Notes: generated from the sequence alone by a model not told the origin. A stretch of 64,000 nucleotides of DNA from Mycobacteriales bacterium (GCA_035995165.1 DASYKU010000066.1:1575-65574), one strand, 5' to 3'. Positions 1 through 64,000 are shown, counted from the first letter of the stretch. Program-made: numbers and translations.

Positions 1-1
1 G

Positions 2-967
2 GATGGTCGTGAGGTCACCCCAGAACGCGTCCGACGGCGGCGGCGGGGGCGGCGGCGGCGGCGTCACCGCCCCGGTCGTCCGGACGGCCATCTCGAACAG
101 CGAGTAGCCGAAGGCGGTCCCGCGCGCGGTGCCGTTCATCCGGACGAACCGGCCGCTGCCGTTGACGGTCAGCGTCTGCGTCCCGCCGGCCCCGGTGGTG
201 GTGGAGAAGATCGTCGTGAACGGACCGGTCGCGGCGGGCGCGACCTGGATCTGGAACGACCGGGCGAACGCGGCCTCCCAGGTGAGCGTCACCCCGCAGA
301 CGGTCGCGGTCGCGCCCAGGTCGACCTGCACCCACTGCGGGTCGCCGAACGCGGAGGACCAGCGGGTGGTGCCGTTGCCGTCGAAGGCCGCGCTCGCGGG
401 GAACGTCGCGTTCTCCACGGTCGACGCGGTGGCCGGGTGCCCGAGCGCCGCGTTGGCCGTGCCGCAGGCCGCCGCCGCGGGCGTGCCGAAGACCTGGAAC
501 TCCCAGAGCGAGTAGCCGAACGCGGTCCCGCGCGCGGTCCCGTTCATCCGGACGAACCGGCCGGTCCCGCTCACGGCCAGGGTCTGGATGCCGCCGCCCC
601 CGGTGGTGGTGGAGAAGATCGTCGTGAACGGGCCGGTGGCCGACGAGGCGACCTGAATCTGGAACGAGCGCGCGAACGCGGCCTCCCAGTTCAGCGTGAC
701 CTGGTCGATCGTCGCGGTCGCGCCCAGGTCGACCTGCACCCACTGCGGGTCGGCGAACGCGCTGGCCCAGCGGGTGCCGGTGTTGCCGTCGACCGCGGCG
801 CTCGCCGGGAACGTCGCGTTCTCGGCGGACGAGGCGGTCGCGGCCTTGCCCTGGGACAGCAGCGCGCCGGCGGCGGCGGACCGCCCCGGGGTCACCGCGA
901 GGTACGCGACCAGCAGCAACAGGGCGGCGAGGATCGCGAGCGGCGTTCGCCGGTGAACGAGCGGCAT
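2..967 (-). CDS. Secreted protein with two tandem F5/8 type C (discoidin/CBM32-like) domains; 3' end runs off the window
   Basis: Not in the ORF track because there is no stop in the window. My minus-strand translation from ATG (967..965, GGAGAC upstream) gives a signal peptide, MPLVHRRTPLAILAALLLLVAYLAVTPGRSAAAG. Two copies of a discoidin pattern follow (ASS.ENATFPASAA.DGN..TRW.SAF.DPQWVQVDLGATAT..V.L.WEAAFARSFQIQVA...GPFTTIFSTTTG.GG.QTL.V.G.GRFVRMNGTARGTAFGYSL.E), then a poly-Pro linker. ORFs 15..1019(-), 129..515(+) and 696..956(+) are shadow frames. Confidence 0.75.
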   Translation of the reverse strand, partial: MPLVHRRTPLAILAALLLLVAYLAVTPGRSAAAGALLSQGKAATASSAENATFPASAAVDGNTGTRWASAFADPQWVQVDLGATATIDQVTLNWEAAFARSFQIQVASSATGPFTTIFSTTTGGGGIQTLAVSGTGRFVRMNGTARGTAFGYSLWEFQVFGTPAAAACGTANAALGHPATASTVENATFPASAAFDGNGTTRWSSAFGDPQWVQVDLGATATVCGVTLTWEAAFARSFQIQVAPAATGPFTTIFSTTTGAGGTQTLTVNGSGRFVRMNGTARGTAFGYSLFEMAVRTTGAVTPPPPPPPPPSDAFWGDLTTI

Positions 968-1080
968 GGCAGGGTCTCCTGACGCTGCCTGGCGCCGCCG
1001 GCCCGCAGTGCGGGCTCACCAGGGACTGGGACGGACTGGGAACGTTCCCAGTCGAGGGTCGGGCACGCGGATGGCCTCCG

Positions 1081-1572
1081 TCAACCGCCCGTTCGGGTGC
1101 CCTCGGGCTGGACCGGGCGGGGGTCGCCGCGAAGGATGGCGTAGCCGAGGGCGTCCATCGGCGGCCCGCCCGGCACCGGCCAGCCCTGCCGGTAGCGGGC
1201 CTCCTGGGTGTAGCCGCAGCGGGTCAGCACCCGCTGCATCGCCTCGTTGTCCGCCCGGGTGGTCGCCTCGATGCGGTTCTCCGCCGGCAGCGCGGCGAAG
1301 ACCCAGTCGGTCAGCCAGCGCACCGCGGCCGTCCCGATCCCCTTCCCCCGGTACGCCGCCCGCAGCCGCAGGTCGAACATCGGCCCGCCGTCGAGGTCGT
1401 ACAGCCGCAGCACGCCGGTGCGGGCGCCGCCGGCAGTCACCCAGAAGGTCCGGATGCCCGGGCCGGCCCACCGGACGGCGTCCCCGCCGCCCGGGTGGAA
1501 GGGCCATTCCTCGTCCCGGACCAGCGCGATCACGGCCTCGACGTCGTCGGCGGGCGGGAAGTCGATGTCCAC
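1081..1572 (-). CDS. GNAT family N-acetyltransferase
   Basis: 163 aa. Acetyl-CoA binding core RAAYRGKGIGTAAVRWLTDWVF and RIEATTRADNEAMQRVLTRCGY, typical of RimJ/RimL-like GNATs. Confidence 0.85.
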   Translation of the reverse strand: MDIDFPPADDVEAVIALVRDEEWPFHPGGGDAVRWAGPGIRTFWVTAGGARTGVLRLYDLDGGPMFDLRLRAAYRGKGIGTAAVRWLTDWVFAALPAENRIEATTRADNEAMQRVLTRCGYTQEARYRQGWPVPGGPPMDALGYAILRGDPRPVQPEGTRTGG

Positions 1573-1697
1573 TACGCGACGCTAGCCAGGGCGGCAACCG
1601 GGTTCGCGGAAACCGCGGCCCCCAACTTTTAGGGAGCGCATCGCTGCGGCTCTTCCCGTACTAATGGGGAGCTTCCGACTTGCTGAGGACTCTGACG

Positions 1698-2267
1698 ATG
1701 ACGCCCCGAACTGCTGCCCTGGTCGCCGTGCTCGCCGCCGCCGGAATCGCCGTCTCCGGGTGCGGAGGCGGTGGCAACCCGAACGCCGCTCCGCAGAGCC
1801 CGACGCTGCCGACCGCCTCCTCGCTGAACTCGCCCCGGCCCGCGGTCTCGGTCGCGCCGTCGAACGCCCCGTCCGCGGGCGCCTCCGCCACCTCCGCCGC
1901 CGGGGCCACCGGCGACGACAAGGGCGGCGCCAGTGGCGGGAAGGGCTCCGACGACAGCGCGCTGCCGACCCCGAACGGCAACAGCGGCCTCGGCTCGCTG
2001 CCGCCCGGCTTCCCGCTGCCGGAGGGCACCACGCTCGGCCGGATCGCGGTCCGCTCCAGCGACATCACCGCTCCGCTGGAGGTTCCGGACGGCGACCGGG
2101 CCGCGGCCTTCTGGAAGACGCAGCTGCCGGCCGCGGGCTACAAGTTCCTCGGCTCGACCGTGTCGAAGGCGTTCGGCGAGATCAAGTTCACCGGCAAGGG
2201 CTGCATCGCGGGCAGCGACATCACTGTCAGCGGGGAGCACGTCGCCTTCCTCTGCCGCCGCGCCTGA
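1698..2267 (+). CDS. Lipoprotein of unknown function (paralogue of 2424..2921)
   Basis: ATG at 1698 gives MTPRTAALVAVLAAAGIAVSGC, a signal peptide with a lipobox Cys. C-terminal LPPGFPLPEGTT...FWKTQLPAAGYKF...GEIKFTGKGCIAGS is shared with the next gene. Confidence 0.7.
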   Translation: MTPRTAALVAVLAAAGIAVSGCGGGGNPNAAPQSPTLPTASSLNSPRPAVSVAPSNAPSAGASATSAAGATGDDKGGASGGKGSDDSALPTPNGNSGLGSLPPGFPLPEGTTLGRIAVRSSDITAPLEVPDGDRAAAFWKTQLPAAGYKFLGSTVSKAFGEIKFTGKGCIAGSDITVSGEHVAFLCRRA

Positions 2268-2285
2268 TACCTGGGGATAGGGGCC

Positions 2286-2399
2286 TCGCCGGACCTGTCC
2301 TCGTCTCCGATCCGGCCGTCGGGACCGCCGGGACCCCGGCGGTCGCCGGACCTGTCCTCGTCTCCGATCCGGCCGTCCGACGCCGGGACCCCGGCGGTC
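2286..2399. repeat. Two tandem copies of a roughly 57-bp unit in the spacer between the paralogous lipoprotein genes
   Basis: TCGCCGGACCTGTCCTCGTCTCCGATCCGGCCGTC occurs at 2286 and again at 2343. Each copy is followed by a ...GCCGGGACCCCGGCGG tail. Confidence 0.85.
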
Positions 2400-2423
2400 C
2401 CGACGGTCGCCGGACCGGGTTGG

Positions 2424-2921
2424 ATGGACGCCGTGGACTCCCCGCGTCTCGTCCGTCCGGCCGCGCTGGCCGGCCTCGCCGTGGCCGCGGCCCTGCTGGC
2501 CGGCTGCGGCGACGGCGGCAGCACGACCGCCGCTCCCCCGCCGGCCGGCCCGACCGCGGCCGTGCCCACCACGGTGGCGCCGACGCGGACGGCGGGCGTG
2601 CCCGGCGGCGCGATCACCAGCCCGCCCGCGGCCGGCGCCGGCGAGGCCGGCCTGCTGCCGGCCGGCTTCCCGATCCCGCCCGGCACCAAGGTCGGCCCGG
2701 TCTCGCTGGCCGGCGGCTCGACCACCACGACCCTCACCGTCGGCGAGGGCAAGGCCGGCTACGACTACTGGCGGCAGCAGCTGCCCGCGGCCGGGTACGC
2801 GATCGCGAAGGCCGAGATGGTCGGCGGGATCGGCGAGATCACCTTCAGCGGCAACGGGTGCGCGTCCGGCAGCCAGCTCGGCATCAGCGACCAGAACGTC
2901 ACCCTGGAATGCAGGCGCTGA
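2424..2921 (+). CDS. Lipoprotein of unknown function (paralogue of 1698..2267)
   Basis: MDAVDSPRLVRPAALAGLAVAAALLAGCGDGG carries a lipobox. C-terminal LPAGFPIPPGTK...YWRQQLPAAGYAI...GEITFSGNGCASGS aligns with the upstream gene. Confidence 0.7.
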   Translation: MDAVDSPRLVRPAALAGLAVAAALLAGCGDGGSTTAAPPPAGPTAAVPTTVAPTRTAGVPGGAITSPPAAGAGEAGLLPAGFPIPPGTKVGPVSLAGGSTTTTLTVGEGKAGYDYWRQQLPAAGYAIAKAEMVGGIGEITFSGNGCASGSQLGISDQNVTLECRR

Positions 2922-3527
2922 TCAGCGCGGGACGATCAGGTCGGCGGCGGCGCGGCCGCGGGTGACCAGGCGGGCGTTCGGCCCGTCCACCGAGTCGATC
3001 CAGGCCCGGGCCGCGGCCGGCTCCTTGCCGAAGGCGACGTGCCGGGCCACCAGCCGCTCCAGCCGTACGGGCTCGGCGGTCTCGACGTACCAGACCTCGG
3101 TCAGCGCCTGTCGGACCTGCGTCCACGGCTCCTCGTCGACCAGCAGGTAGTTGCCCTCGGTGACGATCAGCCGGACGGCCGGGTCGACCGCGAGGGCGCC
3201 GGCGATCGGCTGCTCCAGATCCCGCTCGAAGTCCGGCGCGTAGACCGGGTGCCCGGTCTCGGCGGCGAGCCGCCGCAGCAGCGCGAGGTAGCCCCAGCCG
3301 TCGAACGTCTCCGGCGCCCCCTTGCGCGACCGGAGCCCGAGCCGGTCCAGCGCCGCGTCGGCGAGGTGGAACCCGTCCATCGGCACCCAGGCCGCGGCCG
3401 GCCCGACCGCGGCGACGAGCTCGGCCGCGAGCGTCGACTTCCCGGCCCCGGGCGCCCCGGCGATCCCGAGCAGGGCCCGCCCGGACCGGGACAACGCGAG
3501 CGCCCGCTCGACCAGCCCGCCGTCCAT
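2922..3527 (-). CDS. P-loop nucleoside/nucleotide kinase family protein (uridine/pantothenate kinase-like)
   Basis: 201 aa. Walker A GIAGAPGAGKSTLA near the N-terminus, and overall similarity to the FrcK/Udk-like kinase family. Confidence 0.7.
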   Translation of the reverse strand: MDGGLVERALALSRSGRALLGIAGAPGAGKSTLAAELVAAVGPAAAWVPMDGFHLADAALDRLGLRSRKGAPETFDGWGYLALLRRLAAETGHPVYAPDFERDLEQPIAGALAVDPAVRLIVTEGNYLLVDEEPWTQVRQALTEVWYVETAEPVRLERLVARHVAFGKEPAAARAWIDSVDGPNARLVTRGRAAADLIVPR

Positions 3528-3548
3528 GCGGCCACCGTAGAGCGGTGG

Positions 3549-4019
3549 TCAGCGCCAGTCGCGCGGCCCCCGGCGCGGACCGTGCCCCCACGCCCGCCGG
3601 CCCAGCCCGAACCAGAACAGCAGCACGAACGGGAAGATCGGGAAGCGCAGCAGCGCGCTGGCCACGATCGCCACCACGATGACCAGCAGGAAGACCGGCG
3701 CCATGCCGACGCCGGAGCGCCGCGGCCGTTCCCGCGCCACCCGCCCGTCGTACCAGCCCGAGGGCAGATGGGGCTGGGCCAGGCTCGGCCGGAACGGGGC
3801 CGGCTCCGGCAGGTCGCCGAACAGGCCGTGCAGGTCGACCCGGGTCCGGGACGCGTACGCCGCCTGCACGCGGGTGTCGTACTCGTCCTGGTCGAGCCGG
3901 CCGGCGGCGAAGTGCTCGCCCAACGCGCCGACGGCCGTCTGGCGCTCGGCGTCGCCGACCCGCAGCAGGTGGGCGGGCAGGGGTTGCTCCGGTACGGGTT
4001 CCGGGAGTGCGTCGCTCAT
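3549..4019 (-). CDS. DUF1707 domain membrane protein
   Basis: Internal ATG at 4019, preceded by GGAG. LRVGDAERQTAVGALGEHFAAGRLDQDEYDTRVQAAY is the DUF1707 signature. A C-terminal hydrophobic segment follows. Confidence 0.7.
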   Translation of the reverse strand: MSDALPEPVPEQPLPAHLLRVGDAERQTAVGALGEHFAAGRLDQDEYDTRVQAAYASRTRVDLHGLFGDLPEPAPFRPSLAQPHLPSGWYDGRVARERPRRSGVGMAPVFLLVIVVAIVASALLRFPIFPFVLLFWFGLGRRAWGHGPRRGPRDWR

Positions 4020-4141
4020 CGGGGCTCCGGCTGTAACGAGGTAATCCGTCACCAGGTCCAACGACCCGATCATGCGCCCTGTGCCCGTTCCCGCCTACCA
4101 CATCGGCGGTATCCGCCCTCAGCACCTGAACGTAGGGAGGA

Positions 4142-4774
4142 CTACGGCGCGGAGCAGTAGAGGAAGACCTGGCGTTCGGCGGGGAGTTCGGCGGAGGCGG
4201 GTTCGAACTCCTCGACGTCGACCTCGAGCACGTGCAGCCCCTCGGCCCGGACCGCCCCCTCCAGGTCCGCCTGCGGGTACGCGGTGACCGACAGCTCCTG
4301 CCCCAGGAACGGCAGCGGCGCGTAGTCGAAGTCGCCCTCGACCATCCCGATCGCGACCACGCCGCCGGGCTGCAGCACCGACCGGACCCGGCGCAGCACC
4401 CGCGGGATGCCCTCCCGCCGCAGCATGAGCAGCGAGAAGAACGCGCAGACCGCGTCGAACCGGCCGAGCGAGTCGTCCAGGTCGAGCACGTCCATGGCCA
4501 CGAACCGGCCGGTCGGCACGTTGCGCCGGGCCAGCGCCAGCATCTCGGTGGAGACGTCGACGCCGACCACCTCCAGGCCGGTCTCGGCCAGCATGCCCGC
4601 GGTCGGGACGCCGGTACCGCAGCCGAGGTCGAGCACCCGGGCCCCGGGCCTGAGCCGGTCGATCACCCACTGGGTGGCGATGATCTGCCCCGACTTGTGC
4701 GGGAAGACGTCGTCGTACCGCTCCCCGATGGCGTCGAAGGCCGCTGCCTGGCGGCGCGTCTCGGCGGAGAACAC
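4142..4774 (-). CDS. Class I SAM-dependent methyltransferase
   Basis: 210 aa. Motif I VLDLGCGTGVPT and post-I VVGVDVS. Confidence 0.85.
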   Translation of the reverse strand: MFSAETRRQAAAFDAIGERYDDVFPHKSGQIIATQWVIDRLRPGARVLDLGCGTGVPTAGMLAETGLEVVGVDVSTEMLALARRNVPTGRFVAMDVLDLDDSLGRFDAVCAFFSLLMLRREGIPRVLRRVRSVLQPGGVVAIGMVEGDFDYAPLPFLGQELSVTAYPQADLEGAVRAEGLHVLEVDVEEFEPASAELPAERQVFLYCSAP

Positions 4775-4817
4775 GTCGTCCCTCCCTCAGCCCGGCCTGC
4801 ACGTCGAGTTGATCATG

Positions 4818-6770
4818 TCAGGACAGGTACCGGGACCACCAGTCGAGCACGGCGTCGAAGCGGGCCAGCCGATGACTGGGCAGCCCGGACCGGCTCAGCT
4901 CGTGCCCCTCCCCCGGGAACAACAGCAGCTCGGCCGGGACTCCGCGCATCCGCAGCGCCACGTACAGTCGCTGGCCCTGCTCGACCGGGCACCGCCAGTC
5001 GTGCTCGGAGTGGATGATCAGCACCGGCATGTCGATCTTGTCCGCGTACGTCAGCGGGCTCTGCTCGGCGATCGCGGCCGGGTCGGTCCCGACGTACTCG
5101 GGGGCGAAGGTGAAGCCGATGTCGCTGGAGCCCAGGAACGAGTCCCAGGCGGTGACGGCCCGCTCCACGATCGCGGCCCTGAACCGCTCGCCGACGTGGC
5201 CGATCAGCCAGCTGGTCATGAACCCGCCGTACGACCCGCCCATGACGCCGACCTTGGACGGGTCCGCGGCCTCGTCGGTGAGCGCCGCGTCCAGCAGCGC
5301 GAGCAGGTCGTCGGCGTCGACGGTGCCCATCCGGTGCCGGATCGCGCGGGCGTGGTCCTCGCCGTAGCCGGCCGCGCCGCGGGGGTTGCCGAGCACGACC
5401 AGGTAGCCGGCGTCCGCGTAGACCTGGGCCTCGTCGAAGAGCGTGTAGCCGTACTGCGCGTGCGGGCCGCCGTGGATGGCCAGCAGCACCGGGCGCCGGC
5501 CCGGGTACCGCTCGGGGTCGGGGTGCACCAGCCAGCCGTGCACGGGGTAGTCGTCCGGCGCGGTGGTGGTCAGCTCCCGCAGCGGGCGCAGGTTCGCGGC
5601 GGCGGTGAGCTCGGCCCCGAATGCGGTCAGCGGCTCGTCCCGGCCGACCTTGTGGAGCTCGCCGGCGCTGGTCGCCTCGGCCGCGGTGACCACGATCGTC
5701 CCGCCGGCGATCGCGGCGGCCGTGCCGGTGACGGCGCCGCCGAAGACGACCTCCGGCTCGCCACCGGCCAGTGGGACCCGGACCAGCTCCTGAGCCCCGC
5801 GGTTGCGGGTCAGCGCGAGCAGGGAGTCGCCGTCGCGCAGCAGCTGGTCGCCGCCGCCGCTCGGCTGGAGGTCGGTCTCCGGGCCGGTGAGCCGGGTCGG
5901 CGCGGCCGAGCCGTCGGCCGGGACCGACCAGACCGCGCCGTGGCGGCCGATGAAGTCGCTGCCGGTCGGGCCGAGGTCGGTGGTGGCCAGGAAGTAGACG
6001 GTGCCGCCGTCGGCGGAGGCGACCGGGCAGCCGGCGTCCTGGCCGCCGCGGGTCAGCTTGCGCAGGCCGGAGCCGTCGGCTGCACAGCCGTACACATCCC
6101 AGTGCAGGTTGGTGTCCACGGGTGTGTCGCGGTCGCTGGAGAACAGCAGGCCGCCGTCCGGCGCCCAGCCGACGTGCGTGTCCTCGCACTCGCCGTCGGT
6201 CACCTGCACCGGCGCCGGTTCGTCCGCGAACGGGTCGAGCACGAACACGTGCGGCTGCCGGTCCAGCAGCCAGCCGATGCCGTCCTCCTTCGCCCGCAGC
6301 CGGGTGATGCGGCGCGGCGGCTCCTTCTCGGGGCCGCGGTCCTTGTCGGTCCCGTACCGACCCTGCTCCGGGACGCGGGCCGAGTACGCCAGCCGGGTCG
6401 AGTCCGGGCTCCACCGCGGCGCGCCGGCGCCGAGCGGGTGGTGCTCGTCGGTGGTGACCGGGCGGGCGTCGCCGAGCTCGGCCGGCAGCAGGTGCAGCTG
6501 CGGCTTGCCCTCCTCGCCGGCCCGCAGGAACGCGATCCAGCGGCCGTCCGGCGACCAGACCGGGGAGCTGTCCTTCGGGCCCTCGGTCAGCCGCCGCGGC
6601 GGGGTCGCGCCGGTCGTGTCGACCAGCCAGAGCTGGGATCGGTAGTCGTCGGCGTCGAGGTCGGCCCGGGTCACGGCGAGCACAGCCCGCGTCCCGTCCG
6701 GGGAGAGGGTCGGCGCGCCGGGCAGCCGGAGCAGGGCGAGGTCGGCAGGCTTCACGATCCGACCGTACAA
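4818..6770 (-). CDS. S9 family serine peptidase (prolyl oligopeptidase / acylaminoacyl peptidase type)
   Basis: About 650 aa. An N-terminal beta-propeller region (SPDG repeats) precedes a C-terminal alpha/beta hydrolase with the nucleophile motif GGSYGGFM. The start is TTG 6770 or GTG 6755. Confidence 0.85.
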   Translation of the reverse strand: MYGRIVKPADLALLRLPGAPTLSPDGTRAVLAVTRADLDADDYRSQLWLVDTTGATPPRRLTEGPKDSSPVWSPDGRWIAFLRAGEEGKPQLHLLPAELGDARPVTTDEHHPLGAGAPRWSPDSTRLAYSARVPEQGRYGTDKDRGPEKEPPRRITRLRAKEDGIGWLLDRQPHVFVLDPFADEPAPVQVTDGECEDTHVGWAPDGGLLFSSDRDTPVDTNLHWDVYGCAADGSGLRKLTRGGQDAGCPVASADGGTVYFLATTDLGPTGSDFIGRHGAVWSVPADGSAAPTRLTGPETDLQPSGGGDQLLRDGDSLLALTRNRGAQELVRVPLAGGEPEVVFGGAVTGTAAAIAGGTIVVTAAEATSAGELHKVGRDEPLTAFGAELTAAANLRPLRELTTTAPDDYPVHGWLVHPDPERYPGRRPVLLAIHGGPHAQYGYTLFDEAQVYADAGYLVVLGNPRGAAGYGEDHARAIRHRMGTVDADDLLALLDAALTDEAADPSKVGVMGGSYGGFMTSWLIGHVGERFRAAIVERAVTAWDSFLGSSDIGFTFAPEYVGTDPAAIAEQSPLTYADKIDMPVLIIHSEHDWRCPVEQGQRLYVALRMRGVPAELLLFPGEGHELSRSGLPSHRLARFDAVLDWWSRYLS

Positions 6771-6792
6771 CCGCGGGCGAACGGCCTTCCCG

Positions 6793-7095
6793 TCAGCCGA
6801 TGTCGCTGTAGTGCTCCACCGCGGGCGGCTGGGCGAAGTGCGGCCCGATGCCGGCCCGCCAGCGCGGGAACCGCTCGGAGGCGCGGAAGTTCTGCTCGTG
6901 CGCCTCGACCGACTCCCACTCCACCATCAGCGTGAACCGGCTCGGCGACTCGATCCCGCGCACCAGCCGCATGCTCAGGCACCCGGGCGTGTCCGCCACC
7001 TCGTGCTTCACCGACGCGTACGCCTGCTCGAAGGCATCCTCCGAGCCGGGCGTGATCTCCAGAACCGCGATCTCCAGCACCACAGGCAGATCCAA
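6793..7095 (-). CDS. Antibiotic biosynthesis monooxygenase (ABM) family protein
   Basis: 100 aa with a ferredoxin-like ABM pattern: LEITPGSEDAFEQAY...RFTLMVEWESVEAHEQNF. Confidence 0.75.
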   Translation of the reverse strand: MDLPVVLEIAVLEITPGSEDAFEQAYASVKHEVADTPGCLSMRLVRGIESPSRFTLMVEWESVEAHEQNFRASERFPRWRAGIGPHFAQPPAVEHYSDIG

Positions 7096-7105
7096 TCATG
7101 GTGAG

Positions 7106-8323
7106 ATGCCTGCCGTGCGCACCCTCTTCGCCCACGGTCAGGTCTTCGACGGCACCGGGTCGCCGCCCGCCGGTGCGGACGTCGTGGTGGAGGACGGCCG
7201 GATCGTCGACGTCGGGCCCGGGCTCGACGGCGACGAGCTGGTCGACTGCACCGGCACGACGCTGCTGCCCGGCCTGGTCGACTGCCACGTGCATCTGCTC
7301 TTCAGCGGGGCCCATCCGATGAAGACGCTGCAGACACCGTTCTCGTACCCGTATTTCGAGGCGGTCCGGAACCTGCGGGCCACGCTCGACCTCGGCATCA
7401 CCACCGTCCGCGACGCCGGCGGGGCCGACCTCGGGGTCAAGGAGGCGGTCGCGGCCGGGCTCGTGCCCGGGCCGCGGGTGCTCATCGCGGTGAGCATGCT
7501 CAGCCAGACCGGCGGGCACGGTGACGGCTGGTACCCCTCGGGCTGCTCGGTGCCGCTGGTCCAGCCGCACCCGGGCCGGCCGAACACGGTCGTCGACGGG
7601 CCGGAAGAGATCCGCAGATGCGTCCGGGCCCTGGTCCGGGCCGGGGCGGACGTGATCAAGGTCGCCACCAGCGGCGGCGTGCTCTCGGCCCGGGACGACC
7701 CGCGGCACGGCCACTTCCGGGACGAGGAGGTGGCGATGATGGTGCACGAGGCCGAGGCCGCCGGGATCACGGTCATGGCGCACGCGCAGGCGACCGAGGG
7801 GATCAAGACCGCCGTACGCAACGGGGTCCGGTCGATCGAGCACGGGATCTACCTCGACGACGAGGCGATCGAGATGATGCTCGACTGGGGTACCTGGCTG
7901 GTGCCGACGCTGGCGGCGCCGCGGGCGGTGCTGGACATGGCCGCGTCCGGGGTGCAGTACCCGGACGCCGTGCTGGCCAAGGCGCGGATGGTGCTGGAGG
8001 AGCACACGACGTCCGTACGGCGGGCGATCGCGGCCGGGGTGACGGTGGCGATGGGGACCGACTCCGGGGTCGGGCCGCACGGTCACAACCTCACCGAGCT
8101 GCAGCTGCTGGTCGACTGCGGGATGACGCCGGCGCAGGCGCTGCACGCGGCGACCCAGTCCGCGACCGAGCTGCTGGACGTGGCCGACGACCGGGGCACG
8201 ATCGCGCCCGGGCAGCGGGCCGACCTGGTCGTGGTCGACGGCGACGCGCTCGAGGTCGGCACGCTCGGCGACCGGATCCGCGCCGTCTACCAGGACGGCA
8301 CCCTCGTCTCCGGAACACCATGA
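7106..8323 (+). CDS. Amidohydrolase family metallo-hydrolase
   Basis: ATG at 7106 inside track ORF 6848..8323. N-terminal VVVEDGRIVDVG...LLPGLVDCHVHL carries the HxH metal motif. VMAHA and GTDSG motifs occur later. Confidence 0.85.
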   Translation: MPAVRTLFAHGQVFDGTGSPPAGADVVVEDGRIVDVGPGLDGDELVDCTGTTLLPGLVDCHVHLLFSGAHPMKTLQTPFSYPYFEAVRNLRATLDLGITTVRDAGGADLGVKEAVAAGLVPGPRVLIAVSMLSQTGGHGDGWYPSGCSVPLVQPHPGRPNTVVDGPEEIRRCVRALVRAGADVIKVATSGGVLSARDDPRHGHFRDEEVAMMVHEAEAAGITVMAHAQATEGIKTAVRNGVRSIEHGIYLDDEAIEMMLDWGTWLVPTLAAPRAVLDMAASGVQYPDAVLAKARMVLEEHTTSVRRAIAAGVTVAMGTDSGVGPHGHNLTELQLLVDCGMTPAQALHAATQSATELLDVADDRGTIAPGQRADLVVVDGDALEVGTLGDRIRAVYQDGTLVSGTP

Positions 8324-8336
8324 CCGGCCCGCCGGA

Positions 8337-8512
8337 CCGCGGGCGTCCGGCCTGCCGGCCGCGGGCGTCCGGCCGCGGACGTCTGGCCTGCCGGCCGCGG
8401 GCGTCCGGCCGCGGGCTTCCGGCCTGCCGGGCCGCGGGCGTCCGGGCCGCCGACCGCGGGCGTCCGGCCCGCCGGGCCGCGGGCGTCCGGCCCGCCGACC
8501 GCGGGCGTCCTG
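8337..8512. repeat. GC-rich tandem repeat array (core CCGCGGGCGTCCGG, about 9-10 copies with alternating short spacers)
   Basis: Read directly in the convergent intergenic region between the amidohydrolase stop (8323) and the TerC stop (8628). Confidence 0.85.
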
Positions 8513-8627
8513 CGAATCCCTGCGCGCAGGCGTCCGGCCGAGCTGCGGACGCAGGTCCCGGCCGCGGACGTGATCCGCCGAGCGGCGGGAGAGCGCGGCG
8601 CGGACTCGGCCCGCGCGCCGCGGGCGG

Positions 8628-9881
8628 CTAGCTGGGGCCTTCGGCGGGGAGGTCGCCGCGGGTGGCGCCGGCGGTGCGGTGCGGGCGGGCGGCGCCGGGG
8701 CGCGGCAGCAGGTCGGGCCGGGTGGTGCGGAGGTTCGGGTCCGAGCGGGGCGGGTCCGGGCGGGGCGGGTCCGAGCGGGGCGGGGACCGCCGGGCCGGCG
8801 GACGCGCGGCCGGGGTGGATCCGGCCGGGGTGGAGGAGGACGACTCCTCGGGCGCGGAGTCGTTCCCGGAGTCCGCCGCGTCCGGCGCCTCGGGCGCCCG
8901 GGATGGCGCCGCCTTCGGCATGTGCAGCGCGGCGGACGGATCCCGCCGGACCTTGAGCAGGCTGAGCGCGGTGGTGATGCCGAGCACCAGCACGATCACC
9001 ACCAGCGAGAGGACGATGCCGATCTCCGGCGCCCACGAGACGCCCTGCCCGTGCGCGGCCTCGGAGATCAGCTTGAGCCCGATGAAGCCGAGGATCACCG
9101 CGAGCCCGGTGTCCAGGTAGACCAGCCGGTTGAGCAGGCCGCCGAGCAGGAAGTAGAGCTGGCGCAACCCCATCAGCGCGAACGCGTTGGACGAGAAGAC
9201 CAGGAACGGTTCCTTGGTCAGCCCGAAGATCGCCGGGATCGAGTCGAGCGCGAACAGCAGGTCGGTGGTGCCGATCGCGAGCATCACCACCAGCATCGGG
9301 GTGACGAACCGCTTCCCGCCGATCCGGGTGAGCACCGCGGACCCGTGGTACTCCGCGCTGACCGGCAGGAACCGCCGCAGCACCCGCAGCGCCACGTTCT
9401 CCTTGTACTCCTCCTCCTCGTCGCTCTCCCGCCGGAACGCCAGCCGGTAGCCGGTGTAGAGCAGGAACGCGCCGAAGAGGAAGAACACCCACTCGAACCG
9501 CTCGATCACCGCGGCCCCGGCGGCGATGAACAGGCCCCGCAGGACCAGCGCGGCGAGGATCCCGAACAGCAGCACCTTGTGCTGGTGGATCGCGGGTACG
9601 CCGAAGGTCGTCATGATGATGACGAACACGAACAGGTTGTCGACGGACAGGCTGTACTCGGTGATGTAGCCGGCGAAGTACTCCCCCGCGTACGTCCCGC
9701 CGGAGAAGATCAGGATCCCGATGCCGAAGAGGATCGCGCAGGTGACGTAGAAGACCACCCACTTCGCGGCCTCGGCGACCCGAATCGTGTGCGGGTTGTG
9801 GTCGACGATGAACAGGTCGGCCGCCAGCAGCACGAGGATCCCGGCGATCGTGGCGAACCAGAGCCACAGGGGTACGTTCAC
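8628..9881 (-). CDS. TerC family integral membrane protein with a roughly 100-aa Pro/Arg/Ser-rich C-terminal tail
   Basis: GTG at 9881 (VNVPLWLWFATIAGILVLL...). TerC hallmarks are YITEYSLSVDNLFVF and TTDLLFALDSIPAIFG. SD GGAGG lies 6 nt upstream. Confidence 0.9.
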   Translation of the reverse strand: MNVPLWLWFATIAGILVLLAADLFIVDHNPHTIRVAEAAKWVVFYVTCAILFGIGILIFSGGTYAGEYFAGYITEYSLSVDNLFVFVIIMTTFGVPAIHQHKVLLFGILAALVLRGLFIAAGAAVIERFEWVFFLFGAFLLYTGYRLAFRRESDEEEEYKENVALRVLRRFLPVSAEYHGSAVLTRIGGKRFVTPMLVVMLAIGTTDLLFALDSIPAIFGLTKEPFLVFSSNAFALMGLRQLYFLLGGLLNRLVYLDTGLAVILGFIGLKLISEAAHGQGVSWAPEIGIVLSLVVIVLVLGITTALSLLKVRRDPSAALHMPKAAPSRAPEAPDAADSGNDSAPEESSSSTPAGSTPAARPPARRSPPRSDPPRPDPPRSDPNLRTTRPDLLPRPGAARPHRTAGATRGDLPAEGPS

Positions 9882-9916
9882 GGGCCTCCTCCGGACGGAC
9901 GACAAGGGTCCAGCCC

Positions 9917-10005
9917 GGAGGTCTCTCCCGCCGCTTGTGGCGACCGGCGGCACCGGGTCTTTCGGACCGTGATGACGGCGCCGCCGCGCAGGGATACTCC
10001 CCTCC
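9917..10005 (-). promoter_or_regulatory. yybP-ykoY (Mn2+) riboswitch aptamer in the terC 5' leader
   Basis: The minus strand reads GGAGG-GGAGUAUCCC...GCCGUCAUCAC-GGUCCGAAAGACC-CGGUG...CGGGAGAGA-CCUCC. This has the same layout as the known aptamer: a P1 5' strand followed by GGAGUA, an internal GUCA element, a GAAA-type hairpin, and ...AGAGA followed by the P1 3' strand. It sits directly upstream of a TerC gene, the classic genomic context. Confidence 0.75.
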
Positions 10006-10112
10006 GACTCTCCCCACTATCCCGCATGTATGCGCAGGTGGGCCAGTCGGGTAGGGGGAAACCACCCGACTGCCGCGAGGGATTTGTCACACCTCGTGTT
10101 TACGGTGCTGAT

Positions 10113-10538
10113 ATGCGTACGAAGATCCAGATCACTGCAGACTGCGCGGACGTGCCGACGGCGCTGGCGTTCTGGGAGCAGGCGCTCGGGTACGTCCAGG
10201 AGCCGCCGCCGCCCGGTCACGAGTCCTGGGCGGCGTACGCGGAGGCGTACGCGATTCCGCGCTCGCAGTGGCACGGGGCGCTGGTCGACCCGGCGGGCAT
10301 CGGCCCGCGGCTGTTCTTCCAGACCGTGCCGGAGCCGAAGACGGTCAAGAACCGGTGGCACCTCGACGTCGAGGTCACCGACCGCTCGACGCCGGCCGGC
10401 GAGCGGGAGGCGACCATCGCCGCCAAGGTCGCCGAGCTGGTCGCCCTCGGTGCCACCGAGGTCGAGACGATCCACGAGGGCGGCGGCGTCTTCACCGTCA
10501 TGCTCGACCCCGAGCAGAACGAGTTCTGCGTGCAGTGA
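10113..10538 (+). CDS. VOC/glyoxalase-like family protein
   Basis: 141 aa from ATG 10113 (tail of track ORF 8679..10538). Typical glyoxalase-like pattern: ALAFWEQALGY...GPRLFFQTVPEPKTVKNRWHLDVEV...GGVFTVMLDPEQNEFCV. Confidence 0.7.
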   Translation: MRTKIQITADCADVPTALAFWEQALGYVQEPPPPGHESWAAYAEAYAIPRSQWHGALVDPAGIGPRLFFQTVPEPKTVKNRWHLDVEVTDRSTPAGEREATIAAKVAELVALGATEVETIHEGGGVFTVMLDPEQNEFCVQ

Positions 10539-12665
<2,127 letters not shown>

Positions 12666-12709
12666 AGCCGAACCATAAGCACGGGGTCCGACAGTTTCTT
12701 CCCGGACGG

Positions 12710-13237
12710 TCAGGCGACCCCGGCTCCCGGACCGGCCGGCCGCGGGCCGGCCGCGGCGAAGCCGAGCAGGACGAACCCGGCGGCCACCGCGGTCCACCGT
12801 CCCGCGGCCGCGTCCGCGGCCAGCGTCAGGGCGCCGCCGACCACGGCCAGCCCGATGAGGGTCCAGGCCAGCAGGCCGAACACCGGCAGCCCGAACGCCC
12901 GCGCGAACGGCAGAAAGTGCACCCCGACCACGAACACGACCCAGACCACGACCAGCTCGGAGGGCCCGCCCAGGCTCCGGACCACCAGCGCGCCGACCGG
13001 GATCGCGACGACCTCGCCGACCACGCAGAGCCCGTACGTCCGCAGGGCGGCGCGGCCGGGACGCGGCGGCGCGGCGACGGGCCGGCGCAGCAGCAGGACG
13101 AGCACGAGCACGAGGGCCACCAGGCCGGCGACCCGGATCACCGCGGCGGCGGGCAGGCCGCCGGCGTTCGCGAGCACGAAGACCAGACCCGCGACCGACC
13201 CGATCGACGACCCGATCGGGAGACGCCGCATGCGCAC
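12710..13237 (-). CDS. Hypothetical membrane protein (about 4 TM)
   Basis: 175 aa, dominated by hydrophobic helices ([53 protein letters not shown]). No family recognised. Confidence 0.55.
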
Positions 13238-13299
13238 GGTCTGCCCGGAAGATCACCGGCCCACGCGTACCCCCGGCGTCGGTGGGGCAGGTCGTCGAC

Positions 13300-13902
13300 A
13301 TGAAGCTGTACGCGGACACGACCGGGCGGTTCTCGCGTCAGGTGGTCGGGGACCTGCTCGTGCTGGGGTGGGTGGCGCTCTGGATCTGGCTCGCGGTGCA
13401 GCTGCACGACCGGCTGCTCGAGCTGGCCGCGCCCGGGGTGACGCTGGAGAAGGCCGGCACCTCGTTCTCCGGGTCGCTGAACGACGCCGGGGACAAGGTC
13501 GGCGGGCTGCCGGTGGTCGGCGACGACGTGGCCGGGGCGCTGCGGCGGGCCGGCGGCGCGGGCGACTCGCTCGCCGACGCGGGGCGCAACCAGCAGGACG
13601 CGGTGCACCAGCTGGCGTTCTTCGTACCGGCCCTGATCCTGCTGCTGGCGGCCGGGATCGTGGTCGCGCTCTGGCTGCCGGGCCGGGTGCGCTGGTCCCG
13701 GGAGGCCGGCGCGGCCCGGCGGCTGCTGTCCGGGCCGGACGCGCTGGAGGTCTTCGCGACCCGGGCCGTCGTACGGCGGCACACCCGGGAGCTGGCCGCG
13801 CTGCCCGAGGCGACCATCACCCGCTGGCGGGCCGGCGACGAGGACGCCGCCACCGCCCTCGCCGAACTCGAACTCCGAGCCCTCGGCCTCCGCCCCCGCT
13901 GA
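13300..13902 (+). CDS. Hypothetical membrane protein
   Basis: ATG 13300 (or GTG 13282). Two TM segments ([15 protein letters not shown] and [20 protein letters not shown]) flank a soluble loop. No family recognised. Confidence 0.55.
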
Positions 13903-13951
13903 TCCTGGGGTGTACGACCTGTGCGTCCCGACCAGTAGGCCGGGGAAGTGA

Positions 13952-13971
13952 GCCGCGGGAGAGCCCGCGGC
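13952..13971. terminator. Hairpin between convergent genes (8-bp GC stem, AGAG loop)
   Basis: GCCGCGGG-AGAG-CCCGCGGC read directly. It lies between the stops of 13300..13902(+) and 14124..14729(-). Confidence 0.4.
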
Positions 13972-14123
13972 CGGCTCCGGACGCCGGCCACGTCCGAAGG
14001 CGGGACCAGCTCGCCACCAGGAGGTACGAGCTCCGATGCGACTCGTCCACGAAGCGGCACGGCCGTCGGCCGTCCGATATGTCACGGATGATGCCATGGT
14101 ACGGAGAGCGGCTCTTGCCCGGG

Positions 14124-14729
14124 TCAGAGCCAGCCGTTGGATTCGGCGGTGCGGAGGGCTTCTACCCGGTTGCGGGTGCCGGTCTTGGTGATGGCGGCGG
14201 ACAGGTAGTTGCGGACGGTGCCCTCGGAGAGGAACAGGCGGCCGGCGATGTCGGCGACGGTGGCGCCGTCGCGGGCCGCGACCAGGACGTCGCGTTCGCG
14301 GCCGGTGAGCGGGCTGGCGCCGCCGGCCAGGGTGGCGGCGGCCAGCGCCGGGTCGACGACGCGCAGGCCCGCGGCGACCCGCCGGATCGCGTCGGCCAGC
14401 TCGTCGGCGGGGGCGTCCTTGACCACGAACCCGAGCACGCCGGCCTCCATCGCCCGGCGCAGGTAGCCGGGCCGGCCGAACGTGGTGAGGATCGCGACCC
14501 GGACCGCGGGGACCTCGGCGCGCAGCGCGGCCGCGGCGGCGATGCCGTCCAGGCCGGGCATCTCCACGTCCAGCAGCGCGACCTCGGCCGCGCTGGACCG
14601 GGCCGCCGCGACGACCTCGTCGCCCCGGCCGACCTCGGCGACGACCTCCAGGTCCGGCTCCAGCGAGAGCAGCGCGGCCAGCGCGCCGCGGACCATGCTC
14701 TGGTCGTCCGCCAGCAACACCTTGATCAT
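14124..14729 (-). CDS. NarL/LuxR-family response regulator
   Basis: MIKVLLADDQSMVRGAL...LLDVEMPGLDG is a receiver domain, followed by a C-terminal LuxR HTH (LTGRERDVLVAARDGATVADIAGRLFLSEGTVRNYLS). An ATGA overlap joins it to the kinase gene. Confidence 0.92.
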   Translation of the reverse strand: MIKVLLADDQSMVRGALAALLSLEPDLEVVAEVGRGDEVVAAARSSAAEVALLDVEMPGLDGIAAAAALRAEVPAVRVAILTTFGRPGYLRRAMEAGVLGFVVKDAPADELADAIRRVAAGLRVVDPALAAATLAGGASPLTGRERDVLVAARDGATVADIAGRLFLSEGTVRNYLSAAITKTGTRNRVEALRTAESNGWL

Positions 14730-15952
14730 CCCGCCTCCCAGCCGACCGGGGTGGCAGGGGTGGCGGCCGGGGTGGGTGATGGAGGCGGATCGGCCGGTAC
14801 GGCGAGGCGGAGCCGGAACCCGCCGCCCGGCAAGGGACCGGACTCGACCGTCCCGCCGGCTGCCGCGGCCCGCTCGGCCAGCCCGGCCAGCCCGCTGCCG
14901 GCGGGCGGCCCGGCCGCGCGGACCCCGCGGCCGTCGTCGACCACCTCGACGTCCGTCGCCGTCACCCGGATCCGGACCCGGGAAGCCTCCGAGTGCCGGA
15001 CCGCGTTGGTGATGCCTTCCCGTACGGCCCAGCCGAACAGCTCCCGCAGCGACCCCGGCACCTCGTCGACCGCGCCGGGCAGGTCGGCGGCGATGCCGGC
15101 CGCGGACAGCACCTCGCGGGCGGTGGCCAGCTCGACGGCCAGCGAGACCTCGCGGTACCCGGCCACGGCGGCCCGGACGTCGGCCAGCACCTGCCGGGTC
15201 AGCCGCTCGACGTCGCGGATCTCCGCCGCGGCCCGCGCATCGTCCCGCCCGACCAGCCGCCCGGCCAGCTGCGCCTTGACCGAGGCGGCGGTGAGCGAGT
15301 GGCCGAGCAGGTCGTGCAGGTCCCGGGCGATCCGCATCCGCTCCCGGTCGGCGGCCAGCCGGGAGACCTCCTGCTGGGCCGCCCGCAGCTCCCAGGTCCG
15401 CCGGATCAGGGCCTGGAACCCGAACGCCGCCAGCGAGCCGAGCGCGACCGATCCGGCCACCGCCCAGGTGTCGGTGCCGTCCCAGGACGGCACGAGCCGG
15501 GCGGAGAGCCCGACCAGCAGGGTGCCGGCGATCGCGATCGGGAGCCCGAGCCGGAACGGGTAGAGCACCACGACGGTGACCGCGACGTACACGACCGCGC
15601 CCAGCGCGTCCGGGCCGACCAGGGCGGCCAGGGCCAGCGCGAGCAGCGCGAGCAGGGTCGGCGCCGCCCACCGCAGCCAGGCCGGCCGCATGGTCAGGGC
15701 CCGGGCGACCAGGTCGATGTAGACGTAGCAGAACGCCAGCAGCAGGATCAGCCGCAGCGCGCGATCCACCCCGGTGTGCTCGGTCCAGGCGCTCTGGAAC
15801 CCGGGCAGCAGGTAGAGCAGCCAGACGCCGGAGAAGACCCGCCAGCGGCCCCGCCCGTTCAGCCGCGCGCCGATCGGGCCGAGCGCGATGCCGGCACCCG
15901 GCCGGAAGCCGAAGCCCCAGCCGGGTCCCGGACCCGCCGCTCCCGAAGCCAC
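14726..15952 (-). CDS. Sensor histidine kinase (HisKA_3/DesK-like)
   Basis: Multi-TM N-terminus, H-box RIARDLHDLLGHSLTA, and an HATPase region ITNAVRHSEA...VVDDGRG...GLAGLAERA. Confidence 0.88.
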   Translation of the reverse strand: MASGAAGPGPGWGFGFRPGAGIALGPIGARLNGRGRWRVFSGVWLLYLLPGFQSAWTEHTGVDRALRLILLLAFCYVYIDLVARALTMRPAWLRWAAPTLLALLALALAALVGPDALGAVVYVAVTVVVLYPFRLGLPIAIAGTLLVGLSARLVPSWDGTDTWAVAGSVALGSLAAFGFQALIRRTWELRAAQQEVSRLAADRERMRIARDLHDLLGHSLTAASVKAQLAGRLVGRDDARAAAEIRDVERLTRQVLADVRAAVAGYREVSLAVELATAREVLSAAGIAADLPGAVDEVPGSLRELFGWAVREGITNAVRHSEASRVRIRVTATDVEVVDDGRGVRAAGPPAGSGLAGLAERAAAAGGTVESGPLPGGGFRLRLAVPADPPPSPTPAATPATPVGWEAG

Positions 15953-15961
15953 CGCAAGACC

Positions 15962-16693
15962 CTAGTTCCGGGCCGTGTCGCGCCGGTAGGCACGCGCCGC
16001 GAGCAGCGCGAACACCGCGGTCCAGACGGCCAGGATGGCGACCCCGTGCCAGCCGATCCAGCTGCCGGCCAGCGGCTCCCGGCCCGCCTGCGCCAGCCAG
16101 TACGAGGGCAGCGCCCTGGCGAAGGACTGCAGCGCCGAGGGCAGCTGGTCGATCGGGAACCAGATCCCGCCGAGGATGCCGAGCACGGTGAACAGTGCCC
16201 CGGACAGCGGGCCGAGCACGTCGATGGTCAGCCGGTGCCCGAGCCAGATGCCCAGCGCCACGAACGGCGCCAGCGCGAGCAGCGACCACCCGGCGGCCTC
16301 GGCCCACATCCGGGCCGGCAGCCGGACCCCCTCGGTCAGCGCGCCGACGCCGTAGACCAGGGCCAGCGCCGGGATCGCGACGAGCAGCGCGGTGACCGCC
16401 TTGGAGGCCACGTACGCCCAGCCCGGCATCGGGCTCAGCCGCAGCTGCCGGGTCCAGCCGGTCTGCCGCTCGCCGGCGATCCGGCCCCCGATGGAGACCG
16501 CGGCGCCCATCGCGCCGAACACGGACATGCTCGCCATCAGCCAGGCCTTGCCGCTGATGCCGTCCTGGGTGCCGGTCCCGTACAGGGAGGCGAAGAGCAG
16601 GAACAGGCCGACCGGCATGCCGATGACGAAGACGAAGTAGCGGGGGGCGCGCAGCGTGCGGCGCACCTCGGTACGCAGGTAGACGGTGTTCAT
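15962..16693 (-). CDS. ABC-2 type transporter permease
   Basis: 243 aa with six hydrophobic helices. An ATGA overlap joins it to the upstream ATPase gene. Confidence 0.8.
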   Translation of the reverse strand: MNTVYLRTEVRRTLRAPRYFVFVIGMPVGLFLLFASLYGTGTQDGISGKAWLMASMSVFGAMGAAVSIGGRIAGERQTGWTRQLRLSPMPGWAYVASKAVTALLVAIPALALVYGVGALTEGVRLPARMWAEAAGWSLLALAPFVALGIWLGHRLTIDVLGPLSGALFTVLGILGGIWFPIDQLPSALQSFARALPSYWLAQAGREPLAGSWIGWHGVAILAVWTAVFALLAARAYRRDTARN

Positions 16694-17598
16694 GCGGAGG
16701 CTCCGGTCGAGGTGAGGGCGACGAAGGCGTCCTCGAGGTCGGCGCCGCCGACCTCGACGTCGCGGGCGGCGGGTTCGGAGGACAGCAGCGCGCGCAGCGC
16801 GGCGTCGGAGTCGGAGCAGGCCAGCCGGGCGATGTCGCCGTGCAGCTCGACCGCGGTGACGCCGGGCAGCGTCTCCAGCGTGGCGGCGCAGGCGCCGGGC
16901 AGCGTGACCCGGATGGTGCGGCCGCCGACCACGGCCTTGATCGCGGTGGCCGGCCCGTCGGCGACGACCTTGCCCGCGGCCATCAGCACGACCCGGTCGG
17001 CGTACTGGTCGGCTTCCTCCAGGTAGTGGGTGGCGAACAGGACCGTGCGGCCGGCCGCGGTGAGCTCCCGCATCGAGGCCCAGAACCGGCGCCGGCTCTC
17101 CACGTCCATCGCGGCGGTCGGCTCGTCCAGGACCAGCAGCTCCGGGTTCGGCACCAGCGCGAGCGCGAACCGCACCCGCTGCGTCTGCCCGCCGGACAGC
17201 TTGGTCGTCCGCCGGTCGGCCAGCTCGGTGAGGTCGGCCCGGTCGAGCACCTCGGCCACCGGCATCGGCTGCGGGTAGAGCGAGGCGGCCAGCGTCAGCA
17301 GCTCGCGCACGCTGATCTCGGAGATCAGCCCGCCGCTCTGCAGCATCGCGCCGACCAGCCCGGCCTTGACCGCCAGCTCCGGGCTGCGGCCGAACACGCT
17401 GACCTCGCCGGTGTCCGGGCGGGTCAGGCCGAGCAGCATGTCGATCGTGGTCGACTTGCCGGCCCCGTTCGGGCCGAGCAGCGCGACCGTCTCCCCCGCG
17501 ACGATGTCGAGGTCGACGCCGGCGACGGCCGGCACCGGGCCGTAGGACTTGGTGAGGCCGCGGATCCGCAGTCCGGCGGTGAGGCTCGTCTCAGGCAT
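16690..17598 (-). CDS. ABC transporter ATP-binding protein
   Basis: ATG 17598 (alternative 17658). Walker A GPNGAGKST, signature LSGGQTQRV, Walker B LLVLDEPT. Confidence 0.9.
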   Translation of the reverse strand: MPETSLTAGLRIRGLTKSYGPVPAVAGVDLDIVAGETVALLGPNGAGKSTTIDMLLGLTRPDTGEVSVFGRSPELAVKAGLVGAMLQSGGLISEISVRELLTLAASLYPQPMPVAEVLDRADLTELADRRTTKLSGGQTQRVRFALALVPNPELLVLDEPTAAMDVESRRRFWASMRELTAAGRTVLFATHYLEEADQYADRVVLMAAGKVVADGPATAIKAVVGGRTIRVTLPGACAATLETLPGVTAVELHGDIARLACSDSDAALRALLSSEPAARDVEVGGADLEDAFVALTSTGASA

Positions 17599-17785
17599 GG
17601 ACAGAGCGTCGCGCCCGCGGCCCGATCCCGGCAGTTCCGTCCGTACGGACTCGGCCATGACACCTGTCAGGTGACCGGCGCCACACCGGCTCGGCCGGCG
17701 CGAAACGCTCGACAGGCGGCCCGGCGGCCGTGCATTAGGTTCGAGCTTCCCGGGAAGGACTCCGGGGTCGGATCGGAGGAGCGTA

Positions 17786-19894
17786 ATGCAGGTGTGGCCC
17801 GGGTCGTCGTACCCGCTGGGCGCGACGTACGACGGGATGGGCACCAACTTCTCGCTCTTCTCCGAGGTCGCGCAGAAGGTCGAGCTGTGCCTGTTCGACG
17901 ACGCCGGCCGGGAGACCAAGCTCTCCCTGCCCGAGGTCGACGGGTTCGTCTGGCACGGCTACCTGCCCAACGTCGGCCCCGGCCAGCGGTACGGCTACCG
18001 CGTGCACGGCCCGTACGACCCGAATGCCGGCCTGCGCTGCAACCCGCGCAAGCTGCTGCTGGATCCGTACGCGAAGGCCATCGACGGCAAGGTCGACTGG
18101 CACCCGTCGCTGTTCGCCTACGACTTCGAGTTCCAGGACAAGCACAACGACGAGGACTCGGCGCCGTTCCTGCCGAAGGCGGTCGTGGTCAACCCGTACT
18201 TCAACTGGGGCACCGACCGGCCGCCGAACCGGCCGTACAACGAGACGGTGATCTACGAGGCCCACGTCAAGGGCCTGACGTTCCTGAACAAGAACGTGCC
18301 GCTGGAGATGCGCGGGACGTACGCGGGGGTGTCCCACCCCTCGATGATCGAGCACCTGCAGGAGCTCGGCGTGACCGCGATCGAGCTGATGCCGGTGCAC
18401 CAGTTCATCCACGACCACTCGCTGCGCCAGCGCGGGCTGCGCAACTACTGGGGCTACAACACGATCGGCTTCTTCGCCCCGGACGCCGCCTACTCCTCCT
18501 CCGGCACGGCCGGGCAGCAGGTCATGGAGTTCAAGGGCATGGTCCGGGACCTGCACGAGGCCGGCATCGAGGTCATCCTCGACGTGGTCTACAACCACAC
18601 CGCGGAGGGCAACCACTTCGGCCCGACGCTGTCCATGCGCGGCATCGACAACGGCGCGTACTACCGGCTGGTCGACGGCCAGCCCGAGTACTACATGGAC
18701 TACACCGGCACCGGGAACACGCTCAACGTCCGGCACCCGCACACGCTGCAGCTGATCATGGACTCGCTGCGCTACTGGGTGCTGGAGATGCACGTCGACG
18801 GCTTCCGCTTCGACCTGGCCTCCACGCTGGCCCGCGAGTTCTACGACGTGGACCGGCTGTCCGCGTTCTTCGACCTGGTCCAGCAGGACCCGACGGTCTC
18901 CCAGGTCAAGCTCATCGCCGAGCCCTGGGACGTCGGCCCCGGCGGCTACCAGGTCGGCAACTTCCCGCCCCAGTGGACCGAGTGGAACGGCAAGTACCGG
19001 GACACCGTCCGGGACTTCTGGCGGGGTGAGCCGGCCACCCTGGGCGAGTTCGCCGGCCGCATCACCGGCTCCCCCGACCTGTACGAGCACTCCAGCCGGC
19101 GCCCGGTCGCGAGCATCAACTTCGTCACCGCGCACGACGGCTTCACGCTGCGCGACCTGGTCTCGTACAACGAGAAGCACAACGAGGCCAACGGCGAGGG
19201 CAACCGGGACGGCGAGTCCCACAACCGGTCCTGGAACTGCGGGGTCGAGGGCGACACCGACGACCTGGAGATCCTGGAGCTGCGGGCCCAGCAGCGGCGC
19301 AACTTCCTGGCCACCGTGTTCCTGTCCCAGGGCGTTCCGATGCTGCTGCACGGCGACGAGACCGGCCGGACCCAGCGCGGCAACAACAACGGCTACTGCC
19401 AGGACAACGACATCACCTGGCTGGACTGGTCCCAGGTCGACGACGGGCTGGTGCAGTTCACCACCCAGGTCGCGCAGCTGCGGCACGACCACCCGGTCTT
19501 CCGCCGCCGCCGGTTCTTCAACGGCCGCCCGGTCCGGCGCGGGGCCGGCGCGCCGCTGCCGGACATCGCCTGGTTCACCCCCGACTCCCGGGAGATGACC
19601 GAGGAGGACTGGGAGGCCGGCTTCGGCAAGTCGGTCGCGGTCTTCCTCAACGGCGACGGCATCTCCGACCGCAACCAGCGCGGCGAGCGGGTCACCGACG
19701 ACTCGTTCATCATGATCTTCAACGCGCACGACGGGTCGATCGACTTCACCCTGCCGCCCTCGGAGTACGGCTCGAAGTGGGAGCTGGTGCTGGACACCGC
19801 GACCCCGCAGCTGGCCGAGCCGGCGCCGGCCGCCGCGCAGAGCGTGCTGACGGTGGAGGCGCGGTCGCTGGCCGTGCTGCGGCGGGTGACCTGA
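17786..19894 (+). CDS. glgX: Glycogen debranching enzyme GlgX/TreX
   Basis: MQVWPGSSYPLGATYDGMGTNFSLFSE..., GH13 regions DVVYNHT, GFRFDLA and EPWD. SD GGAGGAG lies upstream. Confidence 0.95.
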   Translation: MQVWPGSSYPLGATYDGMGTNFSLFSEVAQKVELCLFDDAGRETKLSLPEVDGFVWHGYLPNVGPGQRYGYRVHGPYDPNAGLRCNPRKLLLDPYAKAIDGKVDWHPSLFAYDFEFQDKHNDEDSAPFLPKAVVVNPYFNWGTDRPPNRPYNETVIYEAHVKGLTFLNKNVPLEMRGTYAGVSHPSMIEHLQELGVTAIELMPVHQFIHDHSLRQRGLRNYWGYNTIGFFAPDAAYSSSGTAGQQVMEFKGMVRDLHEAGIEVILDVVYNHTAEGNHFGPTLSMRGIDNGAYYRLVDGQPEYYMDYTGTGNTLNVRHPHTLQLIMDSLRYWVLEMHVDGFRFDLASTLAREFYDVDRLSAFFDLVQQDPTVSQVKLIAEPWDVGPGGYQVGNFPPQWTEWNGKYRDTVRDFWRGEPATLGEFAGRITGSPDLYEHSSRRPVASINFVTAHDGFTLRDLVSYNEKHNEANGEGNRDGESHNRSWNCGVEGDTDDLEILELRAQQRRNFLATVFLSQGVPMLLHGDETGRTQRGNNNGYCQDNDITWLDWSQVDDGLVQFTTQVAQLRHDHPVFRRRRFFNGRPVRRGAGAPLPDIAWFTPDSREMTEEDWEAGFGKSVAVFLNGDGISDRNQRGERVTDDSFIMIFNAHDGSIDFTLPPSEYGSKWELVLDTATPQLAEPAPAAAQSVLTVEARSLAVLRRVT

Positions 19895-19895
19895 C

Positions 19896-22157
19896 GTGCC
19901 GCCGGTCCCGGTCTCGACGTACCGGGTCCAGGTGTCGCCAGACTTCGACCTGCACGCGACCGCCGGCCTGGCCGGCTACCTGGCCCGCCTCGGCGTCACC
20001 CATCTGTACGCGTCGCCGCTGCTGACCGCGACCACCGGCTCGATGCACGGCTACGACGTCACCGACCACCGCACCGCCGACCCGCAGCGCGGCGGCGAGG
20101 AGGGCCGGCTCGTGCTGGCCGAGGCGCTGCGCGAGCACGGGCTGTCGCTGGTGCTGGACCTGGTGCCCAACCACATGGGCGTCGCGGTGCCGGCCGAGAA
20201 CGCGGCCTGGTGGGACGTGCTCCGGCTCGGCCCGCAGTCCGCGTACGGCCGGTGGTTCGACATCGACTGGTCGCGGGGCCGGCTGCTGCTGCCGGTGCTC
20301 GGCGACGGGCCGGACGAGCTCGCGGCGCTGCGGGTCACCGCCGGCGAGCTGCGCTACTACGACAAGCGCTTCCCGCTCGCGCCCGGCACCGAGGCCCTGG
20401 ACGACCCGGTCAAGGTGCACGACCACCAGCACTACGAGCTGGTGTCCTGGCGCCGGGCCGCGACCGAGCAGAACTACCGGCGGTTCTTCGCGATCAGCGA
20501 CCTGGCCGGGCTGCGGGTGGAGGATCCGGCGGTCTTCGACGCCACCCACGCCGAGATCCTGCGCTGGGTCGCCTTCGGCGACGTCACGGGCCTGCGGATC
20601 GACCACCCGGACGGGCTAGCCGACCCGGCCGGCTACCTGGAGCGGCTCTGGCAGACCTCGAACGGGCTCTGGACCGTGGTCGAGAAGATCCTCGAGCCCG
20701 GCGAGGAGCTGCCGGACTGGCCCGTCGCCGGGACCAGCGGGTACGACCCGATGGCCGAGGTCGACGGCGTGCTGGTGGACCCGGCCGGCACGGCCGCGTT
20801 CACCGCGCTGGACACCCGGCTGACCGGAACCGCCACGTCCTGGCCGGAGCTGGTGCACGACTGCAAGCTGGACGTGGCCACCGGGATGCTGCGGGCCGAG
20901 GTCCGCCGGCTGGCCACGCTGGTCCCCGAGGTGCCGTACGCCCAGGAGGCGCTGGCCGAGCTGCTGGCCTGCTTCCCGGTCTACCGCTCGTACCTGCCGG
21001 TGGGGATCTCACAGCTGGTTGTCGCCGTCGAGGCCGCCCAGGCCCGGCGGCCCGATCTGGACCTCGGCGTCCTCGCGGCCCGGCTCGGGGTGGCCGAGGA
21101 CCCGCTGGCGATCCGGTTCCAGCAGACCTCGGGCGCGGTGATGGCCAAGGGGGTCGAGGACACCGCGTACTACCGGTGGACCCGGTTCCTGGCCCTGAAC
21201 GAGGTCGGCGGCGACCCGGACCGGTTCGGGCTGCCGCTGCCGGCCTTCCACGCGGCGCTGGCCCACCGGCAGGACCGGCACCCGGCCGGGATGACCGCGC
21301 TGTCCACCCACGACACCAAGCGTTCGGGCGACCTGCGGGCCCGGCTCGCGGTGCTCGCGGAGCTGCCGGAGGACTGGGCCGCGGCCGTGGACCGGTGGTC
21401 GTCGCTCGCGCCCACACCGGACGGCGCGCTCGGCCACCTGCTCTGGCAGTCGCTGGTCGGGGCCTGGCCGATCGAGGGCGACCGGCTGCACGGCTACCTG
21501 GAGAAGGCGATGCGGGAGGCGCGGACCCGCACCAGCTGGGACGACCCGGCGCCGGCGTTCGAGCAGGCGATGCACGCGGCCGCGGACGCCGCGCTGCGAC
21601 CGGGCGAGCTGCACGACGACGTGGCCGCGTTCGTGGATCGGATCGCCGGGCCGGGCTGGTCGAACGCGCTGACCGCGACGCTGCTGCAGCTGACCATGCC
21701 GGGGGTGCCGGACACGTACCAGGGCTGCGAGCTCTGGGACCTGTCGCTGGTCGACCCGGACAACCGGCGGCCGGTCGACTTCGAGCTGCGGTCGGCCCTG
21801 CTGGCCCGGCTCGACGACGGCTGGCGGCCGGCCTGGGACGACGCCGCCGGCGCGGCCAAGCTGCTCGTGGTCTCCCGGGCGCTGCGGCTCAAGCGGGACC
21901 GGCCGGGGCTGTTCACCGCCTACTCCCCCGTCACCGCGACCGGCCCGGCCGCCGAGCACGCGGTCGCCTACGACCGGGGCGGCGCGATCACCGTCGGCAC
22001 CCGGCTGCCGGTCGGCCTGGCCGCCGCCGGCGGCTGGCGGGACACCACGCTGACGCTGCCCGCGGTCACCGACCTGTTGACCGGCCGGTCGTACGAGGGC
22101 GCGGTCCGGCTGGCCGACCTGCTGGCCGACCACCCGGCCGCCCTGCTCGCGCCGTGA
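19896..22157 (+). CDS. treY: Malto-oligosyltrehalose synthase
   Basis: YRVQVSPDFDLHATAGLAGYLARLGVTHLYASPLLTA...GSMHGYDVTDH and GLRIDHPDGL. Starts 1 nt after the glgX stop. Confidence 0.93.
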   Translation: MPPVPVSTYRVQVSPDFDLHATAGLAGYLARLGVTHLYASPLLTATTGSMHGYDVTDHRTADPQRGGEEGRLVLAEALREHGLSLVLDLVPNHMGVAVPAENAAWWDVLRLGPQSAYGRWFDIDWSRGRLLLPVLGDGPDELAALRVTAGELRYYDKRFPLAPGTEALDDPVKVHDHQHYELVSWRRAATEQNYRRFFAISDLAGLRVEDPAVFDATHAEILRWVAFGDVTGLRIDHPDGLADPAGYLERLWQTSNGLWTVVEKILEPGEELPDWPVAGTSGYDPMAEVDGVLVDPAGTAAFTALDTRLTGTATSWPELVHDCKLDVATGMLRAEVRRLATLVPEVPYAQEALAELLACFPVYRSYLPVGISQLVVAVEAAQARRPDLDLGVLAARLGVAEDPLAIRFQQTSGAVMAKGVEDTAYYRWTRFLALNEVGGDPDRFGLPLPAFHAALAHRQDRHPAGMTALSTHDTKRSGDLRARLAVLAELPEDWAAAVDRWSSLAPTPDGALGHLLWQSLVGAWPIEGDRLHGYLEKAMREARTRTSWDDPAPAFEQAMHAAADAALRPGELHDDVAAFVDRIAGPGWSNALTATLLQLTMPGVPDTYQGCELWDLSLVDPDNRRPVDFELRSALLARLDDGWRPAWDDAAGAAKLLVVSRALRLKRDRPGLFTAYSPVTATGPAAEHAVAYDRGGAITVGTRLPVGLAAAGGWRDTTLTLPAVTDLLTGRSYEGAVRLADLLADHPAALLAP

Positions 22158-22852
22158 CCCGGCCGGCCAGCATCCCGGACGGGCTCGTGCTGGAGCTGTC
22201 CCGGGGCACGGTGCTGCCCGGGGCGTCGGCCGAGGCCGACCGGTGGATGGCGATGCTCAACGACCGCCAGGACGAGTGCGTCGCCACCCTGGACCGGGAG
22301 CGGATGGCGGTCGAGCTGGTGTTCCGGCTGCGCGAGGACGGCCGCGACCACCTCTACTGGGTGGCGATCAAGGGCGCCGGTGGGGCCGGCCCGGACCTGG
22401 CCGACCCGATCGACCGCGACCACGACGCCCAGGCCCGGCGGACCAAGGAGCCGGGCTGGGTCGAGGCCGAGCCGCAGCTGCTGTTGCTCCCGGACCCGGT
22501 TCGGCGGGCGGTGCTGGCCTGGGCGCTGCGGGACGGCGAGCGGGTGCCGCATCCGGTCACCGCGACCGTCCGGCTGGCCAGCGCCGGCCTGCACGTCATC
22601 GACCGCTGGACCGACGCCCTGGTGGACGCGCTGCTGGACGCCGGGGCGGGCGAGCCACAGGTCGGCGGCAGCCTCACCGGCGGCCGGATCGAGGTCCGGA
22701 TGACGGTCGACGCCGCGGACGTGGCCGGCGCGACGGCGGCGGCCGGCGACGTGCTGGCCGACGCGCTGGCCGCGGCCGAGACCCACGGCGTGCGGGTGCT
22801 GGGGATCTCGACCGAGGTCACGGCAGCTGACTCGGACAGCGGTACGGCCTGA
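22154..22852 (+). CDS. Hypothetical protein, N-terminal DUF6176-like region plus an extra Ala/Asp-rich C-terminal domain
   Basis: GTG 22154 overlaps the treY TGA (GTGA). N-terminal LELSRGTVLPGASAEADRWMAMLNDRQDECVATLDRERMAVELVFRLREDGRDHLYWVAIKG matches my recollection of the DUF6176 pattern. The family call is from memory only. Confidence 0.5.
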   Translation: MTRPASIPDGLVLELSRGTVLPGASAEADRWMAMLNDRQDECVATLDRERMAVELVFRLREDGRDHLYWVAIKGAGGAGPDLADPIDRDHDAQARRTKEPGWVEAEPQLLLLPDPVRRAVLAWALRDGERVPHPVTATVRLASAGLHVIDRWTDALVDALLDAGAGEPQVGGSLTGGRIEVRMTVDAADVAGATAAAGDVLADALAAAETHGVRVLGISTEVTAADSDSGTA

Positions 22853-23071
22853 CGGTGGACCGGGTCACCCCGCCGCGTCCACCGGGCGCGGCCGTGGTGA
22901 CCGCCCCGGGCTCGGCCACGGCGAGCGCGGCCGGCACGAGCCGTGGGCGCAGGGCGGGCGTGTCACTGTTCCGGCCCCGGTCCAGATGGTTAGCTGGCCG
23001 GGAACGCCGAGGCGGAACGGCACGCTGGTGCACATGTCGACGTGCGTAACGCGAACCCGGGCCGGAGGACG

Positions 23072-23524
23072 ATGTCTGCGACGAGGTCGGCCGCGTGGTG
23101 CGCGGCCGCGGTCGCGGCGCTGGTGTGGGCGCGGCGGCGAGTGCTGATCATCCGGGTCAACGGCGTCAGCATGGAGCCGACCTATCACGACGGCGACCGC
23201 GTCCTCGCCGTCCGGCCGCACCGGCGCAGCCGGTTGCGCGCCGGGGACGTCGTCGTGTTCGACCGGACCCAGCCGCGGGTCAAGCGGATCACCGCCCTCG
23301 CCGGCGCGGTCATCGACCGTGTGGAGATCCCCGCCGGCCACGTGTACGTGCGGGGTGACCGGGGCCGCTCCTACGACTCGGCGGTGCACGGCCCGATCGC
23401 CGAGAGTCTGGTCTTCGGCCGCGCGGTCCGCCGGTTCGCCCGGCCGAACGCGAATCCGGCGATGACGACACCGATGCGGCCGGGACCGGCGCCTGTCGCC
23501 GGCCCCGGCCACATCGGTGGCTGA
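23072..23524 (+). CDS. Short S26-family (signal peptidase I / SodX-like) serine protease
   Basis: About 150 aa (ATG 23072, or GTG 23042). Box B GVSMEPTY (Ser nucleophile), box D VKRITALAG (Lys base), box E GDRGRSYDS. One N-terminal hydrophobic segment. Confidence 0.8.
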   Translation: MSATRSAAWCAAAVAALVWARRRVLIIRVNGVSMEPTYHDGDRVLAVRPHRRSRLRAGDVVVFDRTQPRVKRITALAGAVIDRVEIPAGHVYVRGDRGRSYDSAVHGPIAESLVFGRAVRRFARPNANPAMTTPMRPGPAPVAGPGHIGG

Positions 23525-23527
23525 GCG

Positions 23528-23725
23528 TCAGCCGCACTCGGGGCGGGCGTTCAGGCAGCTACCCACCATTTGGTTGCCGCAGGTGTCCTCCGAGACCGCC
23601 TTGTGCTGGAAGGGCGCCGCGCAGCACCGGTAGAAGAGGAACCGGAACCTCCCACAGTTCGCGGAGGCGTCCGTCGTCGGCACGACCGCGGAGACGAGGC
23701 GGTCAGCCAGCTTGGTGATCGACAT
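23528..23725 (-). CDS. 65-aa six-cysteine peptide with a non-Sec N-terminal leader (candidate precursor peptide)
   Basis: MSITKLADRLVSAVVPTTDASANCGRFRFLFYRCCAAPFQHKAVSEDTCGNQMVGSCLNARPECG. Very strong SD (GGAGGGAGGTG, 7 nt before the ATG). High GC3. Lies 36 nt downstream of the ABC exporter on the same strand. Confidence 0.7.
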   Translation of the reverse strand: MSITKLADRLVSAVVPTTDASANCGRFRFLFYRCCAAPFQHKAVSEDTCGNQMVGSCLNARPECG

Positions 23726-23761
23726 GATGATTCACCTCCCTCCTTCGGATAGATGAGCGGG

Positions 23762-25618
23762 CTACCCGGCCTGAGCCGGCACCGCGGCGGCGCCCTCGAG
23801 GGCGTCGTCGTCGGGGTCGGCGTAGCCGGCGGCTTGAAGGGAGAACAGCTCGGCGTAGCGGCCGCCCGGACTGTTCATCAGCTCCCGGTGCGAGCCGGAC
23901 TCGGCGACGCGGCCACCGGCCAGCACGTAGATGCGCTGGGCGTGCCGCACGGTGGAGAGCCGGTGCGAGATGAGCACGCGGGCGCCGCCGATCATCGTGT
24001 CGGCGACCGCTCGGTGCAGGTCGTGCTCGGCCTTGGCGTCGAGCCCGGAACTCGGCTCGTCGAGGAGGAGCAGGTCGCAGTCCGCGCGCATCAACATGCG
24101 CGCCAGCGCGACGCGCTGCCACTGCCCGCCGGACAGGACGAGCGGGGTGTCGGCGTCGTCGACCTCTTCGGGGTCACGGAAGAAGAGCCGGCTGAGCATG
24201 GTGTCGAGGCCGCGGGGCAGGGCGGCCAGCTCGCGCTCGATGTGCGCGCGACGGATCGCGTCGAGGATCCGCGGGCGATCGTCGAGATGGTCCAGCCGCC
24301 CGACACCGACGTTCTGCGCCGCGGTGAGGTCGTAGGTGGCGAAGTCCTGGAAGACGGCGCCGATCCGGTCCCGCAGCGACACCGGGTCGAGCGCCGGCAG
24401 GTCGACGCCGTCCCAGGTGATGCGGCCGCGGGTCGGTTCGTAGAGCCGGCACAGCAGCTTGACCAGCGTGGACTTCCCTGCCCCGTTCAGCCCGACGAGC
24501 GCGACCGATCCGCCGGCCGGAATCGTGAGGCTGATGCCCTGCAGGATCCACGGCAGGTCCGGGCGATAGCGGAACCAGACGTCCTCCAGTCGGACCGCCT
24601 GTCGCAGCGGCGCGGCCGGTCGGGCCGGCGTCTCGACGACGGCAGCAGGCGCGCAGATCCCGTCGACGGCGCCGACGAGCTGCTGGCCGGACCGCAGCTG
24701 ACCCAGCGCCTGCACGGCACCGGTCAGCGCCGCGGTCAGCCCGCCGAAGGCGGTCACCACCGCGACCACCTGACCGGCGCTGGTCCCGCCGGCCGCGGCC
24801 CCGCGCGCGACGACGCCGACCGCGGCGACGACCATCGCGCCGACCACCCCGGCGGCGATCAGCTGCATCCGCAGCGTCGTGCGCTCCAGATCGCGCTCGT
24901 GCCGGTTCGCGAGGTCGAGATCGGCCAGCATCCGGTGCCGGAAGAAGTCGCCCAGCCCGAACAGTCGCAGCTCCTTGCCGGCCACCGGGTTGCAGATCAG
25001 GCTGCGGTACGCCTCGCGCCGCCGCCGGATGGGGGCGAGCCGGCCCAGCATGGAGACGTTCAGCCGGGCCAGCCGGAACTCGATCGCCATCACCGGGATC
25101 GCCCCGGCCAGCGCCAGGACCGCCAGCGGCCACGCCACGCCGAGCAGCACCACCGTGAGCGAACCGGCGGTCACCGCCGCGGTCGCGAGGCCGAGCGCGC
25201 CGCGCAGCAGCAGCTGTGGCGCCATGGCGGCAGCGTCCCCGGCCAGCGTGAGCCGATCCTGGTATCCGGGATCCTCCAGGCGGTCGACGCCGGTCTCCTG
25301 ACCGACCCGCTCATACAGCCGCCCGACGATCTGCGCGCCGGCGATCCGTCCGATCTGGCCCTGGAGGTACCGGTCCACCTCCGGTGCGCCCGCCCCGAGC
25401 AGGGTGGCCGCGACGATCGCCGCGGCATAGCCGCCGACGGCCAGGCCCGATCCGGACCCGACGATCGCGTCCACCAACCGCTGCAGGGCGACGGCCGAGA
25501 CCGCGGTGACGAGGCCGCCCACCAGGGCCAGCGCCGTCAGGGCGAGCAGCCGGCCGGGCGAGGCCCGGAGGATCAGCCGCGAGGCCGGGCTCGTGCGCGG
25601 CCGGTCACGCACGCGCAC
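23762..25618 (-). CDS. Fused TMD-NBD ABC exporter (no C39 peptidase domain)
   Basis: A six-helix ABC_membrane region is followed by Walker A GLNGAGKST, signature LSGGQWQRVALARM, Walker B LLLLDEPSSGLD and H-loop ISHRL. GTG candidates at 25618 and 25612 sit next to the upstream gene's TGA (25607..25605). The track start at 25711 is less likely. Confidence 0.88.
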   Translation of the reverse strand: MRVRDRPRTSPASRLILRASPGRLLALTALALVGGLVTAVSAVALQRLVDAIVGSGSGLAVGGYAAAIVAATLLGAGAPEVDRYLQGQIGRIAGAQIVGRLYERVGQETGVDRLEDPGYQDRLTLAGDAAAMAPQLLLRGALGLATAAVTAGSLTVVLLGVAWPLAVLALAGAIPVMAIEFRLARLNVSMLGRLAPIRRRREAYRSLICNPVAGKELRLFGLGDFFRHRMLADLDLANRHERDLERTTLRMQLIAAGVVGAMVVAAVGVVARGAAAGGTSAGQVVAVVTAFGGLTAALTGAVQALGQLRSGQQLVGAVDGICAPAAVVETPARPAAPLRQAVRLEDVWFRYRPDLPWILQGISLTIPAGGSVALVGLNGAGKSTLVKLLCRLYEPTRGRITWDGVDLPALDPVSLRDRIGAVFQDFATYDLTAAQNVGVGRLDHLDDRPRILDAIRRAHIERELAALPRGLDTMLSRLFFRDPEEVDDADTPLVLSGGQWQRVALARMLMRADCDLLLLDEPSSGLDAKAEHDLHRAVADTMIGGARVLISHRLSTVRHAQRIYVLAGGRVAESGSHRELMNSPGGRYAELFSLQAAGYADPDDDALEGAAAVPAQAG

Positions 25619-26153
25619 CCCACGGGACGCGGTCGACGGTGAAGGCGCTGCCCGCGAGCGCATCGTGGTCGAAGACCAGATAGCTCGGGAACGACGTGAT
25701 ACCGAACTCACCGGACAGCGGCCCGAGCGGGCGGTCCCGGACCACCGTGGCGATGCCGGCGAACGGCTCCTCGAGCGTCGGGTCGCCGTGCTCGGTCAGC
25801 ACGACGATCACCACCGCGGCCCCGTCGGCCGCCGCCCGCGCGGCGAGGTCACGAACCTTCGGCAGCTCCAGGTGGCAGCTGCCGCAGCCCTGGGAGAGGA
25901 ACGCCAGGAACACGCGGTGGTCGGCCAGCGTACGGAGCCGGAACGGGGCGCCGTCGGTGCCGGGGAGCTCGACGTCCGGCAACGGGCTGCCGGCCGGCAG
26001 GACCAGTGGTTCGGCGGCGGCCAGCCCGAACGGGTCTGCGGGTCGGTGCGGCGCGACCGAGGTCCGCAGCCGGCGCACGACACCGAGCAACAGCAGCAGG
26101 TTGATCAGGGTGACCACGGTCAGCACGGCGACGGCTGCGGCGAGCACGCTCAT
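25605..26153 (-). CDS. Membrane-anchored TlpA/redoxin-like thiol:disulfide oxidoreductase (CGSC active site)
   Basis: ATG 26153 gives an N-terminal TM anchor, MSVLAAAVAVLTVVTLINLLLLLGVV. A thioredoxin fold follows, with FLAFLSQGCGSCHLELP and a cis-Pro region (ITSFPSYLVF). An ATGA overlap joins it to the upstream gene. Confidence 0.82.
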   Translation of the reverse strand: MSVLAAAVAVLTVVTLINLLLLLGVVRRLRTSVAPHRPADPFGLAAAEPLVLPAGSPLPDVELPGTDGAPFRLRTLADHRVFLAFLSQGCGSCHLELPKVRDLAARAAADGAAVVIVVLTEHGDPTLEEPFAGIATVVRDRPLGPLSGEFGITSFPSYLVFDHDALAGSAFTVDRVPWGARA

Positions 26154-26674
26154 CGGGCCCGCTCCGCGGTGCCGGGCGTCCGGACCAGCGCGGTCAGGTC
26201 GTCGAGATGCACCACGAGCGCGACGAGCACGAACGCGACCGTCGCCGCGACGAGCAGCGGGCCGATGCGCACTGCCGGTCCGGACGTCGCCGCCGCCAGC
26301 AGGGCCACACCGGCCAGACCGCCATTGCGCACCGCGTGGGGCCGGCCCAAGGGTGCCCCCGACACACCGAAACACCGGCAGGCGGCGGGCGCCGGGCCGC
26401 GCGCGGCCCGCAGCGCGACGCCGGCCAGACCGAGGAGGGCCAGCGTGGCGAGCACCAGGCCGGCCACCCGCGTCGCCGGCCAGAGGCAGAGCACGACCAG
26501 AGCGGTCTCACCGGCGATCACCGCGTTGGCCACGGGCCGGGCGACCACCGGCCGGACGAGCCGCAGCGCCACCAGCGACCCGGCGAACTCGTCGCGATGC
26601 CGCGCCTTCGCCACCGCGGCGACGGCGAACGTTCCGGCCGTCACCAGCAGCGCGACCAGGTTCACACTCCCCAC
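26150..26674 (-). CDS. MauE/DoxX-family redox-associated membrane protein
   Basis: 174 aa, four TM helices. It carries the CxCFG motif (AACRCFGVSG) that I associate with MauE-type proteins. SD GGAGG lies upstream of the GTG at 26674. Confidence 0.72.
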   Translation of the reverse strand: MGSVNLVALLVTAGTFAVAAVAKARHRDEFAGSLVALRLVRPVVARPVANAVIAGETALVVLCLWPATRVAGLVLATLALLGLAGVALRAARGPAPAACRCFGVSGAPLGRPHAVRNGGLAGVALLAAATSGPAVRIGPLLVAATVAFVLVALVVHLDDLTALVRTPGTAERAR

Positions 26675-26714
26675 TGCGCCTCCTTCGCCGACTCCCTCGA
26701 GACCCTGGCGAACG

Positions 26715-26743
26715 GCGCTAAGCCGGCGCTAAGTCCGCGCTAA
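26715..26743 (-). promoter_or_regulatory. Three TTAGCGC heptamers (plus strand GCGCTAA) at exact 11-bp phasing upstream of the mauE-like operon
   Basis: Plus-strand GCGCTAA at 26715, 26726 and 26737. These lie 41-69 nt upstream of the GTG at 26674 and downstream of the permease stop (26772). Confidence 0.45.
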
Positions 26744-26771
26744 CCGCGCGGCATCAGCGGGTCGACGGCCG

Positions 26772-28157
26772 TCAGGCGCCGGCTCCGATCGTGAGGTCGC
26801 GGCTGCGGCCGGTGAGCAGGAAGTACAGGAAGACGCCGGCGCCGACGGCCAGCCAGACGATGCCGCCGACCTTCGCGTTCGTGTCGGCGTGGACGAGCAC
26901 GTAGCCGATGATCACGAACCCGATCACCGGGACGACGAGGTGCAGCAGCCAGTTCCGGCTGTGCTTGCGGATCACGTAGTGGTTGACCACCGCGATGTGC
27001 AGCAGGCAGAAGCCGAACAGCGCGCCGAAGTTCACCAGCGAGCTGATCAGGTCGAGCTTGCCGACGAAGAACAGCACCAGCACCAGCGTCAGCCCGGAGA
27101 CGACGAGCAGCGCGTTCTGCGGGATCTGGCGGCGGTTCACCACCCGCAGGAAGGCCGGCAGCTGCCCGTCCCGGGACATGCTGAACAGCAGCCGGGAGGT
27201 CGCCGCCTGGGCCGCGATCGCGTTGGCGATGCCGACCGCGAGCGCGTTGACGGCCAGGAACGCCTTGGCCCAGCCGGCCGTGGACGCGCTGCCGACCAGG
27301 TCGAAGAACGCGTTGCCGACGTGCGCGTCGTCGAAGCTGCTGGTCCCGGCGGCCAGCGCCGCGGCCAGCCAGGTCTCGCCGACGAACAGCACCGCGACGA
27401 TGAGCAGCGCGCTGACCATCGCCGTACCCGCGGCCTTGCGGCCGCCGGTGGCCTCCTCCGACAGCGTCGAGATGCCGTCGAAGCCGAGGAAGCTCAGCAC
27501 CGCGATGCTCAGCGCGCTCGCGATCAGCGCCGGGGTGACCTTGTCGGAGTCCCAGAGCTGCTCGAGGCCGAAGTGGGCGCCGGCGATCGTGCCGCGGGCC
27601 AGCGCGGTGATCGCGATGATCACGAAGATCACCAGGAAGACCAGCTCGATCGCGAGGAAGACCCGGTTGAACCGGGCCAGCGACCTGATCCCGATCAGGT
27701 TGACGATCGTGTTGACCACGACGAACGCGATCGCCCACATCCAGCGCTCGGTGCCCGGGAAGATGCCGACCATCGACTCCGCCCCGAAGACGTAGAGCAG
27801 GGTCGGGACGAGCAGGTAGTCCAGCAGGATCGACCAGCCGGCGAAGAAGCCGAGCACCTTGTGCAGCCCGCGGCCCACGTACGCGTAGACCGAGCCGGCC
27901 AGCGGGAACTCCTTGGCCATCTGCGCGTACGCCAGCGCGGTGAAGATCATCGCGACCAGGCCGACCACGTAGACCAGCGGGACCATGCCCTCGGCGGCGT
28001 TGTAGACGGTGCCGAAGATCGCCCAGGGCGCGATCGGCACCATGAAGATCAGGCCGTAGATGATCAGATCGACGGTGGAGACGGAGCGGCGCAGCTCCTG
28101 CTGGTAGCCGAACTCACGCAGGCCGTCCTCGGGCGTGGCGGCGGACTCGGTGGGCAT
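26772..28157 (-). CDS. APC-family amino acid/polyamine permease
   Basis: 461 aa, 12 TM. The N-terminus (...FGYQQELRRSVSTVDLIIYGLIFMVPIAPWAIFG) is typical of PuuP/amino acid permeases. Confidence 0.88.
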   Translation of the reverse strand: MPTESAATPEDGLREFGYQQELRRSVSTVDLIIYGLIFMVPIAPWAIFGTVYNAAEGMVPLVYVVGLVAMIFTALAYAQMAKEFPLAGSVYAYVGRGLHKVLGFFAGWSILLDYLLVPTLLYVFGAESMVGIFPGTERWMWAIAFVVVNTIVNLIGIRSLARFNRVFLAIELVFLVIFVIIAITALARGTIAGAHFGLEQLWDSDKVTPALIASALSIAVLSFLGFDGISTLSEEATGGRKAAGTAMVSALLIVAVLFVGETWLAAALAAGTSSFDDAHVGNAFFDLVGSASTAGWAKAFLAVNALAVGIANAIAAQAATSRLLFSMSRDGQLPAFLRVVNRRQIPQNALLVVSGLTLVLVLFFVGKLDLISSLVNFGALFGFCLLHIAVVNHYVIRKHSRNWLLHLVVPVIGFVIIGYVLVHADTNAKVGGIVWLAVGAGVFLYFLLTGRSRDLTIGAGA

Positions 28158-28218
28158 ACGGCTAGTTACTCACCCGATGGGGCCGTTACGCCAGATGTCC
28201 GGATCACCGATCCGCCGA

Positions 28219-29112
28219 TCAGCCCCGGCCGACTGCCTCGACCGTCTCGATCCAGTGCGCCGCGAAGGCCGGGCCGTCGACGGCCGTGACGACCTTGACC
28301 GGCAGCCCGGCCGGGTCCCGGACCAGCGCGCCGTCCGCACCCAGCCGGACCCGGGTCACCTCGGCGGTCACGCCGTCCCAGCCGAGGGCGACGGCGCAGG
28401 CGGCCGGGTCGTACTGGAAGTTGAGCAGGTCGGCCGGCAGCGCGGGGTGGGCGGCGGCCAGGTCGGCCATGTCGTGGCGGGCGCCGTGCGCGGCGACCTG
28501 GTGGGCCAGCAGCGTGCCGACGGGCCCGGCGGACCGCAGCCGGGGCAGGTCGGCCTCCCGGATCCAGGTCGCCAGCGTGGCCGGCAGCGTGACCAGCGTC
28601 GGCCCGGTCCGCAGCAGCAGCTCGAACGCGCGCCGGTCCCACTGGTTGTTGAAGTCCATGTCCGGGCCCCAGGGCGGCAGCCCGTCCGCCGGCGGATCGA
28701 GCCAGCCCGCCATGAGCACGGGGTTGCGCAGCCGGCCGGGCCGGGTCAGCTCGTACAGGGCCAGGGTGGTGCAGGGGCCGATGCCGATCACGGTGGCCCC
28801 GGCGGCGATGCTGCGGTCGAGCAGGTCCAGCGCGGCGCCCGGCTTCCCCGGCCGCCGGCGGTGCAGCGGCCAGTCGCCGTACTCGGGGTCGGCCCGCCGG
28901 CCCGTCGTCATCGACAGCGCCGCGCCCGCCGCGACCGGGACGTGCCGGCCGGCCAGGGACAGCAGGTGCCGGACGTACGCGGCCCGCATCCCGTCCCGGT
29001 CGGCGACCGTGGTCACCCCGGTCAGCTCCACGTCCGCCCGCCCCAGCAGGTACGCCAGGGCGCAGGCGTCGTCGGTGTCGCCGCCGAAGTCGGTGTCGAG
29101 GTGGACGCGCAT
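28219..29112 (-). CDS. Nucleoside hydrolase (IUNH family)
   Basis: ATG 29112. The N-terminal DTDFGGDTDDACALAYLL is the DxDxxxDD Ca2+/ribose-binding fingerprint. Joined to the upstream gene by TGATG. Confidence 0.82.
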   Translation of the reverse strand: MRVHLDTDFGGDTDDACALAYLLGRADVELTGVTTVADRDGMRAAYVRHLLSLAGRHVPVAAGAALSMTTGRRADPEYGDWPLHRRRPGKPGAALDLLDRSIAAGATVIGIGPCTTLALYELTRPGRLRNPVLMAGWLDPPADGLPPWGPDMDFNNQWDRRAFELLLRTGPTLVTLPATLATWIREADLPRLRSAGPVGTLLAHQVAAHGARHDMADLAAAHPALPADLLNFQYDPAACAVALGWDGVTAEVTRVRLGADGALVRDPAGLPVKVVTAVDGPAFAAHWIETVEAVGRG

Positions 29113-29945
29113 CAGTTCGGCGGCGCCAGCGCCTTGGTCAGCGCCGGGACGTCCAGCTCCGGCTGCGGGTACTGCGGGTCCAGGTCCCGGACGGTCTCCA
29201 GCAGCAGCCGGCCGACGGCCCAGTTCCGGTACCACTTGCGGTCCGCGGGCACCGCGTACCAGGGCGCCTGCGGGGTGGAGCAGCGCTCCAGCGCGATCCG
29301 GTACGCCTGCTGGTAGTCGGTCCAGCGGGCCCGCTCGGCCAGGTCGCCCGGGTTGAACTTCCAGTTCTTCGTCGGGTCGGTGAGCCGGGACAGCAGCCGC
29401 TCCCGCTGCTCGTCGTAGGAGACGTTGAGGAAGCACTTGACCAGCGCGTACCCGTTCTCGACCAGGCCGGCCTCGAACTTGTTGATCTCGTCGTACCGCT
29501 TCTCGACGATCTCCGGGGCGGCCAGCGCGTGCACCCGGCCGACCAGCACGTCCTCGTAGTGGGACCGGTCGAAGATGCCGATCATCCCGGGGTCGGGCAG
29601 CGCCCGGCGGACCCGCCAGAGGAAGTGGTGCCGCAGCTCGTCCGGGGTCGGTTTCTTGAACGAGTGGATGTGCACGCCCTGCGGGTTGACCAGGCCGATG
29701 ACGTGCTCGATCACGCCGCCCTTGCCCGAGGTGTCCATGCCCTGCAGGACGAGCAGGATCCGTCGGGCGGACGCCGCGTACAGCGCCTCCTGCAGGCCGG
29801 CCAGCCGGTCGCCCTCCGCCGCCATCCCGGCCGCGGTCTTCTTCTTGCCGCCGGGTGCGTGCGGGGTGGCCCGCGCGTCCAGCTCGTCCAGGTCCACCGG
29901 AGCGCCCGGAGTCACCCGCAGCAGATCCCGAAGCGACGTGGCCAC
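29112..29945 (-). CDS. Polyphosphate kinase 2 (PPK2) family protein
   Basis: GTG 29945. LLVLQGMDTSGKGGVIEHV is the PPK2 Walker A-like motif. FLWRV, IFDRSHYEDVLV and KFNPGDL blocks also match. Confidence 0.88.
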   Translation of the reverse strand: MATSLRDLLRVTPGAPVDLDELDARATPHAPGGKKKTAAGMAAEGDRLAGLQEALYAASARRILLVLQGMDTSGKGGVIEHVIGLVNPQGVHIHSFKKPTPDELRHHFLWRVRRALPDPGMIGIFDRSHYEDVLVGRVHALAAPEIVEKRYDEINKFEAGLVENGYALVKCFLNVSYDEQRERLLSRLTDPTKNWKFNPGDLAERARWTDYQQAYRIALERCSTPQAPWYAVPADRKWYRNWAVGRLLLETVRDLDPQYPQPELDVPALTKALAPPN

Positions 29946-30050
29946 GTGTACCCCCCGCTGTCCGACGATGCGGCGATCACCCGGGACACTAGCGGTGCGA
30001 CCGGGTAGTGCTGGTCCGGTAGGTCCATTCGGACCAGCGGAAGGGACACG

Positions 30051-31811
30051 ATGACGACGTTCGAGGTCTGGGCGCCGAACCACGACCAGGTACGGCTGCG
30101 CACCCTGGGCAACGACCACGAGATGGCCGCGGCCGGGGACGGCCTGTGGCGGGTCACCGTGCCCGAGGCCGGACCCGGCGACGACTACGGGTTCCTGCTC
30201 GGCGACGACGACACCCCGCTGCCGGACCCGCGCTCGCGCTGGCAGCCGGAGGGCGTGCACGGCCTGAGCCGGCTGCACGACCCCCAGGCCTACGAGTGGG
30301 ACGACGGCGAGTGGACGGGCCGGCAGCTGGCCGGCGCGGTCGTCTACGAACTGCACGTCGGCACGTTCACCCCCGAGGGCACCTTCGCCGCGGCCACCGA
30401 GAAGCTCGACCACCTGGCCGAGCTGGGCGTGGACCTGGTCGAGGTGCTGCCGGTCAACGCGGTCAACGGCACCCACAACTGGGGCTACGACGGCGTCGGG
30501 TGGTACGCGGTGCACGACCCGTACGGCGGGCCGGACGCGTTCAAGGCGTTCGTCGACGCCTGCCACCGGCGCGGGATCGGCGTGGTGCTGGACGTGGTCT
30601 ACAACCACCTCGGGCCCTCCGGTGCGTACCTGCCGCGGTTCGCGCCGTTCTTCAAGCCGGGCAAGTCGACCTGGGGCGACCTGGTCAACCTGGACGGGCC
30701 CGGCTCGGAGCCGGTGCGGCGCTACATCCTGGACAACGCGCAGATGTGGCTGCACGAGTTCCACGTCGACGGGCTCCGGCTGGACGCCGTGCACGCGCTG
30801 GTCGACCTGGGCGCGATCCACATCCTGGAGGAGATGGCGGTCGAGGTGGACGCGCTGTCCGCACACCTGCGCCGGCCGCTCACGCTCATCGCCGAGTCCG
30901 ACCTCAACGACCCCCGGCTGATCCGGTCCCGGGACGCCGGCGGGTACGGGCTGACCGCGCAGTGGGACGACGACGTGCACCACGCGCTGCACGCGCTGCT
31001 CACCGGCGAGCAGCAGGGCTACTACTCCGACTTCGGCTCGCTCGGGACGCTGGCCAAGGCGTTCACCGGCGCGTTCGTGCACGACGGGTCGTACTCGTCG
31101 TTCCGGGGGCGGCTGCACGGGCGGCGGGTGAACCGGGACGACACGCCGGCGTACCGGTTCGTGGCCTTCCTGCAGGACCACGACCAGGTCGGCAACCGCG
31201 CGCTGGGCGACCGGCTGTCCGGCGAGCCCGGGTCGCTGTCCCCGCAGCTGCTCAAGGTCGGCGCCGCGCTGCTGCTGACCTCGCCGTTCACGCCGATGCT
31301 CTGGATGGGCGAGGAGTGGGGCGCGACCACGCCCTGGCAGTTCTTCACCTCGCACCCGGAGCCGGAGCTGGCCGCCGCGGTCGCCCACGGCCGCCGGGAG
31401 GAGTTCGCCGCGCACGGCTGGGACACCGAGGACGTGCCCGATCCGCAGGACCCGGCCACCTTCCAGCACTCCAAGCTGGACTGGGCCGAGCTGACCGACG
31501 AGAAGCATGCCGACGTGCTCGACTTCTACCGGCGGCTGACCCAGCTGCGCCGGGCCCGGCCGGAGCTGTCCGACCCGCGGCTGGACCGGGTCGACGTCAC
31601 GTTCGACGAGGACGCGCGCTGGCTGGTCGTGCACCGGGGCGGGCTGCGGGTCGCGGTGAACCTCGCCGCCGAGCGGCAGGAGGTGCCGCTGGACGGCACG
31701 CCGATCAGCGTGCTGCTCTCCTCCGTGCCCGGGTTCGTCTACCGGGACGGGGCGGTCGAGCTGGAACCGGGCTCGACGGCCGTGGTCGAGCTGGCCGTCC
31801 GTACGGGCTGA
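30051..31811 (+). CDS. treZ: Malto-oligosyltrehalose trehalohydrolase
   Basis: MTTFEVWAPNHDQVRLR..., with GH13 blocks NWGYDGV, DVVYNHLGPSG, GLRLDAVHAL, AESDLND and FLQDHDQVGNR. Confidence 0.95.
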   Translation: MTTFEVWAPNHDQVRLRTLGNDHEMAAAGDGLWRVTVPEAGPGDDYGFLLGDDDTPLPDPRSRWQPEGVHGLSRLHDPQAYEWDDGEWTGRQLAGAVVYELHVGTFTPEGTFAAATEKLDHLAELGVDLVEVLPVNAVNGTHNWGYDGVGWYAVHDPYGGPDAFKAFVDACHRRGIGVVLDVVYNHLGPSGAYLPRFAPFFKPGKSTWGDLVNLDGPGSEPVRRYILDNAQMWLHEFHVDGLRLDAVHALVDLGAIHILEEMAVEVDALSAHLRRPLTLIAESDLNDPRLIRSRDAGGYGLTAQWDDDVHHALHALLTGEQQGYYSDFGSLGTLAKAFTGAFVHDGSYSSFRGRLHGRRVNRDDTPAYRFVAFLQDHDQVGNRALGDRLSGEPGSLSPQLLKVGAALLLTSPFTPMLWMGEEWGATTPWQFFTSHPEPELAAAVAHGRREEFAAHGWDTEDVPDPQDPATFQHSKLDWAELTDEKHADVLDFYRRLTQLRRARPELSDPRLDRVDVTFDEDARWLVVHRGGLRVAVNLAAERQEVPLDGTPISVLLSSVPGFVYRDGAVELEPGSTAVVELAVRTG

Positions 31812-32055
31812 CCTGCGCCGGCTCGCCGTGGGCGGCGATGCCGCTGCTGGCGGCCGGGGCTCATCGCCTCGCCGCGCCCACGCCGGTGACGACGGTGGCG
31901 GCGGCGCGGATCAGTCGGCCGTTCGGACGAGGGCTGCTGATCTTCTTAGTGCCCGCTTGGGTAGATCTGGGGTCTTCCGGGGGCGACTGACTGATGCGAT
32001 CGGAGTAACAATCCGCGGCAGGTGCGCCGCGTGGCGCCCCCATCAGGAGGTCCTA

Positions 32056-33267
32056 GTGCGACTCCGTCCAGTCCTGGCCGCCGTGGCGGCGGCCGCCATC
32101 GCCTCGATCGCCTGGGCCGGCACCGTGGCCCCGGCCGCCGGCGCCGCCCCCGCGGCCCAGCCCGCCAAGCACGTGTCCCGGGTCTGCGCCCAGGCCGCGC
32201 CCGGCCACGCCGCCTGCAACGCGCTGCGGGTCGACCCGGCCGCCGCGGTCGCCGGCAGCGTGACGCCGGCCGCGACCACGCCGTCCGGGATCTTCCCGGC
32301 CGACATCCAGTCCGCGTACAAGCTGCCGGGCGCGACCGCCGGCGCCGGCCGGACCGTCGCGATCGTCGACGCGTTCGACGACCCGACCGCCGCGGCCGAC
32401 CTCAACACGTACCGCAGCCAGTTCGGGCTGCCGGCCTGCACGACCGCGAACGGCTGCTTCCGCAAGGTCAACCAGAACGGCGCGACCTCGCCGCCGCCGG
32501 CCGTGGACACCGGCTGGGCCCAGGAGATCTCGCTCGATGTCGACATGGTCTCGGCCACCTGCCCGAACTGCCACATCCTGCTGGTCGAGGCCAACAGCTC
32601 CTCGTTCGCGAACCTCGGCGCCGCGGTGAACAGGGCGGCCACGCTCGGCGCGACCGCGATCAGCAACAGCTACGGCGGCGCGGACTCCTCCGACACCACC
32701 AACGGCCACTTCTACAACCACCCCGGCATCGCGGTGACCGCGTCCTCCGGTGACGGCGGCTTCGGCGTGGAGTACCCGGCGTCCTCGCAGTTCGTGGTCG
32801 CGGTCGGCGGCACCTCGCTACGGCGGGCCACCACCACCGCCCGCGGCTGGACCGAGTCGGCCTGGTCCGGGGCCGGCTCCGGCTGCTCCCGGTTCAACAC
32901 CGCGATCCCGAGCGCGTCCACCTTCAACACCGGGTGCGCGCGGCGCGCGGTCGCCGACGTGTCCGCGGTCGCCGACCCGGCCACCGGCGTCGCCGTGTTC
33001 GACAGCACGCCGGCCGCCGGCGCGTCCGGCTGGCTCGTCTTCGGCGGGACCAGCGCGTCCTCGCCGATCATCGCCTCCGTCTTCGGCCTGGCCGGCAACG
33101 CGGCGACGATCGACGCGAACGACTTCCCGTACCAGCACTCGACATCGCTGTTCGACGTGACGACCGGGTCCAACGGGACCTGCACACCGACCCAGCTCTG
33201 CCGGGCGCGGGCGGGTTGGGACGGCCCGACCGGCCTCGGTACCCCGAACGGAACCGGCGGCTTCTGA
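32056..33267 (+). CDS. Secreted S53 (sedolisin/kumamolisin-like) peptidase
   Basis: GTG 32056, preceded by AGGAGG. A signal peptide (VRLRPVLAAVAAAAIASIAWAG) is followed by IVDAFDDP, WAQEISLDVD and the catalytic Ser block FGGTSASSPI. Confidence 0.82.
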   Translation: MRLRPVLAAVAAAAIASIAWAGTVAPAAGAAPAAQPAKHVSRVCAQAAPGHAACNALRVDPAAAVAGSVTPAATTPSGIFPADIQSAYKLPGATAGAGRTVAIVDAFDDPTAAADLNTYRSQFGLPACTTANGCFRKVNQNGATSPPPAVDTGWAQEISLDVDMVSATCPNCHILLVEANSSSFANLGAAVNRAATLGATAISNSYGGADSSDTTNGHFYNHPGIAVTASSGDGGFGVEYPASSQFVVAVGGTSLRRATTTARGWTESAWSGAGSGCSRFNTAIPSASTFNTGCARRAVADVSAVADPATGVAVFDSTPAAGASGWLVFGGTSASSPIIASVFGLAGNAATIDANDFPYQHSTSLFDVTTGSNGTCTPTQLCRARAGWDGPTGLGTPNGTGGF

Positions 33268-33309
33268 TCCTCTGAGCCCCGGACCGGGGTCGCCTCCTCA
33301 CGGGGGCGG

Positions 33310-33393
33310 CCCCGGTTCCCGTCCCACCGACCCCGGTTCCCGGCCCACCGGGCCCGGTTCCCGTCCCACCGGCCCCGGTTCCCGTCCCACCGG
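33310..33393. repeat. Four tandem copies of a 21-bp unit (CCCCGGTTCCCGTCCCACCGG)
   Basis: Read directly in the convergent intergenic region between the S53 peptidase stop (33267) and the sppA stop (33442). Confidence 0.9.
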
Positions 33394-33441
33394 CGCGGGG
33401 CGCGCCAGTCCTGCCGGACGGCTGACGAGCCGCTGGACCCG

Positions 33442-35091
33442 TCAGCCGAGGGTGAGCGGCGGCATGGTGAGGGGACCGTCGGGGGCGAGGCCGAGGTGGG
33501 CCGCCGCACCGGAGAGCGAGCCCCAGCCCGCCCACCAGTCCGTCGCCCGCATCGCCGCCGCGGCCCGGTCCTCGCTGGAGCGCGGCGGCGAGAACCGGTC
33601 CAGCGGGCTGGTCGGCGGCCAGCGCCGCAGCTCGGCGTCCGCGGGCAGCCCGGCCCGCTCCCGGACCATCGCCGCCGCCGTCCGGAGCCCGCCGAGGGAG
33701 TCGACCAGCCCCCGCTCGTACGCGTCGGCGCCGGTCCAGACCCGCCCCCGCGCCACCTCGTGCACCTGCTCCGGCGTCATCCCGCGGGCCTGCCCGACCT
33801 TGCCGACGAAGTCGGCGTAGACCCGGTCCAGCCACTCGTCGAGCCGGCGCCACTGGTCCTCGTCGAACCCGGTCCGGGCCGAGAACATCCGCGCGTTGCG
33901 GCCCTCGGCGATCGCGCCGGTGCCGATGCCGAGCCGGTCCAGCAGCTCGGACGTGACGACCTTCCCGCTGAACACGCCGATCGAGCCGGTCAGCGTGCCG
34001 GGCTGGGCCACGATCGCGTCCGCCGCCATCGCCACGAAGTACCCACCGGAGCCGGCCACGTCGCCCATCGAGGCGACCACCGGGATCCCCCGCGCCCGCA
34101 ACCGGCCGACCTCGCGCCAGATCACGTCCGAGGCCACGTACGAGCCGCCGGGGCTGTCGACCCGCAGCAGCACCGCCGTCACGTCGTCGGCCCGCCCGGC
34201 CGAGCGCAGCGCGGCCGCGACCGTGTCCGAGCCGGACCCCGCGTTCGGCGAGAGCAGGCTGCGGCGGCTGCGGCCCTGCTGGATCGCGCCGGCCACGGTG
34301 ACGACCGCGACCACCGGGGCGTTGCGGTTCTTGAGCCGGGCCGCGATCCTGCGCGGGGTGGCGGCCCGGGCGTGCCGGGACAGGAACAGCAGCTCGGCGT
34401 CCTTCTGGTGGGCGGCGTACACCTCGTCGCGGTAGCCGACGTGGTCGACCAGCCCGGCCTCCGCGGCCTGCTGCGCCGACAGCGGCGCCTGCTCGACCAG
34501 CTCCCGGACCCGCTCCGGGCTCAGCCCGCGGGCGGCCGCGATCCCGTCCACCACCTGCTCGTACGCGGAGGCGACGAGCCGGGAGGACGCCTCCCGGAAC
34601 GCGTCGGTGTAGCCGTGCCGGACGATCCGGTCGACCGCGTTCTTGTACTCGTGCCGCTGCGAGAACTGCGGCTGCAGCCCGGCCTTGTCCAGCAGCCCGC
34701 GCAGGAACGTGGTCTCGGCCGCGATCCCGGTCAGGCCGAGGTCACCGGAGGGCTGCAGCCAGATCTCGGTGAAGCCGGTGGCGAGGTAGTAGGCGACCGT
34801 GCCGGGGTCGCCCTCGCCGAACGTCTCCGCGTACGCGACCGCGGGCTTGGTCCGGGCGAACTCGCGGACCGCGTCGCGCAGCTCCTGGGCCCGGGCCAGC
34901 GGCAGGCTGCCGCCGACGCGGGCGATCAGCCCGGCGACGTCCGGGTCCTCGGCCGCCGCGTGCAGCGCCTCGACCACCGCTCGCAGGCTCGGCCGCCGCC
35001 GGCCCCGCACCATCGCCAGCGGATCGCTCGGCACCACCTCCGGCGGTGCCTCGGTCAGATCCAGCTCCACCACAACCCGAGTCCGCCCCAT
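33442..35091 (-). CDS. sppA: Signal peptide peptidase SppA (S49, long two-domain form)
   Basis: 549 aa with two ClpP/crotonase-like halves. The second half carries MGDVAGSGGYFVAMAAD (Ser nucleophile region). Confidence 0.9.
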   Translation of the reverse strand: MGRTRVVVELDLTEAPPEVVPSDPLAMVRGRRRPSLRAVVEALHAAAEDPDVAGLIARVGGSLPLARAQELRDAVREFARTKPAVAYAETFGEGDPGTVAYYLATGFTEIWLQPSGDLGLTGIAAETTFLRGLLDKAGLQPQFSQRHEYKNAVDRIVRHGYTDAFREASSRLVASAYEQVVDGIAAARGLSPERVRELVEQAPLSAQQAAEAGLVDHVGYRDEVYAAHQKDAELLFLSRHARAATPRRIAARLKNRNAPVVAVVTVAGAIQQGRSRRSLLSPNAGSGSDTVAAALRSAGRADDVTAVLLRVDSPGGSYVASDVIWREVGRLRARGIPVVASMGDVAGSGGYFVAMAADAIVAQPGTLTGSIGVFSGKVVTSELLDRLGIGTGAIAEGRNARMFSARTGFDEDQWRRLDEWLDRVYADFVGKVGQARGMTPEQVHEVARGRVWTGADAYERGLVDSLGGLRTAAAMVRERAGLPADAELRRWPPTSPLDRFSPPRSSEDRAAAAMRATDWWAGWGSLSGAAAHLGLAPDGPLTMPPLTLG

Positions 35092-35115
35092 CCGTCAACC
35101 CTAGGCGCGCCCCCC

Positions 35116-35398
35116 TCACGGCTCCCCGTCGAGCAACTCCGACACCCGCACTCCGAAGGCTCGCGCCAGCCTCCGGTACGCCAGGACGCTGGCCGGGTGA
35201 TCGCCCCGCTCGATGGACCCGACCGTCACGCGCGACACCCCGGATTCCGTGCCGAGCTCCTCCTGGGACAGTCCCCTCCTCCTGGACGGCGCCGACTTCC
35301 TGCACTTCTCGAAGGAGGACGGTGCTCGCCGCGAGCGCCTGGCCAAGGCGGTCGGTGCGCTCGGCCTCGATCTGACGACGGTGGTCCGCCAGAGCACG
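35116..35398 (-). CDS. XRE-family helix-turn-helix protein, start unresolved (possibly truncated)
   Basis: A clear HTH_3 pattern: RRRGLSQEELGTESGVSRVTVGSIERGDHPASVLAYRRLARAFGVRVSELL. There is no ATG/GTG just upstream of the domain. The nearest in-frame start is GTG 35398, which adds an Arg/Ser-rich stretch that looks like a shadow frame. Confidence 0.5.
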
Positions 35399-35691
35399 GA
35401 CACCCTGTCCCGCGCACGGGCGGTGGGACTGACGACGATCTCCTGGATCAGCCGCGAGCAACTGGATCTCCTGGTGCTCGAGTCCCGTGGAGCCAAGCCG
35501 GATCGCCAGGACGCCGCTCTGCTGGCGAGGGTCCGTCCGGCGCGGGTGTCTCGGTGCGCTTCCTCGGGAAGCGTGACGATCCCCTGCTCTGGGCGGCCGA
35601 CATCGTGGCCAGCGCGACCTTCCAAGCGCTGGTCCGCGGCGTACCCGCCGACCTGGAGTCGTTGGGGCAGGTCGAGAGGGTCGACTACTGA
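35213..35691 (+). pseudogene. Possible frameshifted remnant of a gene (C-terminus resembles DUF3800-type proteins)
   Basis: A protein-like reading (...LLLDGADFLHFSKEDGARRERLAKAVGALGLDLTTVVRQ...REQLDLLVLESRGAKPDRQDAALLA) switches frame near 35520-35545. It continues as RFLGKRDDPLLWAADIVASATFQALVRGVPADLESLGQVERVDY up to the stop at 35691. Its 5' part overlaps the HTH gene on the opposite strand. Confidence 0.3.
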
Positions 35692-35806
35692 CCCCGGATG
35701 CGCGAAGGCCCCGCGCTCACCGTCCGGAGAGCCGGGGCCTCACTTCTGCGGGCTTGTGATCTCCGCAGCGTCAAGATCGTCTCACGGCGGCGGCGGGAGG
35801 TGCAAC

Positions 35807-36895
35807 TCAGCGGGGGTCGGTTACCTGGGCGAGGAAGTAGAGGGCGTTGGTGGGGCGGTGGCGGATCTGGAGAAGGAAGGGGCGGTCGACGCGGACCGCG
35901 ACCGGCCGGGGCGGGGCGGTGATCGCGGCCAGGCGGGTCATCATCAGGGCGGTCGCGGCCGCGCCCTCCAGGCCGGCCTCGTCCAGGGTCAGGACGGCCT
36001 TGTGCAGCGCGGCGTCGACCTTGAGGCCCTCCTTGCCGCCGGTCACCCCGGTCAGGTCGGCCTGGTCGCCGAACAGCCGCTGGATGCCCAGCCCGGCCAG
36101 CGGCTCGGCCAGCGAGGCCTGGCCCCGAACCGTCACCCGCGGCAGCTCCAGCGCCACCTCCCGCGGTGTCGCCGCCGCCAGCAGGTCCGTCAGCGTGGCC
36201 GCATCGAGGGGAGCCAGGTCGCCGTCGGGCAGCAGCACGTCGGCCAGCACCCCGCCGCCGGCCGGGACCGAGACCAGCGTCCAGCCGGACCGGGCCGCGT
36301 ACGGCAAGGAGCGGGTGGTCCGCATCGTGGGCACCGAGACCTCGCCGCCCGGGGTCCGGAACGGCTGCGGCCGGGTCTGCCCCTTCTCGAACGGCTTGGT
36401 CCAGGACGCCCGCAGGTAGAGCGCGTTGACGATCACCGCGCGGGTCTCGCGGTCCAGCAGCCCGGCCGGGAGCAGGTCCTTGATCAGGTCGCGGGTACTC
36501 CGCGACACGTCGGCGTTGATCTCCTGCCGGACGCCCTCGGCGTCGCCGCGGAAGTCGGCCCCGCGGGCGGTGCCTCCCGGCCACGACTTCACCGCGGCCA
36601 GGTACTCGGGCGCGACCGGCAGGGTCAGGTCGGCCCAGAGCGTGTTGGCGACCCCGATCGTCACCGCGTCGTCCTTCAGCGCCGCGCCCGCGCTCAGCCC
36701 GGCGGCGAGCGCGTCCAGGTCGCCGACGACCTCGGCCAGCTCGTCGCGGGTACGGCCGCGGGCACCGGCGGCGACGACGCCGAGCGCGGAGGCCACCGAG
36801 TACGGCGACCAGGCGAAGCCGCGCGCCGGGTCGGTTGCGAGCAGCCGATGCAGCGCGAGCGTGAACGAGAGCTCCGGGGCGGTCACGGCCCCCAT
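35807..36895 (-). CDS. Serpin family protein (inhibitory-type hinge)
   Basis: ATG 36895. Serpin blocks NALYLRASWTKPFEK, HKAVLTLDEAGLEGAAATA (hinge, E-x-G-x-E-x-A-A-A-T) and VDRPFLLQIRH. Confidence 0.88.
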   Translation of the reverse strand: MGAVTAPELSFTLALHRLLATDPARGFAWSPYSVASALGVVAAGARGRTRDELAEVVGDLDALAAGLSAGAALKDDAVTIGVANTLWADLTLPVAPEYLAAVKSWPGGTARGADFRGDAEGVRQEINADVSRSTRDLIKDLLPAGLLDRETRAVIVNALYLRASWTKPFEKGQTRPQPFRTPGGEVSVPTMRTTRSLPYAARSGWTLVSVPAGGGVLADVLLPDGDLAPLDAATLTDLLAAATPREVALELPRVTVRGQASLAEPLAGLGIQRLFGDQADLTGVTGGKEGLKVDAALHKAVLTLDEAGLEGAAATALMMTRLAAITAPPRPVAVRVDRPFLLQIRHRPTNALYFLAQVTDPR

Positions 36896-37084
36896 GCTGC
36901 CAGCCCGCCGCCGCCGGACCGCTGTTCCCGCATCGTGACCAACGTTGATCTCCAGAGAAAGACAACGTTCCGGCCGAAGGCATCTTGCTGTCCCGTGACG
37001 GCGACGACGCGGTACGGGCCGCCGGCCCCGAGCCCGGGACCCCGGCCGGGGTTCCCGTTCCCCGTCGCGGGGATCGATGGTGGG

Positions 37085-37816
37085 ATGACGGGCGTGCGCC
37101 AGCTGCTGCCGTCCCCGGCCGAGGACCTGTCCGACGACGACCTGCTCGCCGCCTACGCGACGCCGCCGGAGCACCTCCGGGTGAACTTCGTCTCCAGCGC
37201 CGACGGCGCGGTGACGCTGAAGGGCGTGTCCGGCGGCCTGTCCGGACCGGCCGACAAGCGGGTCTTCCAGCTGCAGCGCGACCTGGCCGACGTCGTGCTG
37301 GTCGCCGCCGGCACGATCCGCAACGAGCGCTACGGCTACCCGCACGTCAGCGCGGAGCGGCGGTCCCGCCGGCGGGATGCCGGGCGGGCCGAGCTGCCGA
37401 CCTTCGCGATCGTCTCCCGCAGCCTGAACCTCGACCTCAGCTCCAGCCTTTTCACCGACCCGCCGGTCCGTACGGTCGTGTTCGCGGCCGCGGGCGCCGC
37501 GGCCGACCGGCGGGCCGCCCTGGAGAGGGTCGCCGACGTCGTCACCACCGACGGGCTGGCCGGCACCGTGGCCGCGCTGCGGCAGCGCGGGCTGGGCCGG
37601 ATCCTCTGCGAGGGCGGCCCGAGCCTCTTCGCCGGGCTGGCCGGCGCGGGGCTGCTGGACGAGCTCTGCCTGACCCTCTCGCCGCTGCTGGCCGGCCCCG
37701 GCCCGGGCCGGATCGAGGCCGGCCCCGAGCACGGTCCGGTCCCGCTCCGGCTGACCGCGCTGCTGGAGGAGGACGGCGCGCTGTTCCACCGGTTCGCCGT
37801 GGTTCGGGGAGACTGA
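37085..37816 (+). CDS. RibD C-terminal domain / dihydrofolate reductase-like (pyrimidine reductase family) protein
   Basis: ATG 37085. Typical RibD_C blocks: VNFVSSADGAVTLKGVSGGLSGPADKRVFQLQRDLADVVLVAAGT...ILCEGGPSLFAGL...DELCLTLSPLLAG. Confidence 0.8.
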   Translation: MTGVRQLLPSPAEDLSDDDLLAAYATPPEHLRVNFVSSADGAVTLKGVSGGLSGPADKRVFQLQRDLADVVLVAAGTIRNERYGYPHVSAERRSRRRDAGRAELPTFAIVSRSLNLDLSSSLFTDPPVRTVVFAAAGAAADRRAALERVADVVTTDGLAGTVAALRQRGLGRILCEGGPSLFAGLAGAGLLDELCLTLSPLLAGPGPGRIEAGPEHGPVPLRLTALLEEDGALFHRFAVVRGD

Positions 37817-37820
37817 GCCG

Positions 37821-38897
37821 ATGGACCTGCCCGTGATGCCGCCGGTCGCCCCGATGCTGGCCAAGTCGGTGAAGACGGTGCCGGACGAACCCGGCTACCT
37901 GTACGAGCCCAAGTGGGACGGCTTCCGCTGCATCGTCTTCCGCGACGGTGACGAGGTCGAGCTCGGCAGCCGCAACGAGCGGCCGATGACCCGCTACTTT
38001 CCCGAGATCGTCGAGGCGGTGAAGAAGCAGCTGCCGGAGCGCTGCGTGGTCGACGGCGAGATCATCATCGCCACCGGCGACAAGCTCGACTTCGAGGCGC
38101 TGCTGCAGCGCATCCACCCGGCCAGGTCCCGGGTCGAGCTGCTGGCCAAGGAGACCCCCGCCAGCCTGGTGGTCTTCGACCTGCTCGCGCTCGGCGACGA
38201 GTCGCTGCTGGAGGTGCCGCTGGGCGAGCGGCGCAAGAGACTGGACAAGGCGCTGGCGAAGGCCACGGCGCCGGTGTACCGGACCAGCGTGACCGACGAT
38301 CCCGCGGTGGCCCAGGAGTGGTTCGGCACGTTCGAGGGCGCCGGGCTGGACGGGATCGTGGCCAAGCCGGTCGAGGGCACGTACGAGCCGGACAAGCGGG
38401 CCATGCTCAAGATCAAGCACGAGCGGACCGCGGACTGCGTGGTGGCCGGCTTCCGCTGGCACAAGAAGAGCACCCCCGAGGAGCCGCTGCTGGGCTCGCT
38501 GCTGCTCGGCCTCTTCAACGGCGAGGGCGTCCTGCAGCACGTCGGCGTGGTCGCGAGCTTCCCGATGGCGCGCCGGGCCGAGCTGGTCGAGGAGCTGGCG
38601 CCCTGGCGGAAGAACGCGGTCAAGGACCATCCCTGGCAGGACTGGGCCGAGGCCCAGGCGCAGGCCGACGGCCGGCTGCCGGGCGCGCAGTCCCGCTGGA
38701 ACGCCAAGAAGGACCTGTCCTGGGAGCCGCTGCGGGCCGAGCGGGTCGTCGAGGTGAAGTACGACCACATGGAGGGGACCCGGTTCCGGCACACCACCCA
38801 GTTCGTCCGCTGGCGGGACGACCGGAAGCCGCGCTCCTGCACGTACGAACAGCTCGAGGTCCCGGTCTCCTACGACCTGGCCAGTTTGTTGTCCTAG
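37821..38897 (+). CDS. ligC: ATP-dependent DNA ligase (LigC type)
   Basis: 358 aa. Motif I YEPKWDGFRC (the adenylated Lys), an OB-fold C-terminus, no BRCT or NAD motifs. Starts 4 nt after the upstream stop. Confidence 0.88.
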   Translation: MDLPVMPPVAPMLAKSVKTVPDEPGYLYEPKWDGFRCIVFRDGDEVELGSRNERPMTRYFPEIVEAVKKQLPERCVVDGEIIIATGDKLDFEALLQRIHPARSRVELLAKETPASLVVFDLLALGDESLLEVPLGERRKRLDKALAKATAPVYRTSVTDDPAVAQEWFGTFEGAGLDGIVAKPVEGTYEPDKRAMLKIKHERTADCVVAGFRWHKKSTPEEPLLGSLLLGLFNGEGVLQHVGVVASFPMARRAELVEELAPWRKNAVKDHPWQDWAEAQAQADGRLPGAQSRWNAKKDLSWEPLRAERVVEVKYDHMEGTRFRHTTQFVRWRDDRKPRSCTYEQLEVPVSYDLASLLS

Positions 38898-38906
38898 GGT
38901 TGGGAA

Positions 38907-40463
38907 ATGCGCCGGCTGCTGGTCCTTCTGGTGGTCGCCCTCGCGGCGGCCGGGTGCACGTCGATCGACGGCAACGGCCGGTACGGCGGGGACCCGATCC
39001 CGGGCGCCCCGGCCCCGACCACCGCGGCGCCGGCCGCCCCGACGATCTCCCCGGTGAACTTCACCGACTGCACGTCGGTGATCGCGCCGCAGGTCAAGGA
39101 CGCGCCCGGCGGTGACCGGCCGCTGTCCTTCGGCTGCGGCAAGCTGCGGGTGCCGCTGGACTACCGGGACCCGTCGCGCAAGGCGATCGACCTGTTCCTG
39201 ATCCGGGTCCGGCTGGCCGGACAGCAGAAGCGGATCGGCTCGCTGGTGGTCAACCCCGGCGGTCCCGGCGGATCCGGGCTGGACGCCGCGGTCGGGCTCG
39301 GGCTGAGCCTGCCCACCGACGTGCTGAAGCGCTTCGACCTGGTCGGCTTCGACCCGCGCGGGGTCGGCCTGTCCGCGCCGGTCTCCTGCATCTCCGACCA
39401 GCTCAAGGACCAGCAGACCGCGCTGGACCCGGACGCGAAGACCGAGGCCGCGTACCAGGCCCAGGTGGCGCTGGCCAAGCAGGTCTCGCAGTCCTGCCTG
39501 TCCAAGTACGGCGACGACCTGCAGCACTACAACACCGAGGAGACCGCGCGGGACCTGGACCTGGTCCGGCAGGGCGTCGGCGACGCCGAGCTGACCTACC
39601 TGGGCTACTCGTACGGGACCCGGCTCGGCTCGGTCTACGCGCAGCTGTTCCCGAAGAACGTGCGGGCGCTGGTGCTGGACGGGGCGGTCGACCCGAAGCA
39701 GGGCGAGGTGGCGGCGTCGCAGACCCAGGCGGCCGGGTTCGAGCAGGCGTTCAACCAGTTCGCGGCCGACTGCAAGGCCCGCAACGCAGCCTGCCTGATC
39801 GGCCCGGACCCGCGCGCGACCGTGACCGCGCTGCTGGCCAAGGCCCGGCAGACGCCGATCCCGGGCGGCAGCGGCGGCCGGAAGGCGACCGCCGGGCACG
39901 TCCTGCTCGGGGTGATCAGCGCGCTCTACGACCGGGGCGACTGGGCCGAGCTGGAGTCCGCGATCGCCGACGCCCGCAACGGCAGCTCCAGCGGGATCTT
40001 CACGCTGGCCGACCGCTACAACGAGCGCGACGCCAAGGGCGACTACACCAACCTGGCCGACGCCAACATCGCGATCAACTGCGCCGACAGCGCGGAGAAG
40101 GTGCCGGACGCGACGGTGCGCAAGGAGCTCGCGGCCTGGCGGACGAAGTACCCGCTGTTCGGCACCTCGCTCGCGCTCGGCCTGCTGACCTGCGGGCAGT
40201 GGGCGGCGCCGCGGGAGCCGCTGCCGGCGGTCCGGGCCGCGGGCGCTCCCCCGCTGCTGGTGATCGGCACCGTCCACGACCCGGCCACGCCGTACGCGTC
40301 GGCGCAGGTGCTGGCGAGGACGCTGGCCACCGGGCACCTGTTGACCTGGCAGGGCGAGGGGCACACGGCGTACCCGAAGACGGCCTGCGTGACCGCGGCC
40401 GTGGACGCCTACCTGATCTCCCTCAAGGTCCCCGCCCGCAACGCCACCTGCGCCGCGTCGTAG
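38907..40463 (+). CDS. Lipoprotein alpha/beta hydrolase, tripeptidyl aminopeptidase-like (S33)
   Basis: Lipobox LAAAGCTS, NPGGPGGSG, nucleophile elbow LGYSYGT, and a TAP-like C-terminal region. Confidence 0.82.
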   Translation: MRRLLVLLVVALAAAGCTSIDGNGRYGGDPIPGAPAPTTAAPAAPTISPVNFTDCTSVIAPQVKDAPGGDRPLSFGCGKLRVPLDYRDPSRKAIDLFLIRVRLAGQQKRIGSLVVNPGGPGGSGLDAAVGLGLSLPTDVLKRFDLVGFDPRGVGLSAPVSCISDQLKDQQTALDPDAKTEAAYQAQVALAKQVSQSCLSKYGDDLQHYNTEETARDLDLVRQGVGDAELTYLGYSYGTRLGSVYAQLFPKNVRALVLDGAVDPKQGEVAASQTQAAGFEQAFNQFAADCKARNAACLIGPDPRATVTALLAKARQTPIPGGSGGRKATAGHVLLGVISALYDRGDWAELESAIADARNGSSSGIFTLADRYNERDAKGDYTNLADANIAINCADSAEKVPDATVRKELAAWRTKYPLFGTSLALGLLTCGQWAAPREPLPAVRAAGAPPLLVIGTVHDPATPYASAQVLARTLATGHLLTWQGEGHTAYPKTACVTAAVDAYLISLKVPARNATCAAS

Positions 40464-40678
40464 TCGTCGGGGCGGCCCCCGTAACCCCCGGGCGGGGCTC
40501 GTGCGCGGTGCCGGACCCGGCCCGACCGCTTCACCGAACCCCGCCGGAGGCGGAGGACCCATCGCGACTACGACCCGCCGGTGCCGGTCACCGGCTGATG
40601 ACGCACCGGACCCGCGCCGCGGTTCAGCCCAGGCGGGGGTGCCCGGAATGCCCGGGCGGGGACGGTACGGTGCGGTCC

Positions 40679-41233
40679 ATGAGCGAGACTCCGGCGGACG
40701 ACGTCCGTGCCTCCGATGCCGAGCGTGAGCAGGTCGCCGAGCTGCTCGGCCGGGCCGTCGGCGAGGGCCGGCTGACGCTGGCGGAGTTCAGCGACCGGGT
40801 CGGGCAGGCGCACGGCGCCCGGACCCGGGCCGAGCTGGTGCCGCTCACCGCCGACCTGCCCGCGACCCCCACCAGCATCGCGCCCGCGACCCCGGTCCGG
40901 ACGTCCTGGCAGATCTCGCCGATCGGCGGGGTGAGCCGCAAGGGCTCCTGGCGGGTCCCGGTCCGGACGGTCGGGATCAGCATCATCGGCGGCGCCGACC
41001 TCGACCTCACCGACGCCGAGTTCGCCGCGTCCGAGGTCGAGTTCACCCGGGTCTCGATCGTCGGCGGGATGGACGTCAAGGTGCCGCCGGGCGTCCGGGT
41101 CGAGGTCGAGGGGTTCACCCTGCTCGGCGGGCACTCGGTGCGGCTGCCCGAGCCCGCCCCGGGTGCCCCGGTGCTGCGGCTGCGCCTCTTCTCCCTCATC
41201 GGCGGCGTCTCGGTCAAGCCCCGGAAGCCCTGA
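40679..41233 (+). CDS. DUF1707 plus LiaF-C-like (cell wall-active antibiotic response) domain protein
   Basis: ATG 40679. VRASDAEREQVAELLGRAVGEGRLTLAEFSDRV is DUF1707. A beta-rich repeat follows: GGADLDLT...VSIVGGMDVKVPPGVRVEVEGFTLLGG. Confidence 0.72.
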   Translation: MSETPADDVRASDAEREQVAELLGRAVGEGRLTLAEFSDRVGQAHGARTRAELVPLTADLPATPTSIAPATPVRTSWQISPIGGVSRKGSWRVPVRTVGISIIGGADLDLTDAEFAASEVEFTRVSIVGGMDVKVPPGVRVEVEGFTLLGGHSVRLPEPAPGAPVLRLRLFSLIGGVSVKPRKP

Positions 41234-41349
41234 CCCGAGGGTCGGTGTGACCCGGGTCTCGTCCCCCGGGCACGGGCATTCGTCGCGTTCACAACGGGCA
41301 TACAGCGAGTACCCGGCCGCCACACGAGTTGCGCGGCCACTCTCGAGGG

Positions 41350-42765
41350 ATGCCAGTGGACGAGCTCAGTCAGATCGCCCGGTGGATCGACCGGGCGGCA
41401 GCCGAGCGGGGGGACGCCACCTGCCTGGCCGCGGCGTCCGGGCCACGCCGGATCGCCTACGCCGACCTGCCGGCCGCGGTCGCCCGCTGGGACCGGCACC
41501 TGACCGACGCGGGCGTCCCGCCCGGCGCGACCGTCGCCACGGCGGTCGCCGACCCGCTGGACGCGGCCCTGGCGCTGCTCGGCCTGCTCGCCACCGGCCG
41601 GGTCGCGGCCCCGGTCGACCCGGCCGCGCCGCGGGCCCTGGACAAGCGACTCGACCAGCCGGACACGATCGCGGTCATCCGCGACGACCAGCTGGAGCGG
41701 CTGGACCGGGAGCCGACCGAGCGCCCCGGCGGCGTGCTGCTGTCGAGCTCCGGCAGCACCGGCGAGCCCAAGCAGGTCCTGCTGCCGGACGCCCAGCTCG
41801 CCCACGTCGCCGCCGCGGTGGCCCGCTCGCACGGGCTCGGCCCGGCCGACGTCGGCTACTGCCCACTGCCGCTCCACCACGTGAACGCCGAGGTCGTCGG
41901 CCTGCTGGCGACGCTGCGGGCGCAGGGCACGCTGGTGCTGGCCCGGCGGTTCTCCCGCAGCGGCTTCTGGACCACGGTCGACGAGCACCGCGCCACCTGG
42001 GTCAACGCGGTGCCCGCGATCCTCGCGCTGCTGTCGGAGGACCCGGCGACCACCGCGGACCCGGACCGGATCCGGTTCGTCCGCAGCGCGTCGGCCCCGC
42101 TGCCGGTGCCGGTGCTGGAACGGTTCGAGCAGGCCCACCGCATCCGGGTGCTGGAGTCGTACGGGATGACCGAGGCGGCCAGCCAGATCACGGTCAACCC
42201 GCTGGACGGCGTCCGGAAGCCCGGCTCGGTCGGGCTCCCGGTGGACGGCGAGCTGCAGGTCGTCGGCGCGGACGGCCGGCCGCTGCCGGCGGGCGGGTCC
42301 GGCACCGTGCAGATCCGCGGCGCCGGCGTCATCCGCTCGTACGCGACCGGGGTCGGGGCGGACCGCTTCGACGCCGAGGGCTGGCTCGACACCGGCGACC
42401 TCGGCAACGTCGACGCCGACGGCTACCTCTGGCTGGTCGGCCGCGCCAGCGAGCTGATCAACCGCAGCGGCGAGAAGATCCTGCCGCGCGAGATCGAGGA
42501 CGTGCTGCGGGAGGACCCGGGCGTCCGGGACGCGGTCGTGGTCGGCCGCCCGGACCCGGTCCTCGGCGAGGTCCCGGTCGCGTACGTGGTCGGCGCCGGC
42601 GACGATCCCGGGCTGGCCGACCGGCTGGCCGAGCGGTGCCGCGCGGCGCTGGCCCGCGACCGGCAGCCGGCCGAGCTGACCGTGGTCGAGCAGCTGCCCA
42701 CCACCGGCACCGGCAAGGTCCTGCGGGCCGAGGTCGCCGAGATGGCCCGGGACGGCGGCTCGTGA
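41350..42765 (+). CDS. AMP-dependent synthetase/ligase (acyl-CoA synthetase-like adenylating enzyme)
   Basis: ATG 41350. AMP-binding motif LLSSSGSTGEPKQV, plus YGMTE, TGDLG and a C-terminal GKVLR. Confidence 0.88.
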   Translation: MPVDELSQIARWIDRAAAERGDATCLAAASGPRRIAYADLPAAVARWDRHLTDAGVPPGATVATAVADPLDAALALLGLLATGRVAAPVDPAAPRALDKRLDQPDTIAVIRDDQLERLDREPTERPGGVLLSSSGSTGEPKQVLLPDAQLAHVAAAVARSHGLGPADVGYCPLPLHHVNAEVVGLLATLRAQGTLVLARRFSRSGFWTTVDEHRATWVNAVPAILALLSEDPATTADPDRIRFVRSASAPLPVPVLERFEQAHRIRVLESYGMTEAASQITVNPLDGVRKPGSVGLPVDGELQVVGADGRPLPAGGSGTVQIRGAGVIRSYATGVGADRFDAEGWLDTGDLGNVDADGYLWLVGRASELINRSGEKILPREIEDVLREDPGVRDAVVVGRPDPVLGEVPVAYVVGAGDDPGLADRLAERCRAALARDRQPAELTVVEQLPTTGTGKVLRAEVAEMARDGGS

Positions 42766-43904
42766 CGGCGACCACCGAGGCGAAGCCCGCGAAGAGGACC
42801 AGCAGCCGGGTTCCCGAGGTCGACCTGGTCCGGGTCATCACGTTCGGCGCGGTCGTGGCCGTGCACGCGGTCACCTCGTCGGTGGCCGCGCTCGACGTCG
42901 GCGGGCACGCGACGCTGATGCTGCTGCACTACACCCGCTCGGCGTTCTTCATCTTCATGGCGATCGTGCTGGTCCGCTCGGCCGAACGGTCCGGCCGGAC
43001 CGGCTCGCTGCGGCGGCGGCTGACCCTGGTCGGCGTGCCGTACCTGACCTGGTCGGTGCTCTTCCTGGTGCTGTCCTGGGCGACCGGTGGCCGGGACACG
43101 CCCTGGGACGGGGCCGGTAAGGCCCTGCTGACCGGGACGGCCTGGTACCACCTCTACTTCCTGCTGGTCACCATGCAGTTCTACGTGGTGCTGCCGGCCT
43201 TCCTCCGGCTGCTGCGGGCCACCCGCCGGCAACCGTGGGCGCTGCTGCTGGGCAGCCTGGTCCTCGGCATGGTGATCACCACCTGGCTGCACTACACGCA
43301 CTGGGGCCCGGGACCGCTCGCCCAGTACAAGGGCTACGCGGCCCAGCTGCTGCCGACGTACTGGCTGCTGTTCGCGGTCGGCGGGGTGGCGGCGCTGCAC
43401 CTGGACGCGGTGCTCGGCTGGCTGCGGGCGCACCGGCGCGCGGTCCTGCTGGGCACGCTGGCCGGCGCGCTGGCGATGGAGGCCCTCTTCTTCGGCTCGC
43501 TCGCCGCCGGGGTCCGCGCCGACACGGCCTCCGACGCGGTCCAGCCGGCCCTGCAGCTGTGGGCGGTGCTGCTCACCGCGGGGCTGTTCGCGTCCGCGAC
43601 CCGGTGGACCGACGACGGCGCCCCGCACGTGCGCTGGGTCGACCGGGCCTCCGACCTCTCCTTCGGCGTCTACCTCGTGCACCCGGCGATCCTGGTCGGG
43701 CTGCTGCTCCTGCCCGGGGCGTACGGGCCGCCGGCAGCGATCACCGCCGGCGTCGCCACCGTGCTCGCGCTGGCCGGCTCGCTGCTGGTCGCCGAGCTGG
43801 CCCGGCGTACGCCCGCCAGCCTCCCCCTGACCGGCCGGCCCCGCCGGCGCCCGCGGCCGTCCCCGGCCCGGACGGCCGAGCCCGCACTCGCCCGGAAGGC
43901 GTGA
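42762..43904 (+). CDS. Acyltransferase family 3 (membrane O-acyltransferase)
   Basis: GTG 42762 overlaps the upstream TGA (GTGA). About 10 TM helices. The N-terminal VDLVRVITFGAVVAVH pattern is typical of Acyl_transf_3. Confidence 0.78.
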   Translation: MTATTEAKPAKRTSSRVPEVDLVRVITFGAVVAVHAVTSSVAALDVGGHATLMLLHYTRSAFFIFMAIVLVRSAERSGRTGSLRRRLTLVGVPYLTWSVLFLVLSWATGGRDTPWDGAGKALLTGTAWYHLYFLLVTMQFYVVLPAFLRLLRATRRQPWALLLGSLVLGMVITTWLHYTHWGPGPLAQYKGYAAQLLPTYWLLFAVGGVAALHLDAVLGWLRAHRRAVLLGTLAGALAMEALFFGSLAAGVRADTASDAVQPALQLWAVLLTAGLFASATRWTDDGAPHVRWVDRASDLSFGVYLVHPAILVGLLLLPGAYGPPAAITAGVATVLALAGSLLVAELARRTPASLPLTGRPRRRPRPSPARTAEPALARKA

Positions 43905-43905
43905 C

Positions 43906-45240
43906 GTGACCCTCCTCGCCGAAAGACCGGCCGACGCCCCGGCCCGTTCCCCGCTGCGGCACCGCGTCCGGGGGCGGGTGCTGTTCCTGCTCTGCCTGCT
44001 CTACGCGGTCTCGTACGTGGACCGGACCGCGATCTCCTCGGCCGGCCCGGCGCTGCGGGCCGACCTGCACCTGAGCGAGACGCAGTTCGGGCTGGCGCTG
44101 GCGGCGTACTCGCTGCCGTACGCGTTGCTGCAGGTCTTCGGGGGCTGGATCGGCGACCGGTTCGGGCCGCGCAAGGTGCTCGGCGTGCTGGCCGTGCTCT
44201 GGGGGATCTCGACGCTCTGGACCGGGCTGGCCACCGGGCTGCTCGCGCTCGGCGCGGCCCGGCTGCTGCTGGGGCTGTCGGAGGGGGCGGCGTTCCCGAC
44301 CGCGACCCGGGCGATGGCGACCTGGCTGCCCGGCGACCGCCGCGGCTACGGCCAGGGCGTCGTCCACTCCGCCGCCCGGGTCGGCGCCGCGGTGGCCCCG
44401 CTGGTGATGGCCGGGCTGATCGCCACGGTCGGCTGGCGCTGGGGCTTCATCGCGCTCGGCGTGCTCAGCGCGCTGTGGTCGATCGTCTGGCTGCGCCGGT
44501 TCAAGGACCGCCCGCAGGACGACGAGCGGGTCACCGACATCGAGCTGGACGAGCTGGACGTGTCGCACGCGGACGCGGCGCCCGGAACGGCCAGCGTCGC
44601 GCCGAGTCGCCAGGTACCGTGGCGGAGACTGGTGGCCCGGTTGGCCCCCGTCACCCTCGTCGACTTCTGCTACGGGTGGATGCTGTGGGTCTACCTCACC
44701 TGGCTGCCGTCCTTCTTCCAGGACGAGTACGGCTTGGCGCTGGCCGGCTTCGCGCTCTTCACGTCCCTGGTGCTCTCGGCCGGCGTGGTCTCCGACACCC
44801 TGGGCGGGATGCTCTCGGACAAGCTGCTGGACCGGACCCGCTCGCTGCGGACGGCCCGGCGGGCCAACCTGATCATCGGGCTGGCCGGCTCGATGCTGGC
44901 GCTGATCCCGTCGCTGCTGGTGCACGACCTGGTGCTGGTGACGATCAGCCTGACGGTCTCGTTCTTCTTCCTGGAGCTGACCAACTCGGTGCTCTGGACC
45001 ATCCCCATGGACATCGCGCCGCAGCACGCCGGGGTGGCCAGCGGGCTGATGAACACCGGCTTCGGAGTGGCGGGCATCGTGTCCCCGATCGTCTTCGGGT
45101 TCCTCATCGACCGGACCGGGAACTGGCAGCTGCCGTTCGCGCTGTCGGTGGTCCTGCTGGCGGTGGGGACGCTGCTCTCGCTGCGGGTGGACCCGCGGCC
45201 GCTGGAGATCGAGGAACCGGCGGTGGCCGCGGCCGCCTGA
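43906..45240 (+). CDS. MFS transporter (anion:cation symporter-like)
   Basis: 444 aa, 12 TM. Contains YVDRTAISSAGPALRADLHLSETQFGL and GWIGDRFGPRKVL motifs. Starts 1 nt after the upstream stop. Confidence 0.88.
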   Translation: MTLLAERPADAPARSPLRHRVRGRVLFLLCLLYAVSYVDRTAISSAGPALRADLHLSETQFGLALAAYSLPYALLQVFGGWIGDRFGPRKVLGVLAVLWGISTLWTGLATGLLALGAARLLLGLSEGAAFPTATRAMATWLPGDRRGYGQGVVHSAARVGAAVAPLVMAGLIATVGWRWGFIALGVLSALWSIVWLRRFKDRPQDDERVTDIELDELDVSHADAAPGTASVAPSRQVPWRRLVARLAPVTLVDFCYGWMLWVYLTWLPSFFQDEYGLALAGFALFTSLVLSAGVVSDTLGGMLSDKLLDRTRSLRTARRANLIIGLAGSMLALIPSLLVHDLVLVTISLTVSFFFLELTNSVLWTIPMDIAPQHAGVASGLMNTGFGVAGIVSPIVFGFLIDRTGNWQLPFALSVVLLAVGTLLSLRVDPRPLEIEEPAVAAAA

Positions 45241-45266
45241 CGAAGCGGCTCGTCGCCGGGGCCGCG

Positions 45267-46172
45267 GTGCTGGCGCTGGCCGCCGCGATCCCGGCCTCGC
45301 TGCCGGCCGGCGACGGCCCGGACGTCGGCGTGGCCGCGGCCGTGACCGTCCCGGTCTGGGGCCCGGCGATCGTGCCGCCGGCCGCGGTGCCGGCGATGGC
45401 CGGCGCGCACACCGCGACCGTCCGGCTGAGCTCCGGCGGGCGGCTGCGGACCGCGATCGTGCTGACCCCCACGACGGGGCTGCGGGTGCCGCTGGTGATC
45501 GTGCTGCACGGCCGGGACAGCACCCCGGCCCAGGAGCTGGTCCGGACCGGGTTCGCCGACCTGGCCGCGCAGGGCCAGGCCGTGCTGGCGTACCCGGCCG
45601 GGATCGGGAGGTCCTGGAACGCCCGGACCGGCTGCTGCGCGCCCGCGGCCACGCTGCACGTCGACGACGTGGGCTTCCTGCGCCAGCTCGTCGGCGCGGT
45701 CGAGGCGCACTCGCTGATCGATTCGAGCCGGGTCTACCTGGTCGGCTACAGCAACGGCGGCCGGCTGGCGCTGACCGCGGCCTGCGCGCTGCCGGGCCGC
45801 TTCGCCGGCGTCGCCACGTACGGGACGGCCCAGCCGGCGCACTGCCCGGCCGGTCGCCCGCCGCTGCCGGTCTTCATCGGCTACGGCGGCGCCGACCCGC
45901 ACGCCGCCCCCGGGTACGTCCCGGCCGGCGGCACCACCGGCCCACAGACCGCGGCCGACTGGCGCGCTGTGGACAGCTGCACCGGCCCGCCGACCGTCAC
46001 CACCACGGGTCCGGAGACCAGCGAGGAGTGGACCTCCTGCCGCGGCGGCGGCCGGGTCGCGCTGGTCCGCTGGGACGGGCTCACGCACCGCTGGCCCGGC
46101 TCCGGCTGGGTCCCGGCGGACACCGCCGGCCGCGTCCTCATGTGGCGCTTCCTCACCGGCCGCGAGGTCTAG
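45267..46172 (+). CDS. PHB depolymerase-family (LpqC-like) secreted esterase; start uncertain
   Basis: Tail of track ORF 44475..46172: PLVIVLHGRDS..., nucleophile LVGYSNGG, then GGADP. The protein-like reading begins right after the MFS stop, but the first canonical in-frame start I find is GTG 45267. Confidence 0.7.
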   Translation: MLALAAAIPASLPAGDGPDVGVAAAVTVPVWGPAIVPPAAVPAMAGAHTATVRLSSGGRLRTAIVLTPTTGLRVPLVIVLHGRDSTPAQELVRTGFADLAAQGQAVLAYPAGIGRSWNARTGCCAPAATLHVDDVGFLRQLVGAVEAHSLIDSSRVYLVGYSNGGRLALTAACALPGRFAGVATYGTAQPAHCPAGRPPLPVFIGYGGADPHAAPGYVPAGGTTGPQTAADWRAVDSCTGPPTVTTTGPETSEEWTSCRGGGRVALVRWDGLTHRWPGSGWVPADTAGRVLMWRFLTGREV

Positions 46173-47182
46173 TCCTTGTTCCGCGCGCGGCTCGGCTGCA
46201 CGCGCATCGGCTCGCCCTCCATCTTGGGGAAGTTGGGCGGGTAGGGGGCGTCGGCCAGGCCGCGGTCCTGCTCGTCCCGGTCGGCCCGCTCCAGCAGCGG
46301 CTCGATCGACCAGGGCTCGTCGTCGATGCCGGCGTGCACGTCGCCGAGCTCGGCGAACCGGGCCGGCACGGTGTCGATGGTGAAGTCCTGGGGGTTCGCG
46401 TACGGCACCTCGTCCCAGGTCAGCGGCGTCGAGACCGGCGCCGTCGGGTCCCCGCGCAGCGAGTAGGCGCTGCGGATCGTGCGGTCCCGGGCGTTCTGGT
46501 TGTAGTCCAGGAAGACCTGCTCGCCGCGCTCCTCCTTCCACCAGGCGGTCGTGGTGAGCTCGGGGATGCGCCGCTCGACCTCGCGGGCGAAGGCGAGCGC
46601 GGCCCGGCGGACCACGGTGAAGCCGTGCTCGGGCCGGATCCGCACGTAGATGTGCATGCCGCGGTTGCCGGAGGTCTTCGGCCAGCCGACCGCGCCGAGG
46701 TCGTCGAGCACCTCGCGGACGGTGGCGGCGACGACCTGGGCCTCCGCGTACCCGGTGCCGGGCTGGGGGTCGAGGTCGATGCGCAGCTCGTCCGGGCGCT
46801 CGGTGTCGGCCCGCCGGGAGTGCCAGGGGTGGAACTCCACCGTCGACATCTGCACGGCCCAGACCACGTCGGCCAGCTCGACCACGCACAGCTCGTCCGC
46901 GGTCCGCCCGGACGGGAACTTCACCTCGACCGTCTCCAGCCACTCGGGCGCGCCCTTGGGCACCCGCTTCTGGTAGACCTTGTCGCCGTCGGTGCCGGTC
47001 GGGTAGCGGTGCAGCATGCACGGCCGCTCGTACAGGGCCCGGACGATGCCCTCGCCCACGGCGATGTAGTAGTTGGCCACGTCGAGCTTGGTGCGGCCGA
47101 GCGCGGAGAAGTAGACCCGGTCGGGGTTCGTGACCCGCACGGTCCGATCCCCCACCTGCAGGTCCACGTGCGGGGACGCCAT
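46169..47182 (-). CDS. Stand-alone LigD-type primase-polymerase (Prim-Pol) domain protein
   Basis: 337 aa. Matches the LigD polymerase domain: VRVTNPDRVYF...TKLDVANYY, DELRIDLDP, KTSGNRGMHIYVRI and VFLDYNQNARDRT. Confidence 0.88.
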   Translation of the reverse strand: MASPHVDLQVGDRTVRVTNPDRVYFSALGRTKLDVANYYIAVGEGIVRALYERPCMLHRYPTGTDGDKVYQKRVPKGAPEWLETVEVKFPSGRTADELCVVELADVVWAVQMSTVEFHPWHSRRADTERPDELRIDLDPQPGTGYAEAQVVAATVREVLDDLGAVGWPKTSGNRGMHIYVRIRPEHGFTVVRRAALAFAREVERRIPELTTTAWWKEERGEQVFLDYNQNARDRTIRSAYSLRGDPTAPVSTPLTWDEVPYANPQDFTIDTVPARFAELGDVHAGIDDEPWSIEPLLERADRDEQDRGLADAPYPPNFPKMEGEPMRVQPSRARNKD

Positions 47183-47302
47183 GCGCAGACGCTACCCGGT
47201 GATCCACCGCTGCCGGTGAGCACGCAGCGCTCACCGGTTGTTCACCGTTGGTCGATGACGGAACGGGCGGGAGGTGTTAAGAACAAGCCCGTGCGTCCAC
47301 CG

Positions 47303-49687
47303 ATGCCGCGCGCTGCCGCGCTCACGACCGCCGTCCTGCTCGCCGTAGGGGTCACCGCCCTGACCGGCCAGCCCGCCTCAGCCGCGTCCCAGGACGTGGC
47401 CATCAGCCAGGTGTACGGCGGGGGCGGCAACGCCGGCGCCACGTTCACCAACGACTTCATCGAGCTGCGCAACACCTCCGCCGCCGCCGTCGACCTGACC
47501 GGCTGGTCGGTGCAGTACGGCGCCGCCGGCGGCACCACCTACCAGGTCACCACGCTGGCCGGGACCATCCCGGCCAACGGGCACTACCTCGTCCAGGAGT
47601 CGGCCGGCGCCGGCGGCACGACCCCGCTGCCGATGCCCGACGCCACCGGCTCGATCGCGATGTCCGGCACCGCCGGCAAGGTCGCCCTGGTCGTCGACGC
47701 GACCCCGCTGCCCTGCGCGGCCGACTGCGACACCGCGGCCGGGGTCAAGGACTTCGTCGGCTACGGCACCGCGAACGACTTCGAGACCGCGGCCGCCCCG
47801 GGGCTGTCCAACACCACCGCGGACGCCCGGGCCGACGCGGCCCCGGACACCGACGACAACGCGGCCGACTTCACCGCCGGCCCGCCGAACCCGCGCAACG
47901 CCGGCGGCGGCGGCACCACCCCGCCGACCGACCCGGGCGTACCGGGACTGAAGATCCACGACATCCAGGGCGCGGCCCAGGTCTCGCCGCAGAACGGGGT
48001 CAAGGTCGCCGACGTCCCGGGCGTCGTCACCACGGTGTCGGCCAACGGCTTCTGGTTCCAGGACCCGAACCCGGACGCCGACCCGGCGACCAGCGAGGGC
48101 CTGTTCGTGTTCACCCGGACCGCGCCGACCGTGGCGGTCGGGGACGCGGTGACCGTCACCGGCACCGTGTCGGAGTTCCGTCCCGGCGGCGCCGCGACCA
48201 ACCTCAGCACCACCGAGCTGGCCACGCCGACGGTCACCGTGACCGCGCCCGGGCAGCCGCTGCCGGCCGCCGTCGTGGTCGGCGCCGGCGGCCGGGTGCC
48301 GCCCTCGACGGTCATCGAGAACGACGCCAGCGGCGACGTGGAGAAGACCGAGACCGCCTTCGACCCGGCCAACGACGGGCTGGACTTCTGGGAGTCGCTC
48401 GAGGGTGAGCGGATCTCGATCACCGACGCGCAGGTCGTCGGCCCGACCAACCAGTTCGGCGAGACCGAGGTCGTCCCGCCGGGCTCGACCGTCCGGACCA
48501 CCCGCGGCGGCATCGTGATGCGGGCCAACGACCCGAACCCGGAGCGGGTCGTGGTCGCCGAGACGCTGGTCGACGTCCCCCGGGCCAACGTCGGCGACTC
48601 GTACGCGGGCGCCACCGTCGGCGTCGTCGACTACAACTTCGGCAACTTCGAGCTGCTGCCGAGCGTCGCGCCGACCCTGGTCAGCGGCAACCTGCAGCGG
48701 GAGAGCACCAGGAAGCCCAACCTGCTGCAGCTCTCGGTGGCCACCTTCAACGTGGAGAACCTGGCCCCGACCGACCCGCAGACGAAGTTCGACCAGCTCG
48801 CGCAGCTGGCCGTGCACAACCTGCAGGCGCCGGACGTGCTGGCGCTGGAGGAGATCCAGGACAACACCGGCGCGGTCGACGACGGCGTGGTCGCCGCGGA
48901 CGTGACGATCGGCAAGCTGACCGCGGCGATCACCGCGGCCGGCGGCCCGGCGTACCAGTCCCGCTCGATCGACCCGGTGAACGACCAGGACGGCGGCCAG
49001 CCGGGCGGCAACATCCGGGTGGTGTTCCTGTTCCGGACCGACCGCGGGCTGCAGTTCGTGGACCGGCCGGGCGGCACGTCGACCGTGGGCACCACGGTCA
49101 CCCGGGACGCGGCCGGCAAGCCGCACCTGTCCTTCTCGCCGGGCCGGATCGACCCGGCGAGCGCGGCCTGGGAGGACAGCCGCAAGCCGCTGGCGGGCGA
49201 GTTCCGGTGGCGCGGGCAGACGCTGTTCGTGATCGCCAACCACTTCGTCTCCAAGGGCGGCGATGACCCGCTGTTCGGGCGGTTCCAGCCGATCCAGCAG
49301 CCCTCGCAGGTCCAGCGGGTGCAGCAGGCGACCGAGGTACGGGACTTCGTCGGGCAGCTCACCGCGGCGGACCGGCGGGCGAAGGTCGTGGTCCTGGGTG
49401 ACCTCAACGACTTCGACTTCTCCGCGCCGATCAACACGATCACCTCGACCGGCCAGCTGGTCGACCTGCCGCGGACGCTGCCCCCGGCCGAGCGCTACAC
49501 GTACGTGTTCGAGGGCAACTCCGAGGTGCTCGACCACATCCTGCTGTCGAAGGCGCTGGCGTACACGGTCCCGACCCTCAACCTCCTGCCGCTGTTCGAC
49601 TACGACGTGGTGCACGTGAACTCCGAGTTCAACGACCAGATCAGCGACCACGAACCGCAGGTCGTGCGGTTGCTCGTGATTCCCTGA
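47303..49687 (+). CDS. Secreted lamin-tail-domain plus endonuclease/exonuclease/phosphatase (ExeM/NucH-like) nuclease
   Basis: ATG 47303 (or GTG 47291). A signal peptide is followed by an LTD block (ISQVYGGGGNAGATFTNDFIELRNTS...LTGWSVQY). The C-terminal EEP domain has SVATFNVENL, LALEEIQD and a terminal SDHEP. Confidence 0.85.
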   Translation: MPRAAALTTAVLLAVGVTALTGQPASAASQDVAISQVYGGGGNAGATFTNDFIELRNTSAAAVDLTGWSVQYGAAGGTTYQVTTLAGTIPANGHYLVQESAGAGGTTPLPMPDATGSIAMSGTAGKVALVVDATPLPCAADCDTAAGVKDFVGYGTANDFETAAAPGLSNTTADARADAAPDTDDNAADFTAGPPNPRNAGGGGTTPPTDPGVPGLKIHDIQGAAQVSPQNGVKVADVPGVVTTVSANGFWFQDPNPDADPATSEGLFVFTRTAPTVAVGDAVTVTGTVSEFRPGGAATNLSTTELATPTVTVTAPGQPLPAAVVVGAGGRVPPSTVIENDASGDVEKTETAFDPANDGLDFWESLEGERISITDAQVVGPTNQFGETEVVPPGSTVRTTRGGIVMRANDPNPERVVVAETLVDVPRANVGDSYAGATVGVVDYNFGNFELLPSVAPTLVSGNLQRESTRKPNLLQLSVATFNVENLAPTDPQTKFDQLAQLAVHNLQAPDVLALEEIQDNTGAVDDGVVAADVTIGKLTAAITAAGGPAYQSRSIDPVNDQDGGQPGGNIRVVFLFRTDRGLQFVDRPGGTSTVGTTVTRDAAGKPHLSFSPGRIDPASAAWEDSRKPLAGEFRWRGQTLFVIANHFVSKGGDDPLFGRFQPIQQPSQVQRVQQATEVRDFVGQLTAADRRAKVVVLGDLNDFDFSAPINTITSTGQLVDLPRTLPPAERYTYVFEGNSEVLDHILLSKALAYTVPTLNLLPLFDYDVVHVNSEFNDQISDHEPQVVRLLVIP

Positions 49688-49702
49688 CCCTGGTAGGCGT
49701 GA

Positions 49703-49739
49703 CCGCGGGCCCGGCATCCTGGTGATGCCGGGCCCGCGG
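49703..49739 (+). terminator. Perfect 16-bp GC-rich hairpin 16 nt after the nuclease stop
   Basis: CCGCGGGCCCGGCATC-CTGGT-GATGCCGGGCCCGCGG read directly. There is no U-tract, as is common in actinobacteria. Confidence 0.65.
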
Positions 49740-49785
49740 CGTGCTCGCACACCGTTGACGTGCGGTCGTGACTGTCTTCACACTG

Positions 49786-49815
49786 TTGACATACGCAGCG
49801 TGTCCACCCTAGAGT
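49786..49815 (+). promoter_or_regulatory. Near-consensus sigma70/HrdB-type promoter (TTGACA-N18-TAGAGT)
   Basis: TTGACA at 49786..49791 and TAGAGT at 49810..49815, in a locally AT-richer stretch about 90 nt upstream of the ATG at 49906. Confidence 0.45.
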
Positions 49816-49905
49816 CGCGCGTGCCGGTTAAGTGGTTTTTGTCGGTCCTCAAGCCGGTGAGGATCAGGTCCGCCTCGTGCGCGGCAAGAAGGTCAAGGGT
49901 GACGC

Positions 49906-51144
49906 ATGCCCACTGCTGTGCGGCTGCTGCTGGTCGAGATGACCCGCGGCGCCGGTCTGGTCGGCGGTCTGCTGCTGCTCGCCGCCGCGCTGGTGGCCGG
50001 CGTCGGCATGGTGCCGCCGGAGGCCGGGCCGAGCTGGTCGACCGCGTTCAACCTGGCCCTGACCGGCCAGCTCTACGCGGCGCCGCTGCTGGCCGGCGCG
50101 GTGACCTGGCTGATCCAGGACCACCGCCGGCGCGGCCTCGGGGCGCTGGCCGCGACCAGCAACCGCGGCCGCGTGGCCGGGGCGCTCCCCCGGGTCGGCG
50201 CCGCCTGCGCCTGGGCCGGGCTGGCGTACCTGGTCCTGCTGGTGGTCTTCGCGGCCCGGACGGCGCACCGGGGGCTGCCGAGCGGGGCGACCCTGCTGCT
50301 GGCGCTGCTGGCCGGCTGCTTCCTGGGCACCTGCGCCGCGCTGGGCTGGGCGATCGGCACGCTGTCCCGGGTCCGGGCGGCCGGCCCGCTGCTCACGGTC
50401 GCGGTGTTCGCGCTGGTCTGCGTCGGGGCCGGGGCCGACGGCTGGGCCCGGCCGCTGGCGCCGGTGGACGCGGTCTCGACGTACCGGCCGTTCCTGCAGC
50501 CGCACGTCCGGCTGATCTGGGTGCAGGTCGCGGTGCTGCTGGCGATCACCGTGCTGGCGCTGAGCGCGCTGGCCGGCCGGCGCGGCAGCCGGCAGCTCAC
50601 CGGGCTGACCGGCGCGGTCATGCTGGCCGGCGCGGTGTTCACGATGTCGCGGACGAACCCGGCCCCGACCGAGATCCGCGGCGCCCCCGCCCACCCGGCC
50701 TGCACGCAGGGTGAGCCGGTGACCGTCTGCCTGCGCTCGGAGGACGCCGACGAGCTGGCCGGCTCGGCCCGGGCGCTGGCGACCGCGTCGGCCGCGCTCG
50801 CGCCGTACCTGGCGGTGCCGTCGCGGTTCAGCGAGCCCGGGATCGACCGGCGGATCGCGAGCGGGCCCGGGATCTACGTCCCGCCGCCCCAGCGGCACGA
50901 CCCGCTGGCGTTCCAGGCCGCCGCGCTGACCGCGATCGTGCCGCCGCCGTGCCCGCCCCGGGTCGGCGACGCCAAGGCCGTGATCTCGTACGCCGACCTG
51001 CTGACCTGGGCCGAGGCCGTGGTCAGCGGCGAGCGGGGCGTCCCGTCGTACGCGCTGGTCCGGGTCATGCCGGTGCTGGCGATGGACCAGGAGGGGCAGC
51101 GGAGCTGGGTCCGCCACCACCTGGCGGCGACCTGTGCCGGCTGA
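49906..51144 (+). CDS. Hypothetical multi-TM membrane protein with a Cys-containing extracytoplasmic C-terminal domain
   Basis: 412 aa. About 6 TM helices are followed by a soluble roughly 170-aa region (PACTQGEPVTVCLRSEDADEL...PPPCPPRVGD...). It overlaps the downstream ABC ATPase gene by 11 nt. Confidence 0.6.
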   Translation: MPTAVRLLLVEMTRGAGLVGGLLLLAAALVAGVGMVPPEAGPSWSTAFNLALTGQLYAAPLLAGAVTWLIQDHRRRGLGALAATSNRGRVAGALPRVGAACAWAGLAYLVLLVVFAARTAHRGLPSGATLLLALLAGCFLGTCAALGWAIGTLSRVRAAGPLLTVAVFALVCVGAGADGWARPLAPVDAVSTYRPFLQPHVRLIWVQVAVLLAITVLALSALAGRRGSRQLTGLTGAVMLAGAVFTMSRTNPAPTEIRGAPAHPACTQGEPVTVCLRSEDADELAGSARALATASAALAPYLAVPSRFSEPGIDRRIASGPGIYVPPPQRHDPLAFQAAALTAIVPPPCPPRVGDAKAVISYADLLTWAEAVVSGERGVPSYALVRVMPVLAMDQEGQRSWVRHHLAATCAG

Positions 51145-51901
51145 TCGCCCGACCCCGCCGGTGCTGGTGGCCGGCCATGTCGCCCATCGGTACGGGCGGC
51201 GGCGGGCGGGGCTGGTCGACGCCGACTTCGCACTGCGCGGACCGGTCGTCGGCGTGCTCGGCCCGGCCGGGGCGGGCAAGTCGACGCTGCTGTCGCTGCT
51301 CACCGCGGCCCGGCCGCCGACCGGCGGGACGCTGTCGGTCTGCGGGCTGGACCCGTCCGACCCGGTCCAGCGCCGCATCCTGCGCAACCGCATCGGCGTG
51401 GTCCCGCAGGCGCTGTCGGCGTTCCCCCGGCACACGGTCGGCCAGTTCCTGACGTACGTCGGCTGGCTGCGCGGGATCTCGGCGGCCGCGCTGCCGGCCG
51501 CGATCGAGGACTGCCTGTTCGCCACCGACCTCACCGAGCTCCGTGACCGGCCGGTGCGCACGCTCGGCACCGGCACCCGGCAGCGCACGCTGCTGGCCCA
51601 GGCGTTGATCAACCGGCCCGCGCTGCTGGTGCTGGACTCGCCGACGGTGGCGCTGGACCCGGACCAGCGGGCCCAGTTCCTGGCCCGGCTGACCGCGCTG
51701 CGCGGCCGGTGCGCGGTGGTGCTGGCGACCCCGCTGGTGGAGAACGTGGCCGCGGTCTGCGACGAGGTCGTCGTGCTGGCCGCGGGCCGGACCGTGTTCA
51801 GCGGCCGGACCGGCGAGCTGGCCGGCGGCGAGGTCACCCCGGCCACCGTCGCCGCGGGCTACGTCCGAGTGCTCGAGGAGGCCCGCACGGCCCGTCGGTG
51901 A
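51134..51901 (+). CDS. ABC transporter ATP-binding protein with degenerate catalytic motifs
   Basis: Walker A GPAGAGKST and the Q-loop VPQ are intact. The signature reads LGTGTRQR (not LSGGQ), Walker B reads LLVLDSP (Ser in place of the catalytic Glu), and the H-loop position reads LATP (no His). Confidence 0.75.
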   Translation: MPADRPTPPVLVAGHVAHRYGRRRAGLVDADFALRGPVVGVLGPAGAGKSTLLSLLTAARPPTGGTLSVCGLDPSDPVQRRILRNRIGVVPQALSAFPRHTVGQFLTYVGWLRGISAAALPAAIEDCLFATDLTELRDRPVRTLGTGTRQRTLLAQALINRPALLVLDSPTVALDPDQRAQFLARLTALRGRCAVVLATPLVENVAAVCDEVVVLAAGRTVFSGRTGELAGGEVTPATVAAGYVRVLEEARTARR

Positions 51902-51927
51902 CACCGCGTACGGCGTACGATAGCGGG

Positions 51928-52353
51928 GTGACGAAGCCCCAGATTCCCGCTCCCGCCGTGGAGAAGACCGACGAGGAGTGGCGCGCCGAGCTGTCCCCGG
52001 CGGCGTACGAGGTGCTGCGCAAGGCCGGCACCGAGCGCCCGTGGACCGGCGAGTACATCGAGAACCACCGCACCGGCGTCTACCGCTGCCGCGCCTGCGG
52101 CACCGAGCTGTTCCGGTCCGACACCAAGTTCGACTCGCACTGCGGCTGGCCGAGCTTCTGGTCCCCGCTGGCCGGCGACAAGGTCATCCTGCGCGAGGAT
52201 CGCGACCTGGGCATGGCCCGGGTCGAGGTGCTCTGCTCGAACTGCCACTCCCACCTCGGCCACGTCTTCTCCGGCGAGGGGTACGGCACGCCGACCGACG
52301 ACCGCTACTGCATCAACTCGATCTCGCTGACTTTCGAGGACGAGCCCGCGTAG
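51928..52353 (+). CDS. msrB: Peptide-methionine (R)-S-oxide reductase
   Basis: GTG 51928. Two CxxC pairs (YRCRACGTELF and LCSNCHSHLGHVF), GWPSF, and the catalytic RYCINS. Confidence 0.93.
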   Translation: MTKPQIPAPAVEKTDEEWRAELSPAAYEVLRKAGTERPWTGEYIENHRTGVYRCRACGTELFRSDTKFDSHCGWPSFWSPLAGDKVILREDRDLGMARVEVLCSNCHSHLGHVFSGEGYGTPTDDRYCINSISLTFEDEPA

Positions 52354-52356
52354 CGC

Positions 52357-53535
52357 TCACTTCGCCAGCGTGGAGCCGCTGATCGCCGGCGGCTTCGCGC
52401 CGAGGAAGAACCACCCCGGCAGCCCCGCGGTCTCGAAGCCCGCGCTCGGGTTGCCGGTCATCGTCGAGCCCTGCACGGTCGCGGTGCCGGTCCGGTCGTT
52501 GCTGACGAAGAACACCGCTCCGCCACCCTCGGCGGCCGAGTTGCCGGTGATCCGCACCCCCGACAGGCGCAGCGTGAACGTGTTGCCGTCGAGGTAGATC
52601 GCGCCTCCGCTGCCGCCGCCCGGCGTACCGGAGCGGGCCGGGTTCGCGCCGCTGCCGATGGCGCGGTTGCCGGACATCACCGTGTTCGTGATGTCCCAGG
52701 ACACCCCGATGCTGGAGATCGCGCCGCCGTTGGAGCAGACGCCGCCGGAGAAGCTGCTGCCCGAGATCCGGACCGGCAGGCCCTGGGACTGGCTGAGCAC
52801 CCGCAGCGCGGCGCCGCCCAGGTCCGGGCCGGAGGAGTCGCAGCGGTTGCCGGTGAAGGTCGAGTCCACCACCGCGAACCGGCCGCCGCGGACGAAGATC
52901 GCGCCGCCCCCGCCGCCCTCGGTCATGTCCCCGGCGGAGTTGCCGCCGGCGAAGCCGAGCCGCTGCACGGTCAGCTGCGGGCTGTCCTGGTCCTGGCAGT
53001 GCGAGGTCGTGTAGCCCTGCTGGGCGTCGCAGGTGTTCTGGTAGAGGATCCGGCGCTGCCCGCCGCCGGAGAGCGTGACCTTGCCGCCGCCGTCGAGGAC
53101 CAGCTTCGGGTGCGCGTTGACGACCTTGGCCGTCCGGGTCAGCGTGATCGTCACCGGCGCCGGGCCGCAGTCGAACGTGACCACGCCGCCGGCGGCGACC
53201 GCGGCGACCACGGCCGCGGACGTGCAGCCGGCGGCGGTGCCGGTGCCGATCACCCGGTCCGGGTGCGAGGTGTCGACCAGCGCGCCGCCGCCGGGGGCGG
53301 CCGGACCGGCCGGCGCCTGGGTCCTCGGCGTCGGCTTCGGGGTGGGCCTGGGCGTCTTCTTCGCCGCGACGACCTTGCCGGCCGAGGGCAGCGGCGGGGC
53401 CGGGCGGGCGGTGTGCGCGGGCGTCGTCACCGCCGGGGCGACCGGGGCCGCCTCGAGCACCGGCCGGGCCGGCGACCCGCAGGCCGCGAGCGACGCCGTA
53501 CCGAGCAGGACGAGACAAGCCCACCGCAACCGCAC
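52357..53535 (-). CDS. Lipoprotein with right-handed beta-helix (pectate-lyase-fold-like) repeats
   Basis: Lipobox LAACGS and a Pro/Thr/Lys-rich linker. Repeated G-rich turns follow (GGGGGAIFVRGG, SNGGAISS, GGSGGAIYLDGN, AEGGGAVFF), as in polymorphic beta-helix proteins. Confidence 0.65.
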   Translation of the reverse strand: MRLRWACLVLLGTASLAACGSPARPVLEAAPVAPAVTTPAHTARPAPPLPSAGKVVAAKKTPRPTPKPTPRTQAPAGPAAPGGGALVDTSHPDRVIGTGTAAGCTSAAVVAAVAAGGVVTFDCGPAPVTITLTRTAKVVNAHPKLVLDGGGKVTLSGGGQRRILYQNTCDAQQGYTTSHCQDQDSPQLTVQRLGFAGGNSAGDMTEGGGGGAIFVRGGRFAVVDSTFTGNRCDSSGPDLGGAALRVLSQSQGLPVRISGSSFSGGVCSNGGAISSIGVSWDITNTVMSGNRAIGSGANPARSGTPGGGSGGAIYLDGNTFTLRLSGVRITGNSAAEGGGAVFFVSNDRTGTATVQGSTMTGNPSAGFETAGLPGWFFLGAKPPAISGSTLAK

Positions 53536-53602
53536 CGCGGGACGCTAGCACGCCGCGGGCCCGCCCTCCGGCCCCGAGACGGCCCCGGCCGTGCCGGCGC
53601 GC

Positions 53603-53800
53603 GCAGCCGGCCCCCGCGGCAAGCCGACCCCCGCGCAAGCCGGCCCCGTGCAGCCGGCCCCGCGCAGCCGGCCCCGCACAGCCGACCCCGCACAGCCGAC
53701 CCCGCGCAGCCGGCCCCGCGCAGCCGGCCCCGTGCAGCCGGCCCCGTGCAGCCGGCCCCGTGCAGCCGGCCCCGTGCAGCCGGCCCCGTGCAGCCGGCCC
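53603..53800. repeat. About 13 tandem copies of a 15-bp unit (GCAGCCGGCCCCGYG)
   Basis: Read directly. The last six copies are identical (GCAGCCGGCCCCGTG). The array lies between the chdC stop (53877) and the lipoprotein start (53535). Confidence 0.9.
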
Positions 53801-53876
53801 CCGCCGCCCGGCGGGGGCCGGATCCGGCACGGCGGCCGAGACGAGGGCCGCGCTCGTTGCCGACCCGCGCTGAGGG

Positions 53877-54572
53877 CTACGGCAGCGTGGCGACCAGGTC
53901 GGCGACCGAGCGCTTCCGGCCGGTGTAGAAGGGGATCTCCTCCCGGACGTGCCGGCGGGTCACCGAGCTGCGCAGGTGCCGCATCAGGTCGACGATCCGG
54001 TGCAGCTCGTCCGCCTCGAACGCGAGGATCCACTCGTAGTCGCCGAGCGCGAACGAGGCGACCGTGTTGGCCCGCACGTCCGGGTAGTCGCGGGCCAGCT
54101 TGCCGTGCTCGGCCAGCATCGCCCGCCGCTCCTCGTCCGGCAGCAGATACCACTCGTACGACCGGACGAAGGGGTAGACGCAGACGTAGTCGCGGGCCTG
54201 CTCGTCGGCCAGGAACGCCGGGACGTGGCTCTTGTTGAACTCGGCCGGCCGGTGCAGGGCCAGCTGGGACCACATCGGGGTGAGCGCCCGGCCGAACGCG
54301 GTCCGCCGGAACCGCCCGTACGCCTCCTGCAGGTCGTCGGCGGACGCCGCGTGCCACCAGATCAGCACATCGGCGTCGGCCCGCAGCGCGGACACGTCGT
54401 ACGTGCCCCGGATGACGATGTCCTTGCTGGCCAGCTGCTCGAACAGCTCCTCGGCCTCGGTCGCGGCCGCGACCCGGTCGGCCGGCATCGGGGCGGTCGC
54501 CCGGAACACCGACCAGCCCGTGTACCGGATCACCGCGTTGAGCTCACGCGCCTTCTTCCCATCCACTGCCAC
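53877..54572 (-). CDS. chdC: Coproheme decarboxylase / hydrogen peroxide-dependent heme synthase (chlorite dismutase family)
   Basis: 231 aa. [10 protein letters not shown]..., [16 protein letters not shown] and MLAEHG are typical of actinobacterial HemQ/ChdC. Confidence 0.9.
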
Positions 54573-55959
54573 GCGTCGATTCTCGCAGGTGCTCGACGAT
54601 CTGCCCGGCGGCGGCGTACCCGGACCGGATGCAGGCCGGGATGCCGACCCCGTCGAACGCCGCCCCGCAGACGGCCAGCCCCGGGACCCGGCCGACGTCG
54701 GCCCGGATCCGGCGGACCCGCTCCAGATGTCCCGGCGCGTACTGCGGGAGGGCGCCGCCCCAGCGGGTCACCCGGTGCGCGACCGGCGCGGACCGGATGC
54801 CGGCCAGCGCGGTCAGCTGCCCCAGCACGAGCCGGACCAGCTCGGTGTCGTCGCGGTGCAGCACCCGGGCCTCGCGGTGCCGACCGACCGAGGCCCGCAC
54901 GATCGCGAGGTCGTGCCCGTCGAGGTGCTTCCACTTGTTCGAGGAGTACGTCACGGCCTTGACCGCGCCGCCGCCCTCGACCCCCGGCACCAGCAGCCCG
55001 GAGCCGGACAGGCCGGACAGCGCCGCGGCCGGGAAGGCCAGCGTGACGATGCCGACGCTCGCGTACTCCATCGCGGCCAGCTCGTGCGCGGCCCAGGGCG
55101 CCAGGCCCTCCAGCAGCCCGGCCGCCTTGCCGGCCGGCGCGGCCACCACGACCGCGTCCGCGACCAGCGCGACCGGGTCCGGCACCGGACCGCCGACCAG
55201 CCGGAAACCGCCGGTGGTGCGCTCGATGCGGCGGATCGGCAGCCGCAGCCGGACGTCGGCGCCGGCGGACCGGGCCACCGCCTCGGGCAGCACGCCCATC
55301 CCGCCGTCCAGCGCGGCGAACGCGGGCCCGGCGTCGGGCGCGGCCGCGTCGACCACCGAGCGGGCCGCCGCGACCAGCTTGCCGCCGTCCCGGTCCAGCG
55401 CGGCCGCCAGCGCCGGCATCGTCGCCCGCAGCGACAGCCCGTCGGCGCGGCCCGCGTACACCCCGCCCAGCAGCGGGTCGACCAGCCGGTCGACGACCTC
55501 GCGGCCGAGCCGGCGGCCTACGTACTGACCGACGGAGGGGTCGCCGAGCGGGGCCGGCTCGGCCCGGTCGGCGCCGACCGCGGCGAGCCCCTCCTCGGTG
55601 AGCAGCCCGCTGCGGCGCAGCGCCGCCCGGTCCGAGGGCACGCCGAGCACCGTCCGCGGCGGCAGCTTGTGGCAGACCCCGTCGATCGCGACCGCGGCCT
55701 CGTTGGTGACCGGGTGCACGATCTCGCCGCCGAGGCCGACCGAGCGGACCAGCTCCACGCCCTCGCGCTGCCGGGCGATGAACGTCTCCGCGCCCTCGTC
55801 CACCGGCAGGCCGCCGACCGGGGACACCCGCAGCTTGCCGCCGACCTTGGACGCGCCGTCGACGATCGTGATGCGGGTCCCGGGCGGCGCCTCGCGGGAG
55901 ACGGCCAGCGCCGCGGCCAACCCCGCGATGCCGGCTCCGATCACCACGACGCGCGCCAC
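54544..55959 (-). CDS. hemY: Protoporphyrinogen/coproporphyrinogen III oxidase (FAD-dependent)
   Basis: GTG 55959 gives [17 protein letters not shown], a dinucleotide-binding fold. The gene is about 471 aa, and its 3' end overlaps the chdC start by about 29 nt. Confidence 0.88.
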
Positions 55960-56073
55960 GCCATCTATCTTGCTCGCTCGCCTCGACGGGATCGAGACCG
56001 GATCGCGATCTCCGGTGCGGAACCGATCACCCGGCCGGGTGGTCGCACCGCCACCACAGGGCGAGGAGGCACA

Positions 56074-57021
56074 GTGAACGTACGGGCGAGGGGGCTGGGC
56101 GCGGCAGCGGTGACGCTCGCACTGGCCGGCGCGCTGGCCGGATGCAGCTCGGGCAGCAACGACTCCGGCAGCGACACGGGCAGCGCGGCGAGCAACACGA
56201 TCGGCGAGCAGGCCGTGGGCGCGCCCGGGTCGGCGGTCCCGGCCGCCGGGTCCCAGGCGGCGGACTCCGCCACCGCGACGGGCGGGAAGGCGGCCGCGCC
56301 GGGCGACACCAGCGCGATCCGGATCGAACCGGCGCTGATCCGGACGGCCGACCTCACGGTCGTGGTCGACGACGTACCCGGCCGGGCCGGCGCGGCCGAG
56401 TCCGCGGCCCGGGCCGCCGGCGGCGTGGTGGCCGGGGACGACCGGTCCGGCTCCGGCTCCGGTGCGCACGCCAAGCTGGTGCTCAAGGTCCCGCCGGGCC
56501 GGCTGGACGCGCTGCTGGACCAGCTCGGGAAGCTCGGCACCGAGCAGTCCCGGACCAGCAGCAGCCAGGACGTCACCGAGGACGTGGCCGACATCGGCTC
56601 CCGGGTGGCGACCATGCAGGCCTCCATCGCCCGGATCCGGGCCATCCTGTCCCGGGCCGACAAGATCGGCGACGTGGTCGCGGTCGAGGGCGAGCTGTCC
56701 ACCCGCACCACCGAGCTGGAGTCGCTGCAGGCCCGGCAGCGGGCGCTGGCCGGCCAGGTCAGCTACGCGACGATCACGCTGGACCTGCGGGCCCACGGCG
56801 CCGCGGCGGCCCCGGCACCGGTGGACCGCAGCGGCTTCGCCGGCGGCCTGCAGGACGGCTGGCACGCGTTCACCGCGACCGTGGGCTGGCTGGCGATGGT
56901 GCTCGGCGCGCTGCTGCCGTTCCTGATCGTCGGCATCCCGCTCGCGCTGGCCGCACGCTGGGCGGTCCGCCGCCGGACGGCTACCCCGGCAGCGAGTGGA
57001 CCAGTTCCACAGTCCGAGTGA
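56074..57021 (+). CDS. DUF4349 domain lipoprotein
   Basis: GTG 56074 after GAGGAGG. Lipobox LAGCSSGS, a coiled-coil region ([26 protein letters not shown]) and a C-terminal TM anchor. Confidence 0.72.
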
Positions 57022-58033
57022 GCACGGCCGGGTCGGTGTCCGGCAGGACGCCGTGGCCGAGGTTGAACACGTGGCCGGGGGCCGCCCGGCCTTCGGCCAC
57101 GACCCGGCGCACCTCGGCCTCGACCACCGGCCAGTCGGCCAGCAGCAGGGCCGGGTCGAGGTTGCCCTGCACGGCCCGGTCCGGCCCGACCCGGCGGGTG
57201 GCCTCGTCCAGCGGCACCCGCCAGTCGACGCCGACCACGCTCGCGCCGGCCTCCCCCAGCAGCCCGAGCAGCTCCCCCGTCCCGACGCCGAAGTGCACCA
57301 GCGGGAGGTCGAGGTCGGACAGCGCGGCGAACACCGCGGCGCTGTGCGGCTGCACGAAGCGGACGTAGTCGGCGGCCGACAGCGCGCCGGCCCAGGAGTC
57401 GAACAGCTGCAGCGCGGACGCGCCCGCCTCCGCCTGCACCCGCAGGAACGTCGCCGCGATCGTGGCCAGCCGGCCCAGCAGCGCCGACCAGAGCTCGGGC
57501 GCACCGTGCATGAACGCCTTCGTCCTGGCCTGGTCGCGCGACGGGCCGCCCTCGACCAGGTAGCTGGCCAGCGTGAACGGGGCCCCGGCGAAGCCGATCA
57601 GCGGGGTGCCGGCCAGCTCCCGGACCAGCATCCCGACCGCCTCGCCGACGTACGGGACCTGGCCCGGGTCCAGCGCCGGGAAGGCCTCGACCGCGACCGC
57701 GTCCCGGATCGGCGCCGCGACCACCGGGCCGACCCCGGGCACGATGTCCAGGTCCACCCCGGCCGCCCGCAGCGGCACCATGATGTCGGAGAACAGGATC
57801 GCCGCGTCCACCCCGTGCCGGCGGACCGGCTGCAGGGTGATCTCGGTGATGAGGTCCGGTCGGGTGCAGGCCTCGAGCATGCCGACGCCGGCCCGCAGCG
57901 CCCGGTACTCCGGCAGCGACCGGCCGGCCTGGCGCATGAACCACACCGGGGTCCGCTCCACCGGCTCCCGGCGCATCGCCCGGACCAGCAGGGACTCGGT
58001 CCGTACGGCCGGTGTCGCGCTCATCGCCGCCAT
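56981..58033 (-). CDS. hemE: Uroporphyrinogen decarboxylase
   Basis: [27 protein letters not shown] and the rest of the URO-D pattern. The start is ATG 58033 or 58024. Confidence 0.93.
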
Positions 58034-58229
58034 CCTGCCACTCTGTCCGTGGTTCGCTCCCGGCGCTCCCCGGCCGTCCGCTCGCGGGGACGTACCGGGA
58101 CGGACCGGGCGGCGTAAGGGTTGCCGCCGCGACACGCCGGGTGTCCTCCCGCGTCGCCGGCGCCCCGCGTGTCACCGTCGCCCTACGGACGCGACAAGCA
58201 CCTTCCCCCAACCGTGCCGAGGAGGTCCG

Positions 58230-58421
58230 ATGCCCACGACGACGAGGCCCTGTCCGCGCTGCGGGGACGAGCGTGCCTTCGAGACGCCGCCCTGCGGCGA
58301 CGGCCACGGGCCGGAGTGCACCGAGCTGGCCTGCCGCGACTGCGGTACGGCGCTGCTCGTGGGTCCGTACGCAACGGAATCCCCCACGGTCCGCCGGTCC
58401 GCGCTCGGCGCGGCGGCCTGA
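58230..58421 (+). CDS. Small zinc-ribbon-like protein
   Basis: 63 aa after a strong SD (GAGGAGG). CPRC...C...C...CRDC cysteine pairs. Confidence 0.55.
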   Translation: MPTTTRPCPRCGDERAFETPPCGDGHGPECTELACRDCGTALLVGPYATESPTVRRSALGAAA

Positions 58422-58444
58422 CGCGCCGGAGAGGGTCGTCCGAG

Positions 58445-59038
58445 ATGTCAGCCACGGTGCCTGAACGCGACATGCCCCGGCCGCGGGGCCGCTCGCTCGC
58501 GCCCGCCGAGTTCGCCGCGGCGGTGCGCAGCCTGGGCCTGGCCCGGGTCCGGTCCGAGGTCCGGGTCGAGGAGGTCCGGCCGCCGCAGAAGCTGGCCCCG
58601 TGGACGCACGCGGTGGCGCTGACGCTGCTGATCGCCGACGAGGAGGTCGCCACCGGCCGCCTCGTCCTGCTGCACGACCCGGCCGGCTACGAGGCCTGGG
58701 AAGGCACCCTGCGCCTGGTCGGGTACGCCTCGGCCGAGCTGGACGCGGAGATGGCCGGCGACCCGCTGCTGCCCGAGGTCGGCTGGAGCTGGCTGCTGGA
58801 CGCGCTGGAGACCGCCGGGGCCGGGTTCCGCGCCGCCGGTGGCACCGTCACCCAGACCTCCTCCACCCGCTTCGGCGACCTGGCCGGACCGCGCCGCACC
58901 TCCGACCTGGAGCTGCGGGCGTCCTGGACGCCGGTCGGGCAGGACGTCTCGGCGCACCTGCGCGCGTTCGCGGAGCTGCTCTGCACGGCGGCGGGGCTGC
59001 CGCCGGCCGGGGTCACCGCCCTGCCGAACCGGGGCTGA
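58445..59038 (+). CDS. DUF3000 domain protein
   Basis: ATG 58445. EVRPPQKLAPWTHAVAL...GRLVLLHDPAGYEAWEGTLRLVGY... matches the family usually found next to hemE and rnd in actinobacteria. Confidence 0.75.
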   Translation: MSATVPERDMPRPRGRSLAPAEFAAAVRSLGLARVRSEVRVEEVRPPQKLAPWTHAVALTLLIADEEVATGRLVLLHDPAGYEAWEGTLRLVGYASAELDAEMAGDPLLPEVGWSWLLDALETAGAGFRAAGGTVTQTSSTRFGDLAGPRRTSDLELRASWTPVGQDVSAHLRAFAELLCTAAGLPPAGVTALPNRG

Positions 59039-59044
59039 GCCCGC

Positions 59045-60151
59045 TCAGACCCGCAGCGGGCTGCCCGGGACGCTGCTGGACCCACTGCCGGAGCCGAGCA
59101 CCAGTCCCGCCCGCGGCGCCATCGGCAGCCGCAGCGTCAGCTCCGTACCCTCGCCGGGGGCGGTCACGACGTCGAGCGAGCCGCCGGCCAGCCGGGCCCG
59201 CTCCCGCAGCAGCCCGAGGCCGACGTGCCGGCCCCCGCCGGACTGCACCTGGCTCGGCACGAACCCCGGCCCGGCGTCGCGGACCTTGGCCACCAGATGG
59301 TCCCGTTCCACCGCCAGCGAGGCGTCGGCCTCGTCCACGTCGGCGTGCTTGACGACGTTGAGCAGGGCCTCCTGGAAGAACCGGTAGACCGTCACCGCGG
59401 ACACCAGCGGCAGCGGGTACGCCTGCTCCGGCCAGCTCAGCCGGACGGTCACCAGGTAGCGGGTGGCGAACTCGCGCCGCAGGGCGCCCACGGCCGAGGC
59501 CAGGTCACCGTCGTTCAGCGCCGCCGGCCGGGCCCGGGCCATCACCGCGCGGACCTGCTCCTCGGCGTCCTCGACCAGGTCCCGGACCTTCTCCATCCGC
59601 TCCGGGTCGGGGTCGATCCGCTCGGCCAGCAGCGACCGGGCCACCGCGAGCGACTGGGCGACCGTGTCGTGCAGCTCCGCGGACAGCTGGCCCCGGGTGG
59701 CCTCCTCGGCCGCGACCAGGCCGGACAGCAGCTCGAAGACGCCCGCGCTGGTCTGCTCGGCGGTCCGCCGGGCCTGCTCGGCGACCTCGTCCGCGACCCG
59801 GGCCCGCAGGTGCAGCGCGTCCAGCACCCGGGCCAGCTCGGCGAACTCGGTCGCCGCGCCGACCAGCTGCGGTGCGGTCGTCGACACCCGCAGCGAGGGG
59901 TCCCGCAGCCGCCGGACCGCGTCCGCGTGCAGCTCCCGGAGCCCGGCGGTGACCCGCCGGGACCAGAACACGCCCCCGGCGACCAGCGCCAGGCCGACCA
60001 GCAGCCCGATGAGGAGGGCCAGCACTTCCAGCCGGTCGAGGCCGCCGCGCGCGAGAACGGCGCCGACCAGCAAGATCATCGTGACGACGATCGCGGCACC
60101 GCCGATGGCCGCCCATGCCGCGAGCGGCAGGTTCCGACCGCGTCGGATCAC
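59045..60151 (-). CDS. Sensor histidine kinase (HisKA_3, NarL-partner type)
   Basis: GTG 60151 overlaps the upstream TGA (GTGA). Two TM helices, an H-box LSAELHDTVAQSLAVA, and an HATPase region NVVKHAD...VRDAGPGF...GLGLLRERA. Confidence 0.88.
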   Translation of the reverse strand: MIRRGRNLPLAAWAAIGGAAIVVTMILLVGAVLARGGLDRLEVLALLIGLLVGLALVAGGVFWSRRVTAGLRELHADAVRRLRDPSLRVSTTAPQLVGAATEFAELARVLDALHLRARVADEVAEQARRTAEQTSAGVFELLSGLVAAEEATRGQLSAELHDTVAQSLAVARSLLAERIDPDPERMEKVRDLVEDAEEQVRAVMARARPAALNDGDLASAVGALRREFATRYLVTVRLSWPEQAYPLPLVSAVTVYRFFQEALLNVVKHADVDEADASLAVERDHLVAKVRDAGPGFVPSQVQSGGGRHVGLGLLRERARLAGGSLDVVTAPGEGTELTLRLPMAPRAGLVLGSGSGSSSVPGSPLRV

Positions 60152-61581
60152 GGACCGACGGCGTCCTCGAGCCGACCGGTGGTGGTCCACTCGGCGTCCC
60201 GGGTCGGGGCCGCGGGTCCCGCGGTGAGCTCCAGCTGTTCGACCTCGGCGTCACTGGCCAGCGCGATCGCGCCGAGCAGCGAGGCGACCGCACGCTCGAC
60301 CGAGTAGAGCTCGGCGACGATCTCGTCGACCGCCTCCGGCCCGTCGAAGCGGGTGGCCAGCCGGGACAGCCGGTGCGCCGACTCGCGCAGCACGGCCAGC
60401 GCCGGGACGGTCTCCTGGGAGATGTCGCCCAGCACCCGGTTGGCGGCGCCGTACGCCTCGGCGCGCCCGACGGCCTCGTCCCGCCGGGCCGACAGCTCGG
60501 CGACCGACAACCAGGACTCGGCCTGTCCGACGAGCACACCGGCCAGCTGGGCGTCCGCGCGGCCGAAGGTGGCCGACAGCGGCGGACGGTGGGCGATGAG
60601 CACGGCCAGCGGACGCTCGGGATCGCCGAGCACGGCCGAGCAGTACGGCTGGTCGCCGTCCTCGCCGATCAGCACGCCGCGAGCGGCGAGCGCGCGCAGG
60701 GCCCACGGGCCGTCCAGCGCGTCGGAGTCGACCCGGGTCCGGGCGGCGACACCGCTGTCGTCCCCGACGTAGCGGAGGAGGCCATCGGGGTGCCGCAGCA
60801 GCATCTCCACCCGCGCGGCGCCGAACAGGCGGGCCGCGGCGATGGTGATGACCTGGGCGGACGCGTCGACGGAGCCGCCGAGCCGCTGCTGGCCCTGGGC
60901 CAGCTCGGCGAACAGCTGCGCTTCCGACGCACGCCGGGACTGCTGCTGGTAGCTCCACCAGAGCAGGCCGATCGGCACCAGCAGGCCGAGCAACCCGATG
61001 GGCTGCTCCTTCCACAGCCAGCCGGCCAGCACGCCGACCGACAGGTTGCCGACCGTGTTCATGATCGCCATCGGGCCCATCCGGGTCAGCACCCGGAAGT
61101 ACGGCACGCCGGACGTCACCGAGATCGGGACGGCGACCAGGGAGTGGTTGAACAACGCGTACGTACCGAGGCCGATGCAGGCGGCGAACACGCCTCCGCC
61201 GAGCAGGTTCGCCACCAGGGCGCCGGCCGCGGCGGCGCAGAACATCTGCGCCATGTTGAACGCGAGCTTGAGGGGCGACCGGTTCCGGATCCCGCCCCGG
61301 GCGAGCGCGAAGCCGAGCGCCATGCCGACCGCGGCCCACGCACCCGGCGAGACCAGGACGAAGGCGACCGCCAGCACGAGGTCGTTCAGGGCGAAGGTGA
61401 CGCCCTGTTTACCGACGACGATGCGGACCCGGACGGCGACCCATTCGGTGATGGCCACCGCGGCCACGAACACGCCGAGGGTCAGCCAGGACGGCAGGCC
61501 CCACCCGGCGAGCACGGACAGCGTCGTACCCACTACCGCCAGCATGGCGATGATGAGCTGAACTGCCCGGTCAGGCTTCAT
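60148..61581 (-). CDS. Multi-TM membrane protein with a cytoplasmic GAF-like domain, no output domain
   Basis: ATG 61581. About 7 hydrophobic helices are followed by a region of roughly 230 aa (...VITIAAARLFGAARVEMLLRHPDG...LIGEDGDQPYCSAVLGDPERPLAVLIAHR...) that resembles a GAF fold. The family call is tentative. Confidence 0.6.
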   Translation of the reverse strand: MKPDRAVQLIIAMLAVVGTTLSVLAGWGLPSWLTLGVFVAAVAITEWVAVRVRIVVGKQGVTFALNDLVLAVAFVLVSPGAWAAVGMALGFALARGGIRNRSPLKLAFNMAQMFCAAAAGALVANLLGGGVFAACIGLGTYALFNHSLVAVPISVTSGVPYFRVLTRMGPMAIMNTVGNLSVGVLAGWLWKEQPIGLLGLLVPIGLLWWSYQQQSRRASEAQLFAELAQGQQRLGGSVDASAQVITIAAARLFGAARVEMLLRHPDGLLRYVGDDSGVAARTRVDSDALDGPWALRALAARGVLIGEDGDQPYCSAVLGDPERPLAVLIAHRPPLSATFGRADAQLAGVLVGQAESWLSVAELSARRDEAVGRAEAYGAANRVLGDISQETVPALAVLRESAHRLSRLATRFDGPEAVDEIVAELYSVERAVASLLGAIALASDAEVEQLELTAGPAAPTRDAEWTTTGRLEDAVGP

Positions 61582-61595
61582 ACCGAGGAAAGCCC

Positions 61596-61730
61596 TCAGT
61601 CCCAAGCCGAACCGTTGAGCGACACCGAGTGCGGGCTGAAAGTGACCGCGCCGGCCGCGTCCGCTGCTCCCACCGCGATGCCGAGCGCTATGGCCACGAA
61701 CACCACCGCGCGAACGAGTCGTCTGCGCAT
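61596..61730 (-). CDS. 44-aa small secreted peptide candidate
   Basis: MRRRLVRAVVFVAIALGIAVGAADAAGAVTFSPHSVSLNGSAWD. It has a classic n/h/c signal peptide with an ADA-A site, GGGAGAG upstream, and a stop 14 nt before the next gene's ATG. It is the internal start of track ORF 61596..61787. Confidence 0.45.
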   Translation of the reverse strand: MRRRLVRAVVFVAIALGIAVGAADAAGAVTFSPHSVSLNGSAWD

Positions 61731-62041
61731 CGTTCCACTCTCCCATTCCCGGGCCACCCCCCGCGATCCAGGTGGATCAGGCCGCACACACTATCGGGTG
61801 TTGCCAAATCCCGAGGCATCAACACCTGATGTTGTCACCTTCCCCCGAGAATACCCCGAAGGGAGTAGCGTCGGCCCCGCCGTGCACGGCAGGCTGTCGC
61901 CCGGAGATGCTGGCCATCCCGCGTGGAGCTGCCGGCCCGCGGACCACCGCGCTCCACTAGCGGGCCACGGGAGGGCACGGCGTGACCACAGAGGGTACGA
62001 GAGGGGCGGACGTGACCGCACTGCAGGCCACGGCGGGGTCG

Positions 62042-62701
62042 ATGGAGGGTGTCGGACCCGCGACAGCGCAGCGCTTCACCGCGCTGGTGGTGGACGACCA
62101 TCCACTGCTGCGTGAATCGATCGTCACCAAGCTGCGCTCGATGGGCGCCGCCGAGGTGTACGAGGCCGCCAGCGTGGCCGAGGCCCGCGCCCGCGCGCAC
62201 GCCTCCGGCCCCTGTGACCTGTGCATTCTCGACCTGGGACTGCCCGACGGCAACGGTCTGGACCTGCTCGGCGAGCTGCGCAGCTCGGGCTGGCCGCGGC
62301 TCGTCGTGCTCTCCGCCGCCGACGACCCCTACTCGGTGCGAGCCGCGTTCGTGGCCGGCGCCCAGGGCTATCTGCTCAAGTCCGCCTCCCCCTCGGTGGT
62401 CTCCGACGGCGTCCGCCGGGTCCTCGACGGCGGGGTCTACGCGGACCCCTCGGTCGCCTCGCTGCTGGCCGCCGGCCTGCGCGGTGGCCCGAGCGAGAGC
62501 GGCGTCGCCGACCTGTCCGCCCGCGAGATCGAGGTGCTCCGCCTGGTCGCGGACGGCAAGTCCAACAAGCAGATAGGTGAGACGCTGAGCCTCTCGGCGC
62601 TCACCGTGAAGAGCCACCTGGCCCGCATCGCCCGCAAGCTCGGCACCGGGGACCGGGCCGAGATGGTCGCGCTGGTCATGCGCGCAGGCATCATCCGCTG
62701 A
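62042..62701 (+). CDS. NarL/LuxR-family response regulator
   Basis: Receiver domain (ALVVDDHPLLRES...ILDLGLPDGNG) and LuxR HTH (LSAREIEVLRLVADGKSNKQIGETLSLSALTVKSHL). The start is ATG 62042 or GTG 61982. Confidence 0.9.
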   Translation: MEGVGPATAQRFTALVVDDHPLLRESIVTKLRSMGAAEVYEAASVAEARARAHASGPCDLCILDLGLPDGNGLDLLGELRSSGWPRLVVLSAADDPYSVRAAFVAGAQGYLLKSASPSVVSDGVRRVLDGGVYADPSVASLLAAGLRGGPSESGVADLSAREIEVLRLVADGKSNKQIGETLSLSALTVKSHLARIARKLGTGDRAEMVALVMRAGIIR

Positions 62702-62727
62702 CGGACTACCAGGACGCGCAAGCCCCC

Positions 62728-64000
62728 GTGACCGAGTCGACGGCTCCCGGGGGCGAGTCAGCCACGGACCTGGACGGCTCCCGCGTCGCCGCCAACGGCG
62801 CCGCGCCGGTCGCCCCACCGGCCGAGCCCGAGGTGGATCCCGAGGTCGTCGCCGAAGCCCGGGTGGCGGTGCCGCTGGTCGAGCCGCGCGAGGGCGTACC
62901 GGAGCCGATCACGACCGAGGCCGACCTGGCCGCGGCGATCGCCCGGCTGGCCGCCGGCATCGGACCGGTCGCGGTGGACGCCGAGCGCGCGTCCGGCTAC
63001 CGGTACGGGCAGCGGGCCTACCTGGTCCAGCTCCGCCGCAAGAACTCCGGGACCGTGCTGATCGACCCCGTCCCGCTGGCCGACCTGTCCGCGCTCGGCG
63101 CCGCGATCGCGGACGCCGAGTGGGTTCTGCACGCGGCCAGCCAGGACCTGCCCTGCCTGTCCGAGCTCGGCATGCACCCGCGGACGCTGTTCGACACGGA
63201 GCTGGCCGGCCGCCTGCTCGGGTACGAGAAGGTCGGCCTCGGCGCGATGGTGGACAGCCAGCTCGGGCTGGCCCTGGAGAAGGGCCACTCGGCCGCCGAC
63301 TGGTCGACCCGGCCGCTGCCCCGCTCCTGGCTGGCGTACGCGGCGCTGGACGTCGAGGTGCTGGTCGAGCTGCGCGACCTGCTCGAGGTGCAGCTGGCCG
63401 ACGCCGGCAAGCTGGACTGGGCCACGGAGGAGTTCGCCGCGGTCGCGGCCGCCCCGCCGCCGCCCCCGCGGGCCGAGCCCTGGCGCCGGACCTCGGGCAT
63501 CCACCGGGTCCGCGGCCGCCGCGCGCTGGCCACCGTCCGGGCCCTCTGGGAGGCGCGGGACGGGCTGGCCCGGCAGCGCGACATCGCCCCGGGCCGGGTG
63601 CTGCCGGACAGCGCGATCGTCGCCGCCGCGACCGCGAACCCGGCCACCGCCGAGGAGCTGGCCGCGCTGCCGGTGTTCTCCGGCCGGCAGCAGCTGCGTC
63701 AGCTGCGCCGCTGGTTCGGCGCGGTCGAGGCCGCCCGGGCGCTGCCGGAGATCGACCTGCCGCTGTCGGCGGTGCCGAGCGACGCGCCGCCGCCGCCGAA
63801 CCGCTGGGCCGACCGGGACCCGGACGCGGCCGCCCGGCTGGCCGCGGCCCGGGCCGCGCTGGCCGCGCTGTCCAAGCAGCACGCGATCCCGGTCGAGAAC
63901 CTCCTCTCCCCTGACCTGGTCCGCCGGCTGGCCTGGTCGCCCCCGGCCGACATGTCGGTCGACGGGGTGACGGCCGTGCTGGCCGCGGGCGGCGCCCGGC
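62728..64000 (+). CDS. rnd: Ribonuclease D (DEDDy 3'-5' exonuclease plus HRDC); 3' end runs off the window
   Basis: Not in the ORF track (no stop in the window). My translation gives ...PVAVDAERASGYRYGQRAYLVQLRR...WVLHAASQDLPCL...HSAADWSTRPLP...YAALDVEVL, followed by an HRDC-like region. GTG 62728 is the first in-frame start; 62833 and 62863 are alternatives. Confidence 0.85.
   Translation, partial: MTESTAPGGESATDLDGSRVAANGAAPVAPPAEPEVDPEVVAEARVAVPLVEPREGVPEPITTEADLAAAIARLAAGIGPVAVDAERASGYRYGQRAYLVQLRRKNSGTVLIDPVPLADLSALGAAIADAEWVLHAASQDLPCLSELGMHPRTLFDTELAGRLLGYEKVGLGAMVDSQLGLALEKGHSAADWSTRPLPRSWLAYAALDVEVLVELRDLLEVQLADAGKLDWATEEFAAVAAAPPPPPRAEPWRRTSGIHRVRGRRALATVRALWEARDGLARQRDIAPGRVLPDSAIVAAATANPATAEELAALPVFSGRQQLRQLRRWFGAVEAARALPEIDLPLSAVPSDAPPPPNRWADRDPDAAARLAAARAALAALSKQHAIPVENLLSPDLVRRLAWSPPADMSVDGVTAVLAAGGAR

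Follow-up and report, generated by a model that had tools for sequence, protein, structure and literature searches.

The four genes that lie between the DUF3000 gene and rnd in the 64-kb stretch of DNA analysed here (the window) form an old, widely conserved signalling cassette, not a recent insertion. On balance, we favour the view that this cassette encodes an ancient peptide-cued three-component phosphorelay with autoregulation, and that it represents the ancestral wiring of the regulator WhiI. The peptide, the membrane sensor and the kinase are encoded in one operon and the regulator gene is divergent from it. The features are as follows.

58445..59038, plus strand: DUF3000 gene, left flank (Pfam PF11452, E 9e-71)
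59045..60190, minus strand: intramembrane-type sensor histidine kinase (Pfam HisKA_3 and HATPase_c; third-position GC; hydropathy)
60148..61581, minus strand: membrane sensor, 477 aa (third-position GC; AlphaFold2; Foldseek)
61596..61730, minus strand: 44-aa secreted peptide precursor, MRRRLVRAVVFVAIALGIAVGAADA followed by AGAVTFSPHSVSLNGSAWD (sequence; conserved orthologous ORFs)
61764..61777, no strand: palindrome GATCCA-GG-TGGATC (alignment)
61852..61867, no strand: candidate operator, 7-2-7 inverted repeat (alignment; genome-wide match search)
61982..62701, plus strand: NarL/FixJ-type response regulator (Pfam Response_reg 3e-19, GerE 1e-18)
62728..64000, continuing past the window end, plus strand: rnd (RNase D), right flank (Pfam DNA_pol_A_exo1, HRDC, DNA_pol_A_exoN)

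The DUF3000 gene was detected in all 151 of the 151 genomes sampled from the class; its longest ORF begins at 58121 and the likelier start is the ATG at 58445. On the other side, rnd gives a partial match to TIGR01388 (150.6 bits, below the cut-off of 298.95), the gene being cut by the window end. Annotation of the window genes places msrB, chdC, hemY and hemE upstream, in agreement with the neighbourhood named in a preliminary description of this DNA. Third-position GC backs the kinase, the membrane protein and the regulator as coding, and Pfam assigns HisKA_3 and HATPase_c to the kinase and Response_reg and GerE to the regulator, bearing out the HisKA_3 kinase and divergent LuxR-type regulator of that description. 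Both junctions that it read within the operon, the 14-nt gap from the peptide stop to the membrane-protein ATG and the GTGA stop/start overlap from membrane protein to kinase (60148-60151), are real in the sequence.

The kinase starts at GTG 60190 or at the GTG within the overlap (60151). It has two transmembrane helices (~22-47 and ~55-77) with 8 residues between them, followed by a linker, the HisKA_3 H-box (H174 in ELHDTVAQ) and the HATPase_c domain. Since the loop between the two helices is only 8 residues long, the kinase itself lacks a sensing domain. It thus fits the definition of an intramembrane-sensing kinase (two transmembrane helices, loop below ~25 residues) with a coupled accessory membrane-protein gene, and together with the regulator it has the H-box, ATPase domain, full acid pocket and adjacent genes of a HisKA_3/NarL two-component system. 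Its NCBIfam matches, to UhpB, NarQ, LiaS and MacS, are partial and all far under the cut-offs.

The 477-aa protein encoded upstream is a plausible partner in sensing. Its AlphaFold2 model (pLDDT 81) begins with ~8 transmembrane segments (1-215), whose outer loops are tiny. A GAF fold occupies 238-331 and a long helical hairpin 341-444; the tail, modelled at low confidence, includes the motif EWTTTGR, which is invariant. On our reading of the topology from the model, the outer loops measure 2-6 residues and a short intramembrane helical hairpin (66-96) is formed by helices 66-76 and 81-96. Foldseek places GAF domains on top (E ~2e-4, target TM-score up to 0.65), and the protein is thus 'GAF-like', as first described, by fold; by sequence the label is weaker, Pfam GAF giving weak matches in 20 of 62 orthologues and none for the window protein itself. 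It has no output domain. The HMM search proposed earlier, which might have revealed a well-known accessory family, returned no Pfam or NCBIfam match, and no significant PDB match was found by sequence.

In the model, the transmembrane region appears to resemble the MASE9 domain (PF20972), which is likewise polytopic, with a short intramembrane hairpin and minimal outer loops, and which has been described as having such a hairpin and as binding its ligand inside the membrane (Galperin and Chou, preprint 10.1101/2021.11.05.467447). PF20972 does not match the window sensor; it matches 2 of the 62 orthologues weakly (E 0.015), and the distant homologues P0273 and P0288 pass its cut-off (26.6 and 25.0 versus 24.3 bits). 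In distant homologues, the same transmembrane domain is joined to PAS-HisKA-HATPase or to GAF-GGDEF(-EAL). MASE9 is found with varied outputs (kinase, GGDEF/EAL), whereas the window sensor has none and presumably acts via the separate kinase. The tie between a MASE9-like domain and the Trp-peptide genes considered below is previously undescribed; against a general link, no Trp-repeat gene adjoins those of the more distant MASE9-like proteins.

A familiar layout close to this one is that of LiaFSR/VraTSR of the Firmicutes, where a HisKA_3 kinase with two transmembrane helices and a minimal loop works with a NarL regulator, and where the operon has a gene for an accessory membrane protein just before that of the kinase. 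LiaF, however, is unrelated to the window protein, which has no Pfam or NCBIfam match and combines a MASE9-like 8-TM region with a GAF domain and a coiled coil. Furthermore, the regulator lies downstream in LiaFSR/VraTSR, whereas in the window it is divergent and a secreted peptide gene leads the operon.

That small gene is supported as well. Its ORF is preceded by a GGGAGAG Shine-Dalgarno sequence, and its start, frame and stop are kept across at least four families. The first 28 codons show 457 synonymous versus 332 non-synonymous codon differences among 10 orthologues, and it is this synonymous excess, with the cross-family conservation, that supports the ORF. The alignment indels are apparently multiples of three, whereas GC3 is only moderate at 0.78. 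The product is predicted to have a Sec-type signal peptide, the better conserved part, and a 19-aa mature part ending in a Trp motif (S-A-W-D).

The Trp motif extends well beyond the window. In nearly all loci, the gene directly upstream of the sensor carries it, often with a stop/start overlap. The window clade has a single copy, at the C-terminus of the small secreted peptide; other lineages have a tandem array of Trp pentapeptides (SSWSA, NSWSA, RNWTA and others), which is in most cases joined to a subtilase and in some lineages borne by a short secreted protein instead. No homologue of the module-linked subtilase occurs in the window genome, a point against the favoured reading as regards any processing beyond signal peptidase. 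In one genome with two paralogous cassettes, each has its own Trp repeat unit, and paralogous cassettes differ in output, one encoding a kinase, another a PP2C/HATPase fusion. The Trp-repeat tail of the subtilase is predicted to be disordered (AlphaFold2 pLDDT ~27, no secondary structure). An assignment of these tails to the pentapeptide-repeat (beta-helix) proteins was considered and rejected, there being no Pfam Pentapeptide match and no structure in the model.

From the position of the Trp peptide, its conservation and analogy, and from these only, we infer that it may be the ligand of the sensor. One analogy is with ComQXPA and Agr, where a precursor gene also lies directly upstream of the genes for a polytopic receptor and a kinase, where the peptide varies among lineages while the machinery is kept, and where the operon has a likely autoregulatory operator, matched in the window by a candidate. 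ComP/ComA, moreover, pair a HisKA_3 kinase with a NarL regulator, and a Trp residue is essential to the ComX pheromone. On the other hand, these systems have a modifying or processing gene, ComQ or AgrB, and no gene of either type lies between DUF3000 and rnd; the window precursor has a Sec signal, its receptor and kinase are separate proteins, and its transmembrane domain is MASE9-like. Bacillus Phr peptides, which subtilisin-type proteases process, and the yeast alpha-factor precursor, which Kex2 cuts, offer further analogies, as secreted precursors with a short C-terminal active unit, and relatives add tandem near-identical units and the involvement of a subtilase. The module differs in that subtilase and repeat array form one polypeptide in most lineages, and in that its signal would not be imported but detected extracellularly by a kinase complex.

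Other roles for the upstream gene have to be weighed against that of ligand. In one, to which we give an appreciable but clearly minor chance, neither the small ORF product nor the Trp tails diffuse as signals, both belonging permanently to the sensor complex as subunits in the membrane or at the surface; the micro-protein or tail would dock on the MASE9-like domain and tune or gate the sensor, and the true stimulus would lie elsewhere, for example in the envelope state, a lipid intermediate or a subtilase substrate. MgrB and SafA tune PhoQ, and LiaF tunes LiaS, in a comparable way, and intramembrane-sensing kinases often need accessory membrane proteins (LiaFSR, BceS). The strong conservation of the hydrophobic N-terminal part would suit an uncleaved single-pass membrane micro-protein, translational coupling to the sensor suggests stoichiometric partners, and the proposal that MASE9 binds its ligands inside the membrane could be read in the same way. 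However, the AxA that follows the hydrophobic stretch is a classic site for signal peptidase, the only feature common to the three architectures is an extracytoplasmic C-terminal Trp motif with no membrane anchor, and most lineages carry this motif on a secreted protease that has a propeptide itself.

We consider it improbable that the upstream gene is a co-regulated output, such as a developmental protease or surface peptide whose Trp repeats anchor it to the cell wall or membrane interface, instead of an input. Many two-component operons do contain target genes, Trp-rich segments do partition to membrane interfaces, and the module-linked subtilase, with its invariant catalytic residues, looks active; yet the pairing of Trp-motif gene and sensor is found again in paralogous cassettes whose outputs differ, persists in the window clade, where the protease domain is gone altogether, and frequently takes the form of a stop/start overlap with the sensor gene.

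Between the divergent genes, the candidate operator reads TACCCCG-AA-GGGAGTA on the plus strand (TACTCCC-TT-CGGGGTA on the minus strand) and lies midway: the regulator start is 115 nt away on one side, the peptide ATG 122 nt on the other. It is invariant across the small-peptide clade at a fixed distance from the regulator start, and protease-type loci have a related block, CTACTCCGAAyGGGsGA. NarL-type regulators bind sites of 7-2-7 layout, and the published BldM and BldM-WhiI sites, of 16 bp, are laid out like the candidate, whose TACCCCG half is similar to TGnnCCG, the WhiI half within the BldM-WhiI site. The near-palindromic form suggests that it may be bound by a homodimer of the regulator. 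It is the sole strict match in the 5.37-Mb genome, which offers no basis for predicting a regulon. The palindrome GATCCA-GG-TGGATC, just upstream of the ribosome-binding site of the peptide gene and kept within the genus only, may be a second operator or a 5'-UTR hairpin.

The regulator (alternative start ATG 62042) is of particular interest for its relationship to WhiI, an atypical NarL-type regulator of development. In Streptomyces, the slot between the DUF3000 gene and rnd holds just one NarL regulator, of 219-220 aa, which we take to be WhiI from the location of SCO6029 and the D27/D69 numbering; the name is given by location and by properties matching the literature, not by comparison with a named record. 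This protein has A26-D27, with Ala in the position of the pair's leading Asp, and has Thr for Lys, in agreement with the published description of WhiI as devoid of the conserved Lys and of one of the paired Asp residues (PMC4125116). The window regulator, on the other hand, retains all five residues of a canonical phosphorylation pocket (D38, D39, D84, S111 and K133), and whereas WhiI is an orphan, it is adjoined by kinase, sensor and peptide genes. The two proteins are reciprocal best hits (E 1e-48, the next paralogue at 6e-31), their DNA-binding domains are 76% identical, and they agree at every position of a 22-residue recognition stretch. In the tree, module regulators and orphans form a clade (100/100) apart from 16 paralogues including BldM, and the orphans form one clade (99/98) inside the module regulators, on long branches; long-branch effects could influence this placement. 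Synteny, reciprocal best hits and the tree together show the window regulator to be the orthologue of Streptomyces WhiI, a counterpart predicted to be still phosphorylatable by virtue of its intact pocket. Such a kinase-linked counterpart of the "orphan" therefore shows the probable former wiring of WhiI.

A further difference concerns the link to sigma-WhiG. Streptomyces whiI, which according to the literature is transcribed by sigma-WhiG and whose product acts via a heterodimer with BldM, has a TAAA-N16-GCCGA motif upstream; relatives have this motif on the opposite strand, ahead of the protease operon. The window genome lacks both a FliA/WhiG sigma above cut-off (best 123.5 versus 189.6 bits) and such a motif upstream of the regulator. 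It does have a BldM orthologue, C104 (50% identical, clade 100/100).

The sensor is at the junction in 12 of 12 genomes of the genus and in 14 of 15 of the family; the gene order is the same in 12 relatives and in several other families, and it is intact in each of 80 database loci in so far as these include the flanks. More than 80 loci keep kinase, sensor, upstream secreted Trp-motif gene and divergent regulator together as one unit. The unit had been described as "inserted" between the DUF3000 gene and rnd, with presence throughout the family named as what would speak against this; that framing fails because the module occupies the junction throughout the genus, the family and beyond, in all module-carrying relatives examined. 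The three-component sensing proposed at the same time holds up, in a kinase without a sensing loop coupled to an output-less membrane sensor, and is here extended by the peptide and the regulator block. In Streptomyces and several further lineages, the regulator alone remains at the junction, and the direction of evolution is, to judge from the tree, opposite to that implied earlier, with orphan copies branching within kinase-linked ones. That the module is nevertheless a recent lineage-specific insertion, and its likeness to WhiI ordinary NarL-family paralogy, is very hard to credit, since the empty DUF3000-rnd junction in about half of the sampled class genomes is opposed by shared synteny across families, a base composition that is not atypical, the reciprocal best hits and the clade that sets module regulators and orphans apart from the paralogues.

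In the peptide-cued phosphorelay that we favour, the precursor would be exported by Sec and cut after ADA, as the anatomy of its signal peptide implies, giving a 19-residue peptide that ends in S-A-W-D. Free or tethered, the Trp peptide would be detected by the MASE9-like transmembrane region of the 477-aa sensor, whose GAF domain and helical hairpin would relay its state to the partner kinase. The intact motifs suggest that the kinase would then autophosphorylate at H174 and pass the phosphate to D84 of the regulator, a dimer of which would bind the 7-2-7 repeat and autoregulate the cassette; further targets are likely. Streptomyces and several other lineages would have lost the peptide, sensor and kinase genes, after which the regulator would have lost its phosphorylation pocket, and WhiI would have come under the sigma-WhiG transcription and BldM partnership known from the literature.

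A bolder extension, which we put forward only tentatively, is that this is a previously unrecognised peptide-pheromone system of Frankiales/Acidothermaceae-type actinobacteria, in which the subtilase with its own Trp array would be a self-processing poly-pheromone precursor, reduced to a single 19-mer in the window clade, and would be read by the MASE9-like receptor and the kinase as the ancestral input to WhiI. If true, the sporulation regulator WhiI would have turned kinase-independent in Streptomyces from a peptide-driven ancestor.

The module at 59045-62701, which lies between the DUF3000 gene and rnd, very probably encodes a three-component relay ending in an orthologue of WhiI, the Streptomyces NarL-type developmental regulator, the orthology and the relay being taken together in this estimate. 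The source genome is an uncultured soil MAG, the window has a G+C content of ~76%, and real reading frames were singled out by third-position GC (GC3).

Features of the window in and around the module (coordinates, strand, description)
51709-52353, plus: msrB
52360-53535, minus: 392-aa ORF between msrB and chdC, GC3 0.98, with no Pfam match
53880-54572, minus: chdC
56984-58135, minus: protoporphyrinogen-oxidase-like gene and hemE
about 58445-59038, plus: DUF3000 gene
59045-60190, minus: HisKA_3/HATPase_c kinase
60148-61581, minus: 477-aa membrane protein
61596-61730, minus: 44-aa ORF, predicted mature 19-mer AGAVTFSPHSVSLNGSAWD
61982-62701, plus: divergent Response_reg/GerE regulator
from 62728, plus: rnd

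The anatomy given in the preliminary description is exact, both for the 14-nt gap between the 44-aa ORF and the membrane protein gene and for the GTGA stop/start overlap at 60148-60151. The kinase consists of two TM helices with an 8-residue join, a linker, an H-box (H174) and the ATPase domain, and is by its predicted architecture of the intramembrane-sensing type; such kinases elsewhere depend on accessory membrane proteins. For the 477-aa protein, Pfam and NCBIfam give no match, and a profile search against PDB sequences returned only a chance match (Ninjurin, E 3.7). An AlphaFold2 model built with 62 orthologues as input (pLDDT 81) has about eight TM segments joined on the outer side by very short loops, a short helix pair (66-76 and 81-96), an alpha/beta domain (238-331) and a long helical hairpin (341-444); the tail is modelled with low confidence, yet carries an invariant EWTTTGR motif. 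The Foldseek matches of the alpha/beta domain are GAF domains, and Pfam GAF gives weak matches in 20 of the 62 orthologues. Because the invariant columns of the TM domain include no Cys or His, the idea that the 8-TM protein acts like an exosortase or sortase was rejected. In an exhaustive profile search, the sensor family numbers 949 representatives at E <=1e-3 and 89 at E <=1e-30; distant members have the same TM domain joined to PAS-HisKA-HATPase or GAF-GGDEF(-EAL), and two of them pass the Pfam cut-off for MASE9, described as a promiscuous membrane sensor that has an intramembrane hairpin and probably binds its ligand inside the membrane (10.1101/2021.11.05.467447). Judged from its sequence, the 477-aa protein is an output-less sensor module translationally coupled to a sensor-less kinase, which supports the three-component sensing proposed earlier and now extended with a secreted Trp-peptide partner and an operator.

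The preliminary description also took the module to be inserted between the DUF3000 gene and rnd, a reading that comparison of synteny overturns. The membrane protein is present in all 12 genomes of the genus, in 14 of the 15 of the family (the sole exception is 78% complete) and in several other families of the order, and the order DUF3000 - kinase - sensor - regulator - rnd is unchanged in 12 fetched relatives. Among 185,579 species genomes scanned, 142 relatives were found; the best 80 of these 142, all MAGs labelled Mycobacteriales, Frankiales, Frankiaceae, Acidothermaceae or Pseudonocardiales, have the same arrangement wherever flanks are present. The module thus occupies the same junction across the genus, the family and further families, and nothing in its base composition points to a foreign source. 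Acidothermaceae bacterium B102, a named isolate with a complete genome, carries the full cassette in its protease-type form, in which a subtilase with tandem Trp repeats is encoded. Across the class, DUF3000 occurs in all 151 sampled genomes; at the 20 of 151 loci where the DUF3000-rnd junction was inspected, it is empty in 10, holds the full module in two (other orders) and holds a NarL-type regulator only in eight. These lone regulators are oriented as in the window, and three of the eight are from Streptomyces. At one locus of another order (L041, G143:C2:2324000-2343000), the module is present but looks eroded and may be in the course of being lost: the sensor match, at 36% identity, covers only residues 129-471, that of the kinase begins at residue 115, a Trp-motif ORF was not found upstream, and rnd is broken into three frames.

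The regulator at the Streptomyces junction has 219-220 aa and falls in a 90%-identity cluster of 961 sequences, of which the named members read are all Streptomyces. Its VVVADP stretch has Ala for the first of the paired Asp residues and its GYVVTGT stretch has Thr for the conserved Lys, and the D27/D69 numbering reportedly used for WhiI matches this protein. WhiI is described as an orphan without the universally conserved Lys and with one of the two paired Asp residues missing, with at least 93% identity across streptomycetes (PMC4125116), and SCO6029 is WhiI (PMC9739842). Since the properties of the junction regulator fit this published description, we identify it as WhiI. The window regulator retrieves the junction gene as its best match in each of three Streptomyces genomes (E about 1e-48 vs 6e-31 for the next paralogue), and the reverse search returns the window regulator alone. 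We built a maximum-likelihood tree of 42 sequences, including 16 paralogues from both genomes, among them BldM (a 203-aa regulator, 100% identical in three Streptomyces genomes, with D54). Module-linked regulators and orphans form one clade (support 100/100), within which eight orphans group together (99/98) inside the module-linked regulators, adjoining Acidothermaceae sequences; the branches of the orphans are several times longer. Module-linked regulators are strikingly conserved, with 98% identity inside the genus and 76-93% from family to family, against only 48-66% for the sensor over the same span. The window regulator shares 76% identity with WhiI in the DNA-binding domain, where a run of 22 residues over the recognition helix is unchanged, but only 45% in the receiver domain. 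The simplest reading is that the kinase-linked state would be ancestral, with the kinase operon lost and the receiver domain decayed later. The window regulator differs from WhiI in having neither the degenerate pocket nor the orphan status nor the WhiG promoter; on these sequence features, the most fitting name for it is the canonical, kinase-linked form of the WhiI lineage, not "a WhiI". A 2013 survey of 100 actinobacterial genomes treated WhiI as kinase-less and absent from Frankia-type organisms; the literature searched describes no kinase-linked WhiI orthologue and does not address WhiI's ancestry or original controlling signal.

The motif TAAAG-N16-GCCGA(A/T), typical of WhiG/sigma-28 promoters, is found upstream of Streptomyces whiI (CTAAAG-N16-GCCGAAGA at loci L025-L027) and of several other orphan copies, the full motif not being in every orphan. 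In protease-type loci (L068-L118), [T/G]AAAG-N15/16-GCCGA(A/C/G) precedes the subtilase-sensor-kinase operon, on the sensor strand and 200-330 nt from the regulator start; it closely resembles the motif upstream of Streptomyces whiI, but lies on the other strand. A WhiG-class sigma factor scores above the model cut-off in all four protease-type genomes tested, but not in the window genome; in five other genomes of the window's small-peptide clade, it is absent from three, present in one and borderline in one. These observations suggest that the WhiG-to-WhiI connection may be older than Streptomyces and that its original route may have been the kinase operon. The window genome also encodes a BldM orthologue (C104:19920-20513), 50% identical to the invariant Streptomyces BldM and its sister in the tree (100/100), so the partner regulator of WhiI exists in this organism, although WhiG does not.

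The control region between the divergent genes contains the inverted repeat TACCCCG-AA-GGGAGTA (61852-61867). All 20 small-peptide loci, which represent at least four families, carry it unchanged and at a constant distance (103-142 nt) from the estimated start of the regulator, and it can be recognised in protease-type loci as CTACTCCGAAyGGGsGA. A search of the 5.37-Mb genome for a regulon with this pattern gave no other strict match. NarL-family sites have the same 7-2-7 layout, as does the BldM site TCACcCgnncGgGTGA, and the WhiI half of the BldM-WhiI site TGnnCCGnnCGGGTGA resembles one half of the repeat; we infer that it is the regulator's candidate autoregulatory operator. Looser TAC.CC-N4-GG.GTA palindromes, perfect or near-perfect, occur elsewhere in the genome at C96:132185, C133:3122 and C59:58619 (TACACCTCACGGTGTA, TACACCTTCAGGTGTA, TACGCCGGACGGCGTA), the C133 palindrome preceding a group-3 sigma factor gene (C133:3937-4584) by about 0.8 kb, and may be sites for related NarL-type regulators. 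A second palindrome, GATCCA-GG-TGGATC (61764-61777), lies just upstream of the ribosome-binding site of the peptide gene and is kept within the genus (GATCCGCCTGGATCC in some genomes), not in other families. The control region has no Rfam match to a known RNA.

The small ORF upstream of the sensor is at the same place in every relative of the window's clade, with its coding frame kept across families and synonymous codon differences exceeding non-synonymous ones. A strongly conserved, signal-peptide-like N-terminus (MRKRLVRALIFIAVAxGVAVGxASAAGA) is followed by 12-25 variable residues and a C-terminus of the form ..(D)G-x-S/I-W-D/E/G. At more distant loci, the regulator-sensor gap widens to 1.5-2.1 kb and holds a gene whose stop usually overlaps the sensor start; its product ends in tandem Trp pentapeptides, such as (SSWSA)n, (NSWSA)n, (ATWSA)n, (KSWSA)n, (RNWTA)n and (RMWDA)n, with as many as 17 W-x4-W steps among the final 90 residues and a last copy that is typically ..GWGD... 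The repeat type tracks phylogeny closely. Among 60 loci surveyed (L065-L124), a subtilase with repeats was found in 41; repeats in a gene cut by a contig end in five; and a short or other product with repeats in seven, two of which, about 530 aa long, are probably subtilases overlooked by the triad pattern. A Trp motif without the five-residue tandem was found in three, namely two small signal-peptide ORFs with a single near-C-terminal motif and one with ANSWS units nine residues apart. Four loci were scored motif-less, yet one of them (L080) has SWSAGSWS.

The module subtilases match Pfam Peptidase_S8, with invariant Asp, His, Asn and Ser, and are modelled with a propeptide, a confident catalytic core and a repeat tail of pLDDT about 27 without secondary structure. 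A pentapeptide-repeat beta-helix was rejected for this tail, which has no Pfam match and is modelled as unstructured. No module-type subtilase was found in the window genome; its 15-bp DNA tandem repeat at C8:36263-36740 (minus strand), in a high-GC3 frame translating as (AEWSV/AEWSA) x7, has neither a signal peptide nor a nearby sensor gene and is probably unrelated. One genome (G038) carries a further pair of paralogous cassettes, in which a subtilase with a Trp unit of its own comes first: in L126 (G038:C49:92000-106000), a subtilase with (ATSWS)n is followed by a sensor-like gene, a kinase and a divergently oriented regulator that shares 51% identity with that of the window, and in L125 (G038:C1:90000-104000), a subtilase with (GSSWY)n precedes the same TM-GAF module fused to PAS, PP2C phosphatase and HATPase domains. 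Five loci of more distant MASE9-like paralogues lack a Trp-repeat neighbour, and the association is thus confined to the closer sensor subfamily. The secreted Trp motif appears to be the constant partner of this subfamily, whatever the output, with the window clade as its minimal version, and we thus read the Trp peptide as the putative cue, an assignment that on balance we favour. The literature searched describes neither the repeats nor a link between this sensor family and Trp-repeat proteins.

WhiI is the textbook "orphan, atypical" response regulator. The locus offers a concrete and testable answer on its origin: the same slot holds a canonical regulator, accompanied by its cognate kinase, by a MASE9-like/GAF co-sensor and by a secreted Trp peptide. 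Experiments may be possible in Acidothermaceae bacterium B102, a named isolate with the whole cassette. The Trp peptide would give a first candidate ligand class for the MASE9-like membrane sensor domain and would point to peptide signalling in actinobacteria, where, to our knowledge, such systems are scarcely known. The WhiI lineage would, furthermore, exemplify the dismantling of a two-component pathway that leaves behind a transcription factor independent of phosphorylation.
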